Shown: positions 1-36,548 of the stretch, in pieces
How the letters are laid out: each line of letters begins with the position of its first letter
Position numbering within the stretch: position 1 is the first letter of the stretch
UHGV virus genome: UHGV-0383210
Source: a virus
Reading direction: 5' to 3' (one strand)
Length of the DNA stretch: 36,548 nucleotides
The notes under the pieces: generated by a model
What the model saw: only the letters and a program-made list of their open reading frames with translations
The model's database searches: none
Told to the model about the DNA's origin: nothing
Translations under genes and position numbers: made by a program

Positions 1-173
1 GGTCTAAGTCGATCTGCATCTTTAAAAAAATGCTCTATATCAGTTCCAGATATCCGCGCCTCTGAGTTTGTACATATTTTTTGTAATCTTTATTTAGTGC
101 TTACCCCTCAAGTTAAGGGATATACAGGAACTGATATAGAGCATTTTTTTAAAGATGCAGATCGACTTAGACC
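1..173. repeat. 47-bp perfect inverted repeat (arms 1-47 and 127-173, 79-bp spacer); left arm abuts the window edge and may extend further
   Basis: Reverse complement of 1-47 equals 127-173 exactly, read directly from the sequence. Confidence 0.9.
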
Positions 174-680
174 ACATAAAGGTAAGTTTTTCAATACAGT
201 CTCTAAGCGTGATCATGATAATGATTTGAGCAAGGAATCTTTCGCAACTCATATTGTTCATGCCCACAAGCATGAAATTGATTTTAGTGGATTTACAAGC
301 CTGTTAGAACGGTTAGTAAAAGTCATAAATCACTTTGACACTGTTAAGTAATATTATGATGCGCACTGATTATTCCTTATTCAGCTAAAATTTCTACTGT
401 AGTCCCAACTTCCGTTCCTCGCTCATAACAGACATTCACTACAGTTATGGTAGAAGGTATGCATGCTGGGTGGGGAAAGTATGAAGGAAAAGAAGACTGC
501 TGCGCCGTTTGTTGTCACATTTATCTTCATTGGCTATGCAAGTCGTAATACAAGGTGGGACAAAACTGAGACACATAAGGCCTCGCAATGACTTGCAAGG
601 CTTTACATGTTTTGATGTGGTGGGACGTGTGAGCGCAGTGTTGATGGGGTAATGCTTTGAATTAGAAGCGGATTCTTATA

Positions 681-726
681 ATTCGTAATGCGAAGGTCGT
701 AGGTTCGACTCCTATTATCGGCACCA
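681..726 (+). other. Attachment-site core: 46 nt matching the 3' part (anticodon loop to CCA) of tRNA-Thr(CGU) thrW; no tRNA 5' half upstream
   Basis: ATTCGTAATGCGAAGGTCGTAGGTTCGACTCCTATTATCGGCACCA matches recalled thrW 3' end; 640-680 cannot supply the GCCGATA acceptor strand; lies 15 bp beyond the integrase 3' end. Confidence 0.75.
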
Positions 727-740
727 TTTAAATCAATAAG

Positions 741-1904
741 TTACACATCATTAGTACCTTCCTTATTTTTTGACTGGGACAAATTTGGGACCGATGGGTT
801 CAGGATCGAGTCTATTTGCCGTGCGTGTTCGGTAAGGTGATTAGGTGCAAGGTGAGCATATCGACGAACCATTTCGATAGACTCCCAGCCTCCCATTTCC
901 TGTAACACTGACAACGGGACTCCGGCTTGAACCAGCCAACTTGCCCAGGTGTGTCTCAAGTCGTGAAATCTGAAATCATCAATACCAGCCCGTCTCAGAG
1001 CCGCTTTCCAGGCTGTGTTTGCGTCATACCGCATCTTCCTTACTGTTGGCGCTTTCGTTCCGTCTGGTTTGGTACAGCTTTCCTTGTACACAAATACCCA
1101 ACGGTGATGATTACCGATTTGTTTTTTCAATACGCGACATGCAGTATCATTCAGCGCAACGCCAATTGCGCGGTTTGATTTACTCTCTTCCGGGTTTATC
1201 CATGCCACCCGGCGCTGCATATCTATTTGTTGCCATTCAAGGTTGATGATGTTCGAGCGTCTTAAGCCTGTTGCCAGTGCAAATTCAACAACAGACTTTA
1301 ATGGCTCCGGACATTCATCAATCAGCCTTTGTGCTTCATGGGGCTCCAGCCAGCGGATCCGTTTATTCTTTGGTTGAGGCACTTTAATAATTGGTGCCTT
1401 ATCCAGCATTTTCCATTCACGCTCTGCGGCTCTTAGCAGGGCCTTTATAAATGAAAGATGCGTAGCCTTCGTTGCAACGGACGCTGGTTTTGGCGTGTAT
1501 TCTGGAACAGGTTTCCCTTTTTTTCTGCATGCTTCTGCCCTGAGTTTCCAGTTTTCCTCATGACGCCGGTTCGTCATTTTCTGCATTGCTGAATAAATTT
1601 TTGATTCAGTAATGTCTCTTAGTTGCATTCCTGCGAAATGTTGAAGCCAGAATCCGATCCGGCTTTTGTCATCGTCCAGTGATTTTTTATGTGCTTTCTC
1701 TTCAAGCCACCTGACACACGCTTCCTCGAACGTTATATCAGGTATTTCACCAAGTTTGCTGACCCGCCATGCTTCAGCCTTTAGCTTGTCATGGAGTTCT
1801 GTCGCCTGCCTTTTGTCCTTTGTTCCAAGAGACTGTTTAAATCTTTTACCGTTCGGCAATGTGAAACTGGCGTACCATATTTCACCTCTGCGGAAGAGTG
1901 ACAT
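741..1904 (-). CDS. int: Tyrosine integrase, P22-type (387 aa)
   Basis: N-terminus [24 protein letters not shown] matches recalled P22 Int; C-terminal HDLRHTWAS...RY catalytic motifs; SD GAGGA upstream; next to tRNA-derived att core. Confidence 0.9.
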
Positions 1905-2131
1905 TTTCTTTCCTCTGTTATGCCATCACCCGCGCTCACCTTGATAGTATGCAGCGGAGACTGAAGCGCCGCAATGCAGGCTTGTCGCGTTGTGAGGTAA
2001 GGAGATTTTGGTTTAGTGGGGTCTTTGCGTGTTGCCTGTAGGCGGCCTGTTCGTATCCAGTTGGTAGCGGTAGGTCTGGATATCTTGAGAAACTGACAGG
2101 CCTCATCGAGTGTGAGGCTGTATGATTCCAT
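1781..2131 (-). CDS. xis: Excisionase (116 aa from ATG at 2131; the ORF-track start at 2161 is GTG)
   Basis: Directly upstream of int and overlapping it; [31 protein letters not shown] has an AlpA/Xis-like HTH; SD GAGGT 5 nt before ATG. Confidence 0.7.
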
Positions 2132-2381
2132 GGTTACCTCTGCTTTTTGAACGCATGTCACGTAACTTCTTAATGTGTTCTGCCGTTTCGATCTCTTCTG
2201 CTATCCGATCTGCATCAGCTTTATTCACAGGTTCAAAGTCATGATTAAAGCGGAACATGCTGGCGATACATGTTCTGCCTTTTCGGATGTAGTGAACTTT
2301 GTTGTGGGTAGAACGCAGGATTTTGCAGGGAGTGCCGTGGTGGTCGACGTACCAGGTGTTAGGAAAAATGATTCTGAACAT
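2103..2381 (-). CDS. Hypothetical early-left protein (92 aa)
   Basis: ORF in leftward early operon; overlaps xis start by 29 nt; no recognised motif. Confidence 0.35.
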   Translation of the reverse strand: MFRIIFPNTWYVDHHGTPCKILRSTHNKVHYIRKGRTCIASMFRFNHDFEPVNKADADRIAEEIETAEHIKKLRDMRSKSRGNHGIIQPHTR

Positions 2382-2428
2382 TTTTACACCTCAGTTGGAC
2401 GATGTTGAAATTTGCTGCTTTGAGGCCA

Positions 2429-2647
2429 TCACAATCCCCATTGTTTGTTCTTAAGTTCGATCTCCTCCTGGCAACTTGCACAAGTCCGACAACCCTGAAC
2501 GGCCAGGCGTCTTCGTTCATCTATGGGATCGCCACACTCACAACAATGAGTGGCAGATATAACCTGGTGGTTCAGACGACGCATTTTTATTGCTGTATTG
2601 CGCTGTAATTCTTCGATTTCTGATGCTGAATCAATGATGTCTGCCAT
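2429..2647 (-). CDS. TraR/DksA-family C4 zinc-finger protein (72 aa)
   Basis: CCECGDPIDERRRLAVQGCRTCASC four-cysteine motif typical of phage TraR/DksA-like proteins. Confidence 0.65.
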   Translation of the reverse strand: MADIIDSASEIEELQRNTAIKMRRLNHQVISATHCCECGDPIDERRRLAVQGCRTCASCQEEIELKNKQWGL

Positions 2648-2745
2648 CTTCCATTAATCCCTGAATTGTTGGTTAATACGCTTGAGGGTGAATGCGAATA
2701 ATAAAAAGGGAGCCTGTAGCTCCATGATGATTTTGTTTTTCATGT

Positions 2746-3027
2746 TCACCGTTCCTTAAAGACGCCGTTTAACATGCCGATCGCCAGGCTTAAATGAGTC
2801 GGTGTGAATCCCATCAGCGTTACCGTTTCGCGGTGCTTCTTCAGTACGCTACGGCAAATGTCATCGACGTTTTTATCCGGAAACTGCTGTCTGGCTTTTT
2901 TGATTTCATAATTATCCTGACGGGCAATACTGCGAAGGGCGTTTTCTTGCTGAGGTGTCACTGAACAAGTCCCATGTCGGCAAGCATAAGCACACAGAAT
3001 ATGAAGCCCGCTGCCAGAAAAATGCAT
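2746..3027 (-). CDS. Hypothetical protein (93 aa)
   Basis: ORF in same orientation as the early-left operon, starts 10 nt after the upstream ORF stop. Confidence 0.35.
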   Translation of the reverse strand: MHFSGSGLHILCAYACRHGTCSVTPQQENALRSIARQDNYEIKKARQQFPDKNVDDICRSVLKKHRETVTLMGFTPTHLSLAIGMLNGVFKER

Positions 3028-3037
3028 TCAGTGGTTG

Positions 3038-3229
3038 TCATACCTGGTCTCTCTCATCTGCTTCTGCTTTCGCCACCATCATTTCCAGCTTTTGTGAAAG
3101 GGATGTGGCTAACGTATGAAATTCTTCGTCTGTTTCTACTGGTATTGGCACAAACCTGACTCCAATTTGAGCGAGGCTATGTGCCATCTCGATACTCGTT
3201 CTTAACTCAACGGGAGATGCTTTGTGCAT
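3038..3229 (-). CDS. Hypothetical small protein (63 aa)
   Basis: ORF in early-left operon between exo and xis. Confidence 0.4.
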   Translation of the reverse strand: MHKASPVELRTSIEMAHSLAQIGVRFVPIPVETDEEFHTLATSLSQKLEMMVAKAEADERDQV

Positions 3230-3390
3230 ACAGCCCCTCGTTTATTATTTATCTCCTTAGCCAGCCGCTGGGCTTTCAGTGGATTTCTGATAACAGAAAG
3301 GCCGGGAAATACCCAGCCTCGCTTTGTAAAGGAGTAGACGAAAGTGATCGCGCCTACCCGGATATTATCGTGAGGATGCGTCATCGCCAT
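3202..3390 (-). CDS. Hypothetical small protein (62 aa)
   Basis: ORF immediately downstream of exo; overlaps neighbours at both ends. Confidence 0.3.
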
Positions 3391-4061
3391 TGCTCCCCAA
3401 ATACAAAACCAATTTCAGCCAGTGCCTCGTCCATTTTTTCGATGAACTCCGGCACCATCTCGTCAAAACTCGCCATGTACTTTTCATCCCGCTCAACCAC
3501 GACATAATGCAGTCCTTCACGCTTCATACGCGGGTCATAGTTGGCAAAGTACCAGGCATCTTTTCGCGTCACCCACATGCTGTACTGCACCTGGGCCATG
3601 TAAGCCGACTTTATGGCCTCGAAACCACCGAGCCGGAACTTCATGAAATCCCGGGAGGTAAACGGGCATTTCAGCTCAAGGCCATTGCCGTCACTGCATA
3701 AACCATCGGGAGAGCAGGCGGTGCGCATACTTTCGTCGCGATAGATGATCGGGGATTCAGTAACATTCACGCCGGAAGTGAATTCAAACAGGGTTCTGGC
3801 GTCGTTCTCGTACTGTTTTCCCCAGGCCAGCGCCTTAGCATTAACTTCCGGAGCCACACCGGTGCAAACCTCAGCCAGCAGGGTGTGGAAGTAGGACATT
3901 TTCATGTCAGGCCACTTCTTTCCTGAGCGGGGCTTTGCTATCACGTTGTGAACTTCTGAAGCGGTGATGACGCCGAGCCGTAATTTGTGCCATGCATCAT
4001 CCCCCTGTTCGACAGCTCTCACGTCGATCCCGGTACGCTGCAGGATAATGTCCGGTGTCAT
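3381..4061 (-). CDS. exo: Lambda-type 5'-3' exonuclease Red-alpha (226 aa)
   Basis: Sequence [36 protein letters not shown] matches recalled lambda Exo nearly throughout. Confidence 0.95.
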
Positions 4062-4843
4062 GCTGCCACCTTCTGCTCAGTGGCTTTCTGTTTCAGGAAT
4101 CCAAGAGCTTTCACTGCTTCGGCTTGTGTCAGTTCTGACGATGCGCGAATGTCGCGGCGAAATATCTGGGAACAGAGCGGCAATAAGTCGTCATCCCATG
4201 TTTTATCCAGGGCGATCAGCAGAGTGTTAATCTCCTGCATGGTTTCATCGTTAACCGGAGTGATGTCGCGTTCCGGCTGACGTTCCGCAGTGTATGCAGT
4301 ATTTTCGACAATGCGCTCGGCTTCATCCTTGTCATAGATACCAGCAAATCCGAAGGCCAGACGGGCACACTGAATCATGGCTTTATGCCGTAACATCCGT
4401 TTGGGATGCGACTGCCACGGCCCCGTGATTTCTCTGCCTTCGCGAGTTTTGAATGGTTCGCGGCGGCATTCATCCATCCATTCGGTAACGCAGATCGGAT
4501 GATTGCGGTCTTTGCGGTAAATCCGGCATGTACAGGATTCATTGTCCTGCTCAAAGTCCATGCCATCAAACTGCTGGTTTTCATTGATGATGCGGGACCA
4601 GCCATCAACGCCCACCACCGGAACGATGCCGTTCTGCTTATCAGGGAAGGCGTAAATTTCTTTCGTCCACGGATTAAGGCCGTACTGGTTGGCGACGATC
4701 AACAATGCGATGAACTGCGCATCGCTGGCATCACCTTTAAATGCCGTCTGGCGAAGAGTGGTGATCAGTTCCTGTGGGTCGACAGAATCCATGCCGACAC
4801 GTTCAGCCAGCTTCCCTGCCAGCGTTGCGAGTGCTGTACTCAT
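4058..4843 (-). CDS. bet: Lambda-type single-strand annealing protein Red-beta (261 aa)
   Basis: [66 protein letters not shown] matches recalled lambda Bet; 4-nt overlap with exo. Confidence 0.95.
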
Positions 4844-4848
4844 CCGTT

Positions 4849-5265
4849 TTATACCTCTGAATCAATATCAACCTGGTGGCGGGCAATAGTTTCAACCATG
4901 TACCGGATGTGTTCTGCCATGCGCTCCTGAAACTCAACATCGTCATCAAACGCACGGGTAATGGCTTTTTTGCTGGCCCCGTGGCGTTGCAAATGATCGA
5001 TGCATAGCGATTCAAACAGGTGCTGGGGCAGGCCTTTTTCCATGTCGTCTGCCAGTTCTGCCTCTTTCTCTTCACGGGCGATCTGCTGGTAGTGACGCGC
5101 CCAGCTCTGAGCCTCAATACGATCCTGAATGTAATAAGCGTTCATGGCTGAACTCCTGAAATAGCTGTGAAAATATCGCCCGCGAAATGCCGGGCTGATT
5201 AGGAAAACAGGAAAGGGGGTTAGTGAATGCTTTTGCTTGATCTCAGTTTCAGTATTAATATCCAT
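4849..5265 (-). CDS. gam: Gam, RecBCD inhibitor (138 aa)
   Basis: [49 protein letters not shown] matches recalled lambda Gam. Confidence 0.95.
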
Positions 5266-5363
5266 TTTTTATAAGCGTCGACGGCCTCACGAAACATCTT
5301 TTCATCGCCAATAAAAGTGGCGATAGTGAATTTAGTCTGGATAGCCATAAGTGTTTGATCCAT
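5220..5363 (-). CDS. kil: Kil host-killing protein (47 aa; internal ATG of ORF 5220..5489)
   Basis: [47 protein letters not shown] matches recalled lambda Kil; overlaps cIII 3' end out of frame as in lambda. Confidence 0.85.
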
Positions 5364-5496
5364 TTTTTGGGACTCCTGGCTGATTAAGTATGTCGATAAG
5401 GCGTTTCCATCCGTCACGTAATTTACGGGTGATTCGTTCAAGTAAAGATTCGGAAGGGCAGCCAGCAACAGGCCACCCTGCAATGGCATATTGCAT
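5332..5496 (-). CDS. cIII: cIII, FtsH inhibitor (54 aa; below ORF-track size cutoff)
   Basis: Hand translation of reverse strand gives MQYAIAGWPVAG...[23 protein letters not shown], matching recalled lambda cIII. Confidence 0.85.
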   Translation of the reverse strand: MQYAIAGWPVAGCPSESLLERITRKLRDGWKRLIDILNQPGVPKNGSNTYGYPD

Positions 5497-5551
5497 GGTG
5501 TGCTCCTTATTTATACATAACGAAAAACGCCTCGAGTGAAGCGTTATTGGT

Positions 5552-5583
5552 ATGCATATAAAAAGGCCCTCACATTAGAGGGC
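5552..5583 (-). terminator. Putative rho-independent terminator in leftward operon between ral and cIII
   Basis: Minus-strand hairpin GCCCTC-taatgt-GAGGGC followed by CTTTTTATAT. Confidence 0.4.
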
Positions 5584-5740
5584 AAAGAAGATTTCCAATA
5601 ATCAGAACAAGTCGGCTCCTGTTTAGTTACGAGCGACATTGCTCCGTGTATTCACTCGTTGGAATGAATACACAGTGCAGTGTTTATTCTGTTATTTATG
5701 CCAAAAATAAAGGCCACTATCAGGCAGCTTTGTTGTTCTG

Positions 5741-5920
5741 TTAACCAAGTTCTCTGGCAATCATTGCCGTCGTTCGTATTGCCCATTTATCGACATATTT
5801 CCCATCTTCCATTACAGGAAACATTTCTTCAGGCTTAACCATGCATTCCGATTGCAGCTTGCATCCATTGCATCGCTTGAATTGTCCACACCATTGATTT
5901 TTATCAATAGTCGTAGTCAT
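5741..5920 (-). CDS. ral: Ral restriction-alleviation protein, 59 codons as encoded (canonical lambda Ral recalled as 66 aa)
   Basis: Hand translation MTTTIDKNQWCGQFKRCNGCKLQSECMVKPEEMFPVMEDGKYVDKWAIRTTAMIARELG then TAA where lambda has AAA (Lys). Confidence 0.8.
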   Translation of the reverse strand: MTTTIDKNQWCGQFKRCNGCKLQSECMVKPEEMFPVMEDGKYVDKWAIRTTAMIARELG

Positions 5921-6044
5921 ACGGATAGTCCTGGTATTGTTCCATCACATCCTGAGGATGCTCTTCGAACTCTTCAAATTCTTCTTCCATATATCACCTC
6001 AAATAAGTTGTTTGCTGCGAAAGTAAATACGCTTAAGTTACCTG

Positions 6045-6182
6045 TTATTTATCCCACCAAGTTCCGTATCTATCTATCCAGTCACACCAATCATCGACAC
6101 TCCATTTTGTTGTGTCGCATTTTGGCAACTGGCATGAATATCTACCTTCTTTGTAAAGTCGGCGTTTGACTTTCTTGAGCAT
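6045..6182 (-). CDS. Hypothetical Cys/Trp-rich small protein (45 aa)
   Basis: Hand-translated MLKKVKRRLYKEGRYSCQLPKCDTTKWSVDDWCDWIDRYGTWWDK; SD GAGGT 5 nt upstream; 9 nt downstream of N stop. Confidence 0.4.
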   Translation of the reverse strand: MLKKVKRRLYKEGRYSCQLPKCDTTKWSVDDWCDWIDRYGTWWDK

Positions 6183-6190
6183 GGCTTACC

Positions 6191-6523
6191 TCAATCGTAA
6201 TAAGCTGGAATTGATTTTCCGCGTTGCTTCTGGCGGCCTGAGCAAGTCACACCCATTTCACAGCGTGGCTTGCTGTACCATGTGCGCTGATTCTTGCGCT
6301 CAATACGTTGCAGGTTGCTTTCAATCTGTTCGTGGTATTCAGCCAGCACCGTAAGGTCTATCGGATTCAGTGCGCTTTCTACTCGTGATTTCGGTTTGCG
6401 ATTCAGCGAGAGAATAGGGCGGTTAACTGGTTTTGCGCTTACCCCAACCAACAGGGGATTTGCTGCTTTCCATTGAGCCTGTTTCTCTGCGCGACGTTCG
6501 CGGCGGCGTGCTTGCGCATCCAT
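6191..6523 (-). CDS. N: N transcription antiterminator (110 aa from ATG at 6523; ORF-track start 6613 is upstream)
   Basis: MDAQARRRERRAEKQAQWKAANPLLVGVSAKPVNRPILSLNRKPKSRVESALNPIDLTVLAEYH matches recalled lambda N arginine-rich motif and body; C-terminus diverges; SD AGGAGAA. Confidence 0.9.
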   Translation of the reverse strand: MDAQARRRERRAEKQAQWKAANPLLVGVSAKPVNRPILSLNRKPKSRVESALNPIDLTVLAEYHEQIESNLQRIERKNQRTWYSKPRCEMGVTCSGRQKQRGKSIPAYYD

Positions 6524-6633
6524 CTGGATTCTCCTGTCAGTTAGCTTTGAGTAACGCGCCGTGATGCTTATCTCCACGGTTGCTGTCTTGCAGCTGCATT
6601 TCGCGCTACTCAAAGCCTTCTGCTTTGAATGCT

Positions 6634-6663
6634 GCCCTTCTTCAGGGCTAAATTTTTAAGAGC
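6634..6663 (-). promoter_or_regulatory. nutL (boxA plus boxB hairpin) upstream of N
   Basis: Reverse strand reads GCTCTTAAAAATTTA GCCCTGAAGAAGGGC, the lambda nutL boxA/boxB pattern. Confidence 0.8.
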
Positions 6664-6708
6664 CTCACCTTCATGGTGGTCAGTGCGTCCTGCTGATGGC
6701 TTAAAATT

Positions 6709-6777
6709 ACAAGAAAGATTGTATGTTGTAAACAAGAAATATTGTAAAAAAGGGGCGTGAAAAACAAACTCCATTGT
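6709..6777. promoter_or_regulatory. OL operator cluster of 434 type (three 14-bp ACAA-N6-TTGT sites) with pL
   Basis: ACAAGAAAGATTGT (6709-6722), ACAAGAAATATTGT (6732-6745), ACAAACTCCATTGT (6764-6777) read directly. Confidence 0.8.
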
Positions 6778-6826
6778 TTTTAAATGAAAAATAGTTTGTT
6801 TTTGGTTATCGAGATTGAGGTGGGGA

Positions 6827-8179
<1,353 letters not shown>

Positions 8180-8188
8180 GACATTCCC

Positions 8189-8219
8189 GCTCTTACACAT
8201 CCCAGCCCTGAAAAAGGGC
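8189..8219 (+). promoter_or_regulatory. nutR (boxA CGCTCTTA plus boxB GCCCTGAAAAAGGGC)
   Basis: Read directly; matches lambda nutR pattern just downstream of cro. Confidence 0.8.
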
Positions 8220-8298
8220 ATCAAATTAAACCACACCTATGGTGTATGCATTTATTTGCATACATTCAATCAATTGTTATCTAAGGAAATACTTACAT

Positions 8299-8592
8299 AT
8301 GGTTCGTGCAAACAAACGCAACGAGGCTCTACGAATCGAGAGTGCGTTGCTTAACAAAATCGCAATGCTTGGAACTGAGAAGACAGCGGAAGCTGTGGGA
8401 GTTGATAAGTCGCAGATCAGCAGGTGGAAGAGAGACTGGATTCCAAAGTTCTCAATGCTGCTTGCTGTTCTTGAATGGGGGGTCGTTGACGACGACATGG
8501 CTCGATTGGCGCGACAAGTTGCTGCGATTCTCACCAATAAAAAACGCCCGGCGGCAACCGAGCGTTCTGAACAAATCCAGATGGAGTTCTGA
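8299..8592 (+). CDS. cII: cII transcriptional activator (97 aa; internal ATG of ORF 8239..8592)
   Basis: MVRANKRNEALRIESALLNKIAMLGTEKTAEAVGVDKSQISRWKRDWIPKFSMLLAVLEWGVVDDDMARLARQVAAILTNKKRPAATERSEQIQMEF matches recalled lambda CII. Confidence 0.95.
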   Translation: MVRANKRNEALRIESALLNKIAMLGTEKTAEAVGVDKSQISRWKRDWIPKFSMLLAVLEWGVVDDDMARLARQVAAILTNKKRPAATERSEQIQMEF

Positions 8593-8624
8593 GGTCATTA
8601 CTGGATCTATCAACAGGAGTCATT

Positions 8625-9524
8625 ATGACAAATACAGCAAAAATACTCAACTTCGGCAGAGGTAACTTTGCCGGACAGGAGCGTAATGTGGCAGATCTCG
8701 ATGATGGTTACGCCAGACTATCAAATATGCTGCTTGAGGCTTATTCGGGCGCAGATCTGACCAAGCGACAGTTTAAAGTGCTGCTTGCCATTCTGCGTAA
8801 AACCTATGGGTGGAATAAACCAATGGACAGAATCACCGATTCTCAACTTAGCGAGATTACAAAGTTACCTGTCAAACGGTGCAATGAAGCCAAGTTAGAA
8901 CTCGTCAGAATGAATATTATCAAGCAGCAAGGCGGCATGTTTGGACCAAATAAAAACATCTCAGAATGGTGTATCCCTCAAAACGAGGGAAAATCCCCTA
9001 AAACGAGGGATAAAACATCCCTCAAATTGGGGGATTGCTATCCCTCAAAACAGGGGGACACAAAAGACACTATTACAAAAGAAAAAAGAAAAGATTATTC
9101 GTCCGAGAATTCTGGCGAATCCTCTGACCAGCCAGAAAACGATCTTTCTGTGGTTAAACCGGATGCTGCAATTCAGAGCGGCAGCAAGTGGGGAACAGCA
9201 GAAGACCTGACCGCCGCAGAGTGGATGTTTGACATGGTGAAGACCATCGCGCCATCAGCCAGAAAACCGAATTTTGCTGGGTGGGCTAACGATATCCGCC
9301 TGATGCGTGAACGTGACGGACGTAACCACCGCGATATGTGTGTGCTTTTCCGCTGGGCCTGCCAGGACAACTTCTGGTCCGGTAACGTGCTGAGTCCGGC
9401 CAAACTCCGCGACAAGTGGACCCAGCTCGAAATCAACCGTAACAAGCAACAGGCAGGCGTGACAGCCAGCAAACCAAAACTCGACCTGACAAACACTGAC
9501 TGGATTTACGGGGTGGATTTATGA
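8625..9524 (+). CDS. O: Replication initiator O (299 aa)
   Basis: MTNTAKILNFGRGNFAGQERNVADLDDGYARLSNMLLEAYSGADLTKRQFKVLLAILRKTYGW matches recalled lambda O; origin iterons inside the gene. Confidence 0.95.
   Translation: MTNTAKILNFGRGNFAGQERNVADLDDGYARLSNMLLEAYSGADLTKRQFKVLLAILRKTYGWNKPMDRITDSQLSEITKLPVKRCNEAKLELVRMNIIKQQGGMFGPNKNISEWCIPQNEGKSPKTRDKTSLKLGDCYPSKQGDTKDTITKEKRKDYSSENSGESSDQPENDLSVVKPDAAIQSGSKWGTAEDLTAAEWMFDMVKTIAPSARKPNFAGWANDIRLMRERDGRNHRDMCVLFRWACQDNFWSGNVLSPAKLRDKWTQLEINRNKQQAGVTASKPKLDLTNTDWIYGVDL
8973..9058 (+). repeat. Origin iterons (four ~18-bp O-binding repeats) followed by AT-rich stretch to about 9110
   Basis: Four copies of the TCCCTCAAAACGAGGGA motif read directly inside O. 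Confidence 0.85.
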
Positions 9525-10222
9525 AAAACATCGCCGCACAGATGGTTAACTTTGACCGTGAGCAGATGCGTCGGATCGCCAACAACATGCCGGAACAGTA
9601 CGACGAAAAGCCGCAGGTACAACAGGTAGCGCAGATCATCAATGGTGTGTTCAGCCAGTTACTGGCAACTTTCCCGGCGAGCCTGGCTAACCGGGACCAG
9701 AACGAACTGAACGAAATCCGCCGCCAGTGGGTGCTGGCTTTCCGGGAAAACGGGATCACCACAATGGAACAGGTTAACGCAGGAATGCGCGTAGCCCGTC
9801 GGCAGAATCGACCATTTCTGCCATCACCCGGGCAGTTTGTTGCATGGTGCCGGGAAGAAGCATCCGTTATCGCCGGACTGCCAAACGTCAGCGAGCTGGT
9901 TGATATGGTTTACGAGTATTGCCGGAAGCGAGGCCTGTATCCGGATGCGGAGTCTTATCCGTGGAAATCAAACGCGCACTACTGGCTGGTTACCAACCTG
10001 TATCAGAACATGCGGGCAAATGCGCTTACTGATGCGGAATTACGCCGTAAGGCCGCAGATGAGCTTGTCCATATGACTGCGAGAATTAACCATGGTGAGG
10101 CGATCCCTGAACCAGTAAAACAACTTCCTGTCATGGGCGGTAGACCTCTAAATCGTGCACAGGCTCTGGCGAAGATCGCAGAAATCAAAGCTAAGTTCGG
10201 ACTGAAAGGAGCAAGTGTATGA
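9521..10222 (+). CDS. P: Replication protein P, DnaB helicase loader (233 aa)
   Basis: MKNIAAQMVNFDREQMRRIANNMPEQYDEKPQVQQVAQIINGVFSQLLATFPASLANRDQNELNEIRRQW matches recalled lambda P. Confidence 0.95.
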   Translation: MKNIAAQMVNFDREQMRRIANNMPEQYDEKPQVQQVAQIINGVFSQLLATFPASLANRDQNELNEIRRQWVLAFRENGITTMEQVNAGMRVARRQNRPFLPSPGQFVAWCREEASVIAGLPNVSELVDMVYEYCRKRGLYPDAESYPWKSNAHYWLVTNLYQNMRANALTDAELRRKAADELVHMTARINHGEAIPEPVKQLPVMGGRPLNRAQALAKIAEIKAKFGLKGASV

Positions 10223-10509
10223 CGGGCAAAGAGGCAATTATTCATTACCTGGGGACGCATAATAGCTTCTGTGCGCCGGACGTTGCCGCGCTAACAGGCG
10301 CAACAGTAACCAGCATAAATCAGGCCGCGGCTAAAATGGCACGGGCAGGTCTTCTGGTTATCGAAGGTAAGGTCTGGCGAACGGTGTATTACCGGTTTGC
10401 TACCAGGGAAGAACGGGAAGGAAAGATGAGCACGAACCTGATTTTTAAGGAGTGTCGCCAGAGTGCCGCGATGAAACGGGTATTGGCGGTATATGGAGTT
10501 AAAAGATGA
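10219..10509 (+). CDS. ren: Ren (96 aa)
   Basis: MTGKEAIIHYLGTHNSFCAPDVAALTGATVTSINQAAAKMARAG matches recalled lambda Ren; 4-nt overlap with P. Confidence 0.9.
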   Translation: MTGKEAIIHYLGTHNSFCAPDVAALTGATVTSINQAAAKMARAGLLVIEGKVWRTVYYRFATREEREGKMSTNLIFKECRQSAAMKRVLAVYGVKR

Positions 10510-10582
10510 CCATCTACATCACTGAGCTAATAACAGGCCTGCTGGTAATCGCAGGCCTTTTTATTTGGGGGAGAGGGAAGTC

Positions 10583-11023
10583 ATGAAAAAACTAACCTTT
10601 GAAATTCGATCTCCAGCACATCAGCAAAACGCTATTCACGCGGTACAGCAAATTCTTCCAGACCCAACCAAACCAATCGTAGTAACCATTCAGGAACGCA
10701 ACCGCAGCTTAGACCAGAATCGAAAGCTTTGGGCTTGCCTTGGTGACGTCTCTCGTCAGGTTGAATGGCATGGTCGCTGGCTGGATGCAGAAAGCTGGAA
10801 GTGTGTGTTTACCGCAGCATTAAAGCAGCAGGATGTTGTTCCTAACCTTGCCGGGAATGGCTTTGTGGTAATAGGCCAGTCAACCAGCAGGATGCGTGTA
10901 AGCGAATTTGCGGAGCTATTAGAGCTTATACAGGCATTCGGTACAGAGCGTGGCGTTAAGTGGTCGGACGAAGCGCGACTGGCTCTCGAATGGAAAGCGC
11001 GATGGGGAGACAGGGCGGCATGA
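10583..11023 (+). CDS. ninB: NinB recombination protein (146 aa from ATG 10583; ORF-track start 10565 is TTG)
   Basis: [66 protein letters not shown] matches recalled lambda NinB. Confidence 0.9.
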
Positions 11024-11202
11024 GACGACAGCGACGAAGTATCACCGACATCATCTGCGAAAACTGCAAATACCTTCCAACGAAACGCTCCAGAAATAAA
11101 CGCAAGCCAATCCCAAAAGAATCTGACGTAAAAACCTTCAACTACACGGCTCACCTGTGGGATATCCGGTGGCTAAGACATCGTGCGAGGAATACAAGGT
11201 GA
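11020..11202 (+). CDS. ninD: NinD-like protein (60 aa)
   Basis: [53 protein letters not shown] matches recalled lambda NinD; ATGA overlap with ninB stop. Confidence 0.8.
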
Positions 11203-11369
11203 TTGACCCAAATCGAAGTTACGAACAAGAAAGCGTCGAGCGGGCTTTAACGTGCGCTAATTGCGGTCAGAAGCTGCATGTGCTGGAAGTTCACGTGTGT
11301 GAGTACTGCTGTGCAGAGCTGATGAGCGATTCGAATAGCTCGATGCACGAGGAAGAAGATGATGGCTAA
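11199..11369 (+). CDS. ninE: NinE-like protein (56 aa from GTG 11199)
   Basis: [55 protein letters not shown] resembles recalled lambda NinE; GTGA overlap with ninD stop; SD GAGGAA. Confidence 0.7.
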
Positions 11370-11973
11370 ACCAGCGCGAAGACGATGTAAAAACGATGAA
11401 TGTCGGGAATGGTTTCACCCTGCATTCGCTAATCAGTGGTGGTGCTCTCCAGAGTGTGGAACCAAGATAGCACTCGAACGACGAAGTAAAGAACGCGAAA
11501 AAGCGGAAAAAGCAGCAGAGAAGAAACGACGACGAGAGGAGCAGAAACAGAAAGATAAACTTAAGATTAGAAAACTCGCCTTAAAGCCCCGCAGTTACTG
11601 GATTAAACAAGCCCAACAAGCCGTAAACGCCTTCATCAGAGAAAGAGACCGCGACTTACCATGTATCTCTTGCGGAACGCTCACGTCTGCTCAGTGGGAT
11701 GCCGGACATTACCGGACAACTGCTGCGGCACCTCAACTCCGATTTGATGAACGCAATATTCACAAGCAATGCGTGGTGTGCAACCAGCACAAAAGCGGAA
11801 ATCTCGTTCCGTATCGCGTCGAACTGATTAGCCGCATCGGGCAGGAAGCAGTAGACGAAATCGAATCAAACCATAACCGCCATCGCTGGACTGTCGAAGA
11901 GTGCAGGGCCATCAAGGCGGAGTATCAGCAGAAACTCAAAGACCTGCGAAACAGCAGAAGTGAGGCCGCATGA
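11359..11973 (+). CDS. ninG: NinG (Rap) recombination endonuclease (204 aa)
   Basis: [56 protein letters not shown] matches recalled lambda NinG. Confidence 0.9.
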
Positions 11974-12016
11974 CGTTCTCAGTAAAAACCATTCCAGATC
12001 ACAAGGGAGAAGGCGC

Positions 12017-12505
12017 ATGGGCATAAGAGAACTAAACCTCACCAAAGAACAGCACGAGTGGCTGAATGGCTGGCTTGAACTGTGGGGCGCATGGGTTTAT
12101 TCAGGTCGTCTGGAAAAGCGCATGAGCAGCGTAATAGCTAAGTTCATGGAGAGCGTAGAGCCGGGAAGAGTTATGACAAGGCCAATGTGTAATGATGATG
12201 ATGGAATGTTGATTTCTCAGGTCGTCGATTCCGTCATGTACATTGACAAGAAAGCCTTTGGCATCCTCCTCAGCTACTACGCCCACGGCTCTTCCAAGCA
12301 CGCCATTGCATCTTACTATCATCGCGTCGCAAGACCTCGCAAGATGTTATGCCGGGGCGGCGGGCGCATTCAAAAACCATCGCTCGCAACCTGTCGACGG
12401 GAAGTTGACGAAATCCTCAATGCCTCGTTGTTTATGATTTACCCGGTTCTGGATAGTGCGTTTAAAAACCGGAAACGTGTAGAGAAAATTAAACATGTAG
12501 CATAG
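12017..12505 (+). CDS. Q: Late-gene antiterminator Q, not lambda Q type; size fits a phage-21-like Q (162 aa from ATG 12017)
   Basis: Position after nin and before tR' and lysis genes; strong SD AAGGGAGAAGG; no similarity to recalled lambda Q. Confidence 0.6.
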   Translation: MGIRELNLTKEQHEWLNGWLELWGAWVYSGRLEKRMSSVIAKFMESVEPGRVMTRPMCNDDDGMLISQVVDSVMYIDKKAFGILLSYYAHGSSKHAIASYYHRVARPRKMLCRGGGRIQKPSLATCRREVDEILNASLFMIYPVLDSAFKNRKRVEKIKHVA

Positions 12506-12511
12506 AACGTG

Positions 12512-12545
12512 TTGACATCATTGAGCAAATGAGCAACACTATTCG
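12512..12545 (+). promoter_or_regulatory. Putative late promoter pR' (TTGACA -35 at 12512-12517) with qut region
   Basis: Consensus -35 hexamer immediately after Q stop; -10 element not confidently placed. Confidence 0.35.
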
Positions 12546-12550
12546 CATAA

Positions 12551-12592
12551 GCTGCCGTTAGTGACTCTTAAGTTGCAACGGTGGCTTTTTTT
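12551..12592 (+). terminator. Putative tR' terminator (end of short late leader transcript)
   Basis: GCTGCCGTT ... AACGGTGGC imperfect hairpin followed by a run of seven T. Confidence 0.5.
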
Positions 12593-12596
12593 ATTT

Positions 12597-12671
12597 GGGT
12601 CAGTCGTATAAAGGTCATTACGGAAGGCTGTTAACCTTCTTATCGTGGTTCGAGTCCACGCTGTCCCGCCA
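12597..12671 (+). tRNA. Phage-encoded tRNA, anticodon GUU (Asn) by hand fold
   Basis: Cloverleaf folded by hand: acceptor GGGTCAG/CTGTCCC (one T-T mismatch), anticodon stem GAAGG/CCTTC, loop CTGTTAA, T-loop TTCGAGT, discriminator G, CCA. Confidence 0.55.
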
Positions 12672-12676
12672 AATAT

Positions 12677-12752
12677 GCTGGTTTAGCTCCAATGGTAGAG
12701 CGGTCGCCTTGTAAGCGAATGGGTAGCGGTTCAAGTCCGTTAACCAGCACCA
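12677..12752 (+). tRNA. Phage-encoded tRNA, anticodon UGU (Thr) by hand fold
   Basis: Acceptor GCTGGTT/AACCAGC perfect, D-stem GCTC/GAGC, anticodon loop CTTGTAA, T-arm GGTTCAAGTCC, discriminator A, CCA. Confidence 0.65.
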
Positions 12753-12870
12753 TAACTGAGCCGTAGCCACTGGATGTCCTGAATTCATCAGTGATAGTTA
12801 TGCTGCGGTCTTCTTTTTCTCCCTTCCCAATATAAGAACTACGCAATCCGTTACTGGCGGAGGCGTTGCT

Positions 12871-13086
12871 ATGAAATCAATGGACAAAATCTCAACTGGC
12901 ATTGCCTACGGAACATCCGCTGGTAGTGCGGGATACTGGTTTTTGCAGTGGTTGGATCAGGTCAGTCCATCACAGTGGGCTGCGATTGGGGTGCTTGGAA
13001 GCCTTGTGTTGGGCTTTCTCACCTATCTGACAAATCTGTACTTCAAAATCAGAGAAGACAGAAGAAAGGCTGCGAGAGGTGAATAA
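12871..13086 (+). CDS. S: Pinholin, phage-21 S type, with dual-start motif (Met1 at 12871, Met4 at 12880)
   Basis: [71 protein letters not shown] matches recalled S21 pinholin. Confidence 0.9.
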
Positions 13087-13583
13087 TGCCTCCATCATTA
13101 CGAAAAGCCGTTGCTGCGGCTATTGGTGGCGGGGCTATTGCTATAGCATCTGTGTTAATCACTGGCCCAAGTGGTAACGATGGTCTGGAAGGCGTCAGCT
13201 ACATACCATATAAAGATATCGTTGGTGTATGGACTGTATGTTACGGGCATACCGGAAAAGACATTATGCTCGGTAAAACGTATACCGAAGCAGAATGCAA
13301 AGCCCTCCTGAATAAAGACCTTGCCACTGTCGCCAGACAAATTAACCCGTACATCAAAGTCGATATACCGGAAACAACGCGCGGCGCTCTTTACTCGTTC
13401 GTTTACAACGTTGGTGCTGGAAATTTCAGAACATCGACGCTTCTTCGCAAAATAAACCAGGGCGATATCAAAGGCGCATGTGATCAGCTACGGCGCTGGA
13501 CATACGCTGGCGGTAAGCAATGGAAAGGGCTGATGACTCGCCGTGAGATTGAGCGTGAAGTCTGTTTGTGGGGGCAACAATGA
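13086..13583 (+). CDS. R: SAR endolysin, phage-21 R type (T4-lysozyme-like with N-terminal signal-anchor-release domain)
   Basis: N-terminal [30 protein letters not shown] segment followed by lysozyme domain; matches recalled R21; ATAATG overlap with holin stop. Confidence 0.9.
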
Positions 13584-14017
13584 GTAGAGTAACCGTGATT
13601 ATCTCCGCTCTGGTTATCTGCATCATCGTCTGCCTGTCATGGGCTGTTAATCATTACCGTGATAACGCCATGACCTACAAAGAACAGCGCGATAAAGCCA
13701 CATCCATCATCGCTGATATGCAGAAGCGTCAACGTGATGTAGCAGAACTCGACGCAAGATATACAAAGGAACTTGCTGATGCTAACGCGACTATCGAAAG
13801 TCTCCGTGCTGATGTTTCTGCTGGGCGTAAGCGCCTGCAAGTCGCCGCCACCTGTGCAAAGTCAACGACCGGAGCCAGCAGCATGGGCGATGGAGAAAGC
13901 CCAAGACTTACAGCAGATGCTGAACTCAATTATTACCGTCTCCGAAGTGGAATCGACAGGATAACCGCGCAGGTTAACTACTTGCAGGAATACATCAGGA
14001 CGCAATGCCTTCGATGA
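13580..14017 (+). CDS. Rz: Rz i-spanin (ATG 13580 overlapping R stop; ORF-track start 13568 is GTG)
   Basis: N-terminal TM segment [20 protein letters not shown], coiled-coil body, position after endolysin. Confidence 0.8.
13779..13964 (+). CDS. Rz1: Rz1 o-spanin lipoprotein embedded in +1 frame of Rz
   Basis: [20 protein letters not shown] lipobox then proline-rich [14 protein letters not shown]; fully nested in Rz as in lambda. Confidence 0.75.
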
Positions 14018-14317
14018 TAGCGATAATTTTACTCATCATCCTTCACATCTGGCTCTGTAGACAGGGTGGTGATCACTTCTGGAGTGAATCCAGATTAAAC
14101 ATCTCATTGCTGATGCTTGAAGTTGAGCATCTGGCGCGCGGTAAGGGGCTGCGTTGAGATAAGAGCCAGTTCATTACAAAGCCTATCTACGGGTGGGCTT
14201 GATAATGAAACCGGAATTTATTCTGGGCAACCAGTTACGGCAGTACAGCGAAACAACCCAAGCCAGTAAGTGGGGAAATAACACTGGCAGCCACTGAAAG
14301 ATGAACCTCCAGCCTTA

Positions 14318-14756
<439 letters not shown>

Positions 14757-14792
14757 TACGGACTAATTGATGTATTGAATATTTCGAGCATA

Positions 14793-14813
14793 AATTGATG
14801 TGACACATCAATT
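14793..14813. promoter_or_regulatory. Perfect 10-1-10 palindrome AATTGATGTG-A-CACATCAATT, with an extra AATTGATGT half-site at 14765-14773; operator-like
   Basis: Read directly; lies 57 bp upstream of protease start codon. Confidence 0.6.
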
Positions 14814-14869
14814 ATTCTGGTGGATGAATTCATTATGATTTTTTCACACACCGGTATAGGAGCAAATCG

Positions 14870-15616
14870 ATGCATCAAACTCTAGCCAACGCAACTTTTC
14901 AGGTCATTGCAGGGGATTCTCGTGGTAGTGGGTTCAGCTTTATGCGAGAAGATCTGGTCGTAACCAATTTTCATGTTGTCGCCGCCTGCTGTAACTTGCA
15001 GAATCAGAATCTGCGTCAAATTAATCATGTAATCCTTCAGACTGAATCTAATGAGCATATAGAAGCTCAAATATTGTACATTGATGGTGACAACGACTTT
15101 GCGATTATGCGGTTGCAATCACCGCTTCCTGCCGGGAGAACAGTACTTCAACCATCCGTAGGATTTACTCCAACTCGAGGCAAAAAGTTAATCTTTGCCG
15201 GGTATCCGCATGGGCTGCCTCAATTGCTTACGAATGAAGGGATTATTTCCGCCCCTCTGGAAAGTGGGCGTTTTGCTCTTGATGGAATGGTTAATGGTGG
15301 AAATTCAGGCGGTCCAATTATTGACCGGGAAACGGGAGAAGCTGTAGGCATTGTTACTCAACGTCGATACATTCTGCCGCCTGATGCGCAGCAGCTCTCT
15401 AATGAAGTTGCTCAGCTTCGCGGCTATTTGGCGCAGGCAGCACAGCAAATGTCAGTGGAAGTCATGGGGGTTAACTTTGGACGAATGGCAGATATGTTCA
15501 GTCGCTCACTGCAAATGGTTAATGAAATGTTGAATCTTAATGCCAATCCTGGCATTGGGACTGGTTTCTCGTTAGAACCAATCGTAAATGCAGTTAATTC
15601 ACTTCCTCAACATTGA
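14870..15616 (+). CDS. Trypsin-like (S1/chymotrypsin-fold) serine protease, no signal peptide, about 85-aa C-terminal extension of unknown function
   Basis: Catalytic-triad motifs in order: TNFHVV (His), GDNDFAIM (Asp), GGNSGGPI (Ser); SD AGGAG 7 nt before ATG; N-terminus lacks a hydrophobic signal. Confidence 0.75.
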   Translation: MHQTLANATFQVIAGDSRGSGFSFMREDLVVTNFHVVAACCNLQNQNLRQINHVILQTESNEHIEAQILYIDGDNDFAIMRLQSPLPAGRTVLQPSVGFTPTRGKKLIFAGYPHGLPQLLTNEGIISAPLESGRFALDGMVNGGNSGGPIIDRETGEAVGIVTQRRYILPPDAQQLSNEVAQLRGYLAQAAQQMSVEVMGVNFGRMADMFSRSLQMVNEMLNLNANPGIGTGFSLEPIVNAVNSLPQH

Positions 15617-15645
15617 TCAAGCTGCGATTTAGTAAAAGACATAGG

Positions 15646-15673
15646 GCCACTGGCAAGTGCGAGTGGCTTTTCT
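15646..15673 (+). terminator. Putative terminator after protease gene
   Basis: GCCACT-10 nt loop-AGTGGC then TTTTCT. Confidence 0.4.
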
Positions 15674-15797
15674 ATTGCCGTCAAATGGGTAGCATCATTG
15701 TAATGGCTTTAACTTTAGGTGCAGAATTATGGTAAAACCGGACTTGGATTCCGTTGAATAAGAATGGTGACCATAACACAGAGTCACCACAGATTAT

Positions 15798-16163
15798 TTA
15801 TCCGCGCGCTTCGCGACCAGGCTCATCTTCATTAACGCGATAACGCCAATATCGCTCAGGCTTAACCCAAACCACTTTATCACCGCTTACTTTGCGGAAT
15901 TGGGTAATGACAGGTGTAGATAAAACAAGATTACCATCAGCATTTTCTTTCAGAAACTGCTCATTATCGAGTTTGACTAAATAATCAACTACGTCTTCCT
16001 GATACAGGCAACCGTCATATTCTAACTGAGCCATCATCCACTTCATCACGTCTGTAAGAGACAACTTGAGTGCGTTTGGGTTTACGGCTTTGGGTTGGTA
16101 GCAGTCAGTGATTCTTCTGGAAATCTGGCTCTTTCTTGCTTTCTTCCTGAAAACCACTGACAC
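15798..16163 (-). CDS. Hypothetical protein (121 aa as ORF; may start at internal Met 16046 giving 83 aa)
   Basis: ORF convergent with protease gene; N-terminal 82 nt overlap the upstream gene out of frame. Confidence 0.4.
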   Translation of the reverse strand: MSVVFRKKARKSQISRRITDCYQPKAVNPNALKLSLTDVMKWMMAQLEYDGCLYQEDVVDYLVKLDNEQFLKENADGNLVLSTPVITQFRKVSGDKVVWVKPERYWRYRVNEDEPGREARG

Positions 16164-16291
16164 CAGTAATCACCAACAAAAACATCAAAGCTGTTTATGA
16201 TTGGCTCCTGAATAGCCATCGCCGGGCCGCCTGAAACCAAATAAACAATGTCGCCGATTTTAAATTTAGGGGTACGTGGATTTTTTGACAT
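16082..16291 (-). CDS. Small protein of the YodC/DUF2158-like family (69 aa)
   Basis: KIGDIVYLVSGGPAMAI...YWCQWFSG fits the recalled GDxVxLxSGGPxM...CxWF pattern; SD AGGAAG 4 nt before ATG. Confidence 0.55.
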   Translation of the reverse strand: MSKNPRTPKFKIGDIVYLVSGGPAMAIQEPIINSFDVFVGDYWCQWFSGRKQERARFPEESLTATNPKP

Positions 16292-16318
16292 AAAGCTTCC
16301 TTTTTAAGAGAGAGATAC

Positions 16319-16870
16319 ATGGCACTCACCGACAAACAAGAAATGTTCTGTCGCGAGTACCTCATCGATTTAAACGCCACGCAAGCGGCTATTCGGGCGG
16401 GGTACAGCGCTAAGACAGCTAACCGTACCGCATCCGAAAACCTGTCAAAACCTGACATCAAGTTAAGAATCGCCGAACTGAAAGCGCAACGCAATGATCT
16501 TGTTGGTATTAATGCAGAATATGTGCTTAATCGCCTTATTGAAATCGACCAGATGGATGTGCTTGACATTCTCCTGCAAAACGGTGAGCTAAAACCCATT
16601 AAAGACTGGCCTAAGGTATGGCGCACAACGCTATCAGGAATGGATGTCATGGAGATGGTATCCGCAGATAGCGCCGCACTTCTGAAGAAAATCAAATGGC
16701 CTGATAAGGTTAAAAACCTTGAGTTGCTTGGGCGTCATGTTTCTGTTCAGGCGTTTAAAGACAACGTCAAAAATGAAGTGACTGGCGCTGATGGAGGACC
16801 AGTCAGAACAGAAATTACCAACTTAACGCCGGAGCAGGCTGCAGAGGCGTATAGAAAAATGATGGGCTAA
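16319..16870 (+). CDS. Terminase small subunit (183 aa)
   Basis: Immediately precedes large terminase; [30 protein letters not shown] resembles phage small terminase HTH N-termini. Confidence 0.7.
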
Positions 16871-16872
16871 GT

Positions 16873-18495
16873 ATGCCGTTACCATTCCCCTTCGATTTTA
16901 AAAATCCTGATTACCAGATGGTTTTTGAATGGCGGATGGAACGCTTACAGCGCATTCGCCAGAACCCTGAAATATTGCCAGCACTAAAACAGTTTTACCG
17001 AACCAACCCGGCTCAGTTCATCATCGACTGGGGCATGACAACGGACCCGCGTAATATTGATTATGGCCTGCCGGTGACCATTCCGTTTTTACTCTTCCCT
17101 AAGCAGGAGGAGTGGATCCACTGGATTATGGAACGCTGGGGCAATAGGGAGAATGGTATTACCGAAAAATCCCGTGAAATGGGGCTCAGTTGGACCGCGA
17201 TCGGACTGGCCTGCTCGCTTTGTCTCTTCAACAAAGAAATGGTTATCGGTTTCGGCTCCCGTAAAGAGGAATACGTCGACAGCACCGGTGACCCGAAAGC
17301 ATTGTTCTGGAAGGCGCGCAAGTTCGTGGAAACACTACCTGTAGAGTTTCGCGGTTCGTGGAGCGAGAAGAAGCACGCGCCATATATGCGTGTTGAGTTT
17401 CCTGAAACTGGTGCCGTTATCAAAGGCGAGGCTGGCGATAATATTGGTCGTGGTGACCGTACCACGCTTTATCTGGTTGATGAGGCTGCATTCCTTCAGC
17501 GTCCTCTGCTGATTGATGCGGCGTTGTCACAAACGACGCGTTGCCGTATCGACCTGAGTTCAGTTAACGGCATGGCTAACCCGTTCGCTCAGAAGCGTCA
17601 TGGCGGGAAGATACCGGTATTCACATTCCACTGGCGGGATGATCCTCGCAAGGATGAAGAGTGGTATCGCAGGGAATGCGAGAAAATCGATAATCCGGTG
17701 GTGGTGGCACAGGAACTTGATCTGAACTACAGCGCATCAGCGGAAGGCGTCCTGATTCCATCCGAATGGGTACAGGCTGCCGTTGATGCGCATATCAGAC
17801 TGGGTATCCAGCCAACAGGCAAACGACTTGGCGCGATGGATGTCGCTGATGAAGGCAGGGACAAAAATGCCTTTTCCACCCGTCATGGCTTCCTCCTGGA
17901 AAATGTGCGGGAATGGTCCGGTGTGGGCAGCGACATTTATCAGTCCGTCGAGAAGGTTTTCGGCTTTTGCGAACAGGACAACCTCGAAGAGTTTCGCTTT
18001 GACGAGGACGGGCTGGGCGCTGGCGTTCGCGGCGATGCACGCGCTATCAACGAACTGCGTAACGCTGCGCGTCGACCGTCAATACTTGCCACACCGTTTC
18101 GAGGTAGTGGCGCGGTATTTGATCCGGATGATGAAGCTGTTCGCGGGGACAACGGGCAAGCCGCACGTCTGAACAAGGACTTCTTCGCTAACGCCAAAGC
18201 CCAGAGCTGGTGGCGGTTACGTAAACTTTTTCAGAATACCTGGCGCGCCGTGGTTGAAGGTATGGCTTACAACCCGGACGAAATCATCTCAATCAGCAGT
18301 AGCATGGCACTCAAAGATAAACTCATCATCGAGCTTTCGCAGCCGACCTATTCCATTAATGGTGTGGGAAAAATAGTTATTGATAAACAGCCTGATGGAA
18401 CCCGATCGCCAAACCTTGCCGACTCGGTGATGATCAACTATGCCCCAATGAATTCAGCCCTGAACATCTGGGAGCTGCTAGGGAGACAGGCCTGA
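16873..18495 (+). CDS. Terminase large subunit (540 aa)
   Basis: Size and position between small terminase and portal; ATPase then nuclease-domain length. Confidence 0.75.
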
Positions 18496-19961
18496 TGGCA
18501 CGAAACAAACAAGCCCTGCGGCGAACTGCGCAGGCCACAGCTGATGGTTATGAGAATTTTATTGCCCGCGTAGGGATGCAGACAACTAACCAGCACTCAG
18601 CATCCACCTACCGGGCTAATTTCACCAGTCGTAACCGCATGCTGGTGGAATGGTCCTATCGTTCGTCCTGGATCATCGGCGAAGCGGTCGATGCTATCCC
18701 GGATGATATGACCCGCAAAGGCATTCGCATCACTTCGGAAATTGATGCAAAAGATCGCGGCATTCTCGAATCACAACTGGATGAGTTGCAAATCTGGGAT
18801 GCGCTGAATGACGTGCTGAAATGGTCGCGCCTCTACGGCGGCGCGGTGGGTTTCATCATGATTGAGGGGCAGGCACCAATGACCCCGCTGCGACCCGAAA
18901 CCATCGGTAAGGGCAAGTTTAAGGGGATTCTCCCGCTCGACCGCTGGATGATTGACCCGGTACTGACCCGCCGCATTAAAGATATGGGGCCGGACCTGGG
19001 TAAACCTGAGTTTTACGATGTGGTGACCACAGCAACGGGAATTCCTGCCTGGCGCATTCATCACAGTCGACTGATTCGCTTTGATGGCGTCACGCTGCCA
19101 TTTCAGCAGAAGATGACCGAGAACGAATGGGGAATGTCGGTTGTAGAGCGTATCTGGGATCGTCTTACCGCGTTCGACAGCGCTACTGTCGGCGCGGCGC
19201 AGCTGGTCTACAAAGCGCATTTGCGTACCTACAGCGTGGAGAAGCTACGCGAGCTTATCGCACTTGGTGGTCCTGCGTATGAAGCGTTGCTGAAGAATAT
19301 TGACCTGATTCGACAGTTCCAGAGCAATGAAGGCATGACTCTCATGGACTCGCGGGATAAGTTTGAAACCCATCAGTACAGCTTCAGTGGTCTGGATGAC
19401 ATCCTTTCACAGTTTGCAGAACAGATTAGTGGCGCTGTTGGTATCCCACTGGTGCGGTTGTTCGGACAGTCCCCGAAGGGATTTTCTACCGGCGATGCAG
19501 ACCTTGCCAACTATTACGACCGGGTAAGCTCGTTGCAGGAGAGGCGTTTACGTCTTCCGGTGCGGCGGATACTGGACATCATGCATCGTTCGGAGCTTGG
19601 CAAGCCGCTGCCGGACGATTTCACGTTTGAGTTTAACCCGCTCTGGCAAATGTCTGATGTCGATCGCTCAACGGTGGCGTTAAACACTACCAACGCAATC
19701 AGTACAGCGCTGGGTGATGGTCTGATGACACTGAAAGCCGCTATGACTGATTTGCGAGAAAATTCTGACGTAACCGGCATCGGGGCATCCATTACCGACG
19801 AGGACATCGAGAATGCCGAAGATGAAGCGCCGCCCGGCATCGGCGAACCTGATGACGAACCGCAGGAACCGTCAGGCGGAAATCCGGTATCGAACCAGCC
19901 TACGCAGGATAGCGCGGGCGGTAGGGGACATCGTAAATGGTCACTACGATGGTTCAAATGA
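18495..19961 (+). CDS. Portal protein (488 aa)
   Basis: Follows terminase with ATGA overlap; acidic low-complexity C-terminus typical of portals. Confidence 0.7.
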   Translation: MARNKQALRRTAQATADGYENFIARVGMQTTNQHSASTYRANFTSRNRMLVEWSYRSSWIIGEAVDAIPDDMTRKGIRITSEIDAKDRGILESQLDELQIWDALNDVLKWSRLYGGAVGFIMIEGQAPMTPLRPETIGKGKFKGILPLDRWMIDPVLTRRIKDMGPDLGKPEFYDVVTTATGIPAWRIHHSRLIRFDGVTLPFQQKMTENEWGMSVVERIWDRLTAFDSATVGAAQLVYKAHLRTYSVEKLRELIALGGPAYEALLKNIDLIRQFQSNEGMTLMDSRDKFETHQYSFSGLDDILSQFAEQISGAVGIPLVRLFGQSPKGFSTGDADLANYYDRVSSLQERRLRLPVRRILDIMHRSELGKPLPDDFTFEFNPLWQMSDVDRSTVALNTTNAISTALGDGLMTLKAAMTDLRENSDVTGIGASITDEDIENAEDEAPPGIGEPDDEPQEPSGGNPVSNQPTQDSAGGRGHRKWSLRWFK

Positions 19962-20586
19962 CAGTATCACGGAAATTATTGAGGCGCTGGAACGCTACAG
20001 TGAAATCATCACCCCCTGGGCGACAAAGGTCGCGGAAAACTTTACCGCCGATATTGTGCGCAAGAATGATGAGCAGTGGCGTAAACACAGCAAAACCATC
20101 AGCCGTGAGCTACGCAATCTGGTAAACAGTGCCCCGCCAGGGCAGGTGATGAAATCCATCGTTGCTGAACAGGTTAAGTACATTAAATCGCTACCCCTCG
20201 AGGCGGCTGACAGGGTGTACGACATCCAGAATCGGGCGATTGAAGCTGTTGTGACCGGTGGGAGAGCGGAACATTTTGCTAAAGAAATAGCCGCATCGGG
20301 TGATATAGCAAAGTCCAGAGCTGACCTGATTGCCCGTACTGAACTTGGACGTGCAACCGGCGCGCTGGATCAGGCGCGTGCGCTGGCAATTGGTTCGAAT
20401 GGTTATATCTGGCGTACAGCCGAAGATGGTGACGTCAGGCATTCTCATCGGGAAATGGAAGGTAAATTTGTCGAATGGGGCAAACCTCCAACGCTTGATG
20501 GCATGACCGGTCACGCTGGCGAGCTCCCGAATTGTCGCTGTTATAAAGAAATCGTTTTTCCCACCTCCCATTCTTATCCCGCCTGA
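19813..20586 (+). CDS. Minor head morphogenesis protein (Mu F / SPP1 gp7-like); start uncertain, ORF overlaps portal 3' end by 149 nt
   Basis: Position after portal; size; SD GAGGA before ATG 19813. Confidence 0.55.
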   Translation: MPKMKRRPASANLMTNRRNRQAEIRYRTSLRRIARAVGDIVNGHYDGSNDSITEIIEALERYSEIITPWATKVAENFTADIVRKNDEQWRKHSKTISRELRNLVNSAPPGQVMKSIVAEQVKYIKSLPLEAADRVYDIQNRAIEAVVTGGRAEHFAKEIAASGDIAKSRADLIARTELGRATGALDQARALAIGSNGYIWRTAEDGDVRHSHREMEGKFVEWGKPPTLDGMTGHAGELPNCRCYKEIVFPTSHSYPA

Positions 20587-20600
20587 ATCGCAGGTAACAC

Positions 20601-21821
20601 ATGAAATATTTTTTCAATACCCGGCTGGGGGAAACCCGCTATCAGCTGGCTGACGGCTCGTTGCTGTGCAAAGACGTGCCGATAGGACGAACAGGTAAGC
20701 AGCTCTATGGTGCTGATGACCTGCCAAAACTGAAACCCGATAAGTTCGGTGAAATAGTCGTCACGCGTTCTCCTGAGCAGGTATTCCATCCCGCCACGCT
20801 TGCCTCATTCGAAGGAATGAGTATCACGGTGTTGCATCCCGAGGATGAAAACGGGGATGTGCGGCTGGTGAATCCAGAGAACTGGAAAGAGCTCGCGGTC
20901 GGGCATCTTCAGAATGTCCGGCGCGGGACGGGTGTGCAGTCTGATTTGATGCTGGCTGACCTTATCGTCAAAGACGAAAACGCCATTCAGCTGATCGAAG
21001 ATGGCCTGCGCGAAGTGTCGTGTGGCTATGACGCGGAATATAAGCAGACTGAGCCGGGTAAGGCTGAGCAGGTTGATATTACCGGAAACCATGTGGCTCT
21101 TGTCCCTAAAGGCAGAGCCGGAAATCGTTGTGCAATTGGAGACAGAGACACAATGGCAAATCAAAAGAAAAGCTGGTGGACCCGCATGCGCACGGCCATC
21201 AAAACGGGTGACGCTGACACTATGAACGAACTGGTGGAGTCGGCTCCCGCATCGGTTACAGGAGATGAGGGGGATTTGCCGCAGGGCGTTAATCTCAACA
21301 TCAACCTGTCCCCGCAGCAACCGCTACCGGACAAAGCACCAGAGATGGGCGGAGGTCCAACGGGCGACAGTGATGATGACCTCAAAACATTACTGAAAGC
21401 CCTGCTGGCTAAGCTGGAAGGAAATGCGACGGGCGATAACGACAATAAGCCTGACGATAATCCGACCGGTGACGGCGAGGACGATGAAGAGGAAACCACG
21501 ATTACTGGTGACTCAGCCTGGCGTGCCGAAGTTATCGTTCCGGGTATTGATCTGAGCCGTAAGATGAAACCGACCGCGTTCAAACGTGAGGTTCTGGCTT
21601 CTGCTGACAAAACGCTGGTTCGCCAGATAGTCGGTGATGCGGATATCCGCAAATTGCCGAAACAATCAGTCGACATGGCGTTTAATGCCGTGTCTGAGAT
21701 TGCCAAAGGGCGAAACACCCGCGCCACCACCGGCGATGCACAGCGCCCAAATATGGGCATGACCAGTATCGCTTCCCTGAACAAACAAAACGCTGAATTC
21801 TGGGCAAACCGTAAAGGGTAA
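20601..21821 (+). CDS. Prohead protease / scaffold protein (406 aa) with acidic Asp/Gly-rich central region
   Basis: Position before capsid gene; N-terminal domain followed by D/E/G-rich linker and C-terminal helical region. Confidence 0.5.
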   Translation: MKYFFNTRLGETRYQLADGSLLCKDVPIGRTGKQLYGADDLPKLKPDKFGEIVVTRSPEQVFHPATLASFEGMSITVLHPEDENGDVRLVNPENWKELAVGHLQNVRRGTGVQSDLMLADLIVKDENAIQLIEDGLREVSCGYDAEYKQTEPGKAEQVDITGNHVALVPKGRAGNRCAIGDRDTMANQKKSWWTRMRTAIKTGDADTMNELVESAPASVTGDEGDLPQGVNLNINLSPQQPLPDKAPEMGGGPTGDSDDDLKTLLKALLAKLEGNATGDNDNKPDDNPTGDGEDDEEETTITGDSAWRAEVIVPGIDLSRKMKPTAFKREVLASADKTLVRQIVGDADIRKLPKQSVDMAFNAVSEIAKGRNTRATTGDAQRPNMGMTSIASLNKQNAEFWANRKG

Positions 21822-21824
21822 AAA

Positions 21825-22331
21825 ATGAATAATGTATTTCTGTACCGGATGCCTGTTGGCATTGCCGGGGCTGTCTCTCGCCCGCAGGACTTAACCGTCG
21901 AACCGGTGGTCCTTAAATCCGATAACGCCTTTGCTGCCTATGGGCTGGCTGGTAAATACGATGATGACGGTTTTTTCGTGCCGCTGGCAGATGGTGATAC
22001 CGCAGACAAGGTGAAGGGGATCTATGTGCGCCCTTATCCGACCACTTCGCAGCCGGACATGGTTCGCCAGGTGGGGAGTGGCAAGAACTTCCCGGGCGAC
22101 GCAATGAAGCGTGGCTACGTGACCGTTAATCTCGGTTCTGATTTTGATGCCAGCACCATCAAAAAAGGCGACCCGGTATACGTTGTCGTCTCCACTGATG
22201 AATCCATCAAAGTGCCGCTGGGTGGATTCATGGCCACGTCAGTCAGTGGCAAAAACGTGGTGCTGACCAACGCTGAATTCACAGGTGCCGGTGATGCTGA
22301 CGGCAATGCAGAAATTTCCTGGAAGATTTAA
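21825..22331 (+). CDS. Head-associated protein (possible decoration or cement protein, 168 aa)
   Basis: Located between scaffold and major capsid genes. Confidence 0.4.
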   Translation: MNNVFLYRMPVGIAGAVSRPQDLTVEPVVLKSDNAFAAYGLAGKYDDDGFFVPLADGDTADKVKGIYVRPYPTTSQPDMVRQVGSGKNFPGDAMKRGYVTVNLGSDFDASTIKKGDPVYVVVSTDESIKVPLGGFMATSVSGKNVVLTNAEFTGAGDADGNAEISWKI

Positions 22332-22342
22332 GGAACAGACGA

Positions 22343-23284
22343 ATGATTACTTTTGATCAGGCAACCGTTGACAGCTCTGGTGCCTTTCTCATCGGGGAGC
22401 TGGAGCGACTTGACCAGACGCTGAACCTGCCACTGGTGGGGTACACCTGGACCCGCGATATCCAACTGCGTGAAGATGTCTCCATCGCAGATGACATTTC
22501 CAGCTGGACGAATACCAGCTTCGCCGCTGCGGGTACTGGTGCAAATCCGAATGGCAAAAACTGGGTAGGCAAAGACTCAACCGCTATTGCTGGCGTAAAC
22601 GTGGATATCGGCAAATCCGGTAACCCGCTGAACCTGTGGGGGATGGAACTTGGCTGGACGGTCATAGAATTGCAGGCTGCTCAGCAGGTCGGACGCCCGA
22701 TCGATACGCAGAAGTATGACGGGATGCAACTGAAATGGCAGATGGATAACGATGAACAGGTGTATGTTGGCGATTCCGCATTAAACCTGAAAGGTCTTGT
22801 TACCCTGGACGGTGTGCCTGTCAACAACGCTGCCAAAACGTGGGCAACCTCAACACCGGACGAAATCCGCGCAAGCATTAACCAGGTGCTGTCTGATGCG
22901 TGGGCCGCTTCCGGTTACTCTGTGGTTCCGCGTGATTTGCTGATCCCGCCTGAGCAGTTTGCTCTGTTGTCCAGCATCATCGTTTCATCTGCGGGTAACC
23001 AGTCCCTGTTGACGTACCTTCAGACCAACACCATCAGCTATCACCAGAACGGTATTCCGCTGAATATCCGCGCGGTTAAATGGCTGAAAGGCCGTGGTGT
23101 GGGGAATAAGGATCGCATGGTTGCGTACACCAACGATAAAAAATACGTCCGCTACCCGCTGGTTCCGCTTCAGAGCGTGCCGGTGCAGTATCGCGGTCTG
23201 TATCAGATCGTCACTTACTACGGCAAGCTGGGTGCAGTCGAGCCAGTGTACAAAGAAACCATTTCGTACGTTGATGGCATTTAA
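22343..23284 (+). CDS. Major capsid protein (313 aa)
   Basis: Size, position and SD AAGGAA; follows scaffold and decoration genes. Confidence 0.65.
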   Translation: MITFDQATVDSSGAFLIGELERLDQTLNLPLVGYTWTRDIQLREDVSIADDISSWTNTSFAAAGTGANPNGKNWVGKDSTAIAGVNVDIGKSGNPLNLWGMELGWTVIELQAAQQVGRPIDTQKYDGMQLKWQMDNDEQVYVGDSALNLKGLVTLDGVPVNNAAKTWATSTPDEIRASINQVLSDAWAASGYSVVPRDLLIPPEQFALLSSIIVSSAGNQSLLTYLQTNTISYHQNGIPLNIRAVKWLKGRGVGNKDRMVAYTNDKKYVRYPLVPLQSVPVQYRGLYQIVTYYGKLGAVEPVYKETISYVDGI

Positions 23285-23325
23285 CAGCCACATGGCCCCC
23301 TGGCGGGGCCATTAAGGATGACCCG

Positions 23326-23547
23326 ATGGCAAAAAATAATGCAGTAATACACGTACATACCCCGTTTGTGCTCACGCTTCCCGACGGTTCACGGCGCGAG
23401 TTTGTTAAAGGCCGTCATGCTGTGGAGGAAGACGTTGCCACGCACTGGTTCACTCGTGCGCACGCGGAAGTATCCGTTGGCAAAGCCACAGACGCGCGTA
23501 ACGAGGTAAAAAATGCCAAAGAATCAAAGTCTGCCAGCGGTAAGTGA
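23326..23547 (+). CDS. Hypothetical small head-region protein (73 aa)
   Basis: ORF in morphogenesis operon. Confidence 0.4.
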
Positions 23548-23920
23548 TTTTCGCCGCGACTTCCCGCAGTTTGCTGACCCTGCCAAATATCCCGAAGCGC
23601 AAATCCAGTTTCGTCTGAATCTGGCCGATGAACTGCTGAGCGAAAACGTCACCGGCAAAAAGTTGTTTCCGTACTTTGCCGGGTTGTTCGTTGCGCACTA
23701 CATGACGCTCTGGGCGGCAGACAGCCGGGCGATGCTGGCTGGTGGTTCGGGCGGTTCAACCAATGGTGTTCAGTCCTCAAAGTCCGTGGATAAGGTAAGC
23801 GTCAGTTATGACACCAGCGCGACGCTGAATCCTGATGCAGGTTTCTGGAATAACACCCGATATGGCGCTGAATTTTATCAGTTGATCACGATGTTCGGTG
23901 CAGGCGGTCGCCAGCTATGA
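23513..23920 (+). CDS. Head-tail connector / head completion protein (135 aa)
   Basis: Gene order between capsid and tail sheath. Confidence 0.45.
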
Positions 23921-24471
23921 GTTTCAAAAGCGGTGTAACAACGAGGGTGGATAACGCTAAGGCCATTCTGGATGCGCTCAGGTCGTTAACCAAAAAAGAT
24001 GTGCTGGTCGGCATCCCGGAAGCAGACAGCGAGCGTGAGGATGTTCCGTTTGGTAATGCCGGGATCGGTTACGTCAACGAATACGGCTCGCCAGCGCAAA
24101 ACATCCCCCCACGCCCGCACCTGATCCCCGGCGTTAAATCGGTAGAGGAACAGACGTTGCCGCAGCTCAAAACAGCGGCGCAGGCTGCGCTTGATGGAAA
24201 TGCGGCGGGGGCGGAAAGAGCGCTCAACCGCGCCGGAACGCTGGCCGCTAATGGCGTCAGGCGTTACATGACTATTACCGGCTTTACACCGCTTGCTGAT
24301 AGCACCGTTGAAGCCCGCGCGCGTCGAGGGCGTAAAGGGGCGAAAGCGGAACTTGCCCGGCGTGCTGCTGGCGAATCTCCCGGAACCGATCTGGCGAAAC
24401 CATTAATTGACACCGGGCAATATCGCAGAGCTATTACCCATGTAGTGAGGGATAAAGATGCCGACTCTTGA
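23917..24471 (+). CDS. Head-tail joining / neck protein (184 aa)
   Basis: Gene order; overlapping start-stop with neighbours. Confidence 0.45.
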
Positions 24472-24847
24472 TGTAACAGATGTGCTTTTTGACCCCGATT
24501 TTTGCGACTTCAATTTGTGGGTAACACGCCGAGTGCAAACGGTGGATGAGGACGGGATCGGCAGCGACAGCGAAGTTAAAAAGCAGTTTGCCGGAGTCGT
24601 AACTGTTGATCGCTCTCTGGAAAACCGCCGTATGCAGGCAGGGCAGGTAATCAGCGGTGCAATTCTGATTGTGACGACTGAGCGACTGACGCAGGGACAG
24701 ACTGGCCGTGATGCCGATATCGTGACGTATCAGGGCCGTGATTATCGTGTGACCTTCGTCGACCCGTATACAGCTTATGGTGCCGGATTCGTTCAGGCGC
24801 ATTGTGAGTTGCTGCCGTTTGATGGGGGAATTCCGGTTGAGCAATAA
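24458..24847 (+). CDS. Neck / tail terminator-like protein (129 aa)
   Basis: Gene order; SD GAGGGA. Confidence 0.45.
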   Translation: MPTLDVTDVLFDPDFCDFNLWVTRRVQTVDEDGIGSDSEVKKQFAGVVTVDRSLENRRMQAGQVISGAILIVTTERLTQGQTGRDADIVTYQGRDYRVTFVDPYTAYGAGFVQAHCELLPFDGGIPVEQ

Positions 24848-25385
24848 CACCAGTACAGAGCGCGGATGGCTGATACCAACCAGTGGCGATCCGGATTATG
24901 ACGAAGCGCTCGACAGGCTGTTAAGCCAGTGGATGCGTAACGTTTCCGGTCTGTCTGCCGGGATGGTTCGCCCGCGCTGGCAGAAAGAGCAGCCGCCACT
25001 GCTACCGGCTGAAACGAACTGGTGTGCGTTTGGGGTTATCGGATGGTCAGGTGATGACAGTCCGGCATTCACCAGACAGACCGATGATGGCTCTAAGCTC
25101 TGGCGGCATGAAACGATTGAGTGTATGGCTTCGTTTTATGGTCCGGCGGGGATGGTGTATGCGTCCCGGTTTCGTGACGGTATATCTGTACCGCAGAACA
25201 ATGCAGCACTGAATGCGCTGGGGCTGTCTCTTGGCGATTACACAGGTCTGACCCCCTTCCCTGAACTTATTAATCAGCAATGGGTCCGCCGCTACGATAT
25301 GACGGTGCGCCTGCGCCGGAAGGTTGTGCGCGAGTACGGTATTAAATCGCTGGTGGAAGCACCAGTCATCTTTTTCGGAGATTAA
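24777..25385 (+). CDS. Tail completion protein (start uncertain; possible ATG 24822 or TTG 24841)
   Basis: Gene order immediately before tail sheath. Confidence 0.4.
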   Translation: MVPDSFRRIVSCCRLMGEFRLSNNTSTERGWLIPTSGDPDYDEALDRLLSQWMRNVSGLSAGMVRPRWQKEQPPLLPAETNWCAFGVIGWSGDDSPAFTRQTDDGSKLWRHETIECMASFYGPAGMVYASRFRDGISVPQNNAALNALGLSLGDYTGLTPFPELINQQWVRRYDMTVRLRRKVVREYGIKSLVEAPVIFFGD

Positions 25386-25388
25386 GCT

Positions 25389-26534
25389 ATGGCACAGGGC
25401 TTGCCTGTATCAAACGTTGTTAATGTTGATGTGATCATGTCGCCGCGTGCAGCATCAGGGCGAAATTTTGGTGCATTACTCATTCTCGGCCCGTCCACAA
25501 TCATTCCGGTAAGTGAGCGCATTCGCCGTTATTCTGCCGCGGAAGATATTGGAAAAGATTTTGGCGTGGAATCACCAGAATATAAGGCTGCGCAGGTGTT
25601 TTTCTCACAATCACCGAAACCTCAGGAGGTTTTTGTTGGTCGTTGGGTGAAAACGAAGGGTGACAGCGAACAGGCCACGCCTGAGACGCTGGAGCAGGCT
25701 GTGAATGCCATGCTCGATTATACTTCATGGTATGGGCTGGGGATTGCAGACGATGAAGATATTCCGGATGCAGACTGGCTGAAAGTGGCTGCGGCGATCG
25801 AATCCTCTTCTGTAAGCCGTATTCTGGCGATTACGACAAGCGATGATAAATGCCTGCAGACTGCATCCAGCGATGATTTGGCATCAAAACTGAAAACCGC
25901 CGGATATTCACGCAGTTTTATTCAGTATTCATCGGGTAATAAATACGCTGCGTTATCTGCATTTGGCCGGGTATTCACGGTTAATTTCAATGGCAGTAAT
26001 ACCGCGATTACGCTCAAGTTTAAGCAGGAGCCGGGTGTCGGGTATGAAACACTGACAGTCAGCCAGGCATCGGCACTTGATGCAAAAAACTGCAATGTAT
26101 TCGTGTACTACCAGAATGATACGGCTATCCTCCAGCAGGGAGTGATGGCTAACGGCGATTTCTTTGATGAACGCCACGGCCTGGACTGGTTACAGAATTA
26201 TGTGCAGACCAACCTCTATAACCTGCTTTATACCAGCACCACGAAAGTTCCCCAGACTGAAGCCGGTATTACCCGACTGTTATCAAATGTTGAAAAATCA
26301 CTGGATCAGGCCGTTCAGAATGGACTGATTGCTCCGGGCGTATGGAACGGGGGCGACCTTGGTCAGTTGTCATCAGGTGACACACTGCCCAAAGGTTATT
26401 ACGTATACGCCCAGCCGCTGGATGAACAGGCACAATCAGAACGTGAAGCCCGTAAGGCTCCGGTGATTCAGGCTGCAATAAAACTTGCAGGCGCGGTTCA
26501 TTACGCTGACGTACAGATTAATGTTGTTCGCTAA
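25389..26534 (+). CDS. Contractile tail sheath protein (381 aa)
   Basis: Size and position directly upstream of a ~146-aa tube gene, chaperone frameshift pair and tape measure. Confidence 0.65.
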
Positions 26535-26544
26535 GGGGAAGTGA

Positions 26545-26985
26545 ATGTCTACCTATTCTTTTATGGATGTCACTGCGACGCTGACCGGCCCGACCGGTTC
26601 GATTGACCTCGGGTACGGTTCTGCAAGTTCTGAAGAGGGGATTGTGGTTGCGATGGGCGGTCCTAAAAACACCATGACCATCGGTGCTGATGGTGAAGTG
26701 ATGCACAGCCTCCATGCAGATAAAAGCGGGACGATTACCGTTAACCTTCTGAAGACATCACCGACAAATAAAAAATTGTCGCTGGCGTATAACGCACAGA
26801 GCCAGTCTTCTGCCACATGGGGGAATAACGTTATCGTGATCCGCAACAAGGTCAGCGGCGACATCATCACGGCACGCAGTGTTGCGTTCCAGAAACAACC
26901 GGATAATGCCAACGCTAAAACCGGTAATACGATGCCGTGGGTGTTTGACTGCGGCAAGATTGACCAGGTTCTCGGGGAGTTTTAA
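26545..26985 (+). CDS. Tail tube protein (146 aa)
   Basis: Size and order, sheath-tube-chaperone-tape measure. Confidence 0.6.
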   Translation: MSTYSFMDVTATLTGPTGSIDLGYGSASSEEGIVVAMGGPKNTMTIGADGEVMHSLHADKSGTITVNLLKTSPTNKKLSLAYNAQSQSSATWGNNVIVIRNKVSGDIITARSVAFQKQPDNANAKTGNTMPWVFDCGKIDQVLGEF

Positions 26986-26988
26986 TAC

Positions 26989-27441
26989 ATGGAATTCGAA
27001 ATCAAAGGCGTGAAATATCGCGTGGCAAAACTCAGCGTTTTTGACCAGCTGAAAGTGACCCGCAAACTTCTGCCGGTACTGGCGGGAATGATGTCAGATT
27101 TCGGGAGCATTCGCTCCCGTTTGCCTGCTGACGGCAAAATCGACACCGTGAAATTCGAGCAGTTAAAACCGGTGTTTGAAACCATGCTCCCGCGTATCGC
27201 TGAGGAACTGTCTTCCCTGACCGAAGATGACACCGATGCGATTATTCATCCCTGTCTTGCGGTGGTATCGCGGCGTCATATGGACGGATGGGTGCCGGTA
27301 TTTACCCAGGGCGAACTGATGTTTGATGATATTGACCTGCTGGTCATGCTGCAGCTGGTGGCGCGGGTGGTCGCCGATTCGCTGGGAAATTTTTTGCCTA
27401 CACCCCTTACCAGCACGACGCAGAGCCTGCAACAGGGCTGA
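26989..27441 (+). CDS. Tail assembly chaperone, short form (150 aa)
   Basis: Position before tape measure; slippery heptamer near 3' end. Confidence 0.6.
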   Translation: MEFEIKGVKYRVAKLSVFDQLKVTRKLLPVLAGMMSDFGSIRSRLPADGKIDTVKFEQLKPVFETMLPRIAEELSSLTEDDTDAIIHPCLAVVSRRHMDGWVPVFTQGELMFDDIDLLVMLQLVARVVADSLGNFLPTPLTSTTQSLQQG

Positions 27442-27638
27442 CGTTTAACAGCCTGCCGGACGGGCTGTCCTACCTTCTCAATCCGGTTGACGCCGGGTTA
27501 ATTCCTTATACAGCACTTAAAGATGGCTCTGTCGATTTGTACGACATTGCTCTCTTGAATGACCATCTGGCGGTAAAAGCGGATAACCAGCGGCGCATTG
27601 AGAAATGGAGAGAGGATAATGAACGCCGAGACTATTAA
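26989..27638 (+). CDS. Tail assembly chaperone, predicted -1 frameshift fusion product (shift at A_AAT_TTT 27387-27393, stop TAA 27636-27638)
   Basis: Hand translation of -1 frame after heptamer gives 81 stop-free codons (KFFAYTPYQHDAEPATGLTFNSLPDGLSYLLNPVDAGLIPYTALKDGSVDLYDIALLNDHLAVKADNQRRIEKWREDNERRDY). Confidence 0.6.
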
Positions 27639-29607
27639 AGATTTCCTTGTCTCGCTTGGCTTCAGTGTGGATGATGCAGGAGCGAAAAAATTCGGTTCTG
27701 TCCTCGCCGGTACAACTGCAAATGTCATCAAAATGGGGCTGGCCGTCGAAGGAGCGGCGCTGTCCGTGGTGGCCTTCACGGCTAAGATCGCCTCCGGCCT
27801 GGATAATCTTTACTGGGCGTCACAGCGCACCGGCGCGACAGTCCAGGGAATTCAGTCTATTGGCTATGCGGTTTCGCAGGTTGGCGGCAGCGTGGACGCT
27901 GCGCGATCTTCTCTGGAAAACCTCTCCCGGTTTATTCGTAATAATCCCGGGGCGGAGGGATTTCTGAATCGTCTGGGGGTACAGACACGGGATGCCAGCG
28001 GTAACATGCGTGACATGGCCGCTATTTTTACAGGGGTAGGCCAGAAGCTCAGCGACATGCCGTATTACCGTGCTAACCAGTATGCGCAGATGCTGGGCAT
28101 TGACGAAAATACCCTGTTGGCTATGCGTCGCGGTGTGGGTGGCTTCTCCGGGCAGTACAGCGCAATGGCGAAAGCTATCGGCTTCAATGCTGACGAGGCG
28201 GCCAGAAGCTCCAACAAATTTATGACCTCCCTGCGTGAGTTTGGCGCGATGGCAGGCATGGCCCGTGACAAAATCGGCTCTAATCTTGCGGGTGGGCTTG
28301 CGGGTTCGCTGGACACACTGCGCCGCCATATCCTGGACAACTTCCCGCGTATCGAGCAGACCCTGACGAAAGCCATAAAAGGCATTCTGGCGCTCGGGGA
28401 TATTATCGGGCGGCTGTTCTTCAGACTGATTGAGGGGACATCAGGCCTCATCACCTGGTGGCAATCGCTGGATAAGCAAACGCGGGAGTTGATCTCGCTG
28501 TTTGGCGCACTGACGATTGCGCTGCGCATTCTGAACAGTACGTTCTGGATGTCGCCGATTGGCCTCATTACCGCGCTGGCGGCGGGGATTGCCCTCCTGT
28601 GGGAGGACTATCAGACCTGGAAGGAAGGCGGCGACAGCCTGATTGACTGGGGCAAGTGGAAACCGGAGGTTGATGCCGCGCTGAAGATGGTTCGTGACCT
28701 TAAAACGACCGTTAACGACCTGGTGAAAGCGCTGGCGAAACTGCTCAATATTGACCCCAAATCATGGTCCCTGAAGTGGGATTTCAGCAACTTCATCGAC
28801 CAGATGGGCGAATTCAGCAAAATGCTGAACATGATCGCCGACCTGCTCAACGCTATCAAAGATGGCCGCTGGGCTGATGCCGTCAGCATCGGCAAACAGA
28901 TACTTAATCAGGGCAGCGAAAATCCGTCAGCGATGCCGATGGTTACAGACAGCGCTAACAGTACTGCCGACTGGATTAAAGAGCACTGGGGATTTGATCC
29001 CCGCAGTGTGGGCCGGACGGTACGCGGCTGGTTTGGTGATGATGAGCCGGAACAACATGCACAGGCTACGAAACGAGGAGAACGGAATAACAATCCGGGA
29101 AACCTTAATTTTGCTGGTCAGGCAGGGGCTTCTCTTGAACGCCCGGGCGGGCGATTTGCCAGATTTGAAACTGCCTTTGATGGATTACGGGCTCTTGCTC
29201 GTCAGTTAATGCTGTACGCCGGACGGGGAATAAACAGTGTGGAGAAAATTATCTCTACCTGGGCACCTGCGTCTGATAATAACAACACAACTGCGTATAT
29301 CAGGGCTGTATCGCAACGACTGGGAGTGGATCCCCGGGCTGCCCTGAATATGAGCGATCCGCAAACCATGTCAGCATTGATGAGCAGCATTATCCAGCAT
29401 GAGAATGGAAGAAATATCTATTCTCGAGAGCTGATTAATAAGGCTGCCGTGGCGGGAATTAGTGGCAAAGTGACAGAGGTTAACCAGCAAAATACCTACC
29501 ACATTTACGGTGGCGGAGATCCGCACGCTGTCGGTAATGAGGTTGCACGTCGGCAACAGTCTGCAAATGCTCAGGTCATGCGAAGTAATCAGGTGAGGGT
29601 GGGTTAG
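27619..29607 (+). CDS. Tail tape measure protein (662 aa from ATG 27619, which has SD GGAGAGAGG; ORF-track start 27598 lacks an RBS)
   Basis: Largest tail ORF, follows chaperone pair; hydrophobic central segments. Confidence 0.7.
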   Translation: MNAETIKDFLVSLGFSVDDAGAKKFGSVLAGTTANVIKMGLAVEGAALSVVAFTAKIASGLDNLYWASQRTGATVQGIQSIGYAVSQVGGSVDAARSSLENLSRFIRNNPGAEGFLNRLGVQTRDASGNMRDMAAIFTGVGQKLSDMPYYRANQYAQMLGIDENTLLAMRRGVGGFSGQYSAMAKAIGFNADEAARSSNKFMTSLREFGAMAGMARDKIGSNLAGGLAGSLDTLRRHILDNFPRIEQTLTKAIKGILALGDIIGRLFFRLIEGTSGLITWWQSLDKQTRELISLFGALTIALRILNSTFWMSPIGLITALAAGIALLWEDYQTWKEGGDSLIDWGKWKPEVDAALKMVRDLKTTVNDLVKALAKLLNIDPKSWSLKWDFSNFIDQMGEFSKMLNMIADLLNAIKDGRWADAVSIGKQILNQGSENPSAMPMVTDSANSTADWIKEHWGFDPRSVGRTVRGWFGDDEPEQHAQATKRGERNNNPGNLNFAGQAGASLERPGGRFARFETAFDGLRALARQLMLYAGRGINSVEKIISTWAPASDNNNTTAYIRAVSQRLGVDPRAALNMSDPQTMSALMSSIIQHENGRNIYSRELINKAAVAGISGKVTEVNQQNTYHIYGGGDPHAVGNEVARRQQSANAQVMRSNQVRVG

Positions 29608-30194
29608 TGGATATTCTCTCTACACTTTTTCATCAGCAGAGCAGAAAAATAGGAATGATTGTTCCCAGTGTTGTTATTTCAGAGAAGCATACAGATATGC
29701 TTGAAATAACAGAGCATCCGGTAGAGGTTGGGGCCGCTGTCGCTGATCATGCCTATAAAAAACCGTCAGAAGTGGTGATGGAGGTTGGTTTCGCCGGTGG
29801 CGGCGCATTGCTGGATTTTGCCAGTAATCTGACGGCTACCAGCCTGCTCGGCCTGAGTCCTCAGCAGACGTATCAGGAGCTACTGGATCTGCAGGAAAGC
29901 CGTATCCCCTTCGATGTGGTAACCGGTAAACGACTGTACAGCAACATGTTGATCCGGGCGCTGGAAGTGACGACGGACAAGACAACCGAAAACGTCCTGT
30001 CCGCCGTCCTCACCCTGAGGGAGGTCCTTATCTCCCGGACACAGCAGATTACCGTCGCGGATAAAACCAACATGAAGGAAGGGGCCAGCACGTCGGCGGT
30101 ACAGAATAGCGGCAACAAAACCACAAAGCCTCCAGATACTTCACTGCTGAAAAGCATCACGGGTAACGTGGCGTCATTACTGGGAGGCGGCTAA
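29607..30194 (+). CDS. Tail / baseplate assembly protein (195 aa, GTG start)
   Basis: Gene order after tape measure; SD AGGTGAGGGTGGG. Confidence 0.4.
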   Translation: MDILSTLFHQQSRKIGMIVPSVVISEKHTDMLEITEHPVEVGAAVADHAYKKPSEVVMEVGFAGGGALLDFASNLTATSLLGLSPQQTYQELLDLQESRIPFDVVTGKRLYSNMLIRALEVTTDKTTENVLSAVLTLREVLISRTQQITVADKTNMKEGASTSAVQNSGNKTTKPPDTSLLKSITGNVASLLGGG

Positions 30195-30496
30195 TGATAA
30201 TTCAGGAAATTCCGCTGACAGCGGACAACCAGCAGTTCAGCATCGTCCTGGGTGGTGTCACTTGGCAGATTAGCATCATATGGCGCGATCTTTACTGGAT
30301 TATGGACCTGCAGAACGACAGAGGGGAGCCGGTAATCTCCGGTATTCCTCTCGTCACTGGCGCTGATCTGCTGGCGCAGTACGCCTGTATGGGGCTTGGT
30401 TTTAAGCTGGTGGTGGTCTGCGATGACAACACACAGGATTATCCCTCGAAAACTGATCTGGGTGGCCGCAGTCATTTACTGGTATCAACGGAGTAA
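30194..30496 (+). CDS. Small baseplate-region protein (100 aa)
   Basis: Gene order; ATGA overlap with upstream gene. Confidence 0.4.
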   Translation: MIIQEIPLTADNQQFSIVLGGVTWQISIIWRDLYWIMDLQNDRGEPVISGIPLVTGADLLAQYACMGLGFKLVVVCDDNTQDYPSKTDLGGRSHLLVSTE

Positions 30497-30498
30497 GC

Positions 30499-31560
30499 AT
30501 GTCACAGAACTGGATGAGACATTTCGAGCTGCAGCTTGTGGACGGGAACGGTCAGGGAATTGAGCTAAGTGATTTCAAAGTCACCTTTACGATCGACTGG
30601 TTCAACATCAGCAGCGCGTCCCGGGTAGGGACTATCAAAATTTATAACCTCTCGGCAGATACTGTGAACCGAATCACCGGGAAGGAATTTTCGAAAGTGC
30701 GGCTGATTGCCGGTTACGACGGTATCGCGCCGGAGGTGGCGGCAAGCGACGTCGGGACCGTGCGCGAAGTCGACGCGGCAGATGTGGGCCAGAGTGATGG
30801 CCGCAACTACGGGCTGATTTTCAGCGGAGAAATTCGCTACTCGGTCACAGGAAAAGACAGCCCTATTGATTCCTATGTCCTGATTCAGGCAGCAGATACG
30901 GATCTGGCATTTGCCACCAGTATAACCTCACAGACGCTGGCTGCCGGTTACACGGTCGCTGATGTGAACCGTGCGCTGATGAAAGACTTCGAAGCCAAAG
31001 GCGCGACCGAAGGCCTGACGCCTGAAATGCCTGCTACTGTATTCCCCCGGGGGCGGGTGCTCTTTGGCATGACGCGGCATCTTATGGATAACGTAGCCGG
31101 GCAATGTGGCGCAACATGGCAATTCGTGGACGGTCAACGCCAGATGGTGGCGAATAACGAATATGTTCATGAAGCGATTGTGCTCAACAGCGCCACCGGG
31201 CTTATCGGCATGCCGCAGCAGACTATCGGCAACGGCGTAAACGTCCGCGCGCTTATTAATCCGAACATCCGGGTTAACGGACTTATTCAGCTGGATCAGG
31301 CTTCCGTGTATCGTACCGCCTTGTCGAACAACGATATTGCGATGGCTGGTGGTCAGATCACCGACCAGAACACGGATGGAAATATCACGCTAAGCGGCAC
31401 CACATCGCAGCCTGCCAGCATCGCAACGGATGGCGTTTATATTGTGCGCGGGATTATGTACACTGGCGACACAAGGGGCCAGGCGTGGTACATGGATATG
31501 ATGTGCGAAGCGCGTGGCGCGGCGGATCTGTATACGCGATCGGCTTTGCAAAGGGGATGA
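30499..31560 (+). CDS. Baseplate hub protein (P2 gpD / Mu gp44-like, 353 aa)
   Basis: Size and position after tape measure in a myovirus tail cluster. Confidence 0.5.
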   Translation: MSQNWMRHFELQLVDGNGQGIELSDFKVTFTIDWFNISSASRVGTIKIYNLSADTVNRITGKEFSKVRLIAGYDGIAPEVAASDVGTVREVDAADVGQSDGRNYGLIFSGEIRYSVTGKDSPIDSYVLIQAADTDLAFATSITSQTLAAGYTVADVNRALMKDFEAKGATEGLTPEMPATVFPRGRVLFGMTRHLMDNVAGQCGATWQFVDGQRQMVANNEYVHEAIVLNSATGLIGMPQQTIGNGVNVRALINPNIRVNGLIQLDQASVYRTALSNNDIAMAGGQITDQNTDGNITLSGTTSQPASIATDGVYIVRGIMYTGDTRGQAWYMDMMCEARGAADLYTRSALQRG

Positions 31561-31563
31561 GCA

Positions 31564-31905
31564 ATGAGGGGTATTATTTTTCTGTTAGCTGTTTTTTCTG
31601 CGTGCAGCGCGTGGGCGGATGGCTTCACGGTTAAATGCGGTGGCTACACTATGGTTGCAAACCAGGGCGAGTTATCGACTATCAACGGTGAAAGAGTTAC
31701 CTCTCAAAAAATCACCGAACTGGGTACCAATGGTTTGAAAGTAGACATGGGGCTTATGCCTGCCAAAGACGGTAACAACTACGGCTTTGAATACATTCGT
31801 CGCCCTGGCACCGAAACGCGTTTCCTGAACGTCCAGCTTCTGCAGAACAGCATGGATGCGCCTAAAATCATCGGATCATTCCCTTGTAAAAAGGCGTTAC
31901 GCTAA
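31564..31905 (+). CDS. Small secreted protein (113 aa) with N-terminal signal peptide; not an expected virion gene
   Basis: MRGIIFLLAVFSACSAWA signal-like N-terminus with AWA-DG cleavage context; SD AGGGGA; sits between hub and spike genes. Confidence 0.6.
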   Translation: MRGIIFLLAVFSACSAWADGFTVKCGGYTMVANQGELSTINGERVTSQKITELGTNGLKVDMGLMPAKDGNNYGFEYIRRPGTETRFLNVQLLQNSMDAPKIIGSFPCKKALR

Positions 31906-32000
31906 AGTTTGATGTCAATCTTCCGAGATGAGCGCTTTAAGGTTGACGAGATATTGTTCAAAGTTCACAATCACAATCCCTTTAGTAAGAGAAATAATCC

Positions 32001-32774
32001 ATGGCGGCAGGCATCCCATTAGAAAAAGCGCAAAAATATATTGAACAATTCAATGCGCTTCTATTGGATAGGGAAAGTTTAGATCCCTTCACTGAAAAGA
32101 AAATTCGAGAGGAACTTTCTGTCTCTCCAACGCCTGCTACCAACATTGCACTATCTTATCTGGATGCAATAACCGGAAAGATTGAAAGCGCGTTACGTTA
32201 TCTCAGGATAAGCCTAGAAGTAAACGATGTAACGTTGGCAATGCACTATCATCACATTTTAATTAATACATTTAGCTATAATGAACTCAAGGATGTCTAT
32301 GTCCCGCTGGCAAAGAAGTATCGGACAAAACTCTTTAGTCACAACGCATACAGTTGGGCGTACCGTTGCGGCGAGCGTGAACAGTTAAAATTTTATATGG
32401 AAGAGCACATTAAGCTTCTTTCTGAATCAGAAGGCAGGAGTAATGCTATGAAGCACAAAGAAGAACTCCTTGCAGAAATGGATAATTTCTATAGCGCCAC
32501 ACAGTGCTCGAAGGAACAGTTCCAGACCTTAGCATCCATAATCTGGGGCTTGCTAAGTGAATACAAGGCTACGACAGGTTTCGTTCAGCTTAGTGGAAGC
32601 GGTTGCTATGTTGTTGATATTAAAAATCTTGAGCCTAAAACTATTGCCAAAATGAACTTCGACTTGGCTGATAGAGTCTGCGCTGAATCTAAACTGGATG
32701 ATTGTTCCCTGTTAGCTAGATTTACCTCTCCGCGTCAGTTGCATACGGGGGTGAGCTACCATGTCGGTAACTAG
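32001..32774 (+). CDS. Hypothetical protein (257 aa), first gene of AT-rich two-gene insert
   Basis: ATG ORF, predicted soluble and helical by eye, no recognised motif; low GC relative to flanks. Confidence 0.6.
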   Translation: MAAGIPLEKAQKYIEQFNALLLDRESLDPFTEKKIREELSVSPTPATNIALSYLDAITGKIESALRYLRISLEVNDVTLAMHYHHILINTFSYNELKDVYVPLAKKYRTKLFSHNAYSWAYRCGEREQLKFYMEEHIKLLSESEGRSNAMKHKEELLAEMDNFYSATQCSKEQFQTLASIIWGLLSEYKATTGFVQLSGSGCYVVDIKNLEPKTIAKMNFDLADRVCAESKLDDCSLLARFTSPRQLHTGVSYHVGN

Positions 32775-33156
32775 CAATCAGATTCTCGATACCGCTCGAT
32801 TATGTCTGTCTGAAAATATTGAGAGTGGATTTCGAAGCGCTATCTCAAGGGCGTATTACAGTATGTTACATGAGTCTATTAGCTCACTTACTGCCATACC
32901 GCATTTTACCCATGAGCATCACAAAAATACTGTGGGTTATATGTCAACGCCCTCAGAGTGCAAATCAGAGCCATACCCGACAAATACACTGAAATCCCTA
33001 GCTTTCGTACTTCGCCAGTGGCGGGATGCTAGAAATGAAGCTGACTATGATCTGACGAATGTGACTGTTTCGAAAGAGATGGGACAGGATGCAATCGAGG
33101 CTGCTGAACTCTATTTTGAGCGCTGGGAACAGCTAAAGTCTGCTAGAGTTTCATGA
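32761..33156 (+). CDS. Hypothetical protein (131 aa), second gene of insert; tentative HEPN-like helical features
   Basis: ATG overlaps upstream gene by 14 nt with strong SD GGGGGTGAG; contains RAYYSMLH (R-x6-H) and RDARNEADY motifs. Confidence 0.6.
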   Translation: MSVTSNQILDTARLCLSENIESGFRSAISRAYYSMLHESISSLTAIPHFTHEHHKNTVGYMSTPSECKSEPYPTNTLKSLAFVLRQWRDARNEADYDLTNVTVSKEMGQDAIEAAELYFERWEQLKSARVS

Positions 33157-33173
33157 ATAAAATTAACGTTATC

Positions 33174-33196
33174 AAACCCGCTTCGGCGGGTTTTTT
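33174..33196 (+). terminator. Rho-independent terminator ending the two-gene insert
   Basis: AAACCCGC-ttcg-GCGGGTTT perfect 8-bp stem followed by TTTTTT. Confidence 0.8.
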
Positions 33197-33215
33197 GCTT
33201 TCTGGAGCCTACTAA

Positions 33216-33968
33216 ATGGCAGTATCTGACCAGACCCGCAGCGGCGACCTTGCCGAAACATTCAAATCTGAACGGGAAACAACAAAGAACCAGATCCGTG
33301 TCGCCTTGCCTGGCATTATTCAGTCATTCGATCCTGATGCGGTGACGGCAGTTGTGCAGCCTGCTATCCGTTCGGTTGAAAAGGATAATGACGGCAACCG
33401 CATTACCAAAAATTACCCATTGCTGGTGGATGTGCCAGTGGTATTCCCGCGCGGCGGAGGATGTACGCTAACGTTCCCAGTTAAAGCCGGTGATGAATGT
33501 TTGGTGATTTTTGCCGATCGTTGTATTGATTTCTGGTGGCAGAGTGGCGGGATACAGGAGTCGGTCGATGACAGAATGCATGATTTATCGGATGCGTTTT
33601 GTATTGTCGGTCCCCAGTCGCAGGCAAGGAAGATTAGCGGTATTAATACCAGTGCCACACAGTTGCGTAGTGATGACGGCAGCACCTATTTTGAGCTTAA
33701 TCCTGATACCAGGAAAATTAAAATTGTCGCTCCAGGTGGTCTTGATGTGGTTGCCCCTCTGGCTGATTTTTCTGAGAAAGTAACCATTCATGGCCTGTTA
33801 ACCTGGATGGGGGGCATGGTGGGGTCTGTGGTTTCTGGTGTGGCTTCAAAAATCACTGGTGCTGTTGAGTTTTTGGGGAGCGTGAAGGCTAATGGCAAGC
33901 CAATCGATGATACACACACTCATGGTGGTGTTCAGCGTGGTGGAAGCAGTACCGACGGGGTAAACTGA
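33216..33968 (+). CDS. Baseplate central spike / assembly protein V-like (250 aa)
   Basis: Gene order hub-spike-W-J-I typical of P2/Mu-like baseplates; SD GGAG. Confidence 0.5.
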   Translation: MAVSDQTRSGDLAETFKSERETTKNQIRVALPGIIQSFDPDAVTAVVQPAIRSVEKDNDGNRITKNYPLLVDVPVVFPRGGGCTLTFPVKAGDECLVIFADRCIDFWWQSGGIQESVDDRMHDLSDAFCIVGPQSQARKISGINTSATQLRSDDGSTYFELNPDTRKIKIVAPGGLDVVAPLADFSEKVTIHGLLTWMGGMVGSVVSGVASKITGAVEFLGSVKANGKPIDDTHTHGGVQRGGSSTDGVN

Positions 33969-34321
33969 TGCGATACAGACGTGAAGACGCCGATGGCGAT
34001 TACACCTTTGGCAGCGGTGATGACACCTGGCTGATTAACTCGCCTGAGGCCGTAGCGCAGGCTGTGAAAACGCGATTCGAATTGTGGTATGGGCAATGGT
34101 TTCTTGATACCACAGAGGGAACACCGTGGATCCAGTCCGTGCTGGGCAGGCAAAAACCAGAAACTTACAACCTGGCGATCCGTAAGCGCATCCTCGAAAC
34201 GCAGGGCGTTAAATCAATCCTCTCTTTCAATACGACGGTGGATACCACGACCCGACGTGTCATGTTTTCCGCTGAAATCGACACTCTCTATGGAATAACG
34301 ACTGTTACATCGGAGGCGTAA
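33968..34321 (+). CDS. Baseplate wedge protein, gpW/gp25-like (117 aa)
   Basis: Size and position immediately before J-like gene. Confidence 0.5.
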   Translation: MRYRREDADGDYTFGSGDDTWLINSPEAVAQAVKTRFELWYGQWFLDTTEGTPWIQSVLGRQKPETYNLAIRKRILETQGVKSILSFNTTVDTTTRRVMFSAEIDTLYGITTVTSEA

Positions 34322-35520
34322 TGGCTCTGAACCTTGATTCTCTCGGTTTATCTGCAAAGGTAACCGCGGAGGGGATCAGTGCGCCTGATTATCAGACGAT
34401 ACTCAGCACCCTGATTAGCTATTTTCAGCAGATTTATGGCAGTGATGCCTACCTCGAACCGGACAGCAAAGACGGCCAGATGGTGGCTCTGATGGCGCTG
34501 GCGATTCATGATGCCAATAATATGGCGATAACTGTCTACAACTGTTTTTCACCGGCAACCGGCTATGGGGCTGCACTGACCAGTAACGTGAAAATAAATG
34601 GTATTTCACGTAAAGGCGCGACGAACTCTACGGTTGATTTGCTTCTTACAGGAACTGCCGGAACAACCATCATTAATGGCAGCGTGAAAGACAGTAATAA
34701 TGTGATATGGCGTTTGCCTGCTTCAGTGGTGGTCGGCGTGGATGGTACAGTGATGGCGACCGCAACATGTTCCGTCAGTGGTGCAGTGGCGGCGCTGGCT
34801 GGAACTATCACTGAAATTAATACGCCAACCCGTGGCTGGGTTTCGGTAACTAATCCTGCTGCGGCTACTGTTGGTTCTCCGGCAGAAACTGATGCTGAGT
34901 TACGTATCCGCCAGTCGCAAAGTGTTGCGTTGCCATCAATAACCCCATTTGAAGCACTGGATGGTGCTGTTTCTAATGTTACCGGTGTAACCCGCCACAA
35001 ACTCTATGAAAACGATACTGGTTCGGAGGACGGTAACGGGTTACCGCCACACTCTGTTGCTGTAATTGTGGATGGCGGTGATGTGACGGATATTGCTCAG
35101 GCTATCAGAGGGAATAAAGGCCAGGGGACAGCCACTCACGGTACAACATCCGTTACGGTTCCGGATAAATACGGCAATCCCCATGTAATCAAATTCTCGC
35201 GTTCCAGTGATGTGCCTGTTTATGCCCGGATTAAATTAAAAGTTTTTACGGGTTATACCTCACAGATAGGGCAGCAGATCCAGCAGGCTATTTCCGACTA
35301 TATCAATAGTTTGACGATTGGTGATTCGGTCCTTTTAAGTCGCATTTACTCACCGGCGAATCTTGGCGTGGTGAGTGGCGGGAATGCACGCTATTACGAT
35401 ATTCAGGAACTGACGATTGGGAAATCCCCGGGGGCTTTGTCGTCATCAAACATTGATATCAGATACAACGAATCTGCGTCCTGTACCCCGGAAAATATCG
35501 TTATAACGGTGGAGTCATGA
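34321..35520 (+). CDS. Baseplate J-like protein (399 aa)
   Basis: Size and order in baseplate module. Confidence 0.55.
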   Translation: MALNLDSLGLSAKVTAEGISAPDYQTILSTLISYFQQIYGSDAYLEPDSKDGQMVALMALAIHDANNMAITVYNCFSPATGYGAALTSNVKINGISRKGATNSTVDLLLTGTAGTTIINGSVKDSNNVIWRLPASVVVGVDGTVMATATCSVSGAVAALAGTITEINTPTRGWVSVTNPAAATVGSPAETDAELRIRQSQSVALPSITPFEALDGAVSNVTGVTRHKLYENDTGSEDGNGLPPHSVAVIVDGGDVTDIAQAIRGNKGQGTATHGTTSVTVPDKYGNPHVIKFSRSSDVPVYARIKLKVFTGYTSQIGQQIQQAISDYINSLTIGDSVLLSRIYSPANLGVVSGGNARYYDIQELTIGKSPGALSSSNIDIRYNESASCTPENIVITVES

Positions 35521-36197
35521 GCAAATACACCGAACTAATCACGAACTACCACGCCACCAAACCTAAATTTCTTGCGCATGTTGATCTGATGACCCGGCCA
35601 CTTATTGATGTTTCGGCTGCCACCAGAGGGCTGATTACTGCATTTGATATTGACTCTGCGGTTGGTGTGCAACTTGACATTCTTGGATTGTGGATCGGAC
35701 GTAGCCGTGTTGTCAGCCAGCCTATCTCAGGTGTCTATTTCAGCTGGGATACCGACGGGCTTGGATATGATCAGGGTGTATGGCAGGGGCCATACGATCC
35801 TGATTCAGGATACATGTATCTCAGCGATGAAACTTATCGTGTCATCCTTAAAGCGAAGATTGCGATTAATAACTGGGATGGACGGAATGATTCGCTTCCG
35901 GCAATTCTTGACGCGGCGACAGCAGGATCCGGACTGCGAATGCAGATAGTCGATAACCAGGACATGACGATATCGGTCTGGGTCTTTCCTGATACTGATA
36001 TTTCAGATGTATCGCGTGAGTTAATTGCTGCAATTAAACAGGGATATCTCACAGTAAAAGCCGCCGGTGTGTGGGCGGGTGGCATTGAAACACCTTCGGT
36101 GGAAACCCCATCGGAAGGTTCAAAATTTTTTGGTTTTGATATGGATAACGAATTCATCAGTGGTTTTGATGTAGGGGCATGGGGAGTATTACTCTGA
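35517..36197 (+). CDS. Baseplate / tail protein I-like (226 aa)
   Basis: Follows J-like gene with ATGA overlap, precedes tail fibre. Confidence 0.5.
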
Positions 36198-36548
36198 TGG
36201 CGAAAAATGACTTTAAAGCGTTTGCAACGGATCGAAATGCCAATGTTATGTCGCAGGAGGAATGGGAAGCGTTGCCTGCGCTTTTATCCGGATTTACAGC
36301 AGGGAAAGCATCCAGTGCGCAAGTCAATAAGGTTATTCGGCAGGCCAGCTTTATTGCTGCAGCTCTGGCCCAGTTTGTAAGTGACAAAACGCAACGGGAT
36401 GTGCTTGATAATGGTGATCTGCCCGGTTTTGTTGAATTGCTGGGATCGGGGTTTGCTGTTGAATACCTGAGCCGCAAGAATCCGTTTGGTGATATCAAAT
36501 CGGATGGCACGGTGAAAACGGCTCTCGAAAACCTTGGTTTGGGAGAAG
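36197..36548 (+). CDS. Tail fibre protein, N-terminal part only (truncated by window end)
   Basis: Open frame from ATG 36197 to window edge; position after baseplate I-like gene. Confidence 0.55.

What the first reader, a model, noticed from the sequence alone, without database searches (positions are those of the whole stretch)
681..726. Integrase sits beside a 46-bp tRNA-Thr 3' fragment with no tRNA 5' half: intact attP or a tandem-element junction
The 46 nt at 681-726 match the 3' end of thrW through CCA, the target used by P22-type integrases, but the sequence just upstream cannot form the rest of the tRNA. If this were the host-prophage junction carrying the reconstituted tRNA, the 5' half would have to be here. 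So either the window is an unintegrated phage genome with an intact attP, and 1-680 is phage arm DNA, or 1-680 is the end of a second element integrated in tandem at thrW.
Basis: partly seen in the sequence, partly recalled or inferred. Interest (0 to 1): 0.5.

Follow-up and report, generated by a model that had tools for sequence, protein, structure and literature searches.

The report
Intact phage attachment site (attP)
The 46-base tRNA-Thr fragment next to the integrase is the ordinary, already well-described attachment site (attP) of a P22/SfV-type temperate phage, seen here in its un-integrated, joined-ends form, so it is real but not new.

Summary
Window 681-726 is an exact copy of the last 46 nt of E. 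coli thrW through CCA. No tRNA 5' half precedes it, and it occurs once in the window.

It is the core of a complete attP. The left flank (43-680) is identical to the attR-side end of TST3-type prophages. The right flank (727 onward, int, xis) is identical to their attL-side end. In integrated relatives these two ends lie about 44 kb apart; here one core joins them.

The integrase is 90% identical to P22 Int. The P arm, core and P' arm align with the annotated attP of SfI and P22, including four same-strand TGGGAC repeats and an IHF consensus.

So 1-680 is the phage's own arm plus the 3' end of a cargo retron gene, not host DNA and not a different element.

The window looks like a whole assembly contig. 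It ends exactly at an invertase crossover site in the tail-fibre gene, begins with a 42-nt fold-back, and runs through the core unbroken. That favours free, circular or replicating phage DNA. A tandem double lysogen of the same phage gives the same joint, has a real precedent (strain ET201), and cannot be excluded from the window alone.

Already known; low interest.

The parts
1..42 (.). Fold-back at the left end. Bases 1-47 are the perfect reverse complement of 127-173, and bases 1-42 are not collinear with the gene that 43 onward belongs to. Probably a contig-end or chimeric-read artefact.
   Evidence: the junction is absent from the viral, genome and metagenome collections
43..351 (+). 3' end (last 102 codons plus stop) of a retron type I-C RT-Toprim gene (Ec67 family). 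This is phage cargo next to attP.
   Evidence: 100% identical to residues 510-611 of the 611-aa TST3 protein. That protein scores 4.8e-222 to PADLOC RT-Toprim_I-C. RefSeq annotates it as retron Ec67 family.
400..615 (+). Mosaic module with a small ORF (463-591, 42 aa). It also lies upstream of the unrelated attP sites of lambda and phage 21.
   Evidence: annotated 'putative membrane protein' in phage 21
556..680 (+). P arm of attP. It is conserved with SfI/SfII/SfIV (95-97%) and P22, and holds TGGGAC repeats at 556-561 and 621-626 (candidate arm-type Int sites).
580..601 (-). Hairpin on the int-sense strand. Terminator-like; its position is analogous to lambda tI/sib (inferred).
   Evidence: the SfII record annotates 'terminator' over the matching stretch (H136)
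650..662 (-). IHF-like site with one mismatch to the consensus (candidate H site).
681..726 (+). attP core: the 46-bp identity segment with the 3' end of thrW. The 23 bp annotated as the core in the P22 record correspond to 688-710.
727..830 (+). P' arm. It holds a perfect IHF consensus at 731-743 and TGGGAC repeats at 775-780 and 786-791, and it overlaps the int 3' end.
741..1904 (-). Tyrosine integrase, P22 Int family (387 aa).
   Evidence: PF00589 at 3.2e-48; 90% identical to P22 Int over the full length
1781..2131 (-). Excisionase-like HTH protein that overlaps the int start.
   Evidence: PF12728 HTH_17; annotated xis at the same position in SfI and P22
36522..36547 (+). Hin/Gin/Pin-type invertase crossover site inside the tail-fibre gene. 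The window ends one base later, which marks a contig break at an invertible segment.
   Evidence: 20/26 match to hixL; an inverted pair flanks the tail-fibre cassette in ET201; homology to SfV stops at 36548

Best explanation
Window 556 to about 830 is the complete attP of a temperate mosaic phage that integrates into thrW. The phage has a lambda/SfI-like early region, a SEN34/611R5-like myovirus late region, and a P22-type int-xis module.

Expected mechanism, by analogy with P22 and lambda (not tested here): the Int N-terminal domain binds the TGGGAC arm-type repeats, two in each arm. IHF bends the arms at the sites flanking the core. The catalytic domain exchanges strands inside the 46-bp segment shared with thrW, probably within 688-710.

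After integration the phage-borne 46 bp replaces the 3' part of thrW, so the tRNA stays intact at attL next to int. The displaced host copy ends up at attR, next to the P arm and the cargo genes.

In the window the two arms are joined by a single core, so the DNA has the un-integrated topology. Bases 1-680 are therefore the phage's own right-hand end: cargo retron 3' end, small-ORF module and P arm.

Shown: the identity of the core, the collinearity of both arms with attR and attL of integrated relatives, homology to annotated attP sites, Int family membership, and motif enrichment.

Inferred: the binding-site assignments, the crossover position, and that the sequenced molecule was a free, circular or replicating phage genome rather than a tandem array.
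For: The core equals the thrW 3' 46 nt.

The window maps onto the 44.0-kb TST3 prophage as a circular permutation. Window 681-5555 and onward match the attL/int side, and 43-743 match the attR side at 99.7%. The 60 nt on each side of the core are identical to the attR-left and attL-right flanks.

The P arm, core and P' arm align with SfI, whose record annotates a 46-bp attP core 14 nt from the int stop, and with P22. Int is 90% identical to P22 Int.

Four of the seven same-strand TGGGAC copies in 36.5 kb lie within 271 nt of the core (Poisson P about 3e-7). They are invariant in the window/SfI/P22 alignment. A perfect IHF consensus lies at 731-743.

Census: 10 of 10 chromosomal places with this exact Int are attL. 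Eight of 10 places with the P-arm ORF are attR. The joined form is seen only in phage genome records, four IMG/VR contigs, 39-42 kb circular 'plasmid' records and one tandem lysogen.

Literature: a 46-bp attP identical in SfI, SfIV and SfV, targeting thrW (PMC3851460).

For a free form rather than a tandem array: the window behaves like a whole contig that broke at an invertible-segment boundary yet runs through the core without a break. In a tandem or partly excised lysogen the assembly graph would branch at both core boundaries.
Against: The window is shorter than one phage length. About 7.6 kb of the TST3-type genome is missing between its end and its start. A second core copy, or thrW itself, one phage-length away cannot be seen.

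A tandem double lysogen of a related phage with an identical P-core-P' joint exists in a complete chromosome (ET201).

The left end carries an evident artefact (1-42), so the assembly is not error-free, and an in-silico join across the 46-bp repeat cannot be formally excluded.

The argument from assembly-graph behaviour assumes a short-read de Bruijn assembly, and that is not known. No binding or recombination data exist for this particular site.
Confidence: 0.75

Rival explanations
1. The joint lies between two head-to-tail copies of the same phage integrated at thrW (a tandem double lysogen). Bases 1-680 would be the right end of the upstream copy.
For: The sequence would be indistinguishable at the joint. 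The ET201 chromosome has exactly this arrangement: three cores about 40 kb apart (attL, P-core-P', attR), with int and DUF262 cargo repeated. Tandem SfI+SfX at thrW has been shown by PCR (PMC3306764).
Against: This is rare: 1 of 20,395 E. coli records covers most of the joint on a chromosome. In a short-read assembly, a two-copy prophage branches at both edges of the core, so the contig should stop there. This contig did stop at the invertible segment but not at the core. Only one core copy is present in 36.5 kb, although the window is too short for that to be decisive.
Confidence: 0.14
2. Bases 1-680 are the end of a different mobile element integrated in tandem at thrW.
For: thrW is serially occupied in E. 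coli. CP4-6-like genes follow attR in TST3 and ET201, and heterologous SfI+SfX tandems exist.
Against: In 10 chromosomes, window 43-680 is at the attR end of thrW prophages of this group. In TST3 the rest of that prophage is collinear with the window at 96-99% identity. Bases 556-680 are the cognate P arm: they carry the same TGGGAC repeats as the P' arm and are 95-97% identical to the SfI/SfII/SfIV P arm.
Confidence: 0.02
3. Assembly artefact: a single integrated prophage whose attL and attR were joined in silico through the shared 46-bp core.
For: The contig has another evident artefact at its left end, the 42-nt fold-back. A 46-bp exact repeat is longer than some assembler k-mers.
Against: Standard assemblers stop at a 2-in/2-out repeat node rather than choosing the P to P' path. 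The same joint is a real, repeatedly observed molecule in phage genomes and circular records. The contig broke cleanly at the other ambiguous site, the invertible segment.
Confidence: 0.08

Closest known systems
attP of Shigella serotype-converting phages SfI / SfII / SfIV / SfV
   Same: The 46-bp core is identical. The P arm (556-680) is 95-97% identical, and the whole 556-2200 stretch, including int and xis, is 97-98.5% identical. The core sits 14 nt from the int stop in both. The target is thrW next to proA (PMC3851460).
   Different: The cargo upstream of the P arm differs: gtrA/B/type-specific O-antigen genes in the Sf phages, a retron RT-Toprim here, plus a small-ORF module at 400-555 that the Sf phages lack. 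The late genes are of a different myovirus type (SEN34/611R5-like), not the SfV HK97-head/Mu-tail type.
Salmonella phage P22 attP / Int / Xis
   Same: Int is 90% identical over all 387 aa. The 46 bp are identical, and the TGGGAC arm repeats and the int-xis overlap are conserved.
   Different: The arms are only about 81% identical at the DNA level. P22 is a podovirus with gtrABC next to the P arm.
TST3-type thrW prophage of E. coli (NZ_CP154406, 44.0 kb) and its relatives in about 10 complete genomes
   Same: The genome is collinear with the window at 96-99.7% identity over the shared segments. It has the same int end and the same retron/P-arm end.
   Different: It is integrated, so the two ends are separated as attL and attR. 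It carries an ISVsa5 insertion in the tail-fibre gene, and its immunity and lysis-region segments differ.
Phage lambda attP (the paradigm for heterobivalent tyrosine integrases)
   Same: The architecture inferred here is the same: arm-type repeats on both arms, IHF sites flanking the core, Xis next to Int, and a hairpin beyond the P arm in the position of tI/sib (general knowledge of lambda).
   Different: The core and target differ: lambda uses a 15-bp core in an intergenic attB rather than a tRNA gene. The arm-site sequence is different, and Int is only distantly related.

Membership tests
P22/SfV-type thrW attP | Core identical to the 3' 46 nt of thrW, through CCA | tested here: met
   46/46 identical to the TST3 thrW; identical to the annotated SfI core
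P22/SfV-type thrW attP | Adjacent tyrosine integrase of the P22 Int lineage, reading towards the core | tested here: met
   PF00589 at 3.2e-48; 90% identical to P22 Int. The R, K, HxxR, W and Y catalytic motifs are visible in the translation.
P22/SfV-type thrW attP | Both arms present and contiguous (P on one side of the core, P' on the other) | tested here: met
   The flanks are identical to the attR-left and attL-right flanks of the TST3 prophage, and they align with SfI and P22 attP.
P22/SfV-type thrW attP | Repeated arm-type Int binding sites on both arms | tested here: met
   At sequence level only. TGGGAC occurs at 556, 621, 775 and 786, all on the same strand, which is 4 of 7 in the window (P about 3e-7). 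The copies are invariant across the window, SfI and P22. Binding was not tested.
P22/SfV-type thrW attP | IHF sites flanking the core | tested here: inconclusive
   One perfect consensus (731-743) and one with a single mismatch (650-662). There are 3 perfect matches in the whole window.
P22/SfV-type thrW attP | Excisionase (recombination directionality factor) next to int | tested here: met
   HTH_17 protein at 1781-2131, overlapping int. It is annotated xis at the same position in SfI and P22.
P22/SfV-type thrW attP | Supports Int-dependent recombination with thrW | not testable with these tools
   Indirect only: very many genomes carry this exact Int integrated at thrW (indexed in 28,578 blocks; 10 of 10 inspected are attL).
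Host-prophage junction attL with a reconstituted tRNA | Complete thrW (5' half plus core) abutting the int side | tested here: not met
   ARAGORN and Rfam find no tRNA at 651-726. The left flank is the P arm.
Tandem-prophage junction | Further core copies (attL, attR) one phage-length away on either side | not testable with these tools
   The window (36.5 kb) is shorter than the roughly 44-kb phage unit and holds one core. The ET201 precedent shows what it would look like.

The most novel reading that the evidence does not exclude
The most novel reading not excluded concerns the left end. The 42-nt fold-back that truncates the retron RT-Toprim gene at codon 510 could be a real inverted duplication in the phage genome rather than a sequencing artefact. 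In that case this would be a free, circulating phage whose cargo retron has been disrupted by a palindromic rearrangement next to attP. A milder version is that an intact type I-C retron travels as a moron in the variable slot next to attP of an actively excising phage.
Probability: 0.06. Interest if true: 0.3.

Novelty: already known. Interest (0 to 1): 0.1.

Why it matters
It matters little beyond correct annotation. The finding shows that this record represents the phage in its un-integrated topology. Bases 1-680 should therefore be annotated as phage DNA (P arm plus cargo) and not as host flank. The tRNA-like 46-mer should be annotated as the attP core and not as a tRNA pseudogene. It also predicts the integration site (thrW, next to proA) for this phage. 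The att site, its core, its target and tandem occupancy of thrW have all been described for P22 and the Shigella Sf phages.

Tried and rejected
1. A complete or degenerate tRNA at 651-726: ARAGORN and an Rfam E<=1 scan were negative. The only Rfam hits in 1-3000 were spurious microRNA-precursor matches caused by the 1-47/127-173 inverted repeat.

2. Host DNA in 1-680: rejected. Bases 43-351 are a retron gene carried at the attR end of prophages. Bases 400-615 also occur in lambda and phage 21 upstream of their own attP sites. Bases 556-680 are the SfI/P22 P arm.

3. Finding the source contig:
- The fold-back junction was searched in the viral, genome and metagenome collections, with 0 hits.
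- The exact 80-nt attP joint gave 0 hits in the metagenome and species-representative genome collections, and 6 in IMG/VR.
- A lookup of a gene next to the immunity repressor (ORF 6827-7303) found only one 3.8-kb Logan contig.

4. The closest virion-derived relatives for the late genes (vB_EcoM-611R5 and similar) were checked for the same att module. They have a different early region and no P22-type int.

5. Retron ncRNA upstream of the RT in the TST3 copy: no Rfam hit at E<=0.1.

6. The primary biochemical papers on P22 arm-type, IHF and Xis sites were not in the searchable library. The sub-site assignments therefore rest on motif statistics and conservation, not on published footprints.

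Full report
**Observation**

Window 681-726 reads ATTCGTAATGCGAAGGTCGTAGGTTCGACTCCTATTATCGGCACCA. I took the 76-nt thrW gene from the annotated E. coli TST3 chromosome. The window 46-mer is identical to its last 46 nt, from the anticodon loop (anticodon CGT) through CCA.

The 46-mer occurs once in the window even when 3 mismatches are allowed, and never in 100 shuffles. ARAGORN finds only the phage-borne tRNA-Asn and tRNA-Thr(TGT) at 12597-12752. An Rfam scan of 1-3000 at E<=1 finds no tRNA. The 30 nt upstream of the core do not resemble the thrW 5' half.

**What the flanks are**

ORF 741-1904 (minus strand, 387 aa) is a tyrosine recombinase (PF00589, 3.2e-48). It is 90% identical to P22 Int over its whole length. 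It overlaps an HTH_17 excisionase-like ORF at 1781-2131.

To the left of the core:
- Bases 43-348 encode the last 102 residues, at 100% identity, of a 611-aa protein annotated 'retron Ec67 family RNA-directed DNA polymerase/endonuclease'. The full-length TST3 copy matches PADLOC RT-Toprim_I-C at 4.8e-222.
- Bases 400-615 are a small mosaic module. It also lies just upstream of the unrelated attP sites of lambda and phage 21, where the phage 21 record annotates a small putative membrane protein.
- Bases 556-680 are 95-97% identical to the stretch immediately left of the annotated attP core in SfI, SfII and SfIV. They are also conserved in P22.

**The decisive comparison**

In TST3 a 44.0-kb prophage lies between proBA-thrW and CP4-6-like genes. 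Window 681 onward maps to the thrW/int end. Window 43-743 maps to the opposite end at 99.7% identity, about 44 kb away.

Printing the three junctions side by side shows two things. The 60 nt left of the window's core are identical to the 60 nt left of the TST3 attR core. The 60 nt right of the window's core are identical to the 60 nt right of the TST3 attL core. The window joint is therefore P arm - core - P' arm, which is attP. The window is a circular permutation of this prophage type. About 7.6 kb (tail-fibre distal part, invertase remnant, a type IV restriction gene and the 5' part of the retron) is missing between its right and left ends.

**Census**

- The exact integrase sequence is extremely common, indexed in 28,578 blocks. 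All 10 places returned are attL: thrW 5' half + core + P', followed by proA-proB-phoE.
- Of 10 places returned for the small P-arm ORF, 8 are attR and none is followed by int. In the other 2 my script found no core match.
- The joined form turned up in the SfI, SfV and SfII phage genomes and in four further IMG/VR contigs. It also occurs in several 39-42 kb circular records deposited as plasmids from Shigella, Salmonella and E. coli.
- It occurs on one chromosome, ET201.

ET201 is a tandem double lysogen. It has three cores about 40 kb apart (attL, P-core-P', attR), with the whole gene set repeated.

**Anatomy and likely mechanism**

TGGGAC occurs seven times on the plus strand of the whole window. 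Four of those copies lie within 271 nt around the core, two on each arm (556, 621; 775, 786), giving a Poisson P of about 3e-7. All four are invariant in the window/SfI/P22 alignment. I read them as arm-type Int sites.

A perfect IHF consensus lies at 731-743, and a one-mismatch match lies at 650-662. The 23 bp that the curated P22 record marks as the core correspond to window 688-710. An int-sense hairpin at 601-580 lies where the SfII record annotates a terminator, and its position parallels lambda tI/sib.

By analogy with lambda and P22 (established knowledge, not tested here), Int bridges arm and core sites, IHF bends the arms, and strand exchange inside the shared 46 bp integrates the phage. 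The phage copy then completes thrW at attL, and the displaced host copy sits at attR.

**Free phage or tandem array?**

The window cannot settle this directly, because it is shorter than one phage unit. Two features suggest it is an entire assembly contig.
- Its last bases are a 26-bp Hin/Gin-type invertase crossover site (36522-36547; 20/26 to hixL). In ET201 the same site occurs as an inverted pair flanking the tail-fibre cassette. Homology to the SfV tail fibre stops exactly at base 36548. This is the signature of an assembly graph that branches at an invertible segment.
- Its first 42 bases are a fold-back of 132-173, joined through a 5-nt microhomology. No complete E. coli genome covers bases 1-42 (matches to 1-680 begin at base 43), and the fold-back junction is in none of the three scanned collections.

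A contig that breaks at such ambiguities but runs straight through the att core implies that P-core-P' was the only, or the dominant, path in the reads. That fits free, circular or replicating phage DNA better than a tandem or partly excised lysogen, where the graph would branch at both core edges. This step is inference and assumes a short-read graph assembler.

I put free or circular phage DNA at about 0.75, a same-phage tandem at about 0.14, an in-silico misjoin at about 0.08, and a different tandem element at about 0.02.

**Comparison with what is known**

The 46-bp attP core shared by SfI, SfIV and SfV, its thrW target, and the placement of cargo genes next to int-attP are all published (PMC3851460). 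Tandem occupancy of thrW by SfI and SfX is published too (PMC3306764). The site meets every sequence-level criterion for a P22/SfV-type attP.

Only the cargo and the late-gene module differ from the named phages. The cargo here is a retron rather than gtr genes. The late module is 97% identical to vB_EcoM-611R5, which has a different early region.

The finding is real, correctly observed and correctly reasoned. It is an ordinary, already-known feature.

Noticed in passing
window 1-47 and 127-173: A perfect 47-nt inverted repeat with a 79-nt spacer. Bases 1-42 replace the true upstream sequence of the retron gene; the junction is at a 5-nt GTTCC microhomology. No complete E. coli genome covers bases 1-42, and the junction is absent from the three scanned public collections. 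It is probably a fold-back chimera at a contig end. It also caused spurious Rfam microRNA-precursor hits.
   Followed up: partly
window 43-351; TST3 locus L003 2560-4395: The gene next to the P arm is a retron type I-C RT-Toprim (Ec67 family), of which the window holds only the last 102 codons. In TST3 its neighbour is a type IV methyl-directed restriction enzyme (DUF262). No retron ncRNA was found by Rfam near the TST3 copy.
   Followed up: partly
loci L001, L002, L028-L037 (slot between the tail-fibre invertase and the P arm): The slot immediately upstream of the P arm is hypervariable across relatives. It holds Avs2, DUF262 type IV REase, retron RTs of several lengths, EcoRII R-M, an HNH protein, a GIY-YIG protein, or ADH/LysR genes, and gtr genes in the Sf phages. 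It looks like a cargo or defence hotspot next to attP.
   Followed up: partly
window 36522-36547: A 26-bp Hin/Gin/Pin-type crossover site lies inside the tail-fibre gene, and the window ends one base after it. This implies an invertible host-range segment beyond the window. The invertase is truncated in TST3 and ET201 and intact (pinE) in pCE-O153H30-A.
   Followed up: partly
L001 (NZ_CP172337, plasmid pCE-O153H30-A, 44.8 kb circular): This circular 'plasmid' is a related phage genome in which attP carries an internal deletion. The deletion removes roughly window 573-691, that is, most of the P arm and the first 11 nt of the core. Such a site should be integration-defective, which may explain why the phage persists or was assembled as an episome.
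   Followed up: no
L002, L006, L007 (E. coli ET201 chromosome, about 3.565-3.644 Mb): A tandem double lysogen of an SfV-like phage at thrW, with three att cores about 40 kb apart. The record has many frameshifted genes, which suggests a noisy long-read assembly.
   Followed up: yes
hits H70/H13 (PK8276) and H73/H16 (TUM17668): In these two chromosomes the int end and the retron/P-arm end lie only about 16 kb apart, rather than about 44 kb. This suggests a large internal deletion derivative of the same prophage.
   Followed up: no
TST3 attR flank (L003 reverse strand, 46318-46334) versus window 727-743: The 17 nt after the core at attR (TTAAAATCAATAAGTTA) differ by one base from the start of the P' arm, including the IHF consensus. 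Similarity between phage and target flank therefore extends beyond the 46-bp core, possibly as a remnant of an earlier thrW element (CP4-6-like genes follow).
   Followed up: no
window 12597-12752: Phage-borne tRNA-Asn (GTT) and tRNA-Thr (TGT) lie downstream of the Q antiterminator region. They are also present in the TST3 prophage and are unrelated to the thrW fragment at attP.
   Followed up: no
window 400-615: A roughly 200-bp module with a 42-aa ORF (463-591) is shared at 84-90% identity with lambda (27319-27464) and phage 21, just upstream of their unrelated att sites. The phage 21 record annotates CII-binding-site matches within it.
   Followed up: no

What the first reader, a model, noticed from the sequence alone, without database searches (positions are those of the whole stretch)
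14763..14813. Operator-like perfect palindrome with extra half-site upstream of the protease gene
AATTGATGTG-A-CACATCAATT is a perfect 21-bp palindrome, and the half-site AATTGATGT recurs in direct orientation 28 bp upstream. It lies 57 bp before the protease start codon, where a promoter would overlap. This suggests the protease is under a dedicated dimeric DNA-binding regulator, possibly the 59-aa ORF just upstream or a host factor, rather than passively read through from the late operon.
Basis: seen in the sequence. Interest (0 to 1): 0.45.

Follow-up and report, generated by a model that had tools for sequence, protein, structure and literature searches.

The report
Start-codon-masking RNA leader before prophage protease
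The palindrome is real, but it most likely acts in the RNA: it is one hairpin of a conserved 113-base leader whose upstream "half-site" pairs with the start codon of a prophage cargo protease and so masks it, rather than a docking site for a DNA-binding repressor.

Summary
AATTGATGTG-A-CACATCAATT lies at 14793-14813, a third AATTGATGT lies at 14765-14773, and the ATG is at 14870.

The gene is not a head protease. It is an HtrA-like S1 peptidase carried with a 59-aa ORF as a cargo (moron) cassette just after the lysis genes of a P22-like/lambdoid prophage.

The 111-113-nt spacer between the two genes is conserved in at least 22 variants, often better than either flanking gene. The motif TTGATG/CATCAA occurs four times in nested order. 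The fourth copy is the His-Gln codons right after the ATG.

Folded as RNA, the upstream half-site pairs with the start codon (12 bp, -13 kcal/mol). The palindrome and a third stem form inner hairpins. Nearly all variants predict this architecture. Unrelated leaders of homologous phage proteases also mask the AUG or the Shine-Dalgarno sequence.

The operator reading has little support:
- no conserved sigma-70 promoter
- no DNA-binding candidate; the 59-aa protein is acidic and matches no family
- no second site in the prophage
- three lineages lose the DNA dyad but keep RNA pairing

A good promoter-like match exists only in this window's clade, with a predicted start at the palindrome centre. 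That leaves open gating of the phage T4 gene e type. Covariation is only suggestive, and nothing has been tested experimentally.

The parts
14577..14756 (+). 59-aa ORF, the first gene of the cassette. It encodes a small acidic protein of unknown function.
   Evidence: The ORF is intact in 20 of 22 variants. dN/dS against the window is 0.13-0.28 with dS 0.8-1.8. There is no Pfam, PHROG, PADLOC or NCBIfam hit. The AF2 model has pLDDT 66 and Foldseek finds nothing. In donor phages the ORF starts about 32 nt after the o-spanin stop.
14757..14869 (+). Conserved 113-nt non-coding leader (spacer) between the two genes.
   Evidence: Its length is 111-113 nt in all variants. It is 62-85% identical to the window, often more conserved than the small ORF (61-76%) and the protease (58-91%). 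The + strand fold has z = -3.05, and 0 of 200 shuffles fold as well.
14767..14778 (+). The 'extra half-site' region UUGAUGUAUUGA. It forms the 5' strand of the outer helix (the anti-start strand) and is also the -35-like hexamer TTGATG of the candidate promoter.
   Evidence: It pairs with 14867-14878 in the MFE and centroid structures. The duplex energy is -13.3 kcal/mol. The pairing is kept in 92% of alignment cells. In L115/L116 it has decayed, and a new UGAUGCA copy at the small-ORF stop takes over the pairing.
14793..14813 (.). The 21-bp palindrome, which forms inner hairpin 1 of the leader (8-9 bp stem).
   Evidence: Sequence confirmed. The hairpin folds at -7.4 kcal/mol. It is paired in 95.5% of alignment cells, with one G-C to A-U double change in L087. 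The central 5 nt vary.
14817..14854 (+). Inner hairpin 2: CUGGUG (14817-14822) pairs with CACCGG (14849-14854). It contains the 10-bp palindrome ATGAATTCAT (14825-14834).
   Evidence: Predicted. Two of its 6 pairs show changes on both sides that keep pairing, and 88.5% of cells are paired.
14858..14862 (+). Shine-Dalgarno sequence AGGAG, 7 nt before the ATG.
   Evidence: Read directly from the sequence. GGAG is conserved in 20 of 22 variants, and it is only partly paired (P unpaired about 0.35).
14867..14878 (+). UCGAUGCAUCAA: the 3' strand of the outer helix. It holds the start codon (14870-14872) and the His-Gln codons, which are the fourth copy of the motif.
   Evidence: P(unpaired AUG) is 0.00 in the read-through RNA, against 0.35-0.38 when the 5' strand is absent. 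It is 0.02 or less in 16 of 22 variants.
14870..15616 (+). 248-aa S1 (Trypsin_2) HtrA/DegP-like peptidase. It has no PDZ domain, and by eye no N-terminal hydrophobic signal sequence (no predictor was run). It carries a conserved C-terminal helical extension.
   Evidence: Pfam PF13365 matches at 3e-20. His35, Asp76 and Ser146 are invariant in 22 homologues. The nearest solved structures are HtrA/Deg proteases. There are weak PADLOC hits to RT-Protease_XI and Avs1b.
15645..15676 (+). Intrinsic terminator of the cassette: GGCCACT...AGTGGCT followed by TTTCTATT.
   Evidence: Seen (-15.4 kcal/mol). Most variants have terminators at the same place but with different sequences.
14767..14796 (+). Candidate sigma-70 promoter, good only in the window clade: -35 TTGATG (14767-14772), 18-bp spacer, -10 TAAATT (14791-14796), predicted start near 14803.
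   Evidence: PWM score 11.1 bits, rank 7 of 365,170 position/spacer combinations on both strands of the window. In other variants the -10 reads TGAATT, TTAATT or TGGATT and scores 5-8. It is not reported by the tool's consensus scan.
14454..14544 (+). Remnant 3' end of the donor phage's o-spanin gene. It marks the left edge of the imported cassette.
   Evidence: It aligns with the 3' end of an overlapped i-/o-spanin pair (lipobox IASC) in L006, L010 and others.

Best explanation
The palindrome and its extra half-site are parts of one cis-acting RNA element. This is a conserved 113-nt leader between a 59-aa ORF and an HtrA-like protease, in a cargo cassette that sits in the late operon of lambdoid prophages.

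In any transcript that enters from upstream, the 'extra half-site' strand (14767-14778) pairs with UCGAUGCAUCAA (14867-14878). That is the AUG plus codons 2-3, and the pairing forms a 12-bp closing helix. The palindrome (14793-14813) and a second stem (14817-14854) fold as inner hairpins. They bring the two distant strands together in a three-way junction.

The start codon is therefore masked and translation of the protease is held down. It is relieved only when the 5' strand is absent or displaced. That could happen in a transcript that starts inside the leader, or when a ribosome finishing the upstream ORF unwinds the strand.

Shown: the sequence anatomy, the conservation and the predicted folds. 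Inferred: that the fold forms in vivo and limits translation, and what relieves it.
For: 1. Four copies of TTGATG/CATCAA lie in nested order U, L, R, S within 112 nt, and the fourth is the His-Gln codons after the ATG. This density is reached in 2 of 500 shuffles.

2. The + strand fold is -31.9 kcal/mol with z = -3.05, and the AUG is fully paired.

3. The same three-helix architecture appears in the individual MFE folds of nearly all 22 variants. P(unpaired AUG) is 0.02 or less in 16 of 22.

4. On the alignment, 92.5% of cells are paired and 4 pairs change on both sides. Shuffles reach the observed values in 2/500 (cells paired) and 3/500 (covariation score).

5. In L115/L116 the original 5' strand has decayed, but a new UUGAUGCA copy at the small-ORF stop codon pairs with the start region.

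6. L107, L115 and L116 have 3 DNA mismatches in the right arm, yet 7 of 8 RNA pairs survive through G-U pairs.

7. The + strand folds better than the - strand in 22 of 22 variants. Composition-corrected z averages -2.67 against -1.36.

8. The whole spacer, not just 21 bp, is conserved, with fixed length and 62-85% identity, while dS in the adjacent ORF is 0.8-1.8.

9. Unrelated leaders of homologous phage-borne proteases also mask the start. L119/L120/L189, L122, L190 and L192 use a hairpin of about 45 nt with GGUGUAU/GUGUAUA opposite AUGCAC/AUGCAU, and L188 masks the SD. Ten leader types have median P(unpaired AUG) 0.03. Other + strand genes of the window have 0.52 (p = 2e-4) and distant chromosomal homologues 0.345 (p = 0.013).

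10. Chromosomal homologues with the identical ATGCATCAA start are not masked (L016, L018).

11. The mechanism has a precedent in T4 genes e, soc, 49 and I-TevI (PMC3014915, PMC2988022).
Against: - Covariation is thin. The variants are closely related, and the tool itself warns that related sequences can beat the shuffles without any structure. RNAalifold gives only -6.6 kcal/mol for the consensus, with a -0.44 covariation term.
- Counting distinct variant types, G-U (12) and A-C (12) are equal, so that strand-asymmetry test fails.
- The total energy to open the ribosome-binding region (10-11 kcal/mol) is ordinary for this window (9.3 +/- 3.9). Only the AUG itself is unusually paired.
- The left arm of the palindrome is nearly invariant while the right arm drifts. 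A pure stem does not predict that.
- The role of the palindrome hairpin within the fold is not explained beyond junction geometry.
- No relieving signal is identified. In silico there is no melting between 20 and 45 C, and alternative conformers are 9-10 kcal/mol worse.
- All folds are predictions.
Confidence: 0.55

Rival explanations
1. DNA operator. A dimeric DNA-binding protein, phage- or host-encoded, binds AATTGATG-N5-CATCAATT and the upstream half-site. It represses or activates a sigma-70 promoter for the protease that overlaps them.
For: - The site has dyad symmetry with a variable 5-bp centre, as in many operators.
- The left arm is invariant at 7 of 8 positions in 22 variants.
- In the window clade, TTGATG-18-TAAATT scores 11.1 bits (rank 7 of 365,170 position/spacer combinations). 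It places the start at the palindrome centre and the upstream half-site on the -35.
- L106 has a perfect TTGACA at that -35 position.
- The cassette has its own terminator, which suggests an autonomous transcription unit.
Against: - The -10 is not conserved and lacks the key -11 A in most variants. The tool's scan finds no promoter in 13900-16400.
- No candidate regulator exists in the cassette. The 59-aa protein is acidic, has no DNA-binding domain and has no structural neighbours.
- The cassette sits in phages with different Q, repressor and lysis modules and in five genera. A regulator would therefore have to be a conserved host factor. From memory, the motif fits no known E. coli factor: FNR is TTGAT-N4-ATCAA and CRP is TGTGA-N6-TCACA.
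- There is no second site in the window or the loci.
- The fourth motif copy lies on the start codon at a non-symmetric distance, and the start region forms a zero-spacer dyad, so the geometry is inconsistent for a single dimer.
- L107, L115 and L116 lose half of the right half-site.
- It does not explain why the 44 nt downstream of the palindrome are conserved.
Confidence: 0.15
2. Translational coupling device. The same RNA fold exists, but its purpose is to make protease translation depend on translation of the 59-aa ORF. Ribosomes finishing the small ORF would unwind the 5' strand, so that the two proteins are always made together. The small protein might, for example, be an inhibitor or partner of the protease.
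For: - The small ORF and the leader always travel together with a fixed spacing of 111-113 nt.
- The base of the extended helix begins 4 nt after the stop codon.
- In L115/L116 the relocated anti-start strand overlaps the small-ORF stop codon itself.
Against: - In the window the bases that pair with the AUG (14773-14775) lie 17-19 nt past the stop. By the usual ribosome footprint (my knowledge), that is beyond the reach of a terminating ribosome.
- L010 and L014 have a disrupted small ORF but an intact leader and protease.
- The protease has its own strong SD.
Confidence: 0.15
3. No function. The repeats would be a by-product, for example a small duplication or inversion of the start region, carried along by linkage with the protease gene. 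The folds would simply follow from the repeats.
For: - The palindrome alone is not beyond chance (18% of shuffles).
- The variants are closely related, so shared features may be inherited.
- The G-U versus A-C test is null.
Against: - The spacer is more conserved than flanking coding DNA whose synonymous sites are near saturation.
- Its length is fixed at 111-113 nt.
- The anti-start strand has been relocated in L115/L116.
- Unrelated leaders mask the start independently.
Confidence: 0.1

Closest known systems
Inhibitory leader helices of phage T4 genes e, soc, 49 and I-TevI (also segB, mobE), reviewed in PMC3014915 and PMC2988022
   Same: The SD and/or AUG of a potentially harmful gene is paired with an upstream complementary strand in long read-through transcripts of a polycistronic phage operon. 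In T4 a promoter lies in the DNA that encodes the 5' strand, so short transcripts are translatable. Here the only good promoter match has its -35 on the 5' strand and its start inside the leader.
   Different: Here the host is a temperate lambdoid prophage. The helix is long-range: the strands are 100 nt apart and enclose two inner hairpins, rather than forming a simple local hairpin. The promoter match is sigma-70 type and good only in one clade. The logic would be inverted, with lysogen transcripts ON and late read-through OFF. Nothing has been measured.
Dyad-symmetric repressor operators overlapping promoters (lac O1, lambda OR/OL, P22 Mnt/Arc operators; from general knowledge)
   Same: An inverted repeat with a variable centre lies close to a -10/-35-like pair, and an additional half-site lies nearby.
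   Different: No cognate protein, no conserved promoter and no second site were found. One motif copy lies on the start codon. The half-sites drift in a way that keeps RNA pairing.
Morons of lambdoid phages: promoter-gene-terminator cassettes inserted in the late operon, as described for HK97/HK022 (from general knowledge)
   Same: The cassette is inserted between the lysis and terminase genes and is present in a minority of related phages (1 of 5,426 complete E. coli genomes holds this version). It has lower G+C (0.34-0.46 against 0.50) and its own intrinsic terminator.
   Different: A conserved promoter is not evident. Control seems to be placed at translation initiation.
Translational coupling through long-range mRNA pairing (MS2 coat/replicase, E. 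coli atpHA; from general knowledge)
   Same: A downstream start is masked by pairing with a distant upstream segment close to the end of the preceding ORF.
   Different: In the window the masking bases lie beyond the footprint of a terminating ribosome. Only the L115/L116 variants place the strand on the stop codon.

Membership tests
Repressor operator overlapping a sigma-70 promoter | Dyad symmetry of the site | tested here: met
   The window has a perfect 10+1+10 palindrome. The family consensus has 8-bp arms with a 5-bp variable centre.
Repressor operator overlapping a sigma-70 promoter | Both half-sites conserved as DNA sequence in homologous loci | tested here: inconclusive
   The left arm is nearly invariant. 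The right arm carries 1-3 mismatches in 9 of 22 variants; L107, L115 and L116 carry 3.
Repressor operator overlapping a sigma-70 promoter | Overlap with a promoter that is present across homologues | tested here: inconclusive
   The window clade scores 11.1 bits with the start at the palindrome centre. The other variants score 5-8 bits, which is about the chance level for 112 nt. The consensus scan finds none.
Repressor operator overlapping a sigma-70 promoter | A cognate DNA-binding protein encoded nearby | tested here: not met
   The 59-aa ORF has no HTH, RHH or AbrB match even at E<=10, is acidic, gives an AF2 model of pLDDT 66 and has no Foldseek neighbour. DUF6953 and YodC are absent from the other loci.
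Repressor operator overlapping a sigma-70 promoter | A host factor that recognises the site | not testable with these tools
   No whole-genome motif scan of the host was possible. The comparison with FNR, CRP and LacI consensus sites is from memory only.
Repressor operator overlapping a sigma-70 promoter | Further sites elsewhere in the element (regulon) | tested here: not met
   TTGATG-N5-CATCAA with up to 2 mismatches gives only this site plus one chance-level hit in the window. There is exactly one site per homologous locus.
Start-codon/RBS-masking leader helix (T4 e / I-TevI type) | AUG and/or SD paired in the long transcript | tested here: met
   This is a prediction only. P(unpaired AUG) is 0.00-0.07 for RNAs starting at 14577 or 14757.
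Start-codon/RBS-masking leader helix (T4 e / I-TevI type) | Structure kept in homologues, with compensatory change | tested here: inconclusive
   Of alignment cells, 92.5% are paired and 4 pairs change on both sides. Shuffles reach the observed values in 2-3 of 500 (paired cells, covariation score) and 20-31 of 500 for the count measures. The architecture recurs in the individual folds. However, the G-U versus A-C count is 12:12 and the sequences are closely related.
Start-codon/RBS-masking leader helix (T4 e / I-TevI type) | A promoter placed so that short transcripts lack the 5' strand | tested here: inconclusive
   The promoter match has its -35 on the 5' strand and its start near 14803. 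An RNA from 14803 has P(unpaired AUG) 0.38 and needs 5.0 instead of 10.2 kcal/mol to open the RBS. The match is not conserved outside the window clade.
Start-codon/RBS-masking leader helix (T4 e / I-TevI type) | Measured inhibition of translation | not testable with these tools
   This needs reporter fusions or toeprinting.
Intrinsic (Rho-independent) terminator | G+C-rich stem followed by a U-tract | tested here: not met
   The scan does not call it. The stem has only 2-3 G-C pairs and folds at -7.4 kcal/mol. The true terminator of the cassette is at 15645-15676.
Any described RNA family (Rfam 15) | Match to a covariance model | tested here: not met
   Only two chance-level hits (E of 6-8), both outside the leader.
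Lambdoid moron cassette | Variable insertion in the late operon, deviant G+C and its own terminator | tested here: met
   The cassette lies after the lysis cassette in all 30 or so loci, which carry different lysis and terminase modules. G+C is 0.34-0.46 against 0.50 for the window. Terminators are present.
Lambdoid moron cassette | Own promoter | tested here: inconclusive
   See the promoter rows above. There is no room for a promoter between the donor o-spanin stop and the small ORF, a gap of about 32 nt.
Translational coupling by long-range pairing | Masking strand within reach of the ribosome that terminates on the upstream ORF | tested here: inconclusive
   In the window the partners of the AUG lie 17-19 nt after the stop. 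In L115/L116 the strand overlaps the stop codon.

The most novel reading that the evidence does not exclude
A temperate-phage version of the T4 gene e trick, with the logic inverted. The cargo cassette would be insulated from the flood of Q-antiterminated late transcription at the level of translation. Read-through RNAs carry the anti-start strand and are silent. A weak internal sigma-70 promoter has its -35 on that very strand and its start at the palindrome centre. It would give a short RNA lacking the strand, which is translatable and ends at the cassette's own terminator. A potentially toxic cytoplasmic HtrA-like protease would then be made at a low level in lysogens (plausibly as a defence or exclusion function) but not during the phage's own lytic growth. 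The palindrome would serve twice, as promoter-proximal DNA and as an RNA hairpin.
Probability: 0.2. Interest if true: 0.6.

Novelty: new member of a known kind. Interest (0 to 1): 0.4.

Why it matters
If the fold works as predicted, it gives a simple, testable cis-element. That element controls an uncharacterised but widespread cargo gene: a cytoplasmic HtrA-like protease that sits directly after the lysis cassette in many lambdoid prophages of Enterobacteriaceae.

It would also show that cargo genes inside a phage late operon can be gated at translation initiation rather than by a private repressor. That bears on how prophages keep harmful or defence-type genes quiet during their own lytic cycle.

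Several unrelated leaders of the same protease family also mask the start. This suggests that tight control of this enzyme is under selection, which in turn hints at toxicity or precise timing.

For genome reading in general, it is a reminder that a perfect palindrome before a gene is not necessarily an operator.

Tried and rejected
- Intrinsic terminator: rejected. The stem is A+U-rich, there is no proper U-tract, and the scan does not call it.
- Known RNA family: none in Rfam.
- The 59-aa ORF as an AbrB/MazE-like DNA binder. This was my own guess from the sequence pattern. It has no support from Pfam at E<=10, the AF2 model or Foldseek, and the protein is acidic.
- Class II activator geometry (site at -41.5 of a CATTAT/TATGAT -10): dropped. 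That -10 with its -35 scores only about 6 bits, and no such activator motif is known to me.
- RNA thermometer: the predicted AUG pairing does not change from 20 to 45 C.
- Two-state switch (U:R or L:S pairing): the alternatives are 9-10 kcal/mol worse.
- G-U versus A-C strand-asymmetry test: null, 12 against 12 variant types.
- Palindrome significance alone: not significant, reached in 18% of shuffles.
- IS terminal repeat or recombination scar: the IS100 fragment lies 340 bp upstream (14363-14453) and is unrelated to the palindrome. The palindrome lies inside a block that is conserved in many phages.
- Search for the palindrome in viral contigs: it found only the same cassette plus one unrelated A+T-rich hit, L005.
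- The genome-contig scan gave only one close relative (Buttiauxella), because the cassette is strain-specific.
- The metagenome scan with the small ORF added only two new leader variants.
- Literature search for the motif and for this protease in prophages: nothing relevant.
Full report
**1. The observation**

- AATTGATGTG-A-CACATCAATT occupies 14793-14813.
- An exact direct copy of AATTGATGT lies at 14765-14773.
- A 59-aa ORF ends at 14756.
- The ATG of a 248-aa ORF is at 14870.

The three exact 9-mers are the only exact copies in the window.

A perfect palindrome with arms of 10 or more turns up somewhere in 18% of Markov shuffles of a window this size. The palindrome alone is therefore not remarkable. 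What is remarkable is the cluster. The core hexamer TTGATG/CATCAA occurs four times between 14767 and 14878. Only 2 of 500 shuffles reach that density.

**2. The setting**

The window is a P22-like/lambdoid prophage. Its gene order here is:
- Q antiterminator (11960-12505)
- tRNA-Asn and tRNA-Thr
- holin, lysozyme and Rz (12871-14017)
- the 59-aa ORF and the protease
- two minus-strand genes (DUF6953, YodC)
- the small and large terminase subunits (16319 onward)

The 'protease' is an S1/Trypsin_2 peptidase whose nearest solved relatives are HtrA/Deg proteases. It has an intact His-Asp-Ser triad and no PDZ domain. By eye it has no N-terminal hydrophobic signal sequence (no predictor was run). 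It carries a conserved C-terminal extension. It is an accessory gene, not a capsid protease.

Only 1 of 5,426 complete E. coli genomes carries this version.

Related two-gene cassettes occur in prophages of E. coli, Citrobacter, Klebsiella, Enterobacter, Leclercia, Kluyvera, Pantoea, Cronobacter and Buttiauxella. They always lie directly after the lysis cassette and before the terminase or HNH genes, in the late-operon orientation. Those prophages carry quite different holin, endolysin, spanin, Q and terminase modules.

In the window the cassette arrived together with the last 90 bp of a foreign o-spanin gene (14454-14544). That remnant is joined to P22-like DNA through a 91-bp IS100 fragment. 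In the donor arrangement the small ORF starts about 32 nt after the o-spanin stop, which leaves no room for a promoter there.

**3. The spacer is a conserved unit**

I collected 22 distinct variants of the region between the small ORF and the protease (alignment A6). Three more turned up later.

The spacer is always 111-113 nt long. Its identity to the window is 62-85%. The small ORF is 61-76% identical at the nucleotide level (dS 0.8-1.8, dN/dS 0.13-0.28). The protease gene is 58-91% identical.

In several variants (L088, L108, L110, L112) the non-coding spacer is clearly better conserved than both neighbours. The whole spacer is therefore constrained, not only 21 bp of it.

Within the spacer the arms AATTGATG...CATCAATT are kept and the five central bases vary. 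The upstream half-site is usually (G/A)ATTGATG. The ATG is always followed by CAT CAA, or TAT CAA in one case.

**4. What the four repeats do when read as RNA**

The + strand of 14757-14885 folds at -31.9 kcal/mol, with z = -3.05 and no shuffle folding as well (0 of 200). The predicted structure has three helices:
- an outer helix, in which UUGAUGUAUUGA (14767-14778, the 'extra half-site') pairs with UCGAUGCAUCAA (14867-14878, the start codon and the next two codons)
- the palindrome as an inner hairpin
- a second inner hairpin, CUGGUG:CACCGG

The outer duplex alone is worth -13.3 kcal/mol. The probability that the AUG is unpaired is 0.00. It stays at 0.07 when the whole small ORF is included.

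Folding each of the 22 variants on its own gives the same architecture in nearly all. P(unpaired AUG) is 0.02 or less in 16 of them.

On the alignment, 92.5% of cells pair and four pairs change on both sides while keeping the pair. Shuffles reach the observed paired fraction and covariation score only 2 and 3 times in 500. The tool warns that related sequences can do this without structure, so I treat it as suggestive.

Three further observations favour RNA over DNA.

- *Relocated strand.* L115 and L116 have lost complementarity in the original 5' strand. They have a new UUGAUGCA at the small-ORF stop codon that pairs with the start region.
- *Dyad lost, pairing kept.* L107, L115 and L116 carry CACTGATT in place of CATCAATT. 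That is three mismatches for a DNA half-site, but 7 of 8 RNA pairs remain through G-U pairs.
- *Strand preference.* The + strand folds better than the - strand in all 22 variants. Composition-corrected z-scores average -2.67 against -1.36.

**5. Independent leaders do the same thing**

Homologous phage-borne proteases with unrelated upstream DNA also mask their start.
- L119, L120 and L189 use a compound hairpin of about 45 nt. In it GGUGUAU(GU) pairs with (AC)AUGCAUC or AUGCACC, and an inner stem pairs with the SD. Opening it costs up to 23 kcal/mol.
- L122, L190 and L192 use the same kind of hairpin, with GGUGUAU, GGUGUA or GUGUAUA as the anti-start strand.
- L188 masks the SD instead.
- L085 and L123 pair the AUG with other segments.

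Across ten leader types the median P(unpaired AUG) is 0.03. For the other + strand genes of the window it is 0.52 (Mann-Whitney p = 2e-4). For distant chromosomal homologues it is 0.345 (p = 0.013). Some of those chromosomal homologues begin with the identical ATGCATCAA and are not masked.

This recurrence across unrelated sequences is the strongest argument that masking the start is a selected property of this gene in phages.

**6. The operator reading tested**

*Promoter.* The tool's consensus scan finds no sigma-70 promoter in 13900-16400. With a position-weight scan I found one good match: TTGATG (14767-14772), an 18-bp spacer, then TAAATT (14791-14796). It scores 11.1 bits and ranks 7 of 365,170 position/spacer combinations on both strands of the window. 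That is comparable to the hit just downstream of Q at 12512, which from its position I take to be the late promoter pR'. It would start transcription at about 14803, the centre of the palindrome. However, the match depends on a G-to-A change specific to the window clade. The other 20 variants read TGAATT, TTAATT or TGGATT and score 5-8 bits, about what 112 nt of A+T-rich DNA gives by chance.

*Regulator.* The 59-aa protein is a real gene under purifying selection. It is acidic, matches no family even at E<=10, gives a low-confidence helix plus beta-hairpin model and has no structural neighbour. The minus-strand genes next door are absent from other loci.

*Other sites.* The motif occurs once per locus and nowhere else in the window.

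*Geometry.* A dimer does not explain a fourth copy on the start codon, the asymmetric distances, or the conservation of the 44 nt downstream of the palindrome.

I therefore rate a pure DNA operator at about 0.15.

**7. What remains open**

The cassette ends with a strong intrinsic terminator (15645-15676). Most variants have one at the same place with a different sequence. That is the hallmark of a moron-type cassette able to run on its own in a lysogen, and it argues that some promoter exists.

If the window-clade promoter is real, the short RNA would lack the 5' strand. Predicted P(unpaired AUG) rises to 0.38, and the cost of opening the ribosome site falls from 10.2 to 5.0 kcal/mol. This is the arrangement known from T4 genes e, soc, 49 and I-TevI. 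There, read-through RNAs are silent and RNAs from a promoter inside the DNA for the 5' strand are translated (PMC3014915, PMC2988022). I give this combined reading about 0.2.

A coupling function with the small ORF is also possible, at about 0.15. It fits the L115/L116 layout. It fits the window less well, where the masking bases lie 17-19 nt past the stop. Two variants also have a broken small ORF but an intact leader.

**8. Weak points**

- All structures are predictions.
- The variants are closely related.
- RNAalifold's consensus energy is weak, at -6.6 kcal/mol.
- Counting distinct variant types shows no excess of G-U over A-C (12 against 12).
- The total opening energy of the ribosome site is ordinary for this window. 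Only the AUG itself is unusually paired.
- The near-invariance of the left arm is not explained by a simple stem.
- No signal that would open the helix was found. There is no predicted thermal melting and no competitive alternative fold.

**9. Verdict**

The operator interpretation is mostly not supported. The best-supported reading is a conserved cis-acting leader RNA that masks the protease start codon. In that reading the palindrome is an internal hairpin and the 'extra half-site' is the anti-start strand.

In kind this is a known mechanism in a new place, and the element is absent from Rfam. I rate it as a new member of a known kind, of moderate interest.

Noticed in passing
window 14363-14453: A 91-bp fragment about 94% identical to the end of IS100kyp (IS21 family, istB end). 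It sits exactly at the joint between P22-like DNA (homology to about 14378) and the imported spanin remnant plus cassette. It looks like a scar of the event that brought the cassette in.
   Followed up: partly
window 14454-14544: An orphan 3' end of an o-spanin gene (…[29 protein letters not shown]). It is homologous to the overlapped i-/o-spanin pair that precedes the cassette in other prophages. The window already has its own Rz/Rz1 at 13568-14017.
   Followed up: yes
window 14567-14585: TTTTTTCAT-C-ATGAAAAAA, a perfect 9+1+9 palindrome centred on the start codon of the 59-aa ORF. It is the second-longest palindrome in the window. It is A/U-only and may be a composition effect of the Lys-Lys codons.
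   Followed up: no
window 15645-15676, and the same position in L006, L014, L085, L087, L088, L097-L120: Strong intrinsic terminators lie 25-60 nt after the protease stop in most variants. Their stems have at least five different sequences, often followed by a shared TATTGCCATCAC. The terminator function appears to be conserved rather than the sequence.
   Followed up: partly
window 15798-16291, minus strand: A DUF6953 gene and a YodC/DUF2158 gene are inserted on the opposite strand between the protease terminator and the small terminase. They are absent from the other loci that carry the cassette, so this is a second, separate cargo insertion.
   Followed up: no
L119/L120/L189, L122, L190, L192 (-45 to +9 relative to the protease ATG): A second, unrelated leader type for the same protease family. 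It is a compound hairpin with GGUGUAU/GUGUAUA opposite the AUG and an inner stem opposite the SD. The inner-stem sequences differ between variants.
   Followed up: partly
L163 (about 1666-1710) and L175: In L163 the small ORF is followed by the first 40 nt or so of the leader and then by unrelated DNA, with the breakpoint just after the upstream half-site. L175 has a small-ORF relative with no leader or protease. The small ORF can therefore occur without the protease.
   Followed up: no
L010/L011/L012 and L014 (small-ORF region): The 59-aa ORF is disrupted in the Citrobacter and Buttiauxella versions (an early TAA with a frameshift, or missing). The leader and the protease are intact.
   Followed up: partly
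L012 805-1836, L085 2126-2809, and L006/L013/L085 downstream genes: The same lysis-to-terminase gap in related prophages holds AbiJ-like, DUF4145, PhageMetallopep and HNH genes. It behaves as a hot spot for cargo or defence-type genes.
   Followed up: no
window 14870-15616 compared with homologues: Protease sequences diverge to 50-60% amino-acid identity while the small ORF and the leader upstream stay at 70-85% nucleotide identity, and the first 90 nt of the protease stay at 72-97%. This pattern fits either recombination within the conserved 5' block or fast evolution of the protease body.
   Followed up: partly

What the first reader, a model, noticed from the sequence alone, without database searches (positions are those of the whole stretch)
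14870..15616. Cytoplasmic trypsin-like serine protease as stand-alone cargo downstream of the lysis cassette
The 248-aa ORF has a strong RBS and carries His, Asp and Ser catalytic motifs in canonical chymotrypsin-fold order (TNFHVV, GDNDFAIM, GGNSGGPI), but has no signal peptide and has an ~85-aa C-terminal extension of unknown function. It sits in the classic moron slot between Rz/Rz1 and the terminase genes, with an operator-like palindrome upstream and a hairpin terminator downstream, so it is an independent transcription unit. An intracellular protease carried as prophage cargo could act as an abortive-infection or exclusion effector, in the way the Lit protease of e14 does, or target a host or phage protein.
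Basis: partly seen in the sequence, partly recalled or inferred. Interest (0 to 1): 0.7.

Follow-up and report, generated by a model that had tools for sequence, protein, structure and literature searches.

The report
Prophage cargo: solitary cytoplasmic serine protease
A rare accessory gene pair carried by an E. coli prophage between its lysis and DNA-packaging genes encodes a small unknown protein and an intracellular HtrA-like serine protease, which is a plausible but untested phage-conflict (defence or exclusion) module.

Summary
ORF 14870-15616 is a real 248-aa S1 serine protease under purifying selection. It has an aligned His35/Asp76/Ser146 triad, no signal peptide, a strong RBS, a perfect upstream palindrome and a downstream terminator.

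Three points need correcting:
- The "85-aa C-terminal extension" is not a separate domain. It is a ~57-residue helical hairpin inserted in the position of HtrA loop L2, followed by the last strand and helix of the S1 fold.
- The gene is not strictly stand-alone here. In about 24 enterobacterial (pro)viral contigs it travels with a 59-aa gene and a 112-113-nt leader that is conserved and of nearly fixed length.
- The terminator is conserved with compensatory changes, but no sigma-70 promoter was found.

Enterobacterial homologues always lie between a lysis cassette and a terminase, across many non-homologous cassette and terminase types. The gene is nevertheless rare (29 of 5,426 E. coli genomes) and absent from 50,697 phage records. 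It is therefore a moron, not part of either module.

Distant homologues (about 40% identity, many phyla, one archaeal plasmid) are single genes. They sit in integrase islands or next to TIR, type I R-M, PifA-like or AbiJ genes.

A defence or exclusion role is the best reading (about 0.4) but is untested. The protein is not related to Lit and is not a member of any described protease defence system.

The parts
14431..14529 (+). Relic of the 3' half of an o-spanin gene from a different lysis cassette (no start codon, no lipobox). It marks the 5' edge of the imported module.
   Evidence: tblastn with the 65-aa o-spanin of Citrobacter prophage L083: 66% identity over 35 aa, E 1.7e-10. The block is conserved upstream of the 59-aa gene in all modules.
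14577..14756 (+). 59-aa companion gene of unknown function; orphan protein restricted to enterobacterial prophages.
   Evidence: Found upstream of the protease in 24 of 33 IMG/VR loci and in all E. coli and Citrobacter loci examined. dN/dS 0.14-0.29. No Pfam, NCBIfam, PHROG or PADLOC match. Only 6 clusters among 5.8 billion proteins. AF2 model is low confidence (pLDDT 62), with only a beta-hairpin at aa 34-56.
14757..14869 (+). Conserved 112-113-nt leader of nearly fixed length between the two genes (regulatory region, mechanism unknown).
   Evidence: The window's leader is 77-81% identical to four related leaders, including the Citrobacter module whose protease synonymous sites are saturated (pS 0.83). 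Length is 112-113 nt in 24 of the 25 modules aligned; the divergent L108 has 80 nt. There are 21 distinct sequences. No Rfam match. RNAalifold finds no covariation.
14765..14773 (+). Extra half-site AATTGATGT (third copy of the palindrome arm).
   Evidence: three copies in the window against 0.5 expected.
14793..14813 (.). Perfect 10+1+10 palindrome AATTGATGTG-A-CACATCAATT. The outer arms are conserved and the centre is variable in related modules.
   Evidence: Its left arm is also complementary to the start region AUGCAUCAA.
14824..14839 (+). Near-invariant block ATGAATTCATTATGAT (palindrome ATGAATTCAT plus a -10-like TATGAT).
   Evidence: This is the most conserved part of the leader in 21 distinct sequences. 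It is not called a promoter by the scan because no -35 is present. A promoter role is inference.
14858..14862 (+). Shine-Dalgarno AGGAG, 7 nt before the ATG.
   Evidence: Read. GGAG is conserved in nearly all aligned leaders.
14870..15616 (+). 248-aa cytoplasmic S1 (HtrA-like) serine protease. Catalytic codons: His35 at 14972-14974, Asp76 at 15095-15097, Ser146 at 15305-15307.
15368..15538 (+). Codons for aa 167-223: helical hairpin inserted in the loop-L2 position. It is bracketed by invariant RR165-166 and N224-A-N-x-G-I229.
   Evidence: AF2 helices 170-193 and 203-223 lie between strands 158-162 and 229-234. Solved S1 structures align over only ~156-190 of the 248 residues, so the hairpin is inferred to be the unmatched part. 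The hairpin is conserved across the family and in a wider tier of 255-275-aa proteins.
15644..15673 (+). Intrinsic terminator (GC-rich hairpin plus U-run) that travels with the gene.
   Evidence: z -2.7. An equivalent hairpin plus U-run lies directly after the stop codon in six homologous loci down to 44% protein identity, with different stem sequences.

Best explanation
What it is (shown). This is a two-gene accessory module (moron) of a lambdoid, P22/Sf6-like E. coli prophage, inserted between the spanin genes and the small terminase gene. It consists of a 59-aa orphan protein, a conserved 113-nt leader, a 248-aa cytoplasmic serine protease and an intrinsic terminator. The protease has the double-beta-barrel S1 fold closest to HtrA/DegS. 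It has an intact His35-Asp76-Ser146 triad and no PDZ domain or export signal. A ~57-residue helical hairpin replaces loop L2, which in HtrA proteases builds the S1 pocket and couples activation.

How it most likely works (inferred). The protease is a latent intracellular effector in phage-phage or phage-host conflict. It is kept inactive or scarce in the lysogen by the L2 hairpin acting as a lid or sensor, by the leader, and possibly by the small protein. When a phage cue appears, it cleaves a host or phage protein. The result would be exclusion of a superinfecting phage or an abortive infection. The family looks like a bacterial island gene that enterobacterial prophages captured and keep at one permissive slot of the late operon.

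Module structure:
- The 59-aa gene co-occurs with the protease across 49-100% pairwise protease identity.
- The window's leader is 77-81% identical to four related leaders, including one module whose protease synonymous sites are saturated.
- The terminator is conserved with different stems.
- GC falls to 0.40 against ~0.47-0.50 in the flanks.
- An o-spanin relic at the 5' edge shows import from another phage type.

Accessory status:
- The slot holds other genes in related phages.
- The gene is present in 29 of 5,426 E. coli genomes.
- No close homologue exists in 50,697 phage records.
- Upstream neighbours in IMG/VR loci are endolysins, holins or Rz of at least 4 families. Downstream neighbours are small terminases of at least 7 families.

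Conflict context of distant homologues (about 40% identity, full length, many phyla):
- A TIR protein immediately upstream (L009) or two genes upstream (L008/L095).
- A type I R-M system directly upstream (L012).
- A PifA-like KAP NTPase directly downstream (L010).
- An AbiJ domain protein downstream (L089-91).
- An integrase/AlpA island beside smpB (L096).
- An IS110 island (L088).
- There is no conserved partner gene, so the protease is the common functional unit.

Other support:
- Purifying selection, omega 0.09-0.16.
- Among defence models, the best matches are the protease domains of retron type XI RT-protease (1.6e-13) and Avs1b.
- Published work shows trypsin-like proteases are recurrent effectors or activators in anti-phage systems (PMC12642450, PMC12799240, bioRxiv 10.1101/2025.09.03.673762).
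Against: - There is no functional test of any kind, and no paper on this family was found.
- No sigma-70-like promoter was found in 13900-16400, and the gene is co-oriented with the late operon. It may be made only late in the phage's own lytic cycle, which fits a phage-serving role better than a lysogen-protecting one.
- The same slot also holds anti-defence genes in other phages: an annotated anti-CRISPR in phage Huey and a Tad2-like gene in one IMG/VR contig.
- PADLOC matches are domain-level only and cover aa 7-169, not the hairpin.
- About half of the distant loci have ordinary metabolic neighbours, for example hisIE, luciferase-like and nadD/bioD genes.
- The defence-neighbour count is small (about 5 of ~18 loci) and was not tested against a proper background.
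- The sensing and lid roles of the hairpin and of the 59-aa protein are pure inference. The hairpin has the lowest model confidence (pLDDT ~70-78).
Confidence: 0.4

Rival explanations
1. Phage-serving late function. The protease is made from the late transcript during the prophage's own lytic growth. It degrades a host protein, such as a defence or stress factor, or otherwise conditions the cell. That would make it an anti-defence or host-takeover factor rather than a lysogen-protecting one.
For: - The gene has the same orientation as the late operon, and no own sigma-70 promoter was detected.
- It sits at the lysis-terminase junction in every enterobacterial (pro)viral locus whose flanks were examined.
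- The slot also carries anti-defence cargo elsewhere: an anti-CRISPR annotation in phage Huey and a Tad2-like gene.
Against: - The family is absent from 50,697 sequenced phages.
- It occurs as a single gene in non-phage chromosomal sites and next to bacterial defence genes in many phyla, where an anti-defence gene would make little sense.
- A conserved terminator and a constrained leader are typical of independently regulated morons.
Confidence: 0.2
2. Toxin-antitoxin or addiction-like pair. The protease is a toxin and the 59-aa protein (or the leader RNA) is its antidote. The pair would stabilise the prophage or fire on shut-off of host expression, as the ietAS protease/ATPase pair does.
For: - A small upstream gene is tightly linked to the protease at nearly fixed spacing over wide divergence.
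- A palindrome typical of autoregulated operators is present.
- The protease gene is disrupted by IS3 in strain PSS-11, consistent with a cost.
- Serine-protease toxins are known (ietS; cited in PMC13069673).
Against: - The palindrome lies between the two genes, not upstream of the pair.
- Buttiauxella L003 (88% identical protease) has lost the small gene but keeps an intact protease and leader.
- All distant family members lack the small gene.
- Identities of the small protein and the protease correlate only weakly across modules (Spearman 0.12).
- No DNA-binding or antitoxin domain was detected.
Confidence: 0.12
3. An ordinary cytoplasmic housekeeping or quality-control protease carried passively, with no role in conflict.
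For: - The closest folds are protein-quality-control proteases (HtrA/Deg).
- Some homologues sit among metabolic genes.
Against: - The distribution is sporadic and rare (58 clusters at E<1e-30 among 1.84 billion representatives; 0.5% of E. coli genomes).
- It is linked to prophages, integrases, IS elements and defence genes.
- It has no PDZ or chaperone domain.
- Strong purifying selection together with horizontal mobility argues for a selected accessory function.
Confidence: 0.1

Closest known systems
HtrA/DegS/DegP family (MEROPS S1C) serine proteases
   Same: - His-Asp-Ser order and the motifs TN.HV, D.A(I/L/V), GNSGGP and the terminal G-I-G-F strand.
   Different: - No signal peptide or membrane anchor, and no PDZ domain.
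- The loop-L2 position is occupied by a ~57-aa helical hairpin; only ~156-190 of the 248 residues align to any solved S1 structure.
- It scores far below every NCBIfam HtrA/DegS cut-off, for example 44.6 against 416 bits.
- It is encoded on prophages and islands rather than as a core envelope-stress gene.
Trypsin-like protease domains of anti-phage systems (retron type XI RT-protease, Avs1/Avs2, Hachiman-trypsin-MBL, protease-Pepco/EACC1 modules)
   Same: - Cytoplasmic Trypsin_2-type domain.
- The best PADLOC matches are RT-Protease_XI (1.6e-13) and Avs1b.
- It sits on mobile elements or near defence genes.
- A small protein is encoded immediately upstream, as with Pepco upstream of a protease-Avs4 (PMC12642450).
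   Different: - No fused or adjacent sensor (RT, STAND NTPase or helicase).
- No MBL, alpha/beta-hydrolase, Pepco or EACC1 partner. The 59-aa protein matches no family.
- Matches cover only the core domain, not the hairpin.
- The larger multidomain proteins found with the family profile likewise match only positions ~12-168.
Lit protease of prophage e14
   Same: It is a prophage-borne intracellular protease that could act as an abortive-infection effector.
   Different: - To my knowledge Lit is a zinc metalloprotease with an HExxH motif that cleaves EF-Tu when the T4 Gol peptide is present.
- This protein is a serine protease with no HExxH motif and no match to Lit's family.
- The resemblance is only in the proposed logic.
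Lambdoid phage morons (for example lambda bor and lom, or the 'ant moron' of P22-like phages, PMC2629481)
   Same: - Inserted between genes that are adjacent in relatives.
- Carries its own terminator, has lower GC, and has a variable occupant at the same slot.
- Not needed for lysis or assembly.
   Different: - Its own promoter has not been shown.
- The cargo (a solitary protease plus a small orphan protein with a constrained leader) has not been described, as far as the searched literature shows.

Membership tests
Peptidase family S1 (PA clan), HtrA-like branch | Chymotrypsin-type double beta-barrel fold | tested here: met
   [not shown]
Peptidase family S1 (PA clan), HtrA-like branch | Catalytic triad His, Asp, Ser in that order, aligned to the family's catalytic residues | tested here: met
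   Pfam Trypsin_2 E 3.4e-20. Residue-level alignment to Deg1, Deg5 and HTRA3. H35, D76 and S146 are invariant in 34 homologues.
Canonical HtrA/DegP/DegS | One or two C-terminal PDZ domains | tested here: not met
   No PDZ match in Pfam or NCBIfam. The residues after aa 166 are a helical hairpin plus the end of the protease fold.
Canonical HtrA/DegP/DegS | Export signal or membrane anchor (periplasmic enzyme) | tested here: not met
   The invariant N-terminus MHQxLANATF runs straight into the first strand, with no hydrophobic segment. No signal-peptide predictor was available.
Canonical HtrA/DegP/DegS | Score above the curated family cut-off | tested here: not met
   degP_htrA_DO 44.6 bits against a 416.2 cut-off. 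DegS 26.9 bits against 422.95.
Known protease-containing anti-phage systems (PADLOC: RT-Protease_XI, Avs1b, PDC-M35A) | Full-length match to the system's protein, including the sensor part | tested here: not met
   Matches cover only aa 3-169 of the query and only the protease portion of the models, for example positions 339-486 of 506.
Linked protease-effector modules (MBL, alpha/beta-hydrolase, Pepco, EACC1) | Adjacent effector of one of these families | tested here: not met
   The 59-aa neighbour and the other neighbours have no such Pfam or PADLOC match. Distant homologues have no conserved neighbour.
Lit (e14) protease | Zinc-metalloprotease HExxH motif and sequence similarity to Lit | tested here: not met
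   No HExxH in the 248-aa sequence. Only S1-type families match.
Moron (independently expressed insertion in a phage operon) | Present between genes that are adjacent, or differently filled, in related phages | tested here: met
Moron (independently expressed insertion in a phage operon) | Own transcription terminator | tested here: met
   Hairpin plus U-run at ~15644-15673. It is conserved with different stem sequences in six homologous loci.
Moron (independently expressed insertion in a phage operon) | Own promoter, with expression from the repressed prophage | tested here: inconclusive
   No sigma-70 consensus site in 13900-16400. The leader is under strong constraint and has a -10-like TATGAT without a -35. 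Expression data are needed.
Type II toxin-antitoxin pair | Obligate small partner gene that co-evolves with the toxin, with an operator upstream of the pair | tested here: not met
   The partner is lost in L003 and absent from all distant members. The identity correlation is only 0.12. The palindrome lies between the genes.

The most novel reading that the evidence does not exclude
This is a minimal, self-contained protease immune module. The solitary protease would sense a phage cue directly through its L2 helical hairpin. The co-travelling 59-aa protein would be either its latent substrate/effector (a very small analogue of protease-activated toxins such as Pepco) or its inhibitor. Translation of the protease would be gated by the conserved leader, whose UUGAUG repeats can pair either with each other's partner arm or with the start region AUG-CAU-CAA. 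That would make it a new sensor-free architecture among protease-based defence systems.
Probability: 0.15. Interest if true: 0.7.

Novelty: new variant of a known kind. Interest (0 to 1): 0.45.

Why it matters
Trypsin-like proteases are emerging as common switches in bacterial immunity. In the described systems they are fused to, or encoded beside, a sensor and a death effector.

A roughly 245-aa protease that moves alone between prophages, islands and phyla would be different. If it protects against phages, it must combine sensing and execution in one small protein, or together with a 59-aa partner.

It would also add the lysis-terminase junction of lambdoid prophages to the list of cargo hotspots worth mining. 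If it instead serves the phage, it would be a rare example of a phage-encoded intracellular S1 protease used against the host.

Either way the test is simple: cloning, a Ser146Ala mutant and a phage panel.

Tried and rejected
- **59-aa protein families:** Pfam, NCBIfam, PHROGs and PADLOC gave nothing.
- **59-aa protein structure:** the AF2 model was too poor (pLDDT 62) to search with.
- **59-aa protein homologues:** the search found only 6 clusters, all enterobacterial.
- **Conserved neighbours of distant homologues:** all-against-all BLAST of flanking ORFs in 20 loci found none. Pfam and PADLOC on 126 neighbours showed a mixed bag with no recurrent partner.
- **Sequenced phages:** tblastn gave only two weak hits. 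BFVD fold search gave only generic trypsin folds. Plasmids gave one archaeal hit.
- **Promoter:** the sigma-70 scan found 0 sites in 2.5 kb against 4.7 expected. Hand inspection found only a -10-like TATGAT with no -35.
- **RNA elements:** Rfam found nothing in 12400-16400 except two tRNAs. RNAalifold on 18 leaders found a start-codon pairing, but every pair is invariant and the covariation term is -0.01, so there is no evidence either way.
- **Head-maturation protease idea:** rejected, because the phage has its own head module and relatives with the same module lack this gene.
- **Lysis-accessory idea:** rejected, because the flanking lysis cassettes belong to unrelated families.
- **FNR/CRP-type site reading of the palindrome:** rejected on half-site spacing (7 nt instead of 4 or 6).
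- **Unavailable resources:** the afdb50 library was not available. The Brenes & Laub 2025 paper on E. coli prophage defences is not held, so I could not check whether this gene was tested there.
- **Literature:** searches for the family, for PF13365 with phage, and for RefSeq accessions found nothing specific.
Full report
**1. The observation**

The ORF at 14870-15616 (+) is present as described: 248 aa, ATG start, with AGGAG at 14858-14862, 7 nt upstream.
- Pfam gives Trypsin_2 (E 3.4e-20, aa 19-161) and Trypsin (2.3e-7).
- A sequence search of the PDB finds the HtrA/Deg family. The printed alignments put TNFHV, DNDFAIM and GNSGGP on the catalytic His, Asp and Ser motifs of Deg1, Deg5 and HTRA3.
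- In an alignment of 34 homologues from many taxa, H35, D76 and S146 (G144-N-S-G-G-P149) are invariant.
- The gene is under purifying selection, with dN/dS 0.09-0.16 against homologues whose synonymous sites are not saturated.
- The exact protein is in public databases as 'trypsin-like peptidase domain-containing protein / S1 family peptidase' with no further name.

**2. The fold and the 'C-terminal extension'**

An AlphaFold2 model built on the family alignment is confident (pLDDT 88, pTM 0.81).
- It shows the two beta-barrels. After strand 158-162 come two long helices (170-193 and 203-223).
- After the helices come a last strand (229-234) and a C-terminal helix (236-244).
- The strand carries the invariant N224-A-N-x-G-I-G-x-G-F. 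This is the counterpart of the G-I-G-F-A-I-P strand that closes the protease domain of HtrA enzymes (established knowledge of that family).
- The ~85 residues beyond the Pfam domain are therefore not an appended domain. They are a ~57-residue helical hairpin in the position of loop L2, plus the normal end of the S1 fold.
- There is no PDZ domain, and the protein is far below the curated HtrA/DegS cut-offs.
- The N-terminus MHQxLA(N/D)xTF is invariant and is part of the fold, so there is no signal peptide. No predictor was run.

**3. The surroundings in the window**

The window is a lambdoid prophage. Its features in order are:
- Q antiterminator at 11960-12505.
- Two tRNAs at 12597-12749.
- Holin at 12871.
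- Lysozyme at 13086.
- Rz at 13568-14017.
- The variable slot, described below.
- TerS at 16319, TerL at 16873 and portal at 18495.

A near-identical prophage is in E. coli SCU-171 (99.1% over the slot).

The slot holds two units:
- The unit on the + strand is the subject of this report.
- The unit on the - strand is a convergent pair, DUF6953 and DUF2158/YodC.

**4. It is a two-gene module with a constrained leader and its own terminator**

*Companion gene*
- A 59-aa ORF (14577-14756) lies upstream. It is a real gene, with dN/dS 0.14-0.29.
- It accompanies the protease in every E. coli and Citrobacter locus examined and in 24 of 33 IMG/VR loci.
- Pairwise protease identity among these modules ranges from 49% to 100%.

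*Leader*
- The spacer between the two genes is 112-113 nt in 24 of the 25 modules aligned. The divergent L108 has 80 nt.
- The window's leader is 77-81% identical to four related leaders. One of these is the Citrobacter module, whose protease synonymous sites are saturated (pS 0.83). The leader is therefore under selection.
The palindrome is unique in the window and absent from shuffles. In relatives the arms are conserved and the centre varies.
- It also contains a third copy of the arm (14765-14773).
- It contains a nearly invariant block ATGAATTCATTATGA(T) (14824-14839).

*Terminator*
- Directly after the stop codon there is a GC-rich hairpin plus U-run.
- An equivalent terminator with different stem sequences follows the gene in six other loci, down to 44% protein identity.

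*Other signs of import*
- GC falls to 0.40 over the module against ~0.47-0.50 in the flanks.
- At the 5' edge, 14431-14529 is a relic of the C-terminal half of an o-spanin from a different lysis cassette (E 1.7e-10). The module was therefore imported from a phage in which it followed that spanin.

*What is missing*
- The scan finds no sigma-70-like site in 13900-16400.
- By eye there is only a -10-like TATGAT without a -35. The palindrome would be centred near -42 of such a promoter, which is speculative.
- RNAalifold pairs the left arm UUGAUGU(A/G) with the start region AUG-CAU-CAA. All these pairs are invariant, so this is neither supported nor refuted.

**5. Distribution**

*Rarity*
- Family members were detectable in 29 of 5,426 complete E. 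coli genomes, all on chromosomes.
- There is no close relative in 50,697 sequenced phages.
- There is one archaeal plasmid hit at 36% identity.

*Position in enterobacteria*
- Every enterobacterial homologue examined lies between a lysis cassette and a terminase. These come from E. coli, Citrobacter, Cronobacter, Enterobacter kobei and Buttiauxella (44-99% identity), plus about 30 IMG/VR contigs.
- Both flanks vary. Endolysins are GH108, GH19 or T4-type lysozyme, and there are several holin families.
- Small terminases are DUF2280, gp3, Terminase_4, Terminase_2, Nu1, Sf6-type or DUF1441.
- Close relatives of this prophage (HK620, Sf6, Sf101 and others) share only the first ~376 nt after Rz, then carry Rha, KilA-N or other genes.
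It is an accessory gene at a permissive junction.

*The wider family*
- A profile search of 1.84 billion representatives gives only 58 clusters at E<1e-30, nearly all 235-255 aa and matched end to end.
- A wider tier of 255-275-aa proteins has the same hairpin and an (R/I)SANVGIG motif.
- Large multidomain proteins match only the core, profile positions ~12-168.

*Distant full-length members*
- They are about 40% identical and come from Alpha- and Gammaproteobacteria, Arcobacteraceae, Deferribacteraceae, Planctomycetota, Bacteroidota, Bacillota and Chloroflexota.
- They have no conserved neighbour.
- Their contexts include the following:
  - A TIR protein immediately upstream (L009) or two genes upstream (L008/L095).
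  - A type I R-M system directly upstream (L012).
  - A PifA-like KAP NTPase directly downstream (L010).
  - An AbiJ-domain gene and an AAA ATPase (L089-91).
  - An integrase/AlpA island next to smpB (L096).
  - An IS110 island (L088).
  - An integrase fragment (L016).
  - Plain metabolic neighbours (hisIE, luciferase-like, nadD/bioD).

**6. Interpretation**

*Shown*
- It is a mobile accessory module whose common unit is a cytoplasmic HtrA-like protease with an intact triad and an L2 helical hairpin.

*Inferred*
- The module has a role in conflict. The sporadic distribution, mobility, purifying selection, partial association with defence genes and islands, and the established use of trypsin-like proteases in anti-phage systems all point this way.
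- The supporting literature is PMC12642450, PMC12799240 and bioRxiv 10.1101/2025.09.03.673762.
- The most likely mechanism is a latent protease activated by a phage cue, which then cleaves a host or phage protein.
- Loop L2 in HtrA enzymes shapes the S1 pocket and takes part in allosteric activation (established knowledge). A large insertion there is the obvious candidate for a lid or sensor.
- I give this reading about 0.4.

*Rivals*
- A phage-serving late function is the main rival (0.2). It is favoured by the orientation, the lack of a promoter and the anti-defence cargo in the same slot in other phages.
- It is disfavoured by the family's presence in non-phage chromosomal sites.
- A toxin-antitoxin reading (0.12) is weakened by three findings:
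  - The small gene has been lost in Buttiauxella.
  - It is absent from distant members.
  - The palindrome lies between the genes.
- A plain housekeeping role is unlikely (0.1).

**7. Comparison with what is known**

- The protein belongs to peptidase family S1 and is closest to the HtrA branch. It fails the HtrA family's other defining features (PDZ, export, family score).
- It is not a member of any described protease-containing defence system. PADLOC matches are to the protease domain only.
- There is no fused or adjacent sensor and no MBL, hydrolase, Pepco or EACC1 partner.
- It is unrelated to Lit.
[quoted passage not shown] The promoter criterion is unresolved.
- No paper on this family was found. 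One relevant paper on E. coli prophage defences could not be read.

**8. Verdict**

- This is a new variant of a known kind: protease-based conflict modules and prophage morons. Its function is unproven.
- Interest is moderate (0.45). It is a clean, cheaply testable candidate with two unusual features, the solitary architecture with an L2 hairpin and the constrained leader of nearly fixed length. Nothing here would yet surprise a specialist.

Noticed in passing
window 14431-14529 (+): Pseudogene relic of the C-terminal half of an o-spanin (Rz1-type lipoprotein) from a different lysis cassette: 66% identity over 35 aa to the 65-aa o-spanin of Citrobacter prophage L083, with no start codon or lipobox. 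It shows the protease module was imported by recombination from a phage with another lysis cassette.
   Followed up: yes
window 15798-16291 (-): A convergent pair of small genes, DUF6953 (phrog_10782) and DUF2158/YodC (phrog_3261), fills the rest of the Rz-TerS slot on the opposite strand. It is a second, independent moron of unknown function. The 121-aa ORF overlaps the YodC ORF, and RefSeq annotates a shorter 79-aa DUF6953 product in SCU-171.
   Followed up: partly
E. coli PSS-11, NZ_AP027694.1 1399288-1404205 (hits H1/H44): The orthologous protease gene is split by an IS3-family element, leaving annotated fragments of 109 and 180 aa. This could reflect a fitness cost of the gene or be chance.
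   Followed up: no
window 14757-14878: The motif TTGATG(T/C) occurs four times: twice forward (14767, 14795) and twice as its complement CATCAA (14806, and in the start region ATG-CAT-CAA at 14873). The invariant N-terminal codons Met-His-Gln can therefore pair with either upstream copy, while the palindrome's right arm mimics the start region. This may be a translational switch, but all positions are invariant and there is no covariation evidence.
   Followed up: partly
window 15674-15712, and the same place in L074, L003 and L002: A second conserved stem (UUGCC(A/G)UCA ... UAAUGGC) directly follows the terminator in most related modules. It may be a tandem terminator or a boundary element.
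   Followed up: no
window 15535-15560 (+), inside the protease gene: An 11-bp-stem palindrome (TCTTAATGCCAATCCTGGCATTGGGA) was flagged as terminator-like by the scan. It encodes the conserved NANPGIG motif and is probably a coincidence of codon choice.
   Followed up: no
L074-L081 6857-7495; IMG/VR loci L104, L115, L120: In several other prophages the gene just downstream of the protease is a 212-aa 'PhageMetallopep' (PF18894) protein, so two putative proteases sit side by side before the terminase. Others carry DUF2560 or an HNH endonuclease there.
   Followed up: no
one IMG/VR locus upstream of the protease (alignment A10); phage Huey: The same lysis-terminase slot carries a Tad2-like (Thoeris anti-defence) gene in one viral contig and an annotated anti-CRISPR in phage Huey. 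The slot may therefore be a general hotspot for both defence and counter-defence cargo.
   Followed up: no
L009 6959-7942 and L008 5970-6896 (also L095 3970-4896): Two distant family members, from Pirellulales and Pseudohongiella, have a TIR-domain protein upstream on the same strand. The two TIR proteins are not similar by BLAST outside the domain. This may be a recurrent TIR-protease pairing worth a systematic look.
   Followed up: partly
proteins P0109 and P0131: Rare variants of the family carry extras. A Photobacterium member has a C-terminal SEC-C-type CxC...C motif tail. One metagenomic member has an N-terminal twin-arginine-like signal or anchor, so not every member need be cytoplasmic.
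   Followed up: no
window 13900-16400: The promoter scan found 0 sigma-70-like sites where shuffles give 4.7 +/- 2.5, a mild depletion across the whole slot.
   Followed up: no

What the first reader, a model, noticed from the sequence alone, without database searches (positions are those of the whole stretch)
31564..31905. Secreted small protein encoded directly after the baseplate hub gene
The 113-aa ORF starts 4 nt after the hub gene stop with its own SD and has a signal-peptide-like N-terminus (MRGIIFLLAVFSACSAWA). Exported periplasmic proteins are not expected tail components, so this looks like a moron in the style of lambda bor or lom, a candidate lysogenic-conversion or superinfection-exclusion factor. 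It also immediately precedes the AT-rich two-gene insert, so the three genes may form one cargo locus.
Basis: partly seen in the sequence, partly recalled or inferred. Interest (0 to 1): 0.5.

Follow-up and report, generated by a model that had tools for sequence, protein, structure and literature searches.

The report
Exported small protein beside baseplate hub
A small protein that a prophage of E. coli sends into the space between the cell's two membranes is encoded inside its tail-gene cluster; it is real, strongly conserved and not a tail part, its function is untested (blocking entry of rival phages is the best guess), and it marks the fixed left edge of a site where related phages swap accessory genes.

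Summary
ORF 31564-31905 starts three bases after the hub stop codon, has its own ribosome-binding site, and encodes a protein with a classic cleavable signal peptide. The mature part has two invariant cysteines, and AlphaFold2 predicts an 8-stranded beta-barrel (pLDDT 93). It is under strong purifying selection.

The gene is extra: more distant relatives, and the structurally solved Pam3 baseplate, have hub and spike genes adjacent. It is not a classic moron, though. Its GC matches the tail genes, no promoter is detectable, and it is present after the hub in about 19 of 22 related enterobacterial phage records. In complete E. coli genomes it occurs about once per hub gene (about 6% of genomes).

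The three genes are not one co-inherited unit. The small gene stays, while the DNA between it and a conserved terminator before the spike gene varies from empty to 1.9 kb, with dozens of unrelated cargo families. The gene is itself mosaic, with a swappable 5' two-thirds and a conserved 3' third.

There is no sequence match to any characterised family. The fold is generic (avidin-like). Function is inferred only: most likely an envelope-level block to incoming phage (about 0.35).

The parts
30499..31560 (+). Baseplate hub gene (353 aa), upstream neighbour. Its last ~15 codons already belong to the variable allele cassette.
   Evidence: phrog_196 baseplate hub E 4e-88 and a weak Pfam E217_GP41 match. 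Counterpart of Pam3 gp19. Allele breakpoint at ~31510-31540.
31551..31557 (+). Shine-Dalgarno sequence AAGGGGA for the small ORF, inside the end of the hub gene.
   Evidence: Read directly from the sequence. It lies 6 nt before ATG 31564.
31564..31905 (+). Small exported-protein gene (113 aa, phrog_3443 family, function unknown).
   Evidence: Purifying selection shown.
31564..31617 (+). Signal peptide (aa 1-18, MRGIIFLLAVFSACSAWA). Predicted signal peptidase I cut after A18.
   Evidence: Alignments A1 and A3. Heuristics hold in 56/56 N-termini. dN/dS is 0.23 here against 0.02-0.08 in the mature part.
31603..31605 (+). Cys14 codon. This is an allele-specific lipobox-like FSAC, so lipoprotein processing cannot be excluded for this allele.
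   Evidence: A lipobox-like Cys occurs in only 8 of 56 distinct N-termini. It is not conserved in A1 or A3.
31618..31902 (+). Mature domain (95 aa), predicted to be an 8-stranded up-and-down beta-barrel.
31636..31638 (+). Invariant Cys25 (first strand). Inferred disulfide partner of Cys108.
   Evidence: Invariant in A1, A2 and A3. The disulfide itself is inferred and was not measured.
31885..31887 (+). Invariant Cys108 (last strand).
   Evidence: Invariant in A1, A2 and A3.
31510..31745 (+). Hypervariable allele cassette: end of the hub gene, the signal peptide and the N-terminal strands. DNA identity to other alleles is only 40-60% here, while the flanks are >=96% identical.
   Evidence: Sliding-window comparison with five alleles.
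31746..31905 (+). Conserved 3' third of the small gene (83-100% DNA identity between alleles). It forms the left border of the swap-in cargo slot.
   Evidence: A remnant of exactly this part survives in Hafnia phage yong1.
31906..32000 (+). AT-rich spacer (GC 0.37) with two sigma-70-like sites (31943-31971 and 31970-31998) in front of the cargo genes.
32001..33156 (+). Cargo of this prophage: a 257-aa gene (32001-32774, phrog_17809) and a 131-aa gene (32761-33156, phrog_5176). This is the commonest cargo type in related loci.
   Evidence: GC 0.42/0.44.
33174..33203 (+). Intrinsic terminator (AAACCCGC-TTCG-GCGGGTTT plus a T run) 42 nt before the spike start codon. It is the conserved right border of the whole insertion.
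   Evidence: Found at -42 to -45 in 98 of 107 loci by regular expression, with compensatory stem variants in most of the rest. Present in empty-slot loci and absent where hub and spike are adjacent.
33216..33968 (+). Central spike gene (250 aa), downstream neighbour.
   Evidence: Pfam PF18352 spike N-terminal domain E 4e-44 plus the GpV apex motif. Counterpart of Pam3 gp20.

Best explanation
Shown or strongly supported:
- The gene encodes a small protein that the Sec pathway exports from the cytoplasm. The signal peptide is most likely cut after Ala18.
- The mature 95 residues fold into an 8-stranded beta-barrel. A disulfide between the first and last strands (Cys25-Cys108) probably closes it.
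- It is not part of the virion. It is an accessory gene inserted between the hub and spike genes in an ancestor of a group of temperate enterobacterial myophages (SEN34/Brunovirus-like tails).
- It has since become a fixed member of the late tail operon and is translated from its own ribosome-binding site right after the hub gene.

Inferred:
- In the periplasm of the producing cell (and of the lysogen, if it is transcribed there) it binds something involved in envelope crossing by incoming phage. Candidates are the tail-tip proteins of related phages, for example the endolysin-like C-terminal domain of the tape measure or the spike-hub complex, or a host entry factor.
- This would block genome delivery or protect against lysis from without, in the logic of T4 Spackle, P1 Sim or HK97 gp15.
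- The swappable N-terminal two-thirds would set specificity, and the conserved C-terminal third would be scaffold.

My confidence in the anatomy (exported, non-structural, lineage-fixed accessory gene) is about 0.85. My confidence in the exclusion mechanism is about 0.35, and that is the figure given.
For: Export:
- Signal-peptide features are kept in 56/56 distinct N-termini although the sequence drifts.
- The two cysteines are the most conserved residues across the whole family.
- Database sources independently name homologues 'Secreted protein' or 'Putative exported protein'.

Not structural:
- Every Pam3 baseplate component has a counterpart in the window without this protein.
- Hub and spike genes are adjacent in PSTCR3, IFTN9 and Ab105-1phi.
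- yong1 has replaced most of the gene with an unrelated exported-protein gene.

Fixed in the lineage:
- It sits directly after the hub in about 19 of 22 phage records with hub identity >=46% and in nearly all of 101 further loci.
- In E. coli there are 316 hub places against 302-334 small-gene places.

Consistent with an arms-race or exclusion role:
- Discrete alleles (54-100% identity) occur in prophages whose hubs are >=95% identical. Together with the spike and the tape-measure C-terminus it is among the most variable parts of the module.
- The tape measure carries an endolysin-like domain (PDB 7q47 E 9e-14; PHROGs 'endolysin' and 'tail injection transglycosylase').
- The adjacent slot collects envelope-targeted and defence-like cargo, including a family annotated 'superinfection exclusion Sie-like' (phrog_8545).
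- Co-resident related prophages usually carry different alleles: E. coli BY68 and Pantoea, Pseudescherichia and Serratia.
- HK97 gp15 is a precedent for an exclusion gene inside a tail operon (PMC3594210).
Against: - There is no experimental evidence of any kind.
- There is no sequence similarity to any known exclusion protein, defence protein or Pfam family.
- The fold is a generic avidin-like barrel and gives no functional assignment.
- No promoter is detectable, so the gene may be silent in lysogens. That would limit an exclusion role to the late lytic phase.
- Small-gene alleles reassort freely with tape-measure and spike alleles, and with different tape-measure C-terminal domain types. 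There is therefore no co-variation pointing to a partner.
- The allele diversity could simply reflect the general mosaicism of these tail modules, since the J-like and gp48-like genes vary too.
- The viral-contig sample was selected by similarity to this protein, which biases the allele statistics.
Confidence: 0.35

Rival explanations
1. It is a lysogenic-conversion factor that benefits the bacterium independently of phages, for example a periplasmic inhibitor of lysozyme or another host-derived hydrolase in the manner of MliC/PliC/PhiA, or a ligand-binding barrel.
For: - UniProt names one homologue (48% identical, from Pseudescherichia vulneris) 'C-type lysozyme inhibitor domain-containing protein'.
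- The carriers are gut and pathogenic Enterobacterales.
Against: - There is no MliC Pfam match even at E<=10, including for the homologue so named.
- The PDB profile search finds no MliC or PliC.
- The two MliC/PliC signature motifs, recalled from memory, occur in 0 of 255 family members.
- Avidins score higher than PliC.
- There is no own promoter for expression in the lysogen.
- High allele turnover fits poorly with a conserved host target.
Confidence: 0.15
2. It is a lytic-cycle helper that acts in the periplasm of the producing cell. It might tune lysis timing, sense superinfection, or keep progeny from being wasted on debris. It would not act as an entry block.
For: It is embedded in the late operon 3 nt after the hub gene and has no promoter of its own. 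It would therefore be made at the same time as the tails.
Against: - A complete holin, endolysin and Rz spanin cassette lies elsewhere in the window (12872-14017).
- The gene is absent from relatives that have the same tail.
- It is dispensable in yong1.
- No similarity to any lysis protein family was found.
Confidence: 0.2
3. At least in this allele it is an outer-membrane lipoprotein, cut before Cys14 and lipidated, that masks or modifies the phage receptor in the manner of T5 Llp or phi80 Cor.
For: The window allele and a few others have a lipobox-like motif (FSAC, LMAC, LFSC, MSSC) at residues 13-15, with a short hydrophobic stretch before it.
Against: - Only 8 of 56 distinct N-termini have such a Cys. 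Most family members, including all the Klebsiella ones, have none.
- Every member also has a good A-x-A site further on.
- There is no similarity to Llp or Cor families in PHROGs or Pfam.
Confidence: 0.1
4. It is a baseplate component or assembly factor whose hydrophobic N-terminus is not a signal peptide.
For: It lies between two baseplate genes and is co-translated with them.
Against: - The solved Pam3 baseplate has no counterpart.
- It is absent in relatives and replaced in yong1.
- The N-terminus evolves like a cleavable signal peptide.
- The two invariant cysteines suggest oxidative folding outside the cytoplasm.
Confidence: 0.04

Closest known systems
HK97 gp15 moron (superinfection exclusion gene inside a tail operon)
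   Same: Both are small envelope-targeted accessory proteins encoded between tail genes that are adjacent in related phages. HK97 gp15 acts on entry of related phages in a tail-dependent way (PMC3594210).
   Different: gp15 is an inner-membrane protein with its own promoter, terminator and deviant GC, and it is expressed from the prophage. The protein here is a soluble barrel (or possibly lipid-anchored). It has no detectable promoter, its GC matches its neighbours, it is fixed in its lineage, and it shows no sequence similarity.
T4 Spackle (Sp) and P1 Sim, periplasmic exclusion proteins of myophages (from my own knowledge)
   Same: These are small proteins with cleaved signal peptides made by contractile-tail phages. 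Spackle inhibits the tail-borne lysozyme of incoming phage. The tape measure in this window also carries a peptidoglycan hydrolase domain.
   Different: There is no sequence or fold relationship. As far as I recall Spackle is helical, whereas this protein is an all-beta barrel. Spackle is an early gene of a virulent phage. No binding or inhibition was tested here, and alleles do not co-vary with the tape-measure hydrolase type.
Lambda Lom and Bor
   Same: They are exported proteins encoded in or beside the late region of a temperate phage.
   Different: From my own knowledge, Lom is an integral outer-membrane barrel of the Ail/OmpX family and Bor is a lipoprotein. Both are expressed in lysogens from their own promoters. 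There is no Pfam or PHROG match to either. The barrel here is predicted to be soluble, and its gene has no detectable promoter.
MliC/PliC/PhiA periplasmic hydrolase inhibitors
   Different: There is no HMM match. The signature motifs are absent. Avidin-type barrels match better.
Avidin/streptavidin-like (calycin) barrels
   Different: Sequence identity is only 6-11%. This is a shared fold class only, and nothing suggests biotin binding.
Accessory-gene hotspots in prophage structural operons
   Same: A fixed position between two conserved structural genes collects diverse self-contained accessory genes.
   Different: Here the hotspot has a defined architecture: a conserved exported-protein gene as the left border and a covarying terminator as the right border.

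Membership tests
Moron (as defined in PMC3594210) | Extra DNA between genes that are adjacent in related phages | tested here: met
   Hub and spike genes overlap or abut in PSTCR3, IFTN9 and Ab105-1phi. They are consecutive genes in Pam3 (gp19, gp20).
Moron (as defined in PMC3594210) | GC content different from the surrounding genes | tested here: not met
   GC is 0.480 (GC3 0.535), against 0.550 for the hub, 0.499 for the spike and 0.47-0.55 for the tail genes overall. The true cargo next door is 0.42-0.44.
Moron (as defined in PMC3594210) | Own promoter | tested here: inconclusive
   No sigma-70 consensus-like site lies on the + strand within 300 nt upstream in the window or in three other alleles. 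A consensus scan cannot exclude weak or non-sigma-70 promoters.
Moron (as defined in PMC3594210) | Own terminator | tested here: inconclusive
   In empty-slot relatives (L088, L104) the conserved terminator follows the small gene within about 20 nt. In the window it lies 1.27 kb downstream, behind the cargo genes.
Moron (as defined in PMC3594210) | Expressed from the repressed prophage | not testable with these tools
   This needs RNA-seq or 5' mapping of an uninduced lysogen.
Sec-exported protein cut by signal peptidase I | Positive n-region, hydrophobic core of 10 or more residues, and small residues at -1 and -3 | tested here: met
   MR / GIIFLLAVFSACSAW / A-W-A then D19. Of 56 distinct family N-termini, 56 have the core and the -1/-3 site and 47 have K/R in the first 8 residues; I assume, without checking, that the other 9 are shortened start calls.
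Sec-exported protein cut by signal peptidase I | Positive call by a dedicated predictor (SignalP) or by an export assay | not testable with these tools
   No such predictor was available.
Bacterial lipoprotein (signal peptidase II) | Conserved lipobox with an invariant Cys at +1 | tested here: not met
   FSAC14 is present in this allele, but a lipobox-like Cys occurs in only 8 of 56 distinct N-termini. For this single allele the question stays open.
MliC/PliC lysozyme inhibitors (Pfam PF09864) | Match to the family HMM | tested here: not met
   No hit at E<=0.1 or at E<=10 for ten diverse members. The PDB profile search finds no MliC or PliC.
MliC/PliC lysozyme inhibitors (Pfam PF09864) | Signature motifs SxSGAxY and YxxxTKG (recalled from memory) | tested here: not met
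   0 of 255 family members match, even with relaxed patterns.
MliC/PliC lysozyme inhibitors (Pfam PF09864) | 8-stranded periplasmic beta-barrel | tested here: met
Known superinfection-exclusion proteins (Spackle, Sim, gp15, Llp, Cor, Sie-like PHROGs) | Sequence homology to a characterised member | tested here: not met
   The only PHROG hit is phrog_3443, 'unknown function'. Pfam, NCBIfam, PADLOC and PDB gave nothing.
Known superinfection-exclusion proteins (Spackle, Sim, gp15, Llp, Cor, Sie-like PHROGs) | Reduces infection by incoming phage after adsorption | not testable with these tools
   This needs plating and DNA-entry assays.
Pam3/Mu-type minimal baseplate component | Counterpart in the solved virion and presence in all phages that have this baseplate | tested here: not met
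   Every baseplate component described for Pam3 maps to another window gene. The small gene is absent in PSTCR3, IFTN9 and Ab105-1phi and disrupted in yong1.

The most novel reading that the evidence does not exclude
The family could be a new class of periplasmic entry blocker of temperate enterobacterial myophages. It would be a disulfide-closed beta-barrel made from within the tail operon. Its swappable N-terminal half would recognise the tail-tip apparatus of particular rival phages (the spike-hub complex or the tape-measure lysin domain). Alleles would then define exclusion groups that decide which related prophages can coexist in one cell. The gene also serves as the fixed left anchor of a recombination slot through which these phages exchange defence and exclusion cargo.
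Probability: 0.25. Interest if true: 0.65.

Novelty: new member of a known kind. Interest (0 to 1): 0.42.

Why it matters
The family is carried by roughly 6% of complete E. coli genomes and is common in Klebsiella, Salmonella, Enterobacter, Pantoea and Serratia prophages. Every database calls it hypothetical.

If it blocks phage entry, its alleles would help predict which temperate phages, and which therapeutic phages with related tails, can infect a given strain. It would also add a soluble periplasmic exclusion protein from a temperate phage to a short list.

Whatever its function, the locus gives a clean, well-bounded example of an accessory-gene exchange site inside a tail operon: conserved gene, then cargo, then conserved terminator. 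That is useful for mining new defence or exclusion genes. At least 25 cargo families were seen, several of them exported or membrane proteins.

Tried and rejected
- **Family searches.** Pfam, NCBIfam, PADLOC and PDB sequence searches found no family, whether with the single sequence or with 20- and 41-sequence profiles.
- **Fold searches.**
  - The first AlphaFold2 model, which included the signal peptide and used a shallow alignment, was mediocre (pLDDT 73.5).
  - Foldseek against viral models gave nothing significant.
  - The afdb50 library was unavailable.
- **MliC/PliC lead.** This came from a UniProt name on one homologue. It was tested and not supported at sequence or motif level.
- **Partner by co-variation.** I looked for a partner with which the protein co-varies. 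Small-gene alleles reassort freely with tape-measure N- and C-terminal alleles and with spike alleles. There is therefore no evidence for a matched pair within a genome.
- **Lysis-component idea.** Rejected, because a full holin, endolysin and spanin cassette lies elsewhere.
- **Literature.**
  - Searches for SEN34, Brunovirus, Wanchaivirus and STY1065 found no functional or virion-proteome data for this gene.
  - A general search on periplasmic exclusion proteins also found none.
  - Reading the SEN34 paper turned up none either.
- **Co-folding.** I did not attempt to co-fold the protein with the tape-measure lysin domain.
- **Remnant copy.** The copy in Pantoea stewartii (L027) turned out to be truncated by an integrase-bearing element, so it says nothing about retention in decayed prophages.

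Full report
**1. The observation**

ORF 31564..31905 (+ strand, 113 aa) exists as described.
- The hub gene (30499..31560) ends with TGA at 31558-31560. Three bases (GCA) follow, and then the ATG.
- AAGGGGA at 31551-31557 is a good ribosome-binding site 6 nt upstream.
- The N-terminus MRGIIFLLAVFSACSAWA|DG has the three parts of a Sec signal peptide.

The ORF is a real gene.
- It matches phrog_3443 ('unknown function') at E 1e-46.
- It has 396 homologues in the 5.8-billion-protein collection, all from Enterobacterales.
- An exhaustive HMM search of 1.84 billion cluster representatives finds only 40, so the family is narrow.
- Nei-Gojobori estimates over 56 distinct alleles give dN/dS of about 0.23 for the signal peptide, 0.08 for the N-terminal half of the mature protein and 0.02 for the C-terminal half.

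**2. What the protein is**

In alignments of close (A1), distant (A2) and mixed (A3) members, the first 18-20 residues differ freely in sequence. They always keep a hydrophobic core and small residues at -1 and -3, in 56 of 56 distinct N-termini. That is how cleavable signal peptides evolve.

Cys14 of the window allele makes a lipobox-like FSAC. Only 8 of 56 N-termini have such a Cys. The family as a whole is therefore not a lipoprotein family, but lipidation of this particular allele cannot be excluded.

The most conserved residues of the whole family are two cysteines, Cys25 and Cys108. AlphaFold2 on the 41-sequence alignment, with the mature part as target, gives a confident model (pLDDT 93.1, pTM 0.82, all five models 88-93). 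The model has eight beta-strands, with Cys25 in the first strand and Cys108 in the last. A disulfide closing the barrel is inferred. No coordinates were available to measure it.

There is no hit in Pfam, NCBIfam, PADLOC or PDB sequences. One homologue is called 'C-type lysozyme inhibitor domain-containing protein' by UniProt. I could not reproduce that assignment. The MliC/PliC signature motifs as I remember them are absent from all 255 members checked.

**3. Context in the window**

The window is a nearly complete lambdoid-regulated prophage with a contractile tail. It contains:
- an integrase, a CI-like repressor, NinG and a Q antiterminator
- a late promoter region followed by two tRNA genes
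- holin, endolysin and Rz spanin genes
- terminase, portal, sheath and tube genes

The baseplate genes correspond one-to-one to the minimal baseplate of cyanophage Pam3 (PMC9942802):

| Window gene | Pam3 counterpart |
|---|---|
| 195 aa, Dit-like | gp17, tube initiator |
| 100 aa | gp18, plug |
| 353 aa | gp19, hub |
| 250 aa | gp20, spike |
| 117 aa | gp21, sheath initiator |
| 399 and 226 aa | gp22, gp23, wedge |

In Pam3 the hub and spike genes are consecutive, and the virion contains nothing that corresponds to the 113-aa protein.

**4. Comparative anatomy**

In Yersinia phage YP3, Salmonella phage SEN34, Klebsiella phages Mulock, GZ7 and ST340-VIM1phi10.1, and the E. coli vB_EcoM phages, a homologue (27-98% identical) sits directly after the hub gene.
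- Phages that tblastn missed still have divergent homologues with signal peptides. These include ST405-OXA48phi1.2, and ST16-OXA48phi5.2, where the start codon is mis-annotated.
- Of 22 phage records with hub identity of 46% or more, about 19 have an intact copy.
- There are two exceptions. Hafnia phage yong1 has an unrelated signal-peptide protein in place of the 5' 80% of the gene, and only the last ~20 codons survive out of frame. Phage EKP1 has two other signal-peptide ORFs there.
- More distant relatives (hub 29-37% identical: Providencia PSTCR3, Bordetella IFTN9, Acinetobacter Ab105-1phi) have hub and spike genes abutting or overlapping.

The gene is therefore a lineage-specific insertion. 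It is dispensable for building a virion, yet it is fixed in the enterobacterial lineage.

In complete E. coli genomes the hub is found at 316 places in 306 genomes. The small gene is found at 302-334 places in 287-319 genomes. That is about one small gene per hub, in about 6% of genomes.

**5. The slot**

In 101 further loci from genomes and viral contigs, the small gene always follows the hub. The distance from its stop codon to the spike gene ranges from 34-81 nt to 1,856 nt. The same small-gene allele occurs with several different distances.

The intervening DNA holds dozens of unrelated ORF families:
- The commonest is the pair present in this window. A phrog_5176-type protein of 130-153 aa is found in 33 loci, with one homologue giving a faint HEPN hint at E 0.18. 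It comes with a 243-266-aa partner.
- Others include a DUF4282 membrane protein and a T5orf172/MUG113 protein.
- One family has a signal peptide and an OB fold, and matches phrog_8545 'superinfection exclusion Sie-like'.
- Several more are signal-peptide or membrane-anchored proteins.

The right end of the slot is a GC-rich hairpin plus T-run, 42-45 nt before the spike start codon.
- A regular expression finds it in 98 of 107 loci.
- Most of the rest have the same hairpin with compensatory stem changes, for example CCCGCC/GGCGGG changed to CCCAC/GTGGG, CCCGTC/GACGGG, GCCGC/GCGGC or GGCCGC/GTGGCC.
- It is present in empty-slot loci about 20 nt after the small gene.
- It is absent where hub and spike are adjacent.
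- In the window it lies at 33174-33193.

The whole insertion therefore reads: small gene, then exchangeable cargo, then terminator. In the window the cargo has its own sigma-70-like sites (31943-31971 and 31970-31998) and low GC. The small gene has neither. No promoter-like site lies within 300 nt upstream in four alleles, and its GC is 0.48.

**6. Mosaicism**

Compared with five other alleles, DNA identity is 96% or more up to about 31510-31540. It falls to 40-60% through the signal peptide and the first strands, up to about 31745. It then returns to 83-100% in the last third of the gene and is lost after the stop codon.

Among 70 loci whose hub is at least 95% identical to the window's:

| Gene | Identity range |
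|---|---|
| Small protein | 54-100% |
| Spike | 67-100% |
| Tape-measure C-terminus | 42-100% |
| Dit-like, plug and sheath-initiator proteins | 87% or more |

Small-gene alleles occur in every combination with tape-measure and spike alleles, so no partner is revealed by linkage. The viral-contig sample was selected by similarity to this protein, so these proportions are biased.

**7. Mechanism**

Shown by the analyses above: this is an exported, non-structural, strongly constrained accessory protein, made from within the late tail operon.

Inferred: its job. I favour interference with envelope crossing by incoming phage, that is exclusion or protection from lysis from without. The reasons are:
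- The incoming tail carries a peptidoglycan hydrolase. Tape-measure residues ~491-625 match PDB 7q47 'Endolysin' at E 9e-14 and the PHROGs 'endolysin' and 'tail injection transglycosylase'.
- The allele pattern resembles an arms race.
- Neighbouring cargo includes exclusion-like and envelope proteins.
- Co-resident related prophages usually carry different alleles.
- There are precedents: HK97 gp15 (PMC3594210), and T4 Spackle and P1 Sim (from my own knowledge).

Against this explanation: there is no homology to any such protein, the fold is generic, no promoter for lysogenic expression is detectable, and there is no co-variation with a candidate target. I put this explanation at about 0.35.

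Rivals and their confidence:
- lytic-phase periplasmic helper: 0.2
- host-benefit conversion factor such as a hydrolase inhibitor: 0.15
- receptor-masking lipoprotein for this allele: 0.1
- structural or assembly role: 0.04

**8. Verdict**

The protein is exported, is not a tail part, and is extra relative to the ancestral gene order.

It does not fit a bor/lom-style moron, and it does not form a unit with the two AT-rich genes. It is the fixed left border of an accessory-gene exchange slot whose right border is a conserved terminator.

The family is uncharacterised. In kind it belongs with accessory exported proteins inserted in phage tail operons. Interest is moderate.

Noticed in passing
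window 33174-33203, and the equivalent position in L002-L115: An intrinsic terminator lies 42-45 nt before the spike start codon in nearly all related phages. Its stem is maintained by compensatory changes. It is present even when the cargo slot is empty, and absent where the hub and spike genes are adjacent. A terminator in the middle of a tail operon implies that late transcription reads through it (Q antitermination). It probably insulates the tail genes from transcription that starts in the insert.
   Followed up: yes
window 31906-33156; the slot in L001-L115: The interval between the small gene and the terminator is an exchange site. It varies from empty to 1.9 kb and holds dozens of unrelated cargo ORF families. 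The window's pair (257 aa with 131 aa, phrog_17809 with phrog_5176, faint HEPN hint) is the commonest type, with the phrog_5176-type partner in 33 loci. Other cargo includes DUF4282, T5orf172/MUG113, a 'Sie-like' OB-fold exported protein and an antirepressor-like protein.
   Followed up: partly
window 29068-29472 (tape measure residues ~491-625): The tape-measure protein ends in an endolysin-like peptidoglycan hydrolase domain (PDB 7q47 'Endolysin' E 9e-14; 9vvp Gp29 E 1e-20). Related phages carry a different C-terminal domain at the same place, annotated as an SLT transglycosylase.
   Followed up: partly
L006 (Hafnia phage yong1) 4562-5082: The 5' four-fifths of the small gene are replaced by an unrelated gene that also encodes a signal-peptide protein (~156 aa, no PHROG match). 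The last ~20 codons of the original gene remain out of frame. The left cassette position seems to accept only exported proteins.
   Followed up: partly
P0143 (292 aa, metagenomic protein): One relative has the barrel domain as the C-terminal third of a larger protein. Its N-terminus has a lipoprotein-type signal sequence (LSGC), followed by an unrelated domain of ~170 residues.
   Followed up: no
L027 (Pantoea stewartii ATCC 8199) 7201-9261: An integrase-bearing element has inserted into the small gene and replaced its 5' end with an AlpA-like N-terminus. The hub gene is gone, so this is a decayed prophage.
   Followed up: partly
window 12597-12752: Two tRNA genes (Asn-GTT and Thr-TGT) sit between the Q antiterminator and late promoter region and the holin gene.
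   Followed up: no
E. coli BY68, NZ_CP090212.1, 1476177-1476499 and 2073975-2074133: One chromosome carries two related prophages with different small-gene alleles (689R2 type and window type). Copies that share a genome in Pantoea, Pseudescherichia and Serratia are also mostly different (54-89% identical). Whether this exceeds chance was not tested.
   Followed up: partly
L004 6097-6330, L007 4588-4866, L002 5109-5342: Several GenBank records annotate the homologue with a start codon that is too far downstream. This cuts off the signal peptide, so the exported nature is hidden in those annotations.
   Followed up: yes

What the first reader, a model, noticed from the sequence alone, without database searches (positions are those of the whole stretch)
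32001..33196. AT-rich, self-terminated two-gene operon inserted between baseplate hub and spike genes
Two overlapping ORFs (257 aa and 131 aa, 14-nt overlap, strong SD on the second) sit inside an otherwise contiguous Mu/P2-like baseplate block and end in a strong terminator (33174-33196). Sampled 60-nt lines give roughly 28-40% GC here against about 60% in a flanking tail-gene line, consistent with horizontal acquisition. Neither protein resembles a virion component I recognise. The second protein is helical with R-x6-H (RAYYSMLH) and RDARNEADY motifs that loosely recall HEPN-type RNase toxins, a tentative reading. A compact foreign cassette in a tail module is a typical layout for prophage-borne defence or toxin-immunity systems, and this one appears unannotated in function.
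Basis: partly seen in the sequence, partly recalled or inferred. Interest (0 to 1): 0.78.

Follow-up and report, generated by a model that had tools for sequence, protein, structure and literature searches.

The report
Prophage cargo slot holding a HEPN gene pair
Two AT-rich genes wedged between the baseplate hub and spike genes of an E. coli prophage are a swappable cargo cassette: a small HEPN-type (probable RNase) protein with a previously unnamed repeat-protein partner, most likely an untested anti-phage or toxin-antitoxin module.

Summary
Two overlapping genes, 257 aa at 32001-32774 and 131 aa at 32761-33156, are followed by a good intrinsic terminator at 33174-33193.

They are cargo, not tail parts. 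Of 336 E. coli genomes with this hub/spike junction, only 27 carry them. At least seven other AT-rich cargos fill the same slot, and all end in the same terminator hairpin.

Gene 2 is a HEPN domain of the AF0298/UPF0332 type. Family profiles hit PDB 9xbd at E=1.8e-10 and 2hsb at 1.1e-6. The canonical His of Rx4-6H is missing (R91-x3-D95-Y96), with a near-invariant His54 in the helix 2-3 insert.

Gene 1 has no family. Its model shows a variable TPR-like N-terminal half and a conserved C-terminal alpha/beta domain.

The pair stays together down to about 20-30% identity. It turns up in three kinds of phage tail module and in the known P2 gpA-gpQ defence hotspot of a Vibrio phage.

Most likely it is a lysogen-expressed abortive-infection or toxin-antitoxin-like system. 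No known defence model matches it, and its function is inferred, not shown.

The parts
31943..31971 (+). Putative sigma-70 promoter of the cassette (TTGACG-17 nt-CACAAT), about 30 nt upstream of gene 1
   Evidence: Consensus scan, 9/12 matches. On its own this is not above chance: 4 sites found against 4.8 expected. However, a gaTTGnn-17-nAnAnT element sits at the same position upstream of gene 1 in eight otherwise diverged cassettes, including those in siphovirus tail modules. Function is inferred.
32001..32774 (+). Gene 1: 257-aa partner protein with a TPR-like helical solenoid (about residues 7-139) and a C-terminal alpha/beta domain (146-245)
32747..32755 (+). Shine-Dalgarno-like GGGGGTGAG for gene 2, inside the end of gene 1
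   Evidence: Read from the sequence. The 14-nt overlap suggests translational coupling (inference).
32761..33156 (+). Gene 2: 131-aa HEPN-domain protein of the AF0298/UPF0332-like type
   Evidence: Family profiles hit PDB 9xbd at E=1.8e-10 and 2hsb (AF0298) at E=1.1e-6. 7 of 21 relatives hit Pfam HEPN PF05168. AF2 pLDDT 90.7, four long helices plus a helix 2-3 insert. E21, R30, Y32, Y33, R91, D95 and Y96 are invariant and H37 and H54 near-invariant across 22 distant relatives. dN/dS is 0.03-0.06.
33174..33203 (+). Intrinsic terminator (8-bp GC-rich stem, TTCG loop, T-run): the constant right border of the cargo slot, followed directly by the spike gene's ribosome-binding site
   Evidence: The same hairpin, with varying loops, ends all eight cargo types in E. 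coli. A hairpin with compensatory stem changes follows the pair in siphovirus contexts.
31564..31905 (+). Left neighbour: 113-aa ORF with a signal-peptide-like N-terminus, present in all relatives but itself variable
   Evidence: phrog_3443, function unknown. 55-100% identity between prophages whose hub is at least 96% identical.
30499..31560 (+). Flank: baseplate hub gene (context)
   Evidence: phrog_196 baseplate hub, E=4e-88; weak Pfam E217_GP41 match.
33216..33968 (+). Flank: membrane-puncturing spike gene (context)
   Evidence: Pfam spike N-terminal domain E=4e-44 plus the Apex motif. RefSeq names it a membrane-puncturing spike protein.
12017..12502 (+). Q-family antiterminator gene (context: would let late transcription read through the internal terminator)
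   Evidence: 100% tblastn match to the annotated Q-family antiterminator of locus L001. Read-through is inferred from lambda biology.

Best explanation
The region is a mobile two-gene cargo cassette, a 'moron', sitting in a variable slot of a lambdoid/SEN34-like myovirus prophage. The slot lies between the baseplate hub (plus a small secreted-protein ORF) and the spike gene.

Shown:
- The slot holds at least eight unrelated AT-rich cargos between nearly identical flanks, each closed by the same terminator.
- This cargo is a conserved, co-diverging gene pair.
- Gene 2 is a HEPN domain of the AF0298-like subfamily.
- Gene 1 is a new protein with a variable TPR-like half and a conserved C-terminal domain.

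Inferred mechanism:
- In the lysogen the pair is transcribed from its own promoter and stopped by the terminator, so the downstream tail genes stay silent. During lytic growth, Q-antiterminated late transcription reads through.
- The HEPN protein is a latent RNase effector. It would use the alternative site R91/H54, with E21, D95 and Y96.
- Gene 1 binds it through its conserved C-terminal part and holds it inactive. The fast-evolving TPR surface recognises a protein of an infecting phage.
- Recognition frees or activates the RNase, which stops translation and aborts the infection.

The system therefore behaves as a toxin-antitoxin-like abortive-infection module that benefits prophage and host.
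For: Slot and cargo:
- 336 E. coli genomes share the junction and 27 carry this cassette.
- Hub and spike are 96-100% identical around eight different cargos. These include a YafO-toxin pair, DUF4282, DUF2335 and a PycTM-like membrane protein.
- All cargos are 35-44.5% GC and all end in the same terminator.

The pair as a unit:
- Gene 1 and gene 2 homologues are always adjacent. Their identities fall together: 55/69, 42/53, 40/47, 35/42, 23/41 and about 17/30%.
- L011 carries a distant pair in the same slot (hhalign 73.5% and 97%).

Mobility:
- Homologous pairs sit between tape measure and gpM of lambda-like siphoviruses, and between tail chaperone and tape measure in Klebsiella.
- One sits next to a Fic gene.
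- In a P2-like Vibrio phage the pair lies between the portal gene and replication gene A. That is the experimentally validated P2 defence hotspot (PMC9122126).

HEPN assignment:
-.
- The motif pattern matches what Anantharaman et al. 2013 describe for AF0298-like HEPN-T and AbiV: R kept, H lost, alternative His in the helix 2-3 insert (PMC3710099).

Gene 1: a TPR-like fold with a variable N-terminal half.

Gene 2 is under purifying selection.

Precedent: prophage HEPN abortive-infection proteins are known, such as HepS (PMC13043305).
Against: - No experiment bears on it, and no match exists in PADLOC 2.0.
- The canonical catalytic His is absent, so RNase activity rests on a predicted, unverified alternative site.
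- Gene 1 has no recognisable antitoxin, DNA-binding or enzymatic domain, and its binding to gene 2 was not modelled.
- The promoter is only a consensus match, though its position is conserved.
- Foldseek against PDB gave only weak HEPN matches for gene 2 (E>0.3).
- The pair lies in the late-operon orientation, so late rather than lysogenic expression cannot be excluded.
Confidence: 0.6

Rival explanations
1. It is a plain addiction or stabilisation toxin-antitoxin pair with no role against other phages. The HEPN toxin and its labile gene-1 antidote would simply make loss of the prophage, or of this DNA segment, costly.
For: Overlapping two-gene layout with the presumed antidote first. Another cargo in the same slot is a YafO-family toxin pair. 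HEPN proteins are toxins of the HEPN-MNT systems (PMC7641770, listed).
Against: At 257 aa with a TPR-like sensor-type domain, gene 1 is unlike small labile antitoxins and has no DNA-binding domain. The most variable part is the TPR half, as expected for target recognition. A homologous pair sits in a validated defence hotspot. Many toxin-antitoxin pairs also defend, so the two readings overlap.
Confidence: 0.15
2. It is a phage-benefit gene pair acting in the lytic cycle, for example cutting host RNAs or countering a host defence. It would be expressed with the late or tail genes by read-through rather than in the lysogen.
For: Same strand as the late operon, downstream of a Q antiterminator. 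The pair is nearly always found inside tail modules. The promoter evidence is weak.
Against: Late structural operons are an unusual place for takeover or counter-defence genes, which usually act early. The optional, swappable nature and the positionally conserved promoter-like element fit lysogenic cargo better. The slot also holds toxin and membrane-protein cargos typical of lysogenic conversion or exclusion.
Confidence: 0.1
3. The HEPN domain is catalytically dead and serves as a binding module for a nucleotide, nucleic acid or protein. The pair would then be a regulator or adaptor, not a nuclease system.
For: The canonical His of Rx4-6H is missing. Anantharaman et al. note that some HEPN domains are non-catalytic binders (PMC3710099).
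Against: A set of polar residues is invariant or near-invariant across very distant relatives: E21, R30, R91, D95 and Y96, plus near-invariant H54. That paper takes such a pattern to indicate an alternative active site in exactly this subfamily.
Confidence: 0.12
4. The two proteins are baseplate or tail-assembly components specific to this phage lineage.
For: Their position inside the baseplate block and their co-orientation with it.
Against: They are absent from 309 of 336 E. coli prophages with the same junction. In prophages whose hub, spike and downstream baseplate proteins are 96-100% identical, unrelated genes take their place. The same pair occurs in siphovirus tails and in a non-tail P2 locus.
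Confidence: 0.02

Closest known systems
AF0298-like (UPF0332) HEPN-T family, Pfam PF05168; structures 2hsb and 9xbd/9xbc
   Same: Size of about 125-135 aa. Helix-2 signature S-R-A-Y-Y-x-M-x-H. A His in the helix 2-3 insert. R-x3-D-Y at the end of helix 3 (AF0298: R-E-E-S-D-Y; 9xbd: R-N-R-S-D-Y). Profile E-values are 1e-6 and 2e-10.
   Different: Classical members stand alone or pair with a minimal nucleotidyltransferase. Here the partner is a 257-aa TPR-like protein and the carrier is a phage tail module. The window protein itself scores below Pfam's reporting level.
HEPN-MNT (HepT/MntA) type VII toxin-antitoxin systems
   Same: Two overlapping genes with the HEPN protein second, and an invariant Tyr next to the HEPN motif.
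AbiV (Lactococcus abortive-infection protein)
   Same: According to Anantharaman et al. 2013, AbiV shares the loss of the motif His and the alternative His at the same position as AF0298-like proteins. It is a proven abortive-infection protein (my own knowledge).
   Different: AbiV acts as a single gene and is triggered by the phage protein SaV (my own knowledge).
HepS (Gifsy-1) and Tha (S. aureus prophages): prophage-encoded HEPN abortive-infection proteins
   Same: Prophage-borne HEPN effectors kept inactive until a phage structural (tail) protein appears. The carrier phage must avoid self-triggering (PMC13043305; PMC11087260 abstract).
   Different: [quoted passage not shown] This system is a two-gene unit with a non-canonical motif inside tail modules. 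No PDB hit to HepS-like chains appeared with the family profiles.
Morons of lambdoid phages and the P2/P4 defence hotspots (Rousset et al. 2022)
   Same: A promoter-gene-terminator unit of deviant composition, inserted between conserved phage genes and swapped among relatives. One homologous pair lies in the P2 gpA-gpQ hotspot itself.
   Different: The slot here (hub/small ORF to spike of a SEN34/E217-like baseplate module) did not turn up as a described hotspot in the literature I could search. Its right border is a conserved terminator shared by all cargos.

Membership tests
HEPN superfamily, AF0298-like HEPN-T subfamily (PF05168 / UPF0332) | Significant sequence similarity to established members | tested here: met
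   The profile of 22 relatives hits 9xbd at E=1.8e-10, 9xbc at 1.2e-9 and 2hsb (AF0298) at 1.1e-6. 7 of 21 close relatives hit PF05168, best E=3.8e-5. IMG labels the exact protein 'UPF0332 family'.
HEPN superfamily, AF0298-like HEPN-T subfamily (PF05168 / UPF0332) | Pfam PF05168 match above the curated cut-off for the window protein itself | tested here: not met
   No Pfam family was reported for the 131-aa protein even at E<=1. More distant relatives score 18.8-19.6 bits against a 22-bit cut-off.
HEPN superfamily, AF0298-like HEPN-T subfamily (PF05168 / UPF0332) | [quoted passage not shown] | tested here: met
   The AF2 model (pLDDT 90.7) has helices 5-17, 21-42, 74-95 and 105-130, with an insert at 43-73 containing a short helix 53-62. 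The top Foldseek PDB hits are HEPN domains, but weak (E>0.3).
HEPN superfamily, AF0298-like HEPN-T subfamily (PF05168 / UPF0332) | Canonical Rx4-6H motif at the end of helix 3 | tested here: not met
   R91 is invariant, but position +4 is D95 and +5 is Y96, with no His. This is the stated hallmark of the AF0298-like subfamily rather than an exclusion (PMC3710099).
HEPN superfamily, AF0298-like HEPN-T subfamily (PF05168 / UPF0332) | Alternative conserved His N-terminal to the motif, in the helix 2-3 insert | tested here: met
   H54 is conserved in at least 90% of 22 relatives and aligns with the His of 9xbd and AF0298.
HEPN superfamily, AF0298-like HEPN-T subfamily (PF05168 / UPF0332) | RNase activity and dimeric active site | not testable with these tools
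   Needs biochemistry. No multimer prediction was available.
HEPN-MNT type VII toxin-antitoxin | Adjacent minimal nucleotidyltransferase (MNT) antitoxin | tested here: not met
   Gene 1 has no Pfam, NCBIfam or PADLOC family. Its fold is TPR-like plus a small alpha/beta domain. No conserved G-S...D-x-D pattern appears in alignment A2.
HEPN-MNT type VII toxin-antitoxin | R-x4-H-x-Y motif whose Tyr is AMPylated | tested here: not met
   The motif here is R-x3-D-Y. Whether Y96 is modified cannot be tested.
Moron (autonomous cargo unit in a phage late operon) | Present in some and absent from other closely related phages at the same position | tested here: met
   27 of 336 E. coli junctions carry it, and eight cargo types lie between 96-100% identical flanks.
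Moron (autonomous cargo unit in a phage late operon) | Base composition different from the flanks | tested here: met
   42.2% GC against 49.8%, the lowest segment of the window. Homologous cassettes are 39-44% GC against 47-59% flanks.
Moron (autonomous cargo unit in a phage late operon) | Own terminator | tested here: met
   Hairpin plus T-run at 33174-33193, although it is shared by all cargos of the slot.
Moron (autonomous cargo unit in a phage late operon) | Own promoter active in the lysogen | tested here: inconclusive
   A 9/12 consensus match at 31943-31971 is not above the shuffled expectation, but its position is conserved across diverged cassettes. Needs transcript mapping.
Known anti-phage defence systems (PADLOC-DB 2.0.0) | Match to any model of a known or candidate defence protein | tested here: not met
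   No hit for either protein at E<=1. The distant paralogue in L011 hits HEPN_IX only at E=0.009.
TPR proteins (gene 1) | Repeated helix-turn-helix hairpins forming a solenoid | tested here: met

The most novel reading that the evidence does not exclude
The TPR-like partner plus AF0298-type HEPN pair is an undescribed family of prophage-borne abortive-infection systems. Its variable TPR surface would sense a structural (tail or baseplate) protein of competing phages.

The hub-to-spike slot of SEN34/E217-like myovirus prophages would be an unrecognised defence hotspot. A conserved terminator would both insulate the tail genes and serve as the recombination anchor for cargo exchange.

If so, it would also give the first functional handle on the non-canonical active site of AF0298-like HEPN domains.
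Probability: 0.3. Interest if true: 0.72.

Novelty: new variant of a known kind. Interest (0 to 1): 0.58.

Why it matters
If it works as proposed, three things follow.

- It adds a compact two-gene HEPN system with a new kind of partner to the list of prophage defences.
- It points to a further cargo slot, inside the baseplate module of a common family of enterobacterial prophages, that could be mined for other systems. At least seven further cargos are there, most of them unnamed.
- It offers a tractable E. coli model for the AF0298/UPF0332 HEPN proteins. Their catalytic status has only been predicted since 2013.

It also flags an annotation gap. RefSeq leaves gene 2 uncalled in L001, and for the 100%-identical genomes the hit table lists only one annotated feature under the cassette.

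Tried and rejected
- Single-sequence scans found nothing for either protein in Pfam, NCBIfam or PADLOC. PHROGs gave only 'unknown function' families.
- Foldseek against PDB with the gene 2 model gave only weak matches (E>0.3). HEPN domains ranked first, but this is not convincing alone.
- The afdb50 library was not available. BFVD gave two full-length look-alikes in uncultured siphoviruses, with no functional information.
- I considered a nucleotidyltransferase (MNT) reading of the G-S-G...D stretch in gene 1. I rejected it because those residues are not conserved and the modelled topology is a beta-hairpin, not the NTase helix-strand pattern.
- I looked for papers on UPF0332 and on PDB 9xbd and found none.
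- I searched the DefensePredictor supplements for the RefSeq accessions of gene 1 and of the L011 pair and found none, but several files were truncated.
- The domain-centric discovery paper does not mention HEPN or TPR.
- Brenes & Laub 2025 is not held.
- Rfam found no RNA family in or near the cassette.
- Distant HEPN hits in a proteobacterial MAG and in Methanobrevibacter have no gene 1-like neighbour and no recognisable MNT.

Full report
**Observation**

A GGGGGTGAG stretch ends 5 nt before the second ATG. The only terminator-like site in 31000-34000 is AAACCCGC-TTCG-GCGGGTTT plus a T-run at 33174-33193.

The GC dip is real but milder than stated. The cassette is 42.2% GC against 49.8% for the rest of the window, and GC3 is 0.43/0.40 against 0.63 in the hub gene. 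It is the lowest-GC 1.3-kb stretch of the whole window, about 2 sd below the mean. A 113-aa ORF with a signal-peptide-like start (31564-31905) lies between the hub gene and the cassette.

**Setting**

The window is a lambdoid prophage. It has a cIII thermoregulator, two tRNAs and a Q antiterminator at 12017-12502. The late region encodes a myovirus tail of the SEN34/E217 kind, in this order:

- tape measure with a lytic transglycosylase domain
- Dit-like protein
- plug
- hub
- small ORF
- the cassette
- spike
- sheath initiator
- baseplate J
- wedge

All of these genes are on the + strand.

**The cassette is optional cargo in a variable slot**

A 2-kb query spanning the junction matches 336 of 5426 complete E. 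coli genomes. Only 27 of them contain the cassette.

Loci whose hub, spike and neighbouring baseplate proteins are 96-100% identical to the window carry other things in the same place:

- a 190-aa protein plus a YafO-family toxin
- a DUF4282 protein
- a DUF2335 protein
- a 170-aa protein
- a 184-aa protein weakly like PycTM/2TM effectors, plus a 56-aa protein
- 774 nt with no annotation
- a 243-aa plus 142-aa pair

All these cargos are AT-rich (35-44.5% GC). All end in the same hairpin, AACCCGCC-loop-GGCGGG-TTTTTTGCTTTCTGGAG, followed directly by the spike start codon. The terminator is therefore a fixed right border of the slot, not a private feature of this operon.

This refutes a structural role.

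**The pair is a unit**

Homologues of both proteins are few and confined to Enterobacterales, Aeromonas and a Vibrio phage. There are 28 and 40 clusters at 90% identity for the two proteins, and 67 for the widened gene 1 superfamily.

In every locus examined the gene 1 homologue is immediately followed by the gene 2 homologue. Their identities to the window fall together, gene 1 first: 55/69, 57/72, 42/53, 40/47, 35/42 and 23/41%.

The 243+142 pair in L011 is a remote relative of both proteins. hhalign gives 73.5% probability (E=3e-5) for the partner over its full length, and 97% (E=8e-11) for the HEPN protein. It occurs in 33 E. coli genomes and is common in Salmonella.

Enterobacter kobei prophages have a 96.6% identical hub, but their pair is only 42/53% identical. 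Between the window and L035 the reverse holds: the cassette differs at 19 codons and the spike at 42. Both patterns point to cassette exchange independent of the backbone.

**Other homes of the pair**

- In Enterobacter hormaechei, Leclercia and Yokenella it lies between the tape measure gene and gpM of lambda-like siphovirus tails.
- In Klebsiella variicola and Klebsiella phage ST405-OXA48phi1.3 it lies between the tail chaperone and the tape measure.
- In Yersinia pekkanenii one copy is beside prophage remnants and an ORF6N gene, and another is beside a Fic gene.
- In the P2-like Vibrio phage 10N.286.54.E4_PE001 it lies between the portal gene, together with an ogr-like gene, and replication gene A. 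That interval is the gpA-gpQ hotspot that Rousset et al. showed to hold old, tin and other working anti-phage systems (PMC9122126).

A hairpin terminator follows gene 2 in nearly all of these, with compensatory stem changes in the siphovirus copies. A TTGnnn-17-nAnAnT element sits at a fixed distance upstream of gene 1 in eight diverged cassettes. In the window alone it is only a 9/12 consensus match, no better than chance.

**Gene 2**

The single sequence matches no Pfam, NCBIfam or PADLOC model. Family profiles do better:

- 7 of 21 relatives hit Pfam HEPN.
- A profile of 22 relatives hits PDB 9xbd at E=1.8e-10.
- The same profile hits AF0298 (2hsb, UPF0332) at E=1.1e-6.

The AF2 model is confident (pLDDT 90.7). 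It shows four long helices with an insert between helices 2 and 3.

Across relatives reaching a Vibrio phage, a proteobacterial MAG and Methanobrevibacter, the invariant residues are A12, E21, S29, R30, Y32, Y33, R91, D95 and Y96. R25, H37, H54, L84 and A94 are near-invariant.

R91-x3-D95-Y96 lies at the end of helix 3, where the Rx4-6H motif belongs, but there is no His. Anantharaman et al. describe exactly this for the AF0298-like HEPN-T family and for AbiV: the Arg is kept, the His is lost (often to Asp), and a second conserved His in the helix 2-3 insert may form an alternative active site (PMC3710099). H54 aligns with that His in 9xbd and AF0298.

The R-x6-H in RAYYSMLH, however, is the subfamily's helix-2 signature, not the catalytic motif.

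dN/dS of 0.03-0.06 shows that gene 2 is a real coding gene. Even so, RefSeq leaves it uncalled in L001. For the 100%-identical genomes the hit table lists only one annotated feature under the cassette.

**Gene 1**

Residues 10-100 are the most variable part. Residues 121-160 and 201-245 are conserved, and the first nine residues, MAAGIPxEK, are almost invariant.

No polar residue set is conserved across the whole superfamily. I therefore read gene 1 as a binder or regulator rather than an enzyme. It is not a nucleotidyltransferase, so the pair is not a HEPN-MNT system.

**Mechanism**

Shown:

- The cassette is swappable cargo.
- The two genes form an obligate, co-diverging pair.
- Gene 2 is a HEPN domain of the AF0298 type.
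- The partner is TPR-like with a variable half.
- A terminator closes the unit.

Inferred:

- The pair is expressed in the lysogen from its own promoter.
- The terminator insulates the tail genes, and Q-modified polymerase reads through it during lytic growth.
- The HEPN protein is a latent RNase.
- Gene 1 restrains it through its conserved part and senses an incoming phage protein through the TPR half.
- Activation aborts the infection.

I put about 0.6 on this defence or toxin-antitoxin-like reading and about 0.9 on the cargo-cassette anatomy. The rivals are a pure addiction module, a late-acting phage-benefit function, a non-catalytic HEPN adaptor, and a structural role. The presence/absence data effectively exclude the last.

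**Comparison and novelty**

By sequence, gene 2 belongs to the AF0298/UPF0332 HEPN subfamily. By function, the nearest analogues are HepS, Tha, AbiV and RnlAB-type systems. It fails the membership tests for HEPN-MNT (no MNT partner, different motif) and for every PADLOC model.

The combination of a TPR-like partner with this HEPN type is new as far as the tools and the searchable literature show. The same holds for the hub-spike slot with its conserved terminator. The general logic is well known, though: a moron, a prophage hotspot and a HEPN effector. I rate it a new variant of a known kind, of moderate to good interest, and worth a simple cloning and phage-challenge test.

Noticed in passing
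window 31564-31905: The 113-aa ORF with a signal-peptide or lipoprotein-like start (MRGIIFLLAVFSAC...; phrog_3443, function unknown) lies between the hub and the cargo slot. It is itself variable, at 55-100% identity between prophages whose hub is at least 96% identical, and grows to 288-294 aa in some relatives (L009, L017). It could be a second cargo or an exclusion protein.
   Followed up: partly
L001 21362-21757; hits H45-H65: RefSeq/PGAP does not call gene 2 in L001, which is 100% identical to the window. For the other 99.9-100% identical genomes the hit table lists only one 'hypothetical protein' under the cassette. Both genes are called in the 98.4% variants (L035). Gene 2 is clearly real (dN/dS 0.03-0.06).
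   Followed up: partly
L033 5053-5396 (Klebsiella phage ST405-OXA48phi1.3): The HEPN gene is annotated as two short CDS, although tblastn aligns all 131 residues in one piece. This is probably an annotation error.
   Followed up: no
window 32001-32027 (gene 1 residues 1-9): The N-terminal nonapeptide MAAGIPxEK is almost invariant across the family, while the next 90 residues are the most variable part of the protein. No explanation yet.
   Followed up: no
PDB 9xbd / 9xbc: These two closest solved structures are undescribed 'HEPN domain-containing proteins'. Within the aligned regions the only difference is Tyr to Phe in the R-N-x-x-D-Y motif, so the depositors may have probed that Tyr. No paper was found.
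   Followed up: partly
L002 3175-4165; L015 1722-2450; L013 1721-2494: Other cargos of the same slot look like defence or toxin candidates. One is a 190-aa protein (weak EAD5 match) with a YafO-family toxin. Another is a 184-aa protein weakly like PycTM/2TM effectors, with a 56-aa partner. E. coli IAI1 has 774 nt here with no annotated gene.
   Followed up: partly
L034 4223-5417 (Vibrio phage 10N.286.54.E4_PE001): A remote homologue of the whole pair (hhalign 96% and 98.8%) sits in the P2-type gpA-gpQ defence hotspot of a marine Vibrio phage. This extends the family beyond Enterobacterales.
   Followed up: yes
window 5451-5509 (-), 12597-12749 (+), 12017-12502 (+): Lambda cIII thermoregulator element, two tRNA genes and a Q-family antiterminator. 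The prophage combines lambdoid early and lysis regions with a SEN34/E217-like myovirus tail.
   Followed up: partly
L001 23783-25011: In E. coli strain 2824 an IS3-family element interrupts the baseplate J gene of the otherwise identical prophage. The window's copy (34321-35520) is intact.
   Followed up: no
window about 4800-8000 and 13900-16800: These are further low-GC stretches (<44% in 1.3-kb windows) in the early and lysis/terminase-proximal regions. They may hold other accessory genes.
   Followed up: no
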